From assembly GCF_000021865.1 (NCBI RefSeq), contig NC_014034.1:2520001-2552000 (forward strand): a DNA stretch of 32,000 nt, read 5' to 3'. Positions 1 through 32,000 of this stretch are shown here, one piece after another. Under the pieces are notes generated by a model, which did no database searches, was not told the origin of the DNA, and worked only from the letters and a program-made list of their open reading frames with translations. A program made the position numbers and the translations under genes. Each line of letters opens with the position of its first letter. Positions within the stretch are counted from its first letter, which is position 1. The stretch is from Rhodobacter capsulatus SB 1003 (GTDB taxonomy: Bacteria; Pseudomonadota; Alphaproteobacteria; Rhodobacterales; Rhodobacteraceae).

Positions 1-317
1 ATCTGCCCGAGGATGACGCGAAGCGCAGCGCGCTTGGCCAGGTCTGGCGCGGCATCGCGGCGCAGCTGGCGAATCCGAAACCGGCCGTCTTCTTCGGCAC
101 GGTCTTCCTGACCTTCCTGCCGCCGGTGGTGCCCTTCTGGGCTTACGGCGTCATCTTGGGCATCATCTTCTTCAACGACACGGTCTGGAACGTGCTTGTC
201 GCGCGGATCTTTTCGCTCGACCGGACGCGGGCCGCCTATCTGGGCTTGAAGACGCTGATCGACCGCATTTTCGGCGGGCTTCTGGGGCTGATGGGCCTGA
301 AGCTTGCCCTGACCTGA
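1..317 (+). CDS. LysE/RhtB-family amino-acid exporter, C-terminal part (5' end lies outside the window)
   Basis: Open frame from the window edge (frame 3) to TGA at 315-317. Translation ..[56 protein letters not shown] is hydrophobic with the NPK..FF pattern typical of LysE/RhtB transporters. GC3-rich codons. Confidence 0.7.
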
Positions 318-327
318 GGAGTCCTCC

Positions 328-834
328 ATGGCCGAGCGTTTGCCGCATGAAAAAGGCTTTCACGTCAGCTGGGACCAGCTGCACCGCGATGCGCGGGCGC
401 TGGCCTGGCGGCTCGATGGCAAGGGGCCGGACAATGGCGCCTGGAAAGCGATCGTCGGCATCACCCGCGGCGGCATGGTCCCCGCGGCGATCATCGCGCG
501 CGAGCTGAACATCCGCATCATCGACACGATCTCGGTCAAGGGCTACAACCACCAGACCCAATCGGACCCGGTGGTGATCAAGGCGCCGCAGGACGATCTG
601 ATGGGCGCCGATGGCGAGGGCATCCTGGTGATCGACGATCTGGTCGACTCGGGCCGGACGCTGGAACTGGTGCGCCGCCTTTACCCCAAGGCGCATTTCG
701 CCACCGTCTATGCCAAGCCCAAGGGCCGCGAACAGGTCGATACCTTCATCACCGAAGTGTCGCAGGATACTTGGATCTTCTTTCCCTGGGACATGGCGCT
801 GCAATACGTCCAGCCCTATCGCGGCACCGACTGA
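328..834 (+). CDS. gpt: xanthine-guanine phosphoribosyltransferase
   Basis: 168 aa. GAGGAG Shine-Dalgarno sits 6 nt before the ATG. PRPP-binding motif [13 protein letters not shown] and the N-terminal [25 protein letters not shown] pattern match Gpt-type PRTases. Confidence 0.9.
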
Positions 835-850
835 GCCCCGCCCCGCCCGC

Positions 851-911
851 GAAAGGGCGTATTTGGACCAAGAAAAAGCAGCCGGTTTTTTCTTGGCGCA
901 AATACGCGCCC
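851..911. repeat. Palindromic intergenic repeat, copy 1 (outer stem GCGTATTT/AAATACGC, inner stem CCAAGAAAAA/TTTTTCTTGG)
   Basis: Outer stem 857-864 pairs with 900-907. Inner stem 868-877 pairs with 887-896, with loop GCAGCCGGT. The same architecture recurs at 5601-5677 and 5717-5769, and as a half copy at 31383-31403. Lies between the gpt stop and the aminotransferase start. Confidence 0.9.
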
Positions 912-982
912 GCCGCAGGCGCCTCCCCTTGCCAAGGGCGCGGGCGAATGGAAGGGTGGCGCGACACTGACCGGAGGCCGCC

Positions 983-2161
983 ATGATCCACCCGCTGAAC
1001 CCCGCGCTTGGCAACACCTTTGCCCCCCCGGTGATGGAGGCGCGGCGCTGGATCGAGGGTGTCACCTTCCCGCCCGAGCGGCCCTTGATCAACGTCAGCC
1101 AAGCCGCGCCGGTCGATCCGCCGCCGCGCGCGCTGCGGCAGGCGATCGCCGAGGCCGCGCTCGACACCCCCTCTGCGCATCTTTACGGGCCCGTCCTTGG
1201 AAATGGCGATCTGCGCGCCGAAGTGGCGGCGCAATGGTCGGTGGCCTATGGCGGCACGATCCGCCCGGCGCAGGTCGCGATCACCCAGGGCTGCAATCAA
1301 GCCTTCTGCGCGGCGATTGCCACGCTGGCGGGCGCAGGCGATGAAGTTCTTCTGCCAACGCCCTGGTATTTCAACCATAAAATGTGGCTCGACATGGCGG
1401 GGGTGCGCACCGTGCCGCTGCCGACCGGGCCGGGGCTTTTGCCCGACCCGGATCATGCGGCGGCGCGGATCACGCCTGCCACCCGCGCCATCGTGCTGGT
1501 CACGCCCAACAACCCGGGCGGCGTCGAATATCCGGCCGATCTTGTGCGCGCCTTTGCCGATCTGGCCCGCCGTCACGGGATCGCGCTGATCCTGGACGAG
1601 ACCTACCGCGATTTCGACGCCCGCAACGGCGCCCCGCATGACCTTTTCACCGATCCCGACTGGGACGAGGGGCTGATCCAGCTTTATTCCTTTTCCAAGG
1701 CCTACCGGCTGACCGGCCACCGCGTCGGCGCCATCGTCGCCAGCCCCGCGCGGCTGGCCGAGGTGGAGAAATTCCTTGATACCGTCGCGATCTGCCCGGG
1801 CCAGCTGGGCCAGATCGCGGCGCTTTGGGGGATGCGCAACCTGCGCGACTGGGTCGCGGGCGAGCGCGCCGAGATCCTGTCGCGCCGCGCCGCGATGACG
1901 GCGGGGCTGGCCGCCCTGCCCGGCTGGGAAACGCTCGGCTGTGGCGCCTATTTCGCCTATGTCGCGCATCCCTCGCCCCTGCCCGCGCCCGACTTTGCAA
2001 AACGCCTTGTCGCCGAGGCCTCGGTGCTGGCCCTGCCCGGCACGATGTTCATGCCCGCGACCGATCCGGCAGGCGCGCGCCAGCTGCGCTTCGCCTTTGC
2101 CAATATCGACACCGCGGGGATCGCGGAATTGATGAGACGGCTTGCCGCCCTGACCCCGTGA
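983..2161 (+). CDS. PLP-dependent aminotransferase, class I/II (AspC/aromatic family)
   Basis: 392 aa. GGAGG precedes the ATG. Contains the PLP-lysine region YSFSKAYRLTGHRVG, plus LLPTPWYFNH and VTPNNPGG, which are typical of fold-type I aminotransferases. Substrate is not assignable from sequence alone. Confidence 0.85.
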   Translation: MIHPLNPALGNTFAPPVMEARRWIEGVTFPPERPLINVSQAAPVDPPPRALRQAIAEAALDTPSAHLYGPVLGNGDLRAEVAAQWSVAYGGTIRPAQVAITQGCNQAFCAAIATLAGAGDEVLLPTPWYFNHKMWLDMAGVRTVPLPTGPGLLPDPDHAAARITPATRAIVLVTPNNPGGVEYPADLVRAFADLARRHGIALILDETYRDFDARNGAPHDLFTDPDWDEGLIQLYSFSKAYRLTGHRVGAIVASPARLAEVEKFLDTVAICPGQLGQIAALWGMRNLRDWVAGERAEILSRRAAMTAGLAALPGWETLGCGAYFAYVAHPSPLPAPDFAKRLVAEASVLALPGTMFMPATDPAGARQLRFAFANIDTAGIAELMRRLAALTP

Positions 2162-2225
2162 CGCTTGCGGCCCCGCGCCCAAAGCCCTAAACACCGCAAA
2201 AGACCAGAAAACCCCGGGAGGTCCG

Positions 2226-4064
2226 ATGTCGACGATGCTGCGCAGCTCTGGCAAGAGCGTGACGGTCTGGGTGCTTCTGGCCATGATCGTTCTGGGACTT
2301 GGCGGCTATCAGGTCGGCAATTTCTCGAACCGCGGCCAAAGCATCGGCGCGGTGGGCGAAAGCGAGATCACCGCGCGCGACTATGCCGACGCGCTGCGTC
2401 AGGAAATCAACGCCGTCGCGGCGCAGATCGGCCATCCGCCCAGCATGTCCGAGGTCCGGGCGATGGGGCTGGATCAGGTCGTGCAGGCGCAGCTTTTCAA
2501 CACCGCGGCTTTGAGCGAACAGGCGCGCAGGCTGGAGCTCTCGGTCGGCGATGCCGAGGTGAGCCGGCAGATCCGCTCTGCCCGGCCGTTTCAGGGCGCC
2601 ACCGGCAGCTTTGACCGCGAGACCTACCGCGAGGTGCTGCGCCGCGAGGGCCTGACCGAGACGGAATTCGAAACCCGGCTGCGCGCCGATATCGCGCGCT
2701 CGATCCTGCAGGGCGCGGTGGCGGGCGGCGTGCCGGCCCCGGCGGCGCTGCTGGATGGCTATGTCGGCTATCTGGGCGAGACCCGCGACGTCGCCTTTGC
2801 CGAGATCCCGGCGACCGGGATCAGCCTGCCCGCCCCCGACGCGGCGGCGCTGAAAGCCTATTACGACGCGCATCTTGCCGAATTCACCCGGCCCGAAACC
2901 CGCGAGATTTCCTATGTCTGGCTGACGCCGGACATGCTGAAGGACGAGATCGCCATCGACGAGGCGCAGCTGCGCGCCACCTATGACGAGCGCAAGGCCG
3001 AATATGTCCAGCCCGAGCGGCGCAAGCTGGCGAAGCTGGTCTTCCCGACCCAGGCCGAGGCCGAGGCGGGCATGGCGAAGATCGCCGCGGGCACGGCCAG
3101 CCTGGCCGATCTGGCCGAGGCGCGCGGGCTGAGCGCGGCGGACATCGACCTTGGCGATGTCTCGCAAGACGAGATCGGCGGCGCGGCGGGCGAAGCGGTC
3201 TTTGCCCGGACCACGCCGGGGGTGATCGGCCCCTACGAGACCGACCTTGGCCCGGCGCTGTTCGATTTTCAGGCGGTGACGCCCAGCGAGACCACCACGT
3301 TCGAGGAAGCCCGCGGCGACATCGCGGCGGAGCTGGCGATGGAAAAGGCGCGCCGGATGATCGCCGACATGACCACGGATCTGGAGGACCGTCTGGCCTC
3401 GGGCGCGACGCTCGAGGACATGGTCAAGGAAACGAAGATGCAGCCGGGCAAGATCTCGATGGCGGCCGACACCCGCGACGGCATCGCCGCCTATGACGCC
3501 TTCCGCGAGGCCGCCGCCAAGGTCACCACCGAGGATTTCCCGGAACTGGCGGTGCTGGAAGACGGCGGCGTCTTCGCGCTGCGGCTGGACGGGGTGACGG
3601 CGGCGGCGCCGATCCCCTTTGATCAGCTGCGCGACAAGGTCGAAGCCAGCTGGCGCACGGCCGAGATGGTGAAGGCGAAACAGGCGAAGGCCGAGGCGGC
3701 AGGCGCGGCCGGGCAGACCCTGGCGGCACAGGGGCTGGCGGAAAAGACCGCCCCCGATCTGCAGCGCGGCGGCTTTGTCGAAGGCGCGCCGCAGGGGCTG
3801 GCGCAGACGGCTTTCGCGACGGCTGCGGGCAAATCCGCGACGCTGACCGAGGGCGACAAGGTCTTTGTCGTCACCGTGCGCGCGGTGAAACCGGCCGATC
3901 CGGCCGATCCCGAGCTGGTGCAGCTGCGCAAGACCTTTGACACCCGGCTGATCCAGATGCTCGGCGCCGATCTGGCGGCCTTCTACGCCCGTGCCGCGCA
4001 GGCCGAGGCCGGGATCACCCTCGACAGCGCGATGATCGCTGCCGTGCAAGCGCAGTTTCAGTGA
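2226..4064 (+). CDS. ppiD: Periplasmic chaperone / peptidyl-prolyl isomerase PpiD-like (N-terminal membrane anchor, SurA-like domains)
   Basis: 612 aa. GGGAGG SD. N-terminal TM segment VWVLLAMIVLGLGGYQV is followed by a long Ala/Glu-rich periplasmic region, the typical PpiD layout. The stop overlaps the trpE start region. Confidence 0.75.
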   Translation: MSTMLRSSGKSVTVWVLLAMIVLGLGGYQVGNFSNRGQSIGAVGESEITARDYADALRQEINAVAAQIGHPPSMSEVRAMGLDQVVQAQLFNTAALSEQARRLELSVGDAEVSRQIRSARPFQGATGSFDRETYREVLRREGLTETEFETRLRADIARSILQGAVAGGVPAPAALLDGYVGYLGETRDVAFAEIPATGISLPAPDAAALKAYYDAHLAEFTRPETREISYVWLTPDMLKDEIAIDEAQLRATYDERKAEYVQPERRKLAKLVFPTQAEAEAGMAKIAAGTASLADLAEARGLSAADIDLGDVSQDEIGGAAGEAVFARTTPGVIGPYETDLGPALFDFQAVTPSETTTFEEARGDIAAELAMEKARRMIADMTTDLEDRLASGATLEDMVKETKMQPGKISMAADTRDGIAAYDAFREAAAKVTTEDFPELAVLEDGGVFALRLDGVTAAAPIPFDQLRDKVEASWRTAEMVKAKQAKAEAAGAAGQTLAAQGLAEKTAPDLQRGGFVEGAPQGLAQTAFATAAGKSATLTEGDKVFVVTVRAVKPADPADPELVQLRKTFDTRLIQMLGADLAAFYARAAQAEAGITLDSAMIAAVQAQFQ

Positions 4065-4075
4065 CGGAGGCCCCG

Positions 4076-5584
4076 ATGGTCGCGCTTTTCCCCGGATATG
4101 ACGCTTTCGAGACCGCCTGGGCCGCGGGGCGCAACCAGCTTGTCTATGCGCGGCTGGCGGCCGATCTGGACACGCCGGTGTCCTTGATGCTGAAGCTCGC
4201 CGATGCGCAGAAGAACAGCTTCATGCTGGAATCGGTGACCGGCGGCGAGGTGCGGGGCCGCTATTCGATCATCGGCATGAAACCCGACGTGATCTGGGAA
4301 TGTCGCGGCACGCAGGCGCGGATCAACCGGCAGGCGCGGTTCGAGGACGGCTTCGAGGATCTGCCCGGCCATCCGTTCGACTCCTTGCGCGCGCTGATCG
4401 CCGAAAGCCGCATCGACATGCCCGAGGGCCTGCCCGCGGCGGCGGCGGGGCTGTTCGGCTATCTCGGCTATGACACGATCCGGCTGGTGGAACATCTGCC
4501 CAATGTGAACCCAGATCCGCTGGGCGTGCCCGATGCGGTCCTGATGCGGCCCTCGGTCGTCGCGGTTCTGGACGGGGTCAAGGGCGATGTGATCCTCTGT
4601 GCGCCCGCCTTTCAGGGCTCGGGGCTCTCGGCGCGGGCGGCCTATGCGCAGGCGGCCGAACGGGTGATGGATGCGCTGCGCGATCTGGACCGCGCCCCGG
4701 CGCAGGGCCGCGAGATGGGCGAGGCGGCGCAGGTCGGGCCGCTGAAATCCAACTTCACCCCCGAGGGTTACAAGGCCGCGGTGGAAAAGGCGAAGGACTA
4801 CATCCGCGCGGGCGACATCTTTCAGGTCGTGCCCGCACAGCGCTGGTCGGCGGATTTCCCGCTGCCGCCCTTTGCGCTCTACCGGAGCTTGCGGCGCACC
4901 AACCCCTCGCCCTTCATGTTCTTTCTCAATTTCGGCGGCTTCCAGATCGTCGGCGCCTCGCCCGAGATCCTGGTGCGGCTGCGCGACGGCGAGGTGACGA
5001 TCCGCCCGATCGCGGGCACCCGCCCCCGCGGCGCGACGCCCGAGGAAGACAAGGCGCTGGAAGCCGATCTTCTGGCCGACAAGAAGGAGCTGGCCGAACA
5101 TCTGATGCTGCTCGATCTGGGCCGCAACGATGTGGGCCGGGTGGCAAAGATCGGCACGGTGCGGCCGACCGAGAAATTCGTGATCGAGCGTTATTCCCAC
5201 GTCATGCATATCGTCTCGAACGTGGTCGGCGAACTGGCGGAGGGCGAGGATGCGCTTTCCGCGCTTCTGGCCGGTCTGCCCGCGGGCACGGTTTCGGGGG
5301 CGCCGAAGGTGCGGGCGATGGAGATCATCGACGAGTTGGAACCGGAAAAGCGCGGCATCTATGGCGGCGGCGTGGGCTATTTCGCGGCCAATGGCGAAAT
5401 GGACATGTGCATCGCGCTGCGCACCGCGGTGGTGAAGGATCAGACGCTTTTCATCCAGGCGGGCGGCGGCGTCGTCTATGACAGCGACCCCGAGGCCGAG
5501 TTCCAGGAAACCGTGAACAAGTCCAAGGCCCTGCGCCGCGCGGCCGAGGATGCGGGGCTGTTCGTGCGGCGCGGCAATCACTAA
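4076..5584 (+). CDS. trpE: anthranilate synthase component I
   Basis: N-terminal feedback region SFMLESV..GGEVRGRYS. Chorismate-binding C-terminus GTVSGAPKVRAMEIIDELEPEKRGIYGGGVGYF. ATG 4076 has GGAGG 5 nt upstream. An alternative GTG at 4061 overlaps the ppiD stop (GTGA). Confidence 0.95.
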   Translation: MVALFPGYDAFETAWAAGRNQLVYARLAADLDTPVSLMLKLADAQKNSFMLESVTGGEVRGRYSIIGMKPDVIWECRGTQARINRQARFEDGFEDLPGHPFDSLRALIAESRIDMPEGLPAAAAGLFGYLGYDTIRLVEHLPNVNPDPLGVPDAVLMRPSVVAVLDGVKGDVILCAPAFQGSGLSARAAYAQAAERVMDALRDLDRAPAQGREMGEAAQVGPLKSNFTPEGYKAAVEKAKDYIRAGDIFQVVPAQRWSADFPLPPFALYRSLRRTNPSPFMFFLNFGGFQIVGASPEILVRLRDGEVTIRPIAGTRPRGATPEEDKALEADLLADKKELAEHLMLLDLGRNDVGRVAKIGTVRPTEKFVIERYSHVMHIVSNVVGELAEGEDALSALLAGLPAGTVSGAPKVRAMEIIDELEPEKRGIYGGGVGYFAANGEMDMCIALRTAVVKDQTLFIQAGGGVVYDSDPEAEFQETVNKSKALRRAAEDAGLFVRRGNH

Positions 5585-5594
5585 ATCCGCCCGC

Positions 5595-5680
5595 CGAAGG
5601 GCGTATTTGCACCAAGAAAAAACAGCCTTCAAGACAGCCTTCCCTGCGGGGAGGGCTTTTTCTTGGCCGAAATACGCACC
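5595..5680. repeat. Palindromic intergenic repeat, copy 2 (enlarged loop)
   Basis: GCGTATTT 5601-5608, CCAAGAAAAA 5612-5621, TTTTTCTTGG 5657-5666, AAATACGC 5670-5677. The loop contains a 9-bp direct duplication (ACAGCCTTC x2) and a small internal hairpin. The left flank CCGCCCGCnGAAGGGCG is shared with copy 1. Starts 11 nt after the trpE stop. Confidence 0.9.
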
Positions 5681-5710
5681 TGCGACCGCGGCGCCTGGGG
5701 CCAGGCGCGA

Positions 5711-5772
5711 AAAGGAGCGTATTTAGGCCAAGAAGAAACCCCTGCCGTTTCTTCTTGGGGAAAATACGCTCT
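5711..5772. repeat. Palindromic intergenic repeat, copy 3 (compensated inner stem)
   Basis: GCGTATTT 5717-5724, CCAAGAAGAAAC 5728-5739, GTTTCTTCTTGG 5747-5758, AAATACGC 5762-5769. The inner-stem change A->G is matched by T->C on the other arm. Overlaps the last ~16 codons and the stop codon of the minus-strand CDS 5723..7228. Confidence 0.9.
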
Positions 5773-7228
5773 TGCCGGGGGCCGGGGCGGGCGCGGCGCC
5801 TATTTGGCCTTCCCCCGCCCCGATCAGCGCCGAAAGCGGCGCGAGGTTGTACTTCGCCCCCTCCTCTGCGGCCCAGGCGGTCAGACCGGCGACGGATTCG
5901 GGCCAGGCCGACAGCATGACGACCGTGGCGCCGTCGCGGGCCGCCTCGAACCCGGCGCGGTCGAGGGTGCGGGTGATCACCGCCGCCTTGTCGCGCCGCG
6001 TGTCCAGAACCCGGAAGATGCCCGCGCGCGGCACGTCCCCTGTCGCCCGCGCGCCGATGCCGCCCGGTTGCGTCACATAGGCCATGCCCTCGGCGGCCAG
6101 CGCCTTTTCCGCCTGCGCCAGAAGCGGCGCCTTGCCCTGCAGCACCGGCGTTTCCGGCTCGACCAGCGCCACCGCCTGCGGCACCGCGCGCTGCCAGGCG
6201 GCCAGCGCCACCTCGAGATCCTGCGCCACCGCCCCCGCGGGCAGCGGCCCGGCCAGCATCGCCACCTCGAGCCCGGCGGCGCGGTAGCTTTCCGCGGCCT
6301 CGGTCACCCCGGGGGCCGCGGGGTCCAGCACCACCGTCACCCAGTTCCCCAGCGCCGCGATCGTCTGGGCGTCAAGCCCGCCCGCCGTGGTGCCGACGTC
6401 AACGAGCAGCACCGTCACATAGGGCTTGCCCGGCTTTTCCACGAAAGCCGCGCCAAAGCGGGTCAGCGCCGGGCCGGTCGCTTCGGGGGCCGGGGCCGCG
6501 GCGGGCGGCACGGGATCGGCGACGAAGGGCGTCACCGGCACGCCCGAGGGCGGCACGGAACTGCCCTGCGGCGCCGAGCCGACCTGCGGCAGCCGGTTCA
6601 CCTTCGTCCCCTCGGCCGAGGCGAAGCCCGCGCCCGGCCCGCCCTGTCCCGACCCGCTTTGCCCCGGAACAATCACCCGCGGCCGCACGGGGCCGGGCGG
6701 CACCAGCGCGCCATCGGGCATCAGGGTGATCTCGCCGCCCGGAACGGGGGCGGGGGCGGTTTCGGCCGGGGGCAGATCGGGGGCCGCGGTGATGACGGAC
6801 GGCGGCAGCGGCATCGCGGGCTCGGCCTGCGGCGGGGTGTCGAGCGCGACAGCGGGGGGGGGCGGCGGCGGCACGATGACGGGCGGGGTGAGCGCGGGTT
6901 CGGGTTTCGCGGGCGGCTCGGTCGCAGGCGCGGCAACGGCGGGCGGCTCGGCCCGGGGCGCGGGCGCCGAAGCCGCGGGCCGTTCCCGGGGCGCAGGCGG
7001 TGCGGCAGGCGGGGGCTCGGCCGCGGGGCGGGCGACGCCCGCGGCTTCGGGCAGCGCCACGGCCTGCGCCGGGGCGGGATCGGCGGGCGCGGTCCGGGGT
7101 GTCGCGGTCTTGCCCGGGCCGGGGGTCGGCAGCGGCAGCACCAGCGAGACCCCGCCCAGCCCCAGCCCCGAGACGATCACCCCCGCAACCATGCCCTTGA
7201 TCAGACCGCCTGCCATCCTGCCCCTCAT
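5723..7228 (-). CDS. Membrane-anchored protein with a long Pro/Ala-rich linker and a C-terminal divergent polysaccharide deacetylase (YibQ-like) domain
   Basis: 501 aa. N-terminal TM GMVAGVIVSGLGLGGVSLVL. About 200 aa of PA/PP low complexity follows. The C-terminal ~230 aa (YVTVLLVDVG..LEVAMLAG..ALVEPETPVL..VVMLSAWPESV) resembles the YibQ/divergent polysaccharide deacetylase fold as I recall it. Alternative start ATG 7216 has the better SD (GAGGGG). Confidence 0.6.
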   Translation of the reverse strand: MRGRMAGGLIKGMVAGVIVSGLGLGGVSLVLPLPTPGPGKTATPRTAPADPAPAQAVALPEAAGVARPAAEPPPAAPPAPRERPAASAPAPRAEPPAVAAPATEPPAKPEPALTPPVIVPPPPPPAVALDTPPQAEPAMPLPPSVITAAPDLPPAETAPAPVPGGEITLMPDGALVPPGPVRPRVIVPGQSGSGQGGPGAGFASAEGTKVNRLPQVGSAPQGSSVPPSGVPVTPFVADPVPPAAAPAPEATGPALTRFGAAFVEKPGKPYVTVLLVDVGTTAGGLDAQTIAALGNWVTVVLDPAAPGVTEAAESYRAAGLEVAMLAGPLPAGAVAQDLEVALAAWQRAVPQAVALVEPETPVLQGKAPLLAQAEKALAAEGMAYVTQPGGIGARATGDVPRAGIFRVLDTRRDKAAVITRTLDRAGFEAARDGATVVMLSAWPESVAGLTAWAAEEGAKYNLAPLSALIGAGEGQIGAAPAPAPGKSVFSPRRNGRGFFLA

Positions 7229-7361
7229 CGCCTTTTGCCGCTTTCTGCGCGCCTAGATCGCGGCCTTGAAGGCTTGACCCCGGCCGCTTGCTCTGAACAT
7301 CTATACCGCGACGCCTGACCCGGTTCACCCCCAGAATGCGGGCGGCCCAAAGGATTTGCGC

Positions 7362-7949
7362 ATGCTTCTGCTCATCGACAACTACGACAGCTTCACCTGG
7401 AACCTGGTGCATTACTTCGGCGCGCTTGGCGCGGAGGTGAAGGTGGTGCGCAACGACGCGATGGATGTGCAGGAAGCGATGGGAATGGGCGCCGAGGCGA
7501 TCGTGCTGAGCCCCGGGCCCTGCGATCCGGCGCAGGCGGGGATCTGCATCCCGCTGACCTTGGCCGCGGCAGAAGCAGGCGTGCCGCTGCTGGGGGTCTG
7601 TCTGGGCCATCAAACGATCGGCGAGGCCTTTGGCGGCCGCGTGATCCGCGCGGGCGAGATCGTGCATGGCAAGATGGGCACCATTCATCACGCGGGCAAG
7701 GGCGTCTTTGCCGGTCTGCCCAGCCCGTTTCAGGCGACGCGCTATCATTCGCTGATCGTCGAACGCGAGAGCCTGCCCGCCTGCCTTGAGGTCACGGCGG
7801 AACTGGACAGCGGCATGATCATGGGGCTGCGCCACCGTGACAAGCTGATCGAGGGGGTGCAGTTCCACCCCGAATCCATCGCCTCGGAGCATGGCCATGC
7901 GATGCTGCGCAATTTCCTGACGGAAGCGAAAGTGAAGGTGAGCGCATGA
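7362..7949 (+). CDS. trpG: anthranilate synthase component II (glutamine amidotransferase)
   Basis: [18 protein letters not shown], catalytic Cys in GVCLGHQ, and [13 protein letters not shown] lies 8 nt before ATG 7362 (the ORF track starts at TTG 7356). The stop overlaps the trpD start (ATGA). Confidence 0.95.
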
Positions 7950-8956
7950 GCGAACTCAAGCCCCTGATCGGCCTGGCCGCCGACCGCCCGCTGACCCGTG
8001 CCGAGGCCGAGACGGCCTTCGAGATCTTTTTCAACGGTGCGGCGACGCCCGCGCAGATGGGCGGGCTTCTGATGGCCCTGCGCACCCGCGGCGAGACGGT
8101 GGATGAAATCGCCGCCGCCGCTTCGGTGATGCGCTCGAAGATGCACCGGATCGCGGCGCCCGAGGGGGCGATGGATATTGTCGGCACCGGCGGCGACGGC
8201 AAGGGCACGCTGAACATCTCCACCGCGACGGCCTTTGTGGTCGCGGGGGCGGGGGTGCCGGTGGCCAAGCACGGCAACCGCAATCTGTCGTCGAAATCGG
8301 GCGCGGCGGATGCGCTGACGGCGCTGGGGCTTGACGTGATGAAGGGGCCGGAGGTCGCCGAAAGGGCGCTGGCGCAAACCGGGATCACCTTTCTGATGGC
8401 GCCGATGCACCATCCGGCGATGAAACATATCGGCCCGGCGCGGGTGGAGCTTGGCACCCGCACGGTGTTCAACCTGCTGGGGCCGCTGACCAATCCGGGC
8501 GGGGTGAAACGGCAGCTGACCGGGGCGTTTTCGCGCGCCTGGATCCGGCCGATGGCCGAGGTGCTGAAGGCGCTCGGCTCGGAAGCCGCCTGGCTTGTGC
8601 ATGGCTCGGACGGCACCGACGAGCTGTCGATCTGCGGCGTGAGCTGGGTCGCGGCTTTGCGCAATGGCGAGATCACGGATTTCGAGGTCCACCCCGAGGA
8701 AGCCGGTCTGCCCACCCATCCGTTCGAGGCGATCATCGGCGGCGAACCGGCCGAGAATGCCCGCGCCTTCAACGACTTGCTGGATGGCCGCACGGGCGCT
8801 TACCGCGATGCGGTGGTGCTGAACGCGGCCGCGGCGCTGGTGGTGGCGGGCAAGGCGGGCGATCTGAAGGCGGGGGCCGAGATGGCGGCGGAGAGCCTCG
8901 ATTCCGGCGCGGCCAAGGCGCGGCTGGTCGCCTTGCGCGAGGTGCTGGGCGCATGA
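7946..8956 (+). CDS. trpD: anthranilate phosphoribosyltransferase
   Basis: 336 aa with [30 protein letters not shown] and GPLTNP motifs. ATGA overlaps with both trpG and trpC. Confidence 0.95.
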
Positions 8957-9747
8957 CGAACATCCTCGACCGGATCAAGGCCTACAAGCTTGAGGAAGTC
9001 GCCGCGGCAAAGGCCCGGGTGTCTTTCGCCGATCTTGAGGCGCAGGCCCGCGCGCAGGCGCCCTGTCGCGGCTTTGCCGAGGCTTTGCGCAAGAAATCCG
9101 CGCAAGGCTATGGGTTGATTGCGGAAATCAAGAAGGCCTCGCCCTCGAAAGGGCTCATTCGGCCGGATTTCGACCCGCCTGCGCTGGCGCGCGCCTATGA
9201 AGACGGCGGCGCCGCCTGTCTGTCGGTGCTGACCGACACGCCCAGCTTTCAGGGCGCCCCCGACTATCTGATTGCGGCGCGGAACGCCTGCGCCCTGCCC
9301 GCGCTTCGCAAGGATTTCCTTTACGACCCCTATCAGGTCGCCGAGGCCCGCGCCTGGGGCGCCGATTGCATCCTGATCATCATGGCCTCGGTCGAGGATG
9401 CGCTGGCGGTCGAGCTGGAAGCGGCCGCGACCGGCTGGGGCATGGATGTGCTTATCGAGGTGCATGACGGCGCCGAGCTGGACCGGGCGCTAAAATGGCT
9501 GAAATCGCCGCTGCTTGGGGTGAACAACCGCAATCTGAAGACCTTCGAGGTGACGCTCGACGTGACCCGTCAGCTGGCGCCTGTGATCCTGGCCGAGGGG
9601 CGGGAGCTGGTCTGCGAAAGCGGCATCTTCACCCCCGCCGACATGGCGGCGATGGCTGCGGTCGGCGCGCGGCGGTTCCTGATCGGCGAAAGCCTGATGC
9701 GTCAGGCCGATGTCGCCGCGGCCACCCGGGCACTTTTGGCATGCTGA
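8953..9747 (+). CDS. trpC: indole-3-glycerol phosphate synthase
   Basis: 264 aa with [18 protein letters not shown], and RKDFL..YQV..A...GAD motifs typical of IGPS. Confidence 0.95.
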
Positions 9748-10214
9748 CGCATTTCGACGCCGCGGGCAAAGCCCATATGGTCGATGTCTCGGACAAGCTG
9801 CCGACGACGCGCGTTGCCGTGGCCGAGGGCTGCATCGTGATGGCGCCCGAAACCCTGGCGCTGGTGCTTTCGGGCACGGCGGAAAAGGGCGACGTGCTGG
9901 GGATTGCGCGGGTGGCGGGGATCATGGCGGCGAAAAGGACCGCCGATCTGATCCCGCTTTGTCATCCCCTGGCGCTGTCCAAGGTTTCGGTCGAGCTGAC
10001 CCCCGATCCCGCCCTGCCCGGGGTGCGCATTCAGGCCACGGTAAAGACCACCGGCCCGACCGGGGTGGAGATGGAGGCGCTGACCGCGGTGTCGGGGGCG
10101 GCGCTGACGCTGTACGACATGCTGAAGGCCGCGGAAAAATCGATGCATATCGAGGGGATACGACTTTTGTCGAAAGACGGCGGCAAATCCGGCCCCTATC
10201 GCGCGGCGCCCTGA
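9741..10214 (+). CDS. moaC: cyclic pyranopterin monophosphate synthase MoaC
   Basis: Start ATG 9741 overlaps the trpC stop (ATGCTGA). Translation [38 protein letters not shown] is MoaC-like. The upstream part of ORF 9495.. is the out-of-frame trpC overlap. Confidence 0.9.
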
Positions 10215-10277
10215 AACCGGCCCGTTCCTTGCCAGCGCGTTAACGCCACGCCCGGGGCTGTCATTGACACGAAACGG

Positions 10278-10303
10278 GAACGTGGTTAGAACACTTGCGG
10301 AAC
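10278..10303 (+). promoter_or_regulatory. Triple SOS (LexA) box: GAAC-N7-GAAC-N7-GAAC (GTTC-N7-GTTC on the other strand), with a TTGACA -35-like hexamer at 10264-10269
   Basis: GAAC occurs at 10278-81, 10289-92 and 10300-03, each separated by exactly 7 nt, 34 nt upstream of the lexA ATG. The direct repeat GTTC-N7-GTTC is the established LexA operator of Rhodobacter-type alphaproteobacteria. Confidence 0.85.
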
Positions 10304-10336
10304 ACCGGGCGAGGATGCAAGCGGGGGGGCAACCGG

Positions 10337-11053
10337 ATGCTGACGCACAAGCAATTGGAACTTTTGGATTTTATCCAAAAACGCATGGCGCGGGACGGGG
10401 TTCCGCCGTCTTTCGACGAAATGAAGGATGCGCTGGATCTGCGGTCGAAATCCGGGATCCACCGGCTGATCACGGCGCTGGAGGCACGCGGCTTCATCCG
10501 GCGGATGGCGCATCGCGCCCGGGCGCTGGAAATCGTCAAGCTGCCCGAGTCGATGGAACGCGCCGCCGAGGCGGAACGGGGGTTGCAGACGCAACCGGCC
10601 TTCACGCCGACGCTGATCGCGGGCAGCCGGACCGAGCCGCCGCGCGGCGCGCTGCCGGTGGCGGCGGCGGCGCTGGACATTCCGATGATGGGGCGGATCG
10701 CCGCCGGGGTGCCGATCGAGGCGATTGCCGAAGTGGCGCATCACGTCACCGTTCCGGGCGCGATGCTGTCGGGCCGGGGTGAGCATTACGCGCTTGAAGT
10801 CAAAGGCGATTCGATGATCCAGGCGGGGATCAACGATGGCGACATCGTGGTGATCCGCAGCCAGCCCACCGCCGAGAATGGCGATATCGTCGTCGCCCTC
10901 GTCGAGGATCTGGAAGCGACGCTGAAGCGCTATTACCGCCGCGGCGGGATGATCGCGCTGGAAGCCGCGAACCCGGCCTATGAGACGCGGCTTCTGCGCG
11001 AGGATCAGGTGAAGGTGCAGGGCCGTCTGGTCGGGCTGATCCGCAGCTACTGA
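10337..11053 (+). CDS. lexA: LexA repressor
   Basis: [29 protein letters not shown] is the winged-HTH N-terminus. It also has the cleavage-site region [11 protein letters not shown], the catalytic Ser in VKGDSM and the Lys in ATLKRY. Contains the long alphaproteobacterial linker insertion. Confidence 0.95.
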
Positions 11054-13224
11054 GCGCCTTCGGGCGGGTCCGGGTCTGGCGCCGTCCGGTCTTCGGGCGG
11101 CGTCTTGCGCTGCGGCGGATCGGTCCAGAGCCTTTGCCCCGCCTCCTCCCGCGCGCGGCGGATCTGCCCCGACACCTCGAAAGAAAGCGCCCCGGTCCGC
11201 GCCAGGCTGCGCCTGTCGTAAAGGCGGCAATCGCCCGTGAAGCCCCTGGGCGCGGCCGTGTCCAGCACCACCAAGGCCCCGTCCCGGCAGGCGTTTTCCA
11301 GATTGTCCAGGGCCGCCTTGCCCGACAGGTGCACCAGCCGCCTGCCCTGCCAATCGGCCTGCCGGACCCCTCTCTTGCCGCTGAACCCCGCCCGTGCCAT
11401 CGCCTCTTTCGGGGTCACGGCATCGCCGTCGGCCTCCAGCCAGCCCTCGGCGGTGAAGCTGGGCGCGGCCTTCGACAGCGCCCGCCCCTCGGGCGTCATC
11501 AGCCCGACAAGCGCGCCCCCGGGCGCGATCAGCAGCGCCGGACGGGGGGCAAGCCCCCAGCCCGCAAAGGCCACGAGCGCGAGCGCCAGCATCGCCGCGC
11601 GGAACGCGCCCCGCGACAGCACCGCCGCCCCGGCCGCAAGCGCCAGCACCGGCAGCACCCAGCCGGGCGGCGCGGGCAGAAAGGTCTGCGCCCCCGCCAG
11701 ACCCGCGACGAAGTCGGCCACGGCCAGCACCCAGTCGGTGCCCAGCCCCATCAGCCAGAGCGCGGGCCCCGCCAGACCCAGCGGCGCCAGAACCGCCGCC
11801 AGCACCCCGGCAGGCATCACCACGATCCCCATCACCGGCACGGCCAGCAGGTTCGCCAGCATGCCGTATTGCGACATCCGCCCGAAATGCGCCGCCGCGA
11901 TCGGCGCCGTCGCCAGCCCCGCGATGAGCGAGGTCAGCACCAGCATGATCACCGGGCGCAGCACGACAGGCAGGCGGTGGTAATGCGCCGCCCAGGGCGC
12001 CGCCATCAGGATCAGCGCCACGGTGGCGGCGAAGGACATCTGGAAACCGGGGCCGGTCAGCGCCTCGGGCCACAGAAACAAAAGGAAAATCGCCGCAAGG
12101 GCCACCGTGTGCAGGCTTAACGCGCGCCGGTCGACAAGGATCGCCAGCAGCATCACCGCCGTCATGATCCAGGCGCGTTGCGTCGCGATATCGCCGCCCG
12201 AAACCCAGAGATATGCGGTCGAAGCCGCCAGCGCGACGGCGGCGGCGATCTTTTTCGTCGGCCAGATCAGCGCGAAAGGCCCGATCAGCGCCAGCCCCCA
12301 GCGCAGCGCGCCGAACACGAACCCGGCCAGCATCCCCATGTGCAGCCCGGAAATCGAGACGATATGGTAAAGGTTCGAGGCCCGCAGCGTGGCATTCGTC
12401 GCCTCGGAAATGCCGGAGCGGTCGCCCGTCATCAGGGCCGCCGCCACCGCCCCCGCCTGACCGCCGATCCGGTCCTGCATCGCCGCGGAAAGCCGCATCC
12501 GCGCCCGATGCGCCGCCAGCCCCCAATCCTGTTCCGGCGGCGCGATCACCACCACCGGGCTCCGGGTGTAGCCCAAGGCGCCCAGCCCCGAAAACCAGGC
12601 GTTGCGACGAAAATCCCAGGCGCCGGGGGCGATCGGCTCGGCCGGGGGGCTCAGATGCGCGGTCGTGGCGACGCGCAGCCCCGGTTCCGGCGCAAGGCCG
12701 GTGCTCTCGCCATGCAGCGCGATGCGGACCCTGGCGGGCAGGATCTCGGGCGCGACCCGGGTCAGCCGCACCTGATCAAGCGTGAGCCGGATCACGTCGC
12801 GCGCCGAACGGTCGATGCCGATGATCCGCCCCTCGACCGGGCCGTAATAGTTGAAGGGCAGCACCGGGGCGGCGACGGAATGGGCACGCCAACTGGCGGC
12901 CAGAAGCCCCAGCGCCGCCATCAGAACCAGCGTCGCGGGCAGGTGCAGAAAGCCCGGGCCGCGCCGCCACACCCCCACCGCGCCCACGATGACCGCAACT
13001 GCCGCGGCCAGCACGGGCACGCCCGGCTCGAAAGGCAGCGCGAAATAAACCCCGACGCCCGTGCCAAGGCCCAGCGGCGCCCAAAGCACCCAGTCCAGCT
13101 GCGCCCGATCGAGCGCCGCCAAAGGATCGGCCAAGCCCCGCCAGAGCCCGGAAAACCGGCGCCGGATCCCGTCCCGATGCACCGCCGATGCCTGCGCCAC
13201 TTGTCCTGTCGCCCCCTCCTGCAT
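11047..13224 (-). CDS. comEC: ComEC/Rec2-family DNA internalisation channel protein
   Basis: About 725 aa and polytopic. Competence-domain signature [17 protein letters not shown] and many TM helices. Start ATG 13224 (alternative TTG 13239). No HxHxDH metallo-beta-lactamase motif is visible in the C-terminal region. The 3' end overlaps the lexA 3' end by 7 nt. Confidence 0.85.
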
Positions 13225-13318
13225 TAGAGAAACGCTCAAGCTAGCCTACGGGCATCATGGTTTCCAAAAGGTTAAAACGCGGTCTCCGGCAGCCCCGGCG
13301 CCCGCAAGAAAGGCCGCA

Positions 13319-14719
13319 ATGTCGCAAAAGATCGTCACCCGCTTCGCCCCCTCGCCCACCGGCTACCTGCATATCGGCGGCGCCCGGACGGCGCTTTTCA
13401 ACTGGCTCTTTGCCCGCGGCCATGGCGGCACCTTCCTGCTCAGGATCGAGGATACCGACCGTGCCCGCTCGACCCCCGCGGCGACGGCGGCGATCCTCAA
13501 GGGGCTTGACTGGCTTGGCCTGGATTATGACGGCGAGGTGGTGAGCCAGTTCGACCGGGCCCCCCGCCATGCCGAAGTCGCGCGCGAGATGCTGGCCCGC
13601 GGCGCCGCCTACAAGTGTTTCGCCACCCAGGAGGAAATCGAAGCCTTCCGCGAGGCGGCAAGGGCCGAGGGGCGCTCGACGCTGTTCCAGTCGCCCTGGC
13701 GCGACGCCGACCCCGCGACGCATCCGGATGCGCCCTATGCGATCCGGCTGAAGGCCCCGCGCGAGGGTGCGACGGTGATCGCCGACAAGGTGCAGGGCGA
13801 GGTGACGGTGCGGAACGACCAGCTCGACGATATGGTTTGTTTACGCTCGGATGGTACACCGACCTATATGCTTGCCGTTGTCGTCGATGACCACGACATG
13901 GGCGTCACCCACATCATCCGGGGCGACGACCATCTGATCAACGCGGCGCGGCAGATGCAGGTGTATCACGCGATGGGCTGGGAGGTGCCGGTGTTCGCGC
14001 ATATCCCGCTTATCCACGGGCCTGACGGCAAGAAACTGTCCAAGCGTCACGGCGCGGTGGGTTTGGAAGAATATCAGGCCATGGGCTATCCGGCCGCGGG
14101 CATGCGCAACTATCTGGCGCGGCTGGGCTGGAGCCATGGCGATGACGAGGTCTTCACCGACGCGCAGGCGCAGGAATGGTTCGAGCTGGAGGGAATCGGC
14201 CGCGCGCCCTCGCGGCTCGACTTCAAGAAGCTCGAAAATGTCTGCGGCCATCACATGGGCCAGATCGCCGATGACGATCTGATCGCCCAGATTTCGGGCT
14301 ATCTGGAGGCGGCCAAGCTGCCCGCCCTGACCGGGACGCAATTGGCGGCTTTGCACAAGGCCCTGCCCGTGGTGAAATCGGGGGCGAAGACCTTTGGTCA
14401 ACTGCTGGAAAAGGCGCGCTTCGCGCTGATCTGCCGTCCCGTCGAGATCGACGCGAAGGCGATGGCGGCGCTTGATCCGGTATCCCGTGGTATACTGAAA
14501 GAATTGACGCCGCAGCTGCAAAATGCTAGCTGGGTGCGTGAGGAGCTCGAAAGCGTGGTCGCGCGGGTGGCCGAGGCGCATGGACTGGGCCTTGGCAAGA
14601 TCGCGGCGCCGCTGCGCGCCGCGCTGGCGGGACGGGCGGCAACGCCCTCGGTCTTCGACATGATGGAATTGCTGGGCCGCGAGGAAGTGCTGGCCCGGCT
14701 GAGCGATCAGGCGGCCTGA
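13319..14719 (+). CDS. gltX: glutamate--tRNA ligase
   Basis: Start ATG 13319 gives [29 protein letters not shown] (HIGH motif). KKLSKRHGA is the KMSKS motif. The upstream in-frame stretch of ORF 13061.. is Arg/Ser-rich non-coding read-through. Confidence 0.95.
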
Positions 14720-14820
14720 GGCCCGGCCGCCCTCTCCCGCAGCCGGTTCGTCGGGAACCGGCGCGCGGGAACCGGGAAGGATGCACCGGCGTGGCCCGCC
14801 GGACCAATGGAGAGGGAACC

Positions 14821-16116
14821 ATGGCTGAAACGAAACGCACGGCAACGCTGACGCTTGACGGCAAGACCTATGATCTGCCGGTGCTGTCGCCCTCGGTGGG
14901 GCCGGATGTGCTCGACATCCGCAAGCTTTATGCGCAGGCCGACGTCTTCACCTTCGACCCCGGCTTCACCTCGACGGCGGCCTGCGAATCGGAAATCACC
15001 TATATCGACGGCGACAAGGGTGAGCTTCTCTACCGCGGCTATCCGATCGAGCAACTGGCCGAAAAGTCGCATTACCTGGAAGTCTGCTACCTGCTTCTGA
15101 ACGGCGAACTGCCGACCGAAAAGCAGATGACCGATTTCGAGTTCCGGATCACCCGGCACACGATGCTGCACGAACAGATCCACATGTTCTTCCGCGGCTT
15201 CCGTCGCGACAGCCACCCGATGGCGACGATGGTGGGTGTGGTCGGCGCGATGTCGGCCTTCTATCACGACAGCTTGGACATCAACGACCCCTGGCAGCGC
15301 GAAGTGGCCGCGATGCGGATGATCGCGAAACTGCCGACGATCGCCGCGATGGCCTATAAATATTCGATCGGCCAGCCCTTCGTCTATCCGCGCAACGATC
15401 TCGATTACGCGGCGAACTTCCTGCACATGTGCTTCTCGGTCCCGGCCGAACCCTATGTGGTGAAACCGGAACTGGCGAAGGCCATGGACCGGATCATGAT
15501 GCTGCATGCCGATCACGAACAGAACGCCTCGACCTCGACGGTGCGTCTGGCGGGCTCTTCGGGGGCGAACCCCTTTGCCTGCGTCGCGGCCGGGATCGCC
15601 TGCCTTTGGGGCCCGGCGCATGGCGGGGCGAACCAGGCCTGTCTGGAAATGCTGCGCGAAATCGGCTCGGTCGACCGGATCCCGGAATTCATCGCCCGGG
15701 CCAAGGACAAGAACGATCCCTTCCGCCTGATGGGCTTTGGCCACCGCGTCTACAAGAACTTCGACCCGCGCGCCAAGGTGATGAAGGAATCGGCCGACGA
15801 GGTGCTTGACCTGCTCGGCATCCACGACAACCCGATCCTGCAGGTCGCCAAGGAACTGGAACGGATCGCGCTCGAGGACGATTACTTCGTCTCGAAGAAG
15901 CTTTACCCGAATGTCGACTTCTATTCGGGCATCATCCTTGAAGCGATGGGCTTCCCGACCTCGATGTTCACCCCGATCTTCGCGCTCTCGCGCACGGTGG
16001 GCTGGATTTCGCAATGGAAGGAAATGCTCGGCGATCCGACCGGCAAGATCGGCCGTCCGCGTCAGCTTTACACCGGCCATGTCGCCCGCGATTACGTCCC
16101 GGTGCCGAGCCGCTGA
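14821..16116 (+). CDS. gltA: citrate synthase (type II)
   Basis: GGAGAGGGA SD before ATG 14821. Contains [24 protein letters not shown] and DFYSGII motifs. 431 aa. Confidence 0.95.
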
Positions 16117-16138
16117 GCGACCTCGGAACGAAACGACC

Positions 16139-16168
16139 AAGGCCGGGGGGAACCCCGGCCTTTTTCTT
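16139..16168. terminator. Bidirectional intrinsic terminator between convergent gltA and the opgG-like gene
   Basis: GGCCGGGG (16141-48), loop GGAA, CCCCGGCC (16153-60), followed by TTTTTCTT on the + strand. On the - strand the same stem is followed by TTGGTCGTTTCGTT. Confidence 0.8.
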
Positions 16169-16178
16169 GCCGCCGCTC

Positions 16179-17765
16179 TCAGCGCAGCTTTTCGATCCGG
16201 TCGGGATGCAGCGGCGCGGCCCAGGTCTCGCTCAGCGCGCGACCGCCGCGGCTCAGCCCCGCCAGAAGATCGACCGTGCCGGTGCCCGGCGGCGATTTCA
16301 CGTCGAAGACCAGCCGCCAGCGGGTGCTGCCCCGGATCGGATGGGCAAAGGGATTGATGATCTCGACCCCTTGCGGCGCGGTGATCTCCGGCGTCACGCC
16401 GTCGGCCTCGCCCAGACCGGCCAGGGCCGGGCCCTCGAAATCGAGCACGACCTTGATCTGATCGCGCGGCCGTTTCACCCCGGCATTGCCGCCCATGCCG
16501 ATCCGGCTGGCCACCACCTGCGCCAGATCGCCTTGCGGCGGCACCCGGTCAACCCAGTGCAGCCTGTAATCGAAGCGCAGCTCCTGCCCCGGGGCGGGCA
16601 GGGTCTCGGGCGTCCAGAAGGCGACGATATTGTCGTAGATCTCGTCATGCGTCGGCAGCTCGACCAGCGTCACCGCCCCCCGCCCCCAATCCGAGACAGG
16701 TTCGACCCAGACCGTCGGACGGCGGTCATACCAGACGCCATCATCCTGATAATGCTCGAAATTGCGGTCGCGCTGCACCAGGCCGAAGCCCTTTGGCGCA
16801 GGCCCCGCAAAGCGCGTGGTGACGATGTCGCCGGGCGTATCGAGCGCGCGCCAGACCGGCGTTCCCGTCGCGGGGGCGATCAGCAACCCGTCGCTGTCAT
16901 GCACCTCGGGGCGCCAGTCCAGCGCGTGCCAGCGGTTCGTTTCGGAATACCAGAACATCGAGGTCAGCGGCGCCAGCCCCAGCCGCGCCACCGGCTTGCG
17001 CAGGTAGATCCGGCTTTCGACCGCCATCACCTGCCCCTGCCCGGGGGTGTTGGTGATCGCCATGCGCCAGACCCCGGCCAGGCTGCGCCCCTCGACCAGC
17101 GCGGTGACGACCGCCTGCCCCCCGGCGCCTTCCTCCAGATAGACCTCGGTGAAGCGGGGGAATTCCTCGCCCGAGGGCAGGCCGGTATCGACGGCGATGG
17201 CGCGGGCCGAGAGGCCGAACTGACCCAGCGCCCCCTCGGTGCGGAAATAGGTGGCGCCGAGGAAGGAAATCCAGTCGCCCGACAGATCCGGGCGGAGGAT
17301 CCGAAAGCCCGCAAAACCGGCATCGGCGGTCAGATCGCGGGCGGGGCTGTCCTTGGGCATGTCGAACAGAGCGGGGGCATAAAGCACCTCGCGCGCCTGC
17401 CCGTTCGCAACGGCGAACATCTTCACCGGCTGGCGGAAATAGGTGCCCAGATGGAAGAACTGCACGGGCACGGCGCCCAGCTGCAGCGTCTTGTCCTTGC
17501 GGTAGCGGATCTGCCTATGCGCGTCGTAATCGATGCGCTCCAGCACCTCGGGCTGGCGCGGCGGCGCGGGCACATAGGGCGCGCGGGCGATGGCGGCGGC
17601 GCGGGCGGCCAGCGCATCAAGGCTGAAGGGCGCGGGCGCGGCAAGGCCCGGCCCCGCCGCCGAAGTCTGGGCCAAAGTCTGGGCCGGGGTCTCGGCCGGG
17701 CATAAAGCGGGGGCCAGCAGGGCAAGGGCCGCGGTGGCCGCGAAAACAAGGGGGCGCAGGGTCAT
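16179..17765 (-). CDS. periplasmic glucan biosynthesis protein, MdoG/OpgG family
   Basis: 528 aa. AAGGAG SD. Sec-type signal peptide MTLRPLVFAATAALALLAPALC. Conserved OpgG/OpgD blocks IDYDAHRQIRYRKD, FAGFRIL..DWISFLGATYFR, GLSARAIAVDTG and EEFPRFTEVYLE. No opgH is adjacent. Confidence 0.85.
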   Translation of the reverse strand: MTLRPLVFAATAALALLAPALCPAETPAQTLAQTSAAGPGLAAPAPFSLDALAARAAAIARAPYVPAPPRQPEVLERIDYDAHRQIRYRKDKTLQLGAVPVQFFHLGTYFRQPVKMFAVANGQAREVLYAPALFDMPKDSPARDLTADAGFAGFRILRPDLSGDWISFLGATYFRTEGALGQFGLSARAIAVDTGLPSGEEFPRFTEVYLEEGAGGQAVVTALVEGRSLAGVWRMAITNTPGQGQVMAVESRIYLRKPVARLGLAPLTSMFWYSETNRWHALDWRPEVHDSDGLLIAPATGTPVWRALDTPGDIVTTRFAGPAPKGFGLVQRDRNFEHYQDDGVWYDRRPTVWVEPVSDWGRGAVTLVELPTHDEIYDNIVAFWTPETLPAPGQELRFDYRLHWVDRVPPQGDLAQVVASRIGMGGNAGVKRPRDQIKVVLDFEGPALAGLGEADGVTPEITAPQGVEIINPFAHPIRGSTRWRLVFDVKSPPGTGTVDLLAGLSRGGRALSETWAAPLHPDRIEKLR

Positions 17766-17822
17766 GGCGGGCTCCTTCGCGCAGGGGACTGCGGCAGGGA
17801 AAGACAGGAAAACCGCCCGCGA

Positions 17823-19007
17823 TCAAGGGGTTTGACGCGGACCCAGGAAAGCGGGCGCAGAGCTGAGCGCGAAAAGCGCAAAAGCCAGCACCCAGAGCGC
17901 CGCCGCGCTCAGCATCGCCGCGACATAGGTTTCCGGCCAGGTGGCGGCGGCGAACCGCGCCAGCGCCGCCAGCGGCAGCAGCAGATAGGCCAGCACCACC
18001 GGCCGCGGCGCCACCAGCGCCCGCCCGGTCTGCGCCAGCGTCGCGCGGCTCATCACCGCCAGGATCATCCCGCCCACCCCCGCAATCGCGCTGACATGCA
18101 GCGCGCCGATCTCCTCGCCCCGGCCAAAGGCGGCAAAGCCCTGCAGCAGCGCGCCGATCCCGGTGCCCAGCATCGCCAGATGCAGCGCCGCCAGCAGCGG
18201 ATTGCCCAGCACCTTCCGGCTGCGCCAAAAGCCCATCCGGGCCAGCTGCCCGGCCCCGAGCGCCAGGGCCGCCGCCCCCGCAAGCGCCCCGGACAGCGGG
18301 AAAACGGCCGCCAGCGCCGCCAGACAGGCGCAACCGGCGACGCTCCGGTCCAGCCAGGGGAAACTGCGTGGCAGCGCCGCGGGCGGCGCCCCGGCCCGGG
18401 CCAGCGCATTGCGGGTGAATTGCGGCGTGATCCGCCCGCCCAGCACCGCGACCAGCGCGACCAGCGCCGCCAGCCCGCCGCGCAGCCCCGCCGCCGCATC
18501 GCCGGGCGGCAGGTCGAGCCAGTCCAGCAGCACCCGCGCCTCGGCCAGCGTGATCAGCCCCAGAAGCGCCAGATACAGCCCCTCGCTCGAGGCCGGACGG
18601 CGGATCAGCTGCCGCGCCATCCGTTCGGTCAGAAGCGCCGGGAAGGCAAGGACCACCCCGGCGGCCAGAACCGGCGGCACGCTGCCCCAGAGCAGCACCG
18701 CCCCCCGGCCCGCCAGCCAAAGCCCCGCCATCAGCGCGATGAACCGCGGCCCGGCCACCGGCTTGCCGGTCCAGTTCGGCGCCGCGGTCAGGAAAAATCC
18801 CGCCGTCGCCGCCATGCCGAAGCCGAAGATCAGCTCATGCGCGTGCCAATGGGACGGCGCCAGCGCATTGGGCAGATCGCCCCCCGGCCCGATCTGGTTT
18901 TGCCACAGCCACCAAAGCCAAAGCGCCATCGCCGCCGCCGCCCAGAGGGAGGCGAGCAGGAAAAAGACGCGAAACGAGTCGGACAACAGGCGAAGAAGGG
19001 CGGTCAT
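17823..19007 (-). CDS. nnrS: NnrS family membrane protein (haem/copper protein of NO-response regulons)
   Basis: Start ATG 19007 (GGAG 6 nt upstream) gives MTALLRLLSDSFRVFFLLASLWA. Contains HWHAHELIFGFGMAATAGFFLTAAPNWTG and about 12 predicted TM helices, the NnrS hallmark. The ORF track extends 24 codons further upstream. Confidence 0.85.
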   Translation of the reverse strand: MTALLRLLSDSFRVFFLLASLWAAAAMALWLWWLWQNQIGPGGDLPNALAPSHWHAHELIFGFGMAATAGFFLTAAPNWTGKPVAGPRFIALMAGLWLAGRGAVLLWGSVPPVLAAGVVLAFPALLTERMARQLIRRPASSEGLYLALLGLITLAEARVLLDWLDLPPGDAAAGLRGGLAALVALVAVLGGRITPQFTRNALARAGAPPAALPRSFPWLDRSVAGCACLAALAAVFPLSGALAGAAALALGAGQLARMGFWRSRKVLGNPLLAALHLAMLGTGIGALLQGFAAFGRGEEIGALHVSAIAGVGGMILAVMSRATLAQTGRALVAPRPVVLAYLLLPLAALARFAAATWPETYVAAMLSAAALWVLAFALFALSSAPAFLGPRQTP

Positions 19008-19121
19008 CGGCGCTCCGGCAGCGGGGATGTCCGGGTGGTGGCGCCCGGCCGCCGGGCTGTCAAGGTGGGGATGCGCCAAAACCCCGGTGCAGGGGGCTTG
19101 CGGCGCCGTGCCGGGGGGGGG

Positions 19122-19673
19122 TCAGCCGCGGCGGCGCGGTCCGAAATCGGCCAGCGTCACCACGCCGTCGCCGGTGCGGTCGCGCATCGCAAACCAGCGA
19201 TCGCTGCCCGCGACGAATTCGGCCTGCGTCACCCGGCCGTCGCCATTGCCGTCAAGCCGAAGCATCTGATCGGCGGCCGGGGCAAAGAAGCCCTGCCCCG
19301 CCATCCCCTGACCTTGACCTTGGCCCTGACCTTGCCCCATGCCGCGTCCCATCCCGGCGCGCGGCATTACCCCGTCGGCGCGCTGATGCCCGGGGCCCAT
19401 CCCGGCCTCCAGCTGCGCCTGTTTGAACTCGTCGATACCCGCCAGTTCCGCGGCCGAAAAGCTGCCGTCGCCATCGCTGTCGAACATGGCGAAGATGTCG
19501 GCGCGGTGGCTGCGGGCCTCGGCCAGGGTCACCTGACCGTCGCCGTCCAGATCCCATTGCGCCAGGAACGCCTGCCCCGGCACCACCGCCGGATCGGCCG
19601 CCTGTTGCGCCACTGCGGGCAGGGCCGCGCCACAAAGCGCCACGATCGTCGCAAATTTCAGAACGCGTGTCAT
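19122..19673 (-). CDS. Secreted EF-hand calcium-binding protein with a Met/Gly/Gln-rich central linker
   Basis: 183 aa. Signal peptide MTRVLKFATIVALCGAALPAVAQQ. Four DxDxDG loops: DLDGDGQVT, DSDGDGSFS, DGNGDGRVT, DRTGDGVVT. The linker is GMGPGHQRADGVMPRAGMGRGMGQGQGQGQGQGMAGQG. Confidence 0.8.
   Translation of the reverse strand: MTRVLKFATIVALCGAALPAVAQQAADPAVVPGQAFLAQWDLDGDGQVTLAEARSHRADIFAMFDSDGDGSFSAAELAGIDEFKQAQLEAGMGPGHQRADGVMPRAGMGRGMGQGQGQGQGQGMAGQGFFAPAADQMLRLDGNGDGRVTQAEFVAGSDRWFAMRDRTGDGVVTLADFGPRRRG
19306..19337 (-). repeat. Hexanucleotide microsatellite (GGN-CAR)x5 encoding the (GQ)5 run inside the EF-hand gene
   Basis: The + strand reads ccctgaccttgaccttggccctgaccttgcccc, five tandem CYTGRC units in frame. 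Confidence 0.85.
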
Positions 19674-19749
19674 CGCAGATCCCTTTCATGCTGATCTTGC
19701 AATATGAACGCGCAAGCGCCGCGATTCCGTCGCCGGGCCGGAAAGATCC

Positions 19750-20379
19750 TCAGCCCGGCAGGCGCGAGGACAGCGCCGCGAAGGGCTGCCAATCGCCCGC
19801 AGGCCCCTCGAACCAGGGCATCATGTAGACGCAAAGCCCCGCCGCCCGGGCCGCCGCCAGCCCCGCGGCGCTGTCCTCGACCACCGCCACCGTCTCGGGC
19901 GGCAGGCCAAGCCGTGCGAGCGCCAGCAGATAGGGCTCGGGATCGGGCTTGCCGCGGCGGACATCGTGACGGCTGACCGTGCGCACCGCTCCGGGGGCCA
20001 GCCCCAGCCGGGTCAGGTTCGCCCGCACGATCCCCTCGGGCGAGTTCGACACGATCGCCTGAGAAAGCCCCGCCGCTTGCGCCCGCGCCCAAAGATCGGT
20101 GGCGATCCGGAAGGGATGCACCTCCTCGATGCGGGCCAGATAGGCGGCGAAACGCAGCTCGGACCAATGCGCAAGGGACAGCGTCAGCCCGTGTTCGGCC
20201 GCAAGGATCGCATGGATCGCATCCTCGCTTTTGCCGATCAGGCCTTCGTGGAAATCCGCGGGCAGCGTCAGACCGCAGGCCCGCGCCGCATCGACGAAGG
20301 AGAGCCGATGCACCGGCTCGCTGTCCAGAAGCGTGCCGTCCATGTCCCACAAGATCGCGCGCAGGGGCTGGTCCATCAT
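19750..20379 (-). CDS. HAD-IA family hydrolase (sugar-phosphate phosphatase-like)
   Basis: 209 aa. Motif I DMDGTLLDSEP, SNS motif II, and GKPDPEPY..VEDS motifs III/IV. The start overlaps the stop of the upstream kinase (ATGA). Confidence 0.85.
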   Translation of the reverse strand: MMDQPLRAILWDMDGTLLDSEPVHRLSFVDAARACGLTLPADFHEGLIGKSEDAIHAILAAEHGLTLSLAHWSELRFAAYLARIEEVHPFRIATDLWARAQAAGLSQAIVSNSPEGIVRANLTRLGLAPGAVRTVSRHDVRRGKPDPEPYLLALARLGLPPETVAVVEDSAAGLAAARAAGLCVYMMPWFEGPAGDWQPFAALSSRLPG

Positions 20380-22004
20380 GCCTCCCGCAGCGCGGCATCG
20401 CGCGCAAGCACCTGAAACTTCTCGAAAAGCGCGAAACGGGCGTCGTGGAAGGCGCGCAGGGCCGCTTCCCCCGGCGGGTAGCGTCGCGCGATGCGCGACA
20501 TCTGCGCCATGCCGGTGGCCACATCGGGCGCCGCCCCCGCCGCCACCGCGGCCAGGATCGCGGAGCCGAGCAGCACCGGCTCCTCGGTGTCGGGCGCGGC
20601 CACCGGCACGCCGGTCGCATCGGCCAGGATCTGGCGCACCAGATCCGACCGCCCCGCCCCGCCGCTGATCACGATCGTCGCGACCGAGGCGCCGCGTTTC
20701 GCCTGCACTTCAAGGATCTGGCGCAGCCCGTAGCCCAGCCCGCAAATCCCCGCGACATAAAGCGCAACAAGGTTGTCAAGATCGTCCTCCATCCCCAGCC
20801 CGGCGATCAGCGCGCGGGTATAGGGGTCGGCATGCGGCGCGCGGTTGCCCAGAAACTCGGGCACCACATGCAGCCCCGCCGCCAGACGGGCCACCTCGCC
20901 CCCCGCCCCTGCCAGGGCCTCGGCACGGCGCGCAAGCCAGGCGGGGAGGGAAAGCCCGGCACGGGAGGCGGCGGCCGACGCCTCGGCAGAGGCGGGATGG
21001 AACCGCAGAAGCTGATCGATCGCAGCCCCGGCGGCAGACTGACCGCCCTCGTTGAGCCAGGCCCCCGGCACCATCGCCGAATAATAGGGGCCCCAGACGC
21101 CCGGAACGAAGACGGGATCTTCGGTGGTGGTCATGGTGCACGACGAGGTGCCGAAGACGTAAGCCAGATTCGCCACAGCCCCCCCCTCGCCCGCGGCGCC
21201 GACGGTGCCGACACCGCCCGCATGGGCATCGATCAGCCCCGCCGCAACGGGCGTGCCGGGCAAAAGACCCAGATCCCGCGCGGCAGCCTCGGTCAGGCCC
21301 GCGCCCAAGGCGGTGCCGGGCATGACGACTTCGGTGCCGATGCGGGCAAAGCCTTCCTCGGCCAGGTCCGCAAGCCCGATCTGGCGGAAATAGCTTTCAT
21401 CCCAACGGCTTTCATGGCCCATATAGGTCCATTTGCAGGTCACGGTGCAGATCGAGCGCGCCGCCGAGCCCGTCGCCTTCCAGGTCAGGAAATCGGTCAG
21501 ATCAAAGAAATGCCCCGCGGCATCAAAGGTTTCGCGGCGGTGTTCCTTGAGCCACAACAGCTTCGGCGTCTCCATCTCGGGCGAGATCCGGCCGCCGACA
21601 TACTCCAGCACCCGGTGTTTCGTCGCGTTGATCCGCTCGGTCTGCGCGGTGGCGCGGTGATCCATCCAGACGATCACATCGCGCGCGGGATCCCCCGAGG
21701 GGCCGACCGGCAAGGACCGCCCCGCCGGATCCAGCACCACCAGCGAACAGGTGGCGTCAAAGCCGATCCCGGCGACATCCGCGCCCGTCAGACCCGCCGC
21801 CTTGAGCGCGCCCTGCACCGCGCGGCCGACCGCCGCCCAGATCTCGGCGCTCGATTGCTCGACGACCGAGCCTTCCTCGCGGAAAAGCGTGATCGGGTGG
21901 TGGTCGGTGCCCAGAAGATGGCCGGTCAGGTCAAAGACCCCGGCGCGGGCAGAGCCGGTGCCGACATCGACCCCGACAAGATGGCGGGCAGTGGGTGCGG
22001 ACAT
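20376..22004 (-). CDS. FGGY-family pentulose kinase (probable D-ribulokinase)
   Basis: 542 aa. GGAGGA SD. Contains the N-terminal GVDVGTGSARAGVFD and FGGY C-terminal blocks (GGGARS-like ISGGAGRSDLVRQILAD). The length and the position immediately downstream of a ribitol dehydrogenase homologue suggest ribulokinase. Confidence 0.8.
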   Translation of the reverse strand: MSAPTARHLVGVDVGTGSARAGVFDLTGHLLGTDHHPITLFREEGSVVEQSSAEIWAAVGRAVQGALKAAGLTGADVAGIGFDATCSLVVLDPAGRSLPVGPSGDPARDVIVWMDHRATAQTERINATKHRVLEYVGGRISPEMETPKLLWLKEHRRETFDAAGHFFDLTDFLTWKATGSAARSICTVTCKWTYMGHESRWDESYFRQIGLADLAEEGFARIGTEVVMPGTALGAGLTEAAARDLGLLPGTPVAAGLIDAHAGGVGTVGAAGEGGAVANLAYVFGTSSCTMTTTEDPVFVPGVWGPYYSAMVPGAWLNEGGQSAAGAAIDQLLRFHPASAEASAAASRAGLSLPAWLARRAEALAGAGGEVARLAAGLHVVPEFLGNRAPHADPYTRALIAGLGMEDDLDNLVALYVAGICGLGYGLRQILEVQAKRGASVATIVISGGAGRSDLVRQILADATGVPVAAPDTEEPVLLGSAILAAVAAGAAPDVATGMAQMSRIARRYPPGEAALRAFHDARFALFEKFQVLARDAALREA

Positions 22005-22034
22005 GGAAAATCCTCCGGGCAGGCGGCCTTGGGG

Positions 22035-22763
22035 TCAAAGATCGACGCTGTTGGGCAAAAGCACGAGATCGCGCACGACGACGCCGCGGCTGCGCGACAG
22101 CATGAAGAGAACGGCTTCCGCCACTTCGCGCGCCTGCATCAGCGAGCCATTCGCCAGGGCTTCCTCCATCTTCGCCTTCGGCCAGTCATCAAGCAGCGCC
22201 GTCACCACCGGACCGGGCAGCACCGCGCCCATGCGCACGCCATGCGGCGCCACCTGACGGCGGGTGGCGTGCAGGAAGGCCTGCACCGCGAATTTCGAGG
22301 CGGTGTAGACGGGCTCCCAGACCACCGGCACCACCCCCGCGACGGAGGAGGTGAAGATGATGTCGCCGGTCTTGCGTTCGATCATATGCGGCAGCACCGC
22401 ATTCACCGTGCGGAAGGCGGCGTTGATGTTCAAATTCAACACCTTGTCCCAGACATCCGGGTTCCCCTCGGCCGCGGGGCCGCCGACATAGGCGCCCGCA
22501 TTGGCGTGGAAGATGTCCAGATCGCCCACAAGCTTGCGGATCGCGGGCAGCATCCCCGAGACCGCCTTGCCGTCGAAAAGATCGAGCGACAGCGGATGCG
22601 CCCCCGGTCCGATCTCGGCGCAGGCGGCGGCCAGTTTCGTCTCGTCGCGGTCGATCAGCACGACCTGCGCGCCTTCCTCGACCAGGATCTTGGCGCAGGC
22701 CAGGCCGATGCCCGAAGCGGCGCCGGTGATGGCGGCGGTTTTGCCCTGCATGAGATTTGTCAT
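22035..22763 (-). CDS. rbtD: ribitol 2-dehydrogenase-like short-chain dehydrogenase
   Basis: 242 aa. TGAASGIG cofactor motif and catalytic YTASK. Long stretches ([68 protein letters not shown]-terminus) match my recollection of enterobacterial RbtD. Confidence 0.8.
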
Positions 22764-22778
22764 TCTATCCTCCGGTTG

Positions 22779-24029
22779 TCAGGCGCGGCCGTGGCTGGCG
22801 CGCGATTGCCGTGCAAGCGAGTCGATGATCACGGCCACGGCCAGAACCGCCCCGGTGATCATGTAACGCAGCGACGAGCTGAGATTGAGAAGCGTCAGGC
22901 CGTTCGAAATCGACTGGATCACCAGCACGCCCAGCAGCGCCGCCCAGGCCGAGCCGCGGCCGCCGAAAAGCGAGGTGCCGCCGATGACCGCCGCCGCGAT
23001 GGCATTCAGGTTCACGTCCCCCGTCCCCGCCTGCTGGCTGGCCGTGGCCAGACGCGCGGCGGAAAACACCCCGCCAAGGGCTGCGAGCGACGAGCCCAGC
23101 ATGAAGGCGGTCAGGCGGATGCGCTTGACCTTGATGCCGGAGCGCCGCGCCGCCTCGATATTGCCGCCGACGGCGAACATCGAGCGGCCCCATTTCGTCC
23201 GGGTCAGCGCATATTGCATCGCCGCGACGCAAAGCACGAAGACGACGAACATGAAGGGCACGCCGCGGCCAAGGTTCAGATAGGCGACGGCGCCTTCCAG
23301 AAGCAGGGTCACGGCGCCCGCCTTGACCAGCACGACGCTGGCGCTGGTGCACGACAGGTTCGCCGCCGCCCGCGCCTTCATCTGCCGGAAGCCGAACCAC
23401 AGGATGCCCAGCCCCGGCACCAAAGCCAGCGCATAAGACGCCCAGTCCGGCATGATCAGGATCTGCCCGAAGCGGACCAGGAACGAGGCGTAAGGCAGGT
23501 TGATCGAGCCGGTCGGCCCGAGGATGTAAAGCTGCATGCCCAGAAGCGCGAGCAGCCCCGAGAGGGTGGAAACGAAACTCGGCATGGTGAAGCGGTTCAG
23601 AAGCGTCGCATAGATCGCCCCCATCGTCGCCCCGGCCGAAAGCGCCGCCAGAATGGCCAGCGGCAAGGGCACCCCCATGTTGACCCAAAGAACGCCGACC
23701 AAGGCCGAGGCCAGCCCGCTCATCGAGCCGACGGAAAGGTCGATTTCCCCCAAAAGCAGGATCAGCACGATGCCCAGCGAAATAAACCCCACTGCGGCGG
23801 CATCGAACAGCAGGTTGACGAGGTTGTTGGGCAGCAGGAAGACCGGGTTCAGGGTGGAAAAGACCACCGAAATCAGGATCAGCCCCACCACGACCGGCAG
23901 GATGCCCAGATCGCCCGAGCGGATGCGGTCGATGAAGGCGCGGGCGGCACCGGCAAGCCCGGTATCGGCCCGCACCCGGGCATCGGCGCGGTCATAGGCG
24001 ATGGGCGAGGCGTCGGGTTTCATGCTCAT
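22779..24029 (-). CDS. sugar ABC transporter permease (XylH/RbsC-like)
   Basis: 416 aa and highly hydrophobic with about 10-12 TM segments. ATGA overlap with the upstream ATPase gene. The C-terminal half resembles AraH/XylH-type permeases. Confidence 0.85.
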   Translation of the reverse strand: MSMKPDASPIAYDRADARVRADTGLAGAARAFIDRIRSGDLGILPVVVGLILISVVFSTLNPVFLLPNNLVNLLFDAAAVGFISLGIVLILLLGEIDLSVGSMSGLASALVGVLWVNMGVPLPLAILAALSAGATMGAIYATLLNRFTMPSFVSTLSGLLALLGMQLYILGPTGSINLPYASFLVRFGQILIMPDWASYALALVPGLGILWFGFRQMKARAAANLSCTSASVVLVKAGAVTLLLEGAVAYLNLGRGVPFMFVVFVLCVAAMQYALTRTKWGRSMFAVGGNIEAARRSGIKVKRIRLTAFMLGSSLAALGGVFSAARLATASQQAGTGDVNLNAIAAAVIGGTSLFGGRGSAWAALLGVLVIQSISNGLTLLNLSSSLRYMITGAVLAVAVIIDSLARQSRASHGRA

Positions 24030-24829
24030 TGCTGGGCCCTTGTTCTTTCGATGGCATCGCGGCGGGCGGCGACATTGTCATCGGCGCCCATGATCGCCGC
24101 CACGATCTGCTCGCGCGTGGCGTCCTTGGTGAAAACGCCGTTGTTGCGACCAAGCCGCAGCACCGCGATGCGGTCGGACACGGCGCGGACATTGTCCATG
24201 TTGTGGGAAATCAGGATCACGCCATAGCCGCGATCGCGCAGCCGCTCGATCAGGTTCAACACCTCGGCGGTCTGGGCGACCCCCAGCGCAGCGGTGGGCT
24301 CATCGAGCATGACGATCTTCGGCTCCAGCAGCAGCGAGCGCGCGATCGCCACGGTCTGGCGCTGCCCGCCCGAAAGCGAGGCGATGGGCTCGCGCACCGA
24401 AGGGATGCGGGCCGCAAGTTCGCCCAGCAATTGCCAGGCGCGGACCTCCATCTGCACCTCATCCAAGGCCCAGGGCGACAGCTCCTGCCCCAGGAACAGG
24501 TTCGCCACCACGTCCAGATTTTCGCACAGCGACAGATCCTGAAAGACGGTGGAAATGCCCAGGGTCAGCGCCGCCGAGGGGCTGTCGATGCTGACCGGCC
24601 GCCCCATGAATTCGATCGTGCCCGATGTGGGCTGAAACACCCCCGCCAGGATCTTGATCAGCGTGCTTTTGCCCGCGCCATTGTCGCCCACCAGCGCCAC
24701 CACCTCGCCCGCATGAACGTCAAGGTCGATGTCGCTCAGCGCCGAGACGGCGCCAAAGGTCTTGGTGATCCCGCGCAGGCGCAGGACCGGCTCGCGCGCG
24801 GGCGCAAGCGACGCATCATTCACAGCCAT
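24026..24829 (-). CDS. sugar ABC transporter ATP-binding protein (single NBD)
   Basis: 267 aa. Walker A GDNGAGKST, signature LSGGQRQ, Walker B IVMLDEPTAAL, H-loop ISHN. GGAGGAG SD. Confidence 0.9.
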   Translation of the reverse strand: MAVNDASLAPAREPVLRLRGITKTFGAVSALSDIDLDVHAGEVVALVGDNGAGKSTLIKILAGVFQPTSGTIEFMGRPVSIDSPSAALTLGISTVFQDLSLCENLDVVANLFLGQELSPWALDEVQMEVRAWQLLGELAARIPSVREPIASLSGGQRQTVAIARSLLLEPKIVMLDEPTAALGVAQTAEVLNLIERLRDRGYGVILISHNMDNVRAVSDRIAVLRLGRNNGVFTKDATREQIVAAIMGADDNVAARRDAIERTRAQQ

Positions 24830-24850
24830 CAGGCTCTCCTCCCCAGTGCG

Positions 24851-24874
24851 GCGCAGGCAGTCGCCCGCCTGCGC
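24851..24874 (-). other. Intercistronic stem-loop between the SBP and ATPase genes (no U-tract)
   Basis: GCGCAGGC (24851-58), 8-nt loop, GCCTGCGC (24867-74). Lies 22 nt upstream of the ATPase start on the - strand. This is the typical position of mRNA-stabilising or attenuating hairpins after SBP genes. Confidence 0.6.
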
Positions 24875-24887
24875 CCTTCGGTCACAG

Positions 24888-24941
24888 CTTACGCGATCCG
24901 CAGACCTTACTCGATGCCCGGACCTTACTCGATGCCCAGGG
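24888..24941 (-). repeat. Three tandem 18-bp units spanning the SBP gene stop codon
   Basis: Units start at 24888, 24906 and 24924 (CTTAC[G/T]CGAT[C/G]C..). Units 2 and 3 are nearly identical. Unit 1 matches unit 2 at 14 of 18 positions. Each unit carries an in-frame TAA on the - strand. Confidence 0.85.
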
Positions 24942-25971
24942 CCTTGCAGCCCTCGGCATATTCGCCGGTGCAGATCTCGGCGGCGGTCTGAATGCCCTTG
25001 TCGAAGATCTCGGCCTTGATGTTTTCGCGCGTCACCACGGCCGGAACGAAAAGCTCCGAGGGCGTGTCGTAAAGCGTGGTTTTCGGCGCGGGGGTTTCGC
25101 CCTTGAGGAAGGTCACGGCCACGTTCGCGGCAGCTTCGGCGACGATTTCCGAGGGTTTCGAGATCGTGTTGTATTGATCGCCCGCGATGATCAGCTGCAG
25201 CGCCGCGATGGTGGCGTCGTTGCCGGTGACCGGCGGGATCGGATCGACGCCCGCCGCTTTCAGCGCCGCAATCGCGCCGCCGCCGGTGCCGTCATTGGCC
25301 GCGACGATGCCCTTGATCTGATCGCCAAAGCGGGTGATCTGCCCGGCGGTCCATTCCTGCGCCTTCGGCGGCGCCCAATCGGGCGTGTCGAATTCGGAAA
25401 GCTTGGTATAGGGCGATTCCTCCAGCGCGCGGTGGATGCCGTCGCGGATCAGACCGGCGGCCGCATCGGTGGGCGAGCCGTTGATTTCCAGCACCCCCGC
25501 GCCGTCCGGCACGCCCGAGGCCTTCATGTGATCGACCAGCGATTTCGCGATCGCATAGCCGATGCCCTCATTGTCGAAGGAGACGTAGTAATCGGCCGGT
25601 TTCGCCGGGATCGGACGGTCATAGGCGATGACCTTGACGCCCTGCGACTGCGCGATTTCCACCAGACCGGCGGCGGCGGCGCTGTCGACCGGATCGAGCA
25701 CGATCACCTTGGCCCCCTGCGCGATCACCGAGTTGAACTGCTGCTGTTGCAGCGCCACATCGGCATTGGCGTTCTGATAGATCACCGTGCACTCGGCGCA
25801 AAGCTTGTCCATCGCCGCCTTGAAGCCGGGGAAATCGTGCTGCTCGTAACGGGTCGAGGCCTGGTCGGGCATCAGGAAAGCCACCGTGGCCGCCTCCTGC
25901 GCGCTGGCCGCGGCGCCGAAGAAAGCCGCGACAAGAACCGAAGCCCCCGCCAGCGAAATCGTCTTGTTCAT
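24925..25971 (-). CDS. sugar/polyol ABC transporter periplasmic substrate-binding protein (XylF-like)
   Basis: Start ATG 25971 (GGAGGAG SD) gives signal peptide MNKTISLAGASVLVAAFFGAAASAQE. The mature part VAFLMPDQASTRYEQHDFPGFKAAM..VIVLDPVDS..KVIAYDR is type I periplasmic-binding fold. The ORF track's extra 56 N-terminal codons are Arg/Gly-rich non-coding. Confidence 0.85.
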   Translation of the reverse strand: MNKTISLAGASVLVAAFFGAAASAQEAATVAFLMPDQASTRYEQHDFPGFKAAMDKLCAECTVIYQNANADVALQQQQFNSVIAQGAKVIVLDPVDSAAAAGLVEIAQSQGVKVIAYDRPIPAKPADYYVSFDNEGIGYAIAKSLVDHMKASGVPDGAGVLEINGSPTDAAAGLIRDGIHRALEESPYTKLSEFDTPDWAPPKAQEWTAGQITRFGDQIKGIVAANDGTGGGAIAALKAAGVDPIPPVTGNDATIAALQLIIAGDQYNTISKPSEIVAEAAANVAVTFLKGETPAPKTTLYDTPSELFVPAVVTRENIKAEIFDKGIQTAAEICTGEYAEGCKALGIE

Positions 25972-26111
25972 CCTGGTCTCCTCCTCTGGATGATCCGCAA
26001 GGCCAAGGCCCGGTCTTGGCCCGGTCCCGTCGCCGGCCGCCCGGGGCGAAGCACCCGCCCGGCAGTGCCGACACGACCCGGTTGCGCCTCCTCCACGCCT
26101 CCGCCTCGCCT

Positions 26112-26149
26112 GCTTCATCGGTTGCGCAAGCTTGCTCAATCGATGAAGC
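26112..26149. promoter_or_regulatory. 38-bp near-perfect palindrome, candidate LacI-family operator in the divergent promoter region
   Basis: The sequence is GCTTCATCGGTTGCGCAAG|CTTGCTCAATCGATGAAGC, and 17 of 19 positions per half are self-complementary. It lies 60 nt upstream of the LacI-family gene and about 140 nt upstream of the SBP gene. Confidence 0.55.
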
Positions 26150-26208
26150 AGAATTGCATCCGGTTTCGATTCACGTCAAGATGGAAGATGACAACATGAC
26201 GGGAAAGC

Positions 26209-27237
26209 ATGACCGACACCCTTGGCCCCGGCCGCAAGCGCCCCACGATCTATGACCTGGCCGAACGGGCGGGAACCTCGCCCAGCGCGGTCAGCGCGGT
26301 GCTGAACGGGTCCTGGAAGAAGCGGCGGATCAGCGAAAAGCTGGCCGAGCGGATCACCGAACTGGCGCGCGATCAGGGCTATGCGGTGAATTTCCAGGCC
26401 AGCCTGCTGCGGCGGGAGCGCTCGAACATCGTCGGCATGATCGTGCCGAAATATGACAACCGCTATTTCGGCGCGATGGCCGAGCGGTTCGAGGCGGTGG
26501 CCCGCGCGCATGGGATGTTTCCGGTGATGACCTGCACGCAGCGCGACCCCGAGCTGGAATTCGAGGCCGCCCGGGCGCTTCTGTCCTATCAGGTCGATTG
26601 TCTGGTGGCGAATGGCGCGACCGACCCGGACCGGATCGCCGATCTGTGCGCCGCGGCCGGGGTGCGGGTGGTCAACCTCGATTTGCCGGGATCGAAGGCG
26701 GCCTCGGTCACCTCGGACAACTATGCCGGGGCAAAGACGCTGACGCATCTGATTCTGGATCGTTGCCGCGACGATCTGGGCTACACCGGGCCGCTGCTGT
26801 TCATCGGCGGGCGGGCGGGCGATCACAACACCGCCGAGCGGATCCGCGGCTTTCGCGCCGCCCATGCCGAACGCGGCCTGCCCCTGCCCGAGGAGGCGAT
26901 TCTGGCCTGCGGCTATTCGCCCGACAAGGCCGAACGGGCGCTCGACGCGCGGGCGGGGGCGCTGCCGCCGGGGCTCTTCGTGAACTCGACGATCACCCTC
27001 GAGGGGGTGGTGCGCTGGCTCAACCGCGCCGTGCCCGATCATGCCGGGCGGATGCGCTACGGCTGTTTCGACTATGACGCTTTCGCCGCGCAACTGCCGG
27101 ACAATGTCGGCATGATCGAGCAGGACGTGGACGGGATGATCGCCAAGGTCTTCGCGCTGATCGAGGGCGGCCCGGCCAGCCCGGCGCATTTCCGCATCCC
27201 CTGCATCCTGCGCACGCCCGCCCCGCCCCGGGGCTGA
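26209..27237 (+). CDS. LacI-family transcriptional regulator
   Basis: 342 aa. N-terminal HTH TIYDLAERAGTSPSAVSAVLNG followed by a periplasmic-binding-protein-like effector domain. Divergent from the ribitol operon. Confidence 0.9.
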   Translation: MTDTLGPGRKRPTIYDLAERAGTSPSAVSAVLNGSWKKRRISEKLAERITELARDQGYAVNFQASLLRRERSNIVGMIVPKYDNRYFGAMAERFEAVARAHGMFPVMTCTQRDPELEFEAARALLSYQVDCLVANGATDPDRIADLCAAAGVRVVNLDLPGSKAASVTSDNYAGAKTLTHLILDRCRDDLGYTGPLLFIGGRAGDHNTAERIRGFRAAHAERGLPLPEEAILACGYSPDKAERALDARAGALPPGLFVNSTITLEGVVRWLNRAVPDHAGRMRYGCFDYDAFAAQLPDNVGMIEQDVDGMIAKVFALIEGGPASPAHFRIPCILRTPAPPRG

Positions 27238-27295
27238 GCGGCCCGGGCCAAGCCCCGCTTCCGGCTTGACGCGGCGGCGAAATTGGATTTGGCTT

Positions 27296-27475
27296 GACGT
27301 GTTCAAGTTCCGGCCTGCGGGTCGGATTGAAAGGGAACACGGAACGGCCTCCGGGCCCAGACCGTGGCTGCCCCCGCAACTGTGAGCGGCGAGCGACGTC
27401 GACATGCCACTGGGCCCGCCCGGGAAGGCCGACAGAGCGAAGACCCGCGAGCCAGGAGACCTGCTTGGACATTCA
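27296..27475 (+). promoter_or_regulatory. Cobalamin (B12) riboswitch aptamer
   Basis: P1 is GTTCAAG (27301-07) paired with CTTGGAC (27464-70). Conserved core AAAGGGAAC, GGCTGCCCCCGCAACTGT, GCCACTG and GGGAAGGC is present. The B12 box is GAGCCAGGAGACCTGC (27450-65). The order and spacing match the RF00174-type consensus. Confidence 0.9.
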
Positions 27476-27695
27476 CCCTTTCCGGGGCGCGAGGGGCGCC
27501 GCGGAAGCGGCCCGTTCCGCAGTGGTGGCCCGCCGTCTGCGGAAAGCCCAGCTTTTCCGCGACATCCCCCCTGCCGGGCCCTTCGGCCCGAGCCGAAAGG
27601 TCCGACCGATGCCGCCTTGCCCCAGCCTGCCGCCGCCTGCCGCCCCCGCGCGCCGGACCGCGGCCAAGATGGCCCGGCGCTTGCCCCGTCCATTA

Positions 27696-27717
27696 CTTGA
27701 CAAGTTCACTCAACAAG
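27696..27717. promoter_or_regulatory. AT-rich imperfect palindrome (CTTGACAAGTTCACTCAACAAG; TTGA-N9-TCAA core) upstream of exbB, candidate promoter or operator
   Basis: Local AT-rich island in GC-rich DNA about 70-90 nt upstream of the exbB ATG. Contains a perfect TTGACA hexamer (27697-27702). Confidence 0.35.
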
Positions 27718-27786
27718 CGCAGGAGAGGACAAAGCCAGCCTTCCGCCAGCCGCCCCTTTCCGCCCTGAACGCCCCCGAGGTCTGCC

Positions 27787-28572
27787 ATGCCGCCCGTCGT
27801 TCCCGCCGCTGCCGATAGCACGCTGATCCTGTTTCTTGACCGTGTCGGGCTTTCGGGTCTGGCCGAGACCCTGCGCGCCGCCGCCGCCTCCGAGGCGCTG
27901 ACGCCGCTGGCGATGTTTGCCCATGCCGATATTCTGGTGCAGGGCGTGATGCTGGGGCTGCTTGCGGCCTCGGTGCTGGCCTGGGCGATCTGGGCGGGCA
28001 AGCTGGTGCAGCTGACGCGCGCCCGCCGCCGCCTGACGCGCGATTACCGGGTGCTGGCGGCGCGCGGCACGCTTGGCGCGGCGCTGAGCGGCGGGATTGT
28101 GGCGCGGATGCAGGCGGCGGCACGTGCGGAAATCGGTGCCTCGGCGGGGCTGCCGGATGCGGGCATCAAGGAGCGCGTCGCGATCGATCTGACCCGGATC
28201 GAGGCCGGGGCGGCGCGGGCGATGCAATCGGGGGTGACGGCGGTGGGCTCGATCGGCTCGACCGCGCCCTTCGTCGGGCTGTTCGGCACCGTCTGGGGCA
28301 TCATGAACGCCTTTGTCGGCATTGCCGAAAGCGGCTCGTCGAACCTGGCCGTCGTCGCCCCCGGCATCGCCGAGGCGCTGATGGCCACGGCGCTCGGCCT
28401 TGTCGCGGCGATCCCGGCGGTGCTGCTTTACAACCACCTGACCCGCGCCGTCGGCGGCTACCGCGCCGCGCTGACCGATGCGGCGGCGCTGGTCGAACGC
28501 ACGCTCTCGCGCGATCTGGACCGGGCGCGGCTGGCGCCCACGGTGAAATCCCTGCATCTGGTGGCGGAATAA
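27787..28572 (+). CDS. exbB: TonB-system energiser ExbB (MotA/TolQ/ExbB proton channel)
   Basis: 261 aa. [20 protein letters not shown] and [22 protein letters not shown] are MotA/ExbB channel motifs. TAATG overlap with exbD. Confidence 0.9.
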
Positions 28573-28991
28573 TGGCGGTCCGGCTGTCTGACGGCGAGGA
28601 TCTGACCCCCGAAGCCGCGATCAACATCACGCCCTTCATCGATGTGATGCTGGTGCTTTTGATCATCTTCATGGTCGCCGCGCCGCTCTCGACCGTCGAT
28701 GTGCCGCTGGATCTGCCGGTGGCCTCGGGCCAGCCGCAACCGCGCCCGCCCGAGCCGGTCGTGCTGTCGCTCAGCGCCGAAAAGGGGCTGATGCTGGGCC
28801 GCGATCCGGTCAGTGCGACCGATCTGCCCGCAAGGCTGGCCGAGGCGACACAGGGCGATCTGGCCACACGCATCTTTGTTTCCGCCGACAAATCCGTGCC
28901 TTACGGAGAGATGATGGGGCTTTTGAACCAGCTGCGCGCGGGCGGCTATCTGAAGATCGGCCTTGTCGGGCTGGAGGAGGCCGCGCCGTGA
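28572..28991 (+). CDS. exbD: biopolymer transport protein ExbD
   Basis: 139 aa. INITPFIDVMLVLLIIFMV TM segment and ExbD/TolR periplasmic domain (RIFVSADKSVPYGEMMGLLNQL). Overlaps the tonB start. Confidence 0.9.
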   Translation: MAVRLSDGEDLTPEAAINITPFIDVMLVLLIIFMVAAPLSTVDVPLDLPVASGQPQPRPPEPVVLSLSAEKGLMLGRDPVSATDLPARLAEATQGDLATRIFVSADKSVPYGEMMGLLNQLRAGGYLKIGLVGLEEAAP

Positions 28992-29806
28992 GCCTTGCGC
29001 TGACCGATCCGCCCGAAGTGCCCGGGCGGGCGCTTCTGTGGGGGCTGGCGCTCTCGCTGGCGCTGCATGCGGTCGCGGTTTCCGTGCTCTCGCAGACCGA
29101 GGCCGCCCCCGCGGCGCTGGTGGCGGCGGGCGCGGGCGGCGAGGATCTGGACGGCCTCGAAGCGATCGCCGCGACCTTCGTCGATCTGGCGCCGCAGATC
29201 CAGCTGCCCGAGCCCGAGATGGCGCTGCCGCTGACCGCGCCGGTGATCGACATTCCCCAGGTGCGGCTGCCCGATCCGGTGCTTTTGCCGCCCGAGCCCC
29301 CGAAGATCACGCCACCAAAGCGCGCCGAGGAGAAACCGAAGCCCCCGCCGCCAAAGCCGAAACCCGAGCCGCGGCCGCGGGCGGAAAAACCCAAGCAGGC
29401 GAAACCCGCGCCGGTGCAAAGCGAAAGCCGCGCCGCCTCGCGCGCGGCGGGATCGGGGGCGGGCGCACAGGCGGGCACGGGCGGGACGGATGCGCAGGCG
29501 ACGGTCTCGGCGGGCACGACGAAAAGCCTGCTTGCGAAATGGGGCGCGACGATCCGCACCCGGATCGAACGGCGCAAAAGCTATCCCGCCGCGGCGGGAC
29601 GGGCTGCAGGCTCGGTCGGGCTGGCGCTGAAAGTCAGCCGCGACGGCGCGCTGCTCTCGGCCGCGGTGAACCGCTCCTCGGGCCATCCGGCGCTGGATGC
29701 GGCGGCGCTGGCGGCGGTGCAGAAGGCGGGGAAATTCCCCGCCGCCCCCGCGGAACTGGCAAAGCCGAGCTACGCCTTCTCCGTCGCGGTCAAGTTTTCG
29801 CGCTGA
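28988..29806 (+). CDS. tonB: energy transducer TonB
   Basis: 272 aa with a GTG start. N-terminal TM LLWGLALSLALHAVAV. Pro/Lys-rich spacer PPEPPKITPPKRAEEKPKPPPPKPKPEPRPRAEKPK. C-terminal TonB domain YPAAAGRAAGSVGLALKVSRDGALLSAAVNRSSGHPALDAAALAAV. Confidence 0.9.
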   Translation: MSLALTDPPEVPGRALLWGLALSLALHAVAVSVLSQTEAAPAALVAAGAGGEDLDGLEAIAATFVDLAPQIQLPEPEMALPLTAPVIDIPQVRLPDPVLLPPEPPKITPPKRAEEKPKPPPPKPKPEPRPRAEKPKQAKPAPVQSESRAASRAAGSGAGAQAGTGGTDAQATVSAGTTKSLLAKWGATIRTRIERRKSYPAAAGRAAGSVGLALKVSRDGALLSAAVNRSSGHPALDAAALAAVQKAGKFPAAPAELAKPSYAFSVAVKFSR

Positions 29807-30047
29807 GCGACGGCTCGCGGGCCAGCGTCCGCGCCTCGGCCAGATGCAGCCGGGCCAACGCCGCCTCGGGGCAGCCGGTTTCCGCCAGCGCGCGGGCCCA
29901 GATCCGCGCCACCGAGGCCGCCGACCAGGGCAGCACCGCCTGCCGCGCCCAGGCCCGGGCGGGCGCGGGCAGCCGGTCAAAGGCCGCCATCGGATCGGCC
30001 CGGACCCGGTGGCGCAGCGATGTCGTCAGGTTGCGTCGCATCCTCAC
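29790..30047 (-). CDS. hypothetical small protein (85 aa) immediately downstream of the COG0523 gene
   Basis: Strong GC3 periodicity with no competing gene on the other strand. Arg/Ala/Trp-rich with no recognisable motif. The start is uncertain (GTG 30047, ATG 30041 or ATG 29990). The 3' end overlaps the tonB 3' end by 17 nt. Confidence 0.4.
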   Translation of the reverse strand: MRMRRNLTTSLRHRVRADPMAAFDRLPAPARAWARQAVLPWSAASVARIWARALAETGCPEAALARLHLAEARTLAREPSLSAKT

Positions 30048-30059
30048 GCCCCCCCCAGC

Positions 30060-31265
30060 TCACGCCCCCCAGCGCGGGAACGGGTCGGGCAGATCGGCCC
30101 AGGCCTCGGGGGTGAAATCCGCGGCCGGAACCAGCGCCGCATTCAGCCGCGCGCAGATCGCGTCGCGGTCCAGATCGACGCCGATGAAGACGATCTCCTG
30201 GCGCCGGTCGCCCCAGGGCTCGGCCCAGTTCCGGGCGATTTCGCGCTGCGCATCGGGATGCGCGGGCAGCCGCTCGGGCGGGACCGAGGCCCACCAGCGC
30301 CCCAAGGGCGTGACCCGGGCCGAGGCCCCCGCCAGGCTGAATTCGACCGCCCAATCGGGCCGCGTCGCCAGCCAGAAATGCCCCTTGGCGCGGATCACGC
30401 CGGGAAGCGCCCCGCCCAGGGCCGCCTCGATCCGGGCCGGATCAAAGGGGGCGCGGGCGTGATAGACGAAGCTTGAAATCCCGTATTCCTCGGTCTCGGG
30501 GGTGTGATTGGCGAAACCGTAAAGCTCTTTCGCCCAAAGCGGATGTTCGGCGGCGCGGGCGAAATCGAACAGCCCGGTGTCAAAGATCGCCTCGGCCGGA
30601 ACCTGACCGAAATCGGTCTCGATCAGCCGCGCATCGGGGTTCAGCGCCTTGACGATCTGCCGCGCGATCTGCAGCCGCTCCGGCCCGGCATCCGTGACCT
30701 TGTTCAGCACCACCACATCGGCGAATTCGATCTGCTCGGTCAGCAGATTGACCAGCGTGCGGTCGTCCTCTGCCCCCGCCGTCTCGCCGCGATCGGCCAG
30801 AAAATCGCTCGAGGCGAAATCCTTCGTCAGGTTGATCGCATCAACCACGGTGACCATGCAATCGAGCCGCGCGATGTCGGAGAGGCTCGCCCCCGTCTCA
30901 TCCCGAAAATCGAAGGTGGTGGCCACGGGCAAGGGCTCGGCCACGCCCGTCCCTTCGATCAGCAGATAGTCGAACCGCCCCGCCTCGGCCAGGGCCCGCA
31001 CCCCTTTCAACAGGTCATCGCGCAGCGTGCAGCAGATGCAGCCGTTGGTCATTTCCACCAGCGCCTCTTCGGCGCGGTTCAATTCGGTGCCCTCGCGGAT
31101 CAGATCGGCATCGATGTTCACCTCGGACATGTCGTTGACGATCACCGCGACGCGGCGCCCGGCGCGGTTGTTCAGCACATGGTTCAATAGCGTCGTCTTG
31201 CCCGCGCCCAGAAAGCCCGAAAGCACGCTGACCGGAAGGCGGGGATCAGTGGGAGAAAGGGTCAT
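30060..31265 (-). CDS. COG0523-family G3E GTPase (CobW/YeiR/ZigA-like metallochaperone)
   Basis: 401 aa. P-loop [15 protein letters not shown], metal-binding [10 protein letters not shown] (CxCC), and a C-terminal CobW_C-like region ([25 protein letters not shown]). Confidence 0.9.
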
Positions 31266-31279
31266 GGCCGTCCATCTGA

Positions 31280-31297
31280 GTTATGTTATACTATCAC
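31280..31297. promoter_or_regulatory. Candidate Zur box (GTTATGTTATACTATCAC) overlapping the 5' leader of the COG0523 gene
   Basis: An 18-bp AT-rich imperfect palindrome (12 of 18 self-complementary) containing ATGTTATA, 15 nt upstream of the start codon. COG0523 genes of this subtype are commonly Zur-regulated. Confidence 0.5.
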
Positions 31298-31333
31298 CCA
31301 AATAGCCCGAAAGCCCGCCCCCCCGCAAGCCCG

Positions 31334-31362
31334 CCAAAGCAAAGGGCCGGACCCTGCGGCCC
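31334..31362 (-). terminator. Intrinsic terminator downstream of the PBP gene
   Basis: On the - strand: GGGCCG, loop CAGGGTC, CGGCCC, followed by TTTGCTTTGG. Confidence 0.65.
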
Positions 31363-31382
31363 GACCCCGTGTTTTCCCCGTG

Positions 31383-31405
31383 TTTTTCCTGGTGCAAATA
31401 CGCCG
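31383..31405. repeat. Solo half-copy of the palindromic repeat (one arm only)
   Basis: The + strand reads TTTTTCCTGGTGCAAATACGCCGG. Its reverse complement GCGTATTTGCACCAGGAAAAA matches the left arm of copy 2 except for one base. No partner arm is present. Flanked by a CACGGGGAAAA CACGGGG direct repeat. Confidence 0.8.
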
Positions 31406-31433
31406 GGGTGCGGGGCAACGCCCCGCTCTGCCC

Positions 31434-32000
31434 TCAATGCCCTTTCGCGGCCTTGACCAGCTGGATCCCGTCCAGCACCTCGGGCACGCTGTCGGCCGGG
31501 CGCAGGCCCAGGATCGGCGCGATGCGGCGGATCACCTCGGCCGCAACCGGCACCGCGGTCCAGCCCGCCGTCCGCCGCGTCTCGTTCGCGGCAAAGGACG
31601 AAGGCTCGTCCAGCGTCAGCACCAGCACATATTTCGGATCCGAGGCCGGAAAGGCCGAGGCAAAGGTGGCAATCACCTTGTTGTCGTAATAGCCGCCGCC
31701 CGGTTTCACCTTGTCGGCGGTGCCGGTCTTGCCCGCGACCTCGTAGCCCTTCACATCGGCGAAGCTGGCGGTGCCGCGCGTCACCACCGCGCGCATCATC
31801 GCCAGCGACTTGCGCGCCGCCTCGGTCGACATCACCTGCGGCCCGCGTTCATGCGTGGCCGCATGCACGAGCGTCGGCTTGACCCGATAGCCGCCATTGG
31901 CGATCGTCGCATAGGCCGCCGCCAGATGCAGCGGCGAGGCCGCCAGCCCGTGGCCGTAACCCACCGTCATCGAGGTGATCTCGGACCATTTCCCCGGCAC
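31434..32000 (-). CDS. class B penicillin-binding protein (peptidoglycan D,D-transpeptidase), C-terminal part; 5' end lies outside the window
   Basis: Contains the transpeptidase KTG motif in VAGKTGTADK, plus SMTVGYGHGLAASPLHLAAAYATIANGG and VLVLTLDEP. The open frame continues to the window edge. It is not followed by murE, so I do not assign ftsI. Confidence 0.85.
   Translation of the reverse strand: MPGKWSEITSMTVGYGHGLAASPLHLAAAYATIANGGYRVKPTLVHAATHERGPQVMSTEAARKSLAMMRAVVTRGTASFADVKGYEVAGKTGTADKVKPGGGYYDNKVIATFASAFPASDPKYVLVLTLDEPSSFAANETRRTAGWTAVPVAAEVIRRIAPILGLRPADSVPEVLDGIQLVKAAKGH

Follow-up and report, generated by a model that had tools for sequence, protein, structure and literature searches.

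A Cobalamin Riboswitch of btuB Origin Upstream of exbB-exbD-tonB in Rhodobacter capsulatus, with a Possible Continuing Role in TonB Expression

Riboswitch and Energizer Genes at the Locus

The window analyzed here, a 32-kb stretch of the Rhodobacter capsulatus SB1003 genome, carries on its + strand a cobalamin riboswitch aptamer (27288..27482) followed by exbB (27787..28572), exbD (28572..28991), and tonB (28988..29806). The covariance-model search that the initial annotation had proposed for its canonical B12 aptamer at 27296-27475 (+) returned a match to RF00174 of 120 bits (E 7.7e-30; gathering score 31.5), which encloses that interval, covers model positions 1-189 of 189, and is the sole Rfam match across the window. 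The B12 box and core junction motifs are all found in the aptamer (GCCACTG...GGGAAGG, AGCCAGGAGACCTGC, and CCCGCAACTGT). The distance from the aptamer to the exbB ATG is ~305 nt and contains internal structure, a feature absent from the initial annotation.

The first two of these genes encode genuine ExbB (PF01618) and ExbD (PF02472), as shown by the curated thresholds separating these proteins from TolQ and TolR. ExbB scores 239.8 bits against TIGR02797 (cut-off 206.2) and 145 bits against the TolQ model (cut-off 221), and ExbD, which is identical to SB1003 ADE86106.1, scores 154.6 bits against TIGR02803 (cut-off 152.95) and 99 bits against the TolR model (cut-off 127). TonB is recognized by its C-terminal domain (PF03544, 43.7 bits; TIGR01352, 53 bits) and has a Pro/Lys-rich spacer, PPEPPKITPPKRAEEKPKPPPPKPKPEPRPRAEKPK, in its translation; an exact look-up of its sequence gave no match. 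As first described, the three genes are the next on the + strand, their stops and starts overlap (by 1 and 4 nt), and tonB runs into a convergent gene. The latter encodes a DUF6525 protein (29790..30041 or 30047, - strand) and overlaps tonB by 17 nt at its 3' end; this gene, with PF20135 detected in all strains, anchors the synteny comparison. The reported lack of a TonB-dependent receptor, btuFCD, cob/cbi, metE, or nrd gene downstream of the riboswitch extends to the whole window, in which none was found. Beyond the DUF6525 gene on the - strand lies a gene for a CobW-family GTPase (30060..31265), which we considered and rejected as a link to B12, the protein being ZigA-like (NF038288, 564 bits) and scoring 154 bits against TIGR02475, for which the cut-off is 332.

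Origin of the Arrangement

The riboswitch-exbBD-tonB arrangement is present in all sampled R. capsulatus strains (L081-L090) and in a diverged clade of the species (L103/L104), and is therefore not a one-off assembly artefact. The orthologous aptamers score 114-123 bits in the other strains and 120.5 bits in L103, and the window aptamer is 92% identical to that of the diverged clade. Two metagenome contigs, L105 and L106, represent close relatives, as their ZigA-like proteins are 94.5% and 91.4% identical, respectively, to that of the window. Both settle the question, raised at the outset, of whether a TonB-dependent receptor lies between the riboswitch and exbB in relatives: it does, and btuFCD with it. 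The gene order in L105 is riboswitch (119 bits), TonB-dependent receptor, Peripla_BP_2, FecCD, ABC, ExbB, ExbD, TonB, and convergent DUF6525/zigA, including the 17-nt overlap between tonB and the DUF6525 gene. L106 has an L105-like operon with the addition of CbiZ (PF01955, a corrinoid-salvage enzyme) and the same DUF6525/zigA junction.

The L105 receptor lies 130 nt from its riboswitch, and its best family is TIGR01779 (TonB-B12), matched end-to-end with 249 bits against an equivalog cut-off of 599.7; we infer that it takes up B12. In both contigs the receptor is followed by Peripla_BP_2, FecCD, and ABC_tran genes, as in a BtuF/BtuC/BtuD-type importer, and the best or near-best NCBIfam matches of the ABC genes are to BtuC and a corrinoid ABC ATPase, both below cut-off. 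Positions 27301-27618 of the window align with the L105 btuB leader at 87.6% identity over 323 nt (E 4e-110), through the receptor ATG, and the two aptamers are equal in length (195 nt). The L106 contig, cut off at its end, begins inside the same btuB leader. What survives of btuB in the window is its leader and start codon, along with a marginal trace of the region encoding the signal peptide; tblastn with the L105 and L106 proteins found no remnant of btuB, btuF, btuC, or btuD in the window, the only match being a generic ABC ATPase one to the sugar transporter.

Two conclusions are well supported by these comparisons: the window element derives from an ancestral btuB-btuFCD-(cbiZ)-exbB-exbD-tonB operon, in which it served btuB, and the R. 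capsulatus site has lost ~4.4 kb that began just within btuB and ran to the end of btuD. Since exbBD-tonB were already distal genes of a riboswitch-fronted operon, the connection between B12 and TonB was inherited and not invented. The layout is a lineage-specific rearrangement rather than a new kind of system, and the odd riboswitch target is explained by the loss of proximal genes, leaving the element to face distal ones, with no new gene acquired.

Other close relatives (R. viridis, L097, L101, and L102) have an orthologous cassette without a riboswitch directly upstream. R. viridis and L097 have a riboswitch 3.6 kb upstream of exbB, which fronts a PF04071 zf-like gene. We rejected the idea that the window riboswitch is this element brought closer by deletion, as the two are only 68% identical and the similarity does not reach beyond the universal aptamer core. 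Homology between the window and L091 is limited to 27776-29796. A general linkage of B12 riboswitches to exbB was likewise rejected: for 80 distant ExbB genes, the surrounding 6 kb contained no B12 motif, and Rfam searches of the 11 closest were negative. Neither a B12 riboswitch preceding exbBD-tonB nor a B12 operon with its own exbBD-tonB is described in the literature searched, and the ancestral B12 operon carrying these genes appears to be undescribed in the searchable literature.

Leader and exbB-Proximal Block

A -35-like TTGACG (27266..27271, +), found also in L103 and in the btuB leader of L105, marks on grounds of conservation a candidate promoter, P1, that is presumably the riboswitch's own. 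A consensus promoter scan gave no full sigma-70 match for P1, and the region upstream of it is unrelated or diverged; there the two R. capsulatus clades align with 60% identity and 13 gap columns. Downstream of the aptamer, an expression platform of btuB origin (27483..27575, +; about 100-130 nt) comprises overlapping GCGGAA/UUCCGC hairpins at about 27479-27507, 27515-27544, and 27541-27562. The R. capsulatus clades share 91% identity in the platform, and the L105 btuB leader has almost the same sequence; its loops vary, including a 3-nt insertion in L105, and its stems are kept. An intrinsic terminator was ruled out as the expression platform, as a search of the + strand from 27000 to 30300 detected no such site. 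The fold of the whole leader is not unusually stable (z = -1.6).

The platform is followed (27575..27615, +) by a hairpin at 27575-27590, an SD-like AAAGG at 27596-27600, and the relic btuB ATG at 27609. Pairing prediction suggests that a long-range helix between 27559-27566 and 27608-27615 sequesters the AUG. The hairpin still pairs, with a C-G to G-C swap in L103 and a G-C to G-U change in L105, and neither half of the AUG helix varies among the five sequences, the intervening sequence being only 61% identical.

In L105, the counterpart of ATG 27609 starts a 617-aa TonB-dependent receptor. In the window it opens a decayed, C-rich and G-poor btuB coding stump (27609..27689, +), for which an alignment of the R. 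capsulatus clades has 71% identity and 38 gap columns. The possibility that this nonconserved “uORF” encodes a conserved small protein was ruled out, as it runs for 69 codons in the window and 42 in L103 and the peptides are unrelated. Past about 10 nt, similarity of the stump to btuB is marginal in the window (against L105 btuB nt 31-67, the score was reached in 35 of 2000 shuffles) and not above chance in L103. The left breakpoint is only bracketed, falling somewhere from about codon 4 to codon 40 of btuB. From 27600 to 27669 the C/G ratio is 1.7-2.4; a start codon followed by C-rich, G-poor RNA with little structure and no intrinsic terminator is what Rho attenuation would be expected to show.

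Immediately upstream of exbB, conservation and shared elements define a candidate promoter/operator and 5' UTR block, P2 (27690..27786, +), containing TTGACA (27697-27702), TGA-N9-TCA (27698-27712), and an SD sequence, GAGGT (27777-27781). With 97% identity between the R. capsulatus clades, P2 is the best-conserved noncoding stretch. Its A-TTGAC element and GAGGTctGCC-ATG are common, in register, to the free-standing exbB genes of seven relatives; neither occurs at the operon-embedded exbB of L105 (coupled to btuD) or L106 (coupled to cbiZ). The sequence cTTGACaagttcacTCAac at 27696-27714, in the position of the relatives' conserved TTGAC element, fits TGA-N9-TCA (the relatives' sites end in TAA, not TCA). 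It also fits the IscR-like motif ctTGActaanttacTCAgg as quoted for the Iron-Rhodo-box (PMC1698941), the comparison being with the quoted motif and not with the published logo. In R. sphaeroides, exbBD-tonB is an IscR target for which IscR binding and iron-dependent expression have been shown (PMC4618611). P2 probably carries the promoter/operator of free-standing exbB genes, of the IscR/Iron-Rhodo-box-like kind. Because it is absent from both L105 and L106, the event that shaped the locus was not a clean deletion, and P2 could equally well have come from replacement of a cassette or from recombination with a free-standing copy of exbBD-tonB.

Conservation of the Riboswitch after the Gene Loss

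Between the window and L103, the aptamer and platform together have 24 differences in 280 nt, compared with 36 differences in 113 nt plus 38 gap columns in the stump (Fisher p = 4e-8). Third codon positions differ at 338 of 2450 sites (p = 0.015 vs. aptamer and platform). Conservation of the aptamer exceeds that of synonymous sites only modestly (divergence of 8.6% against 13.8%). All aptamer helices are kept across lineages, with 1 of the 52 predicted pairs broken, 1 fully compensatory change (A-U to G-C), and 4 G-C/G-U changes. Because the sample holds only three effectively independent lineages with the platform, there is little covariation: the aptamer and the platform hairpin each contribute a single compensatory pair, and most pairs are simply invariant.

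The second explanation offered in the initial annotation, an orphan riboswitch left by the loss of a btuB-like gene, holds for the origin of the element, whose leader is orthologous to the L105 btuB leader. It does not extend to a dead element, as the aptamer and platform have been conserved while the adjacent stump decayed. The riboswitch may still tune TonB expression.

Proposed Control of exbBD-tonB and Alternative Explanations

We favor, with a probability of roughly 55%, a btuB-riboswitch origin combined with two-input control of exbBD-tonB, by P2 and by B12-gated read-through from P1. P2 would drive B12-independent transcription, probably iron/IscR-responsive, an input suited to an energizer that needs to serve siderophore and haem receptors. 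P1 transcripts would contribute only at low B12. With B12 bound, the platform would shut the relic SD and AUG into the helix, the stump would stay untranslated, and Rho would terminate on the naked C-rich RNA upstream of P2 and exbB. In the absence of B12, ribosomes translating the stump would shield the transcript and RNA polymerase would read through into exbBD-tonB. The result would be more TonB capacity while a BtuB-like receptor encoded elsewhere is also derepressed. Candidates for such a receptor are P0248 (ADE87082.1) in SB1003-type genomes, including those behind L081, L084, L087, and L088, and P0239 in the L103-type clade, the best match for both being TonB-B12; a metagenome scan with the SB1003 receptor found nothing closer than 36%. 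In Escherichia coli, riboswitch-triggered Rho termination at btuB requires the first part of the btuB coding region (PMC12360218). The promoter activity of P1 and P2, the involvement of Rho, and a B12 effect on exbBD-tonB are predictions from sequence, and with a strong P2 the contribution of P1 read-through to physiology may be negligible. More tentatively, R. capsulatus may have kept the riboswitch, platform, and relic ATG as a working attenuator in which the btuB stump serves as a Rho-gated leader ORF and B12 and iron signals are integrated.

Somewhat less likely again is a stranded riboswitch that affects no gene, with exbBD-tonB transcribed only from P2 and any P1 transcripts ending in the stump at all B12 levels. 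The documented loss of the receptor genes, the separate and very well conserved exbB-type promoter block downstream of the riboswitch, and the cassettes of R. viridis, L097, L101, and L102, which manage without a riboswitch directly upstream, are all in keeping with this explanation, as is the treatment of the operon as iron-related only in an R. capsulatus transcriptome paper (PMC5643017). It would require that the time for decay was short or that the element was kept for unrelated reasons. However, in the same time span the stump lost its frame, gained indels, and diverged by about 30-40%, whereas the aptamer, platform, and AUG-sequestering helix are intact in two clades (p = 4e-8). In addition, compensatory substitutions point to selection on structure and there is no terminator between the riboswitch and exbB.

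It is improbable that the riboswitch transcript is a stand-alone RNA, acting in trans as an sRNA or as a B12-binding buffer and not in cis on exbBD-tonB. Five cobalamin-riboswitch-derived small transcripts were found by sRNA-seq in R. capsulatus, of which this one may or may not be a member, and riboswitch-derived trans-acting RNAs occur in other bacteria (PMC5546546). The conservation of aptamer and platform as a unit, followed by an unconstrained spacer, would also fit, but short riboswitch transcripts are an expected by-product of ordinary attenuation and no candidate target was identified.

The first suggestion of the initial annotation, that the cell gates the energizer complex by B12 for a receptor encoded elsewhere, is compatible with the BtuB-like receptors (P0248/P0239) carried at other sites of the same genomes; but given the conserved exbB-type promoter/operator block downstream of the riboswitch, B12 is probably neither the only control nor the principal one. 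In its strict form, a dedicated system transcribed only from upstream of the aptamer, it is the least probable explanation: the riboswitch is conserved, and the ancestral exbBD-tonB, lacking a separate promoter, were wholly under its control, but the 97%-conserved P2, with its -35-like TTGACA and IscR-like box, now lies between riboswitch and exbB, R. capsulatus makes B12 itself, and shut-off at plentiful B12 would be costly, as the only other TonB homologue named R. capsulatus in our search, apart from orthologues, is a 170-aa fragment and “the” exbB-exbD-tonB operon is mentioned alongside several siderophore/haem receptors (PMC5643017).

Comparison with Known Systems and Implications

Like the E. 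coli/Salmonella btuB leader, which responds to AdoCbl through translation initiation and Rho, the window leader has an RF00174 aptamer and platform before a receptor start codon, with the SD/AUG held in a helix (predicted here), and the region needed for Rho termination in E. coli btuB corresponds to the stump that remains. Unlike that leader, it has no receptor gene, its regulated ORF is a decaying stump, the genes downstream encode the energizer complex, and a role for Rho is suggested by composition only. The riboswitch, leader, right-hand junction, and exbBD-tonB cassette are orthologous to those of the alphaproteobacterial btuB-btuFCD(-cbiZ) operons of L105 and L106, from which the window differs in lacking the receptor, binding protein, permease, and ATPase (and cbiZ), and in an exbB that acquired or kept its own promoter block.

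The gene trio is the same as in the iron-regulated exbB-exbD-tonB operons of Rhodobacteraceae (Iron-Rhodo-box/IscR; R. sphaeroides RSP_0920-0922). As in free-standing exbB genes of this family, a TTGAC element lies ~90 nt upstream in the same register, the window site fitting TGA-N9-TCA. Unlike these operons, the window has on the same strand, about 400 nt farther upstream, a B12 riboswitch with a candidate promoter of its own and no terminator in the interval, and its IscR site is a candidate recognized from sequence, whereas IscR binding has been shown for R. sphaeroides exbBD-tonB. The proposed mechanism resembles leader-ORF/Rho attenuators (mgtL-mgtA and the corA leader) in that translation of a short nonconserved ORF would decide Rho termination. 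It differs in that the ORF is the remains of a deleted gene and not a purpose-built leader peptide, and in that the proposed signal comes from a riboswitch and not from ribosome stalling.

Regulon prediction based on the first gene downstream would err here, either by counting exbB among the primary targets of B12 riboswitches or by discarding the element as spurious. If the retained element works, it would offer a tractable case of a riboswitch acting via a pseudogene-derived leader, in the genetically amenable R. capsulatus SB1003, and of B12-iron cross-talk over TonB capacity. If the attenuator reading is true, a riboswitch has been retargeted by gene loss and a pseudogene fragment exapted as its leader, in control of what may be the sole TonB energizer of the cell. 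The relatives represented by L105 and L106, for their part, reveal B12 uptake operons with their own exbBD-tonB.

Gene order and distribution

The only Rfam match in the whole 32-kb window is a cobalamin riboswitch (RF00174) at 27288-27482 on the + strand, in which the entire model is aligned at 120 bits against a threshold of 31.5, confirming the B12 aptamer proposed from sequence. The first + strand ORF after it is exbB (27787-28572, +), the stop of which is overlapped by exbD (28572-28991, +), whose own stop is overlapped by the start of tonB (28988-29806, +). ExbB and ExbD score above the equivalog cut-offs of the NCBIfam TonB-system models and below those of TolQ/TolR, ExbD is identical to ADE86106.1 of SB1003, and TonB comprises a C-terminal domain and a Pro/Lys-rich spacer. 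A DUF6525 gene is convergent with tonB and overlaps its 3′ end; it is followed by a CobW-family gene whose family match is ZigA-like, ruling out CobW proper. Neither a receptor nor any B12 gene turned up among the remaining window genes, which are of housekeeping type: citrate synthase, lexA, comEC, trp genes, and a sugar ABC system accompanied by a LacI regulator. Rfam, domain, and NCBIfam searches therefore bear out the initial annotation of a B12 aptamer followed by a receptor-less exbB-exbD-tonB with overlapping junctions and a convergent gene; the layout was correct but the ∼305 nt between aptamer and exbB went unmentioned. Elsewhere in the window, a gene at 19122-19673 (-) encodes a 183-aa EF-hand protein with a weak likeness to lanmodulin (NF053806, 39.9 bits, far under the cut-off of 135) and adjoins an NnrS-family gene, as it does in the strain loci.

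The riboswitch and exbBD-tonB layout is present in every R. capsulatus strain retrieved and also, riboswitch included, in a diverged clade (L103 and L104) with TonB 91-93% identical to that of the window. In close relatives with 74-81% identical TonB (BLASTP), no riboswitch lies directly upstream of exbBD-tonB, and at 80 loci of more distant ExbB genes no B12 motif was found within 6 kb, Rfam being negative on the eleven closest. In three close relatives (L097, L101, and L102) exbBD-tonB lies within an iron island, with bfd-bfr or a Cu-ATPase gene upstream and ABM, hmuR-hemS-hmuTUV, and feoCB downstream; the R. viridis copy (L091) is preceded by the Cu-ATPase gene and has other genes after it. 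Homology between the window and loci of these types is limited to 27776-29796, so the exbBD-tonB cassette moves as a unit.

R. viridis and the divergent ‘R. capsulatus’ strain L097 carry a cobalamin riboswitch (128 bits) directly after a tRNA gene; it fronts an uncharacterised B12-regulated pair that lies 3.6 kb upstream of exbB and consists of a small cysteine-rich PF04071 ‘zf-like’ gene and a 115-aa gene without a Pfam family (L091:2967-3943; L097:2966-3942). The R. viridis locus also has a Ruegeria cis2 sRNA (RF02645, 54 bits against a gathering score of 50) opposite a 273-aa gene (L091:10783-10932). In the complete R. capsulatus genomes CP198942 and CP198956, exbB calls are shortened to 173 and 188 aa (L084:9480-11060; L087:9435-10001) and in one of them tonB is split into ORFs of 81 and 170 aa; because many neighbouring genes are also missed, sequencing frameshifts are more likely than true pseudogenes.

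Origin from a btuB operon

Syntenic relatives were recovered by anchoring on the small DUF6525 gene. In two metagenomic relatives (L105 and L106), the convergent arrangement of tonB and DUF6525/zigA is exactly that of the window (ZigA 94.5% and 91.4% identical to the window protein), and exbB-exbD-tonB forms the distal end of a longer operon. The order in L105 is TonB-dependent receptor, Peripla_BP_2, FecCD, ABC ATPase, ExbB, ExbD, and TonB, and L106 has in addition the corrinoid-salvage gene cbiZ ahead of exbB. The synteny comparison suggested in the initial annotation thus places a receptor between riboswitch and exbB in both. TonB-B12 is the best family for the L105 receptor over a full-length alignment, with a score under the equivalog cut-off, and the ABC components are similar to BtuC and a corrinoid ATPase.

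The L105 receptor start is preceded, at a distance of 130 nt, by a cobalamin riboswitch 195 nt long (119 bits). Window positions 27301-27618 are 87.6% identical to this leader over 323 nt (E 4e-110), a match spanning the aptamer, ∼100 nt of platform, a hairpin, an AAAGG Shine-Dalgarno sequence, and the CCGATGCCGC start; the truncated L106 contig starts inside the same leader. Since the match extends through the receptor start, we identify the window element as a btuB riboswitch. In L105 the leader ATG begins a receptor of 617 aa whose signal peptide is typical; in the window (ATG 27609) it begins no conserved ORF. The ∼4.4 kb from btuB through btuD is missing from the window site, and no protein-level remnant of these genes was found in the window. 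We consider it highly probable (∼0.9) that a btuB riboswitch became stranded ahead of the distal genes of its operon. This lineage inherited, and did not newly invent, the coupling of exbBD-tonB to B12 sensing; riboswitch and TonB system are each ordinary family members, and it is the architecture and history that are unusual. In the literature outside subscription journals and curated regulon databases, we found neither a B12 riboswitch immediately before exbBD-tonB nor a btuB operon with its own exbBD-tonB described.

With the L105 receptor as query, BtuB-like receptors were found in SB1003-type genomes (ADE87082.1, 57% identical; including the genomes of L081, L084, L087, and L088) and in the L103-type clade (80% identical), TonB-B12 being the best match for both.

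L105 has a dense B12-regulated hub of three cobalamin riboswitches inside 1.7 kb (9737-11362): that of the btuB-like receptor (9737-9931, -), one fronting a DUF4198 gene (10921-11094, -), and a divergent one (11176-11362, +; 135.9 bits) fronting a 106-aa ORF and a CbiA/GATase_3 gene that is cobyrinic acid diamide synthase-like. The operon-embedded L105 ExbB (4557-5231) lacks a ∼37-residue N-terminal extension present in the window (27787-28572), L106, and free-standing copies, a difference that may be real or may reflect a miscalled start codon. The DUF6525 gene invariably comes after a gene for a ZigA-like zinc-chaperone GTPase and, converging on tonB, overlaps it by 17 nt (window 29790-31265, -; L105:1901-3360; L106:3234-4696). 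The pair is kept across Rhodobacter, Phaeovulum, Rhodovulum, and Thioclava, and the tail-to-tail overlap could cause transcriptional interference.

A probable separate promoter for exbBD-tonB

Upstream of every free-standing exbB in relatives there is an A-TTGAC element at ∼90 nt, together with a ribosome-binding region of the form GAGGTctGCC-ATG; the window exbB has both, in register. The L105 and L106 exbB genes show translational coupling to btuD or cbiZ, with no A-TTGAC-type element in front of them. The window site cTTGACaagttcacTCAac fits TGA-N9-TCA and also the IscR-like motif quoted by Rodionov et al. in describing the Iron-Rhodo-box of Rhodobacteraceae (PMC1698941). Experiments in R. 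sphaeroides support exbBD-tonB as an IscR/Iron-Rhodo-box target, with the box overlapping the promoter (PMC4618611), and R. capsulatus transcriptomics places the operon with iron transport (PMC5643017). The shared element, the IscR-like site, and the iron grouping make it very probable that exbBD-tonB is served by a B12-independent promoter of its own (P2) downstream of the riboswitch. Between the three context types, cassette proteins share 80-90% identity, so the event at this site could have been either a deletion accompanied by promoter gain or a replacement with a free-standing copy.

Conservation and possible present function

Conservation between the window and the diverged R. capsulatus clade (L103 type) is a mosaic. 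Identity is 92% in the aptamer, 91% in the platform (27469-27575), 61% at 27576-27611, 71% with 38 gap columns in the stump, the decayed start of the btuB coding region (27612-27689), and 97% in the exbB-proximal block (27690-27786), compared with 81-91% at third codon positions of the flanking genes. Over aptamer and platform, 24 of 280 sites differ, as against 36/113 in the stump region (Fisher p = 4e-8) and 338/2450 synonymous-type positions (p = 0.015). All aptamer helices are kept, with one compensatory pair, and a hairpin at 27575-27590, inside the poorly conserved 27576-27611 stretch, stays paired despite a C-G to G-C swap. RNAalifold predicts a helix between GCGACAUC (27559-27566) and GAUGCCGC (27608-27615), both arms of which are invariant in all lineages compared; this helix would hide the relic start codon.

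The ORF from ATG 27609 has 69 codons in the window and 42 in L103, encodes unrelated peptides, and shows marginal similarity to btuB past the first codons. The stump is C-rich and G-poor (C/G ratio ≤2.4), and its GCC/GCCGCC repeat (27630-27650) differs in length among strains (L082, L083, and L088) by multiples of three, such as -3 and +6, which looks like replication slippage and not coding constraint.

That the riboswitch is now a functionless relic is a less likely reading; the differential conservation argues instead that the aptamer, platform, and AUG helix have been under selection since the gene loss, and exbBD-tonB are the sole cis targets of the riboswitch. A stand-alone riboswitch RNA is very improbable. 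Five riboswitch-derived small RNAs have been seen in R. capsulatus (PMC5546546), one of which may derive from the window element. A dedicated TonB system strictly gated by B12, the strict form of one of the two options in the initial annotation, is likewise very improbable; P2 is predicted to be B12-independent.

We give roughly even odds to the stranded riboswitch still acting. The most economical mechanism would resemble that of E. coli btuB, where riboswitch-triggered Rho termination needs the start of the btuB coding region (PMC12360218), and is carried over to the window by analogy. No intrinsic terminator was found on the + strand of the riboswitch-exbBD-tonB region. B12 binding would close the AUG/Shine-Dalgarno helix and leave the C-rich stump untranslated, and Rho would then halt transcripts from P1, the putative riboswitch promoter, ahead of exbB; without B12, read-through would add to P2-driven exbBD-tonB expression.
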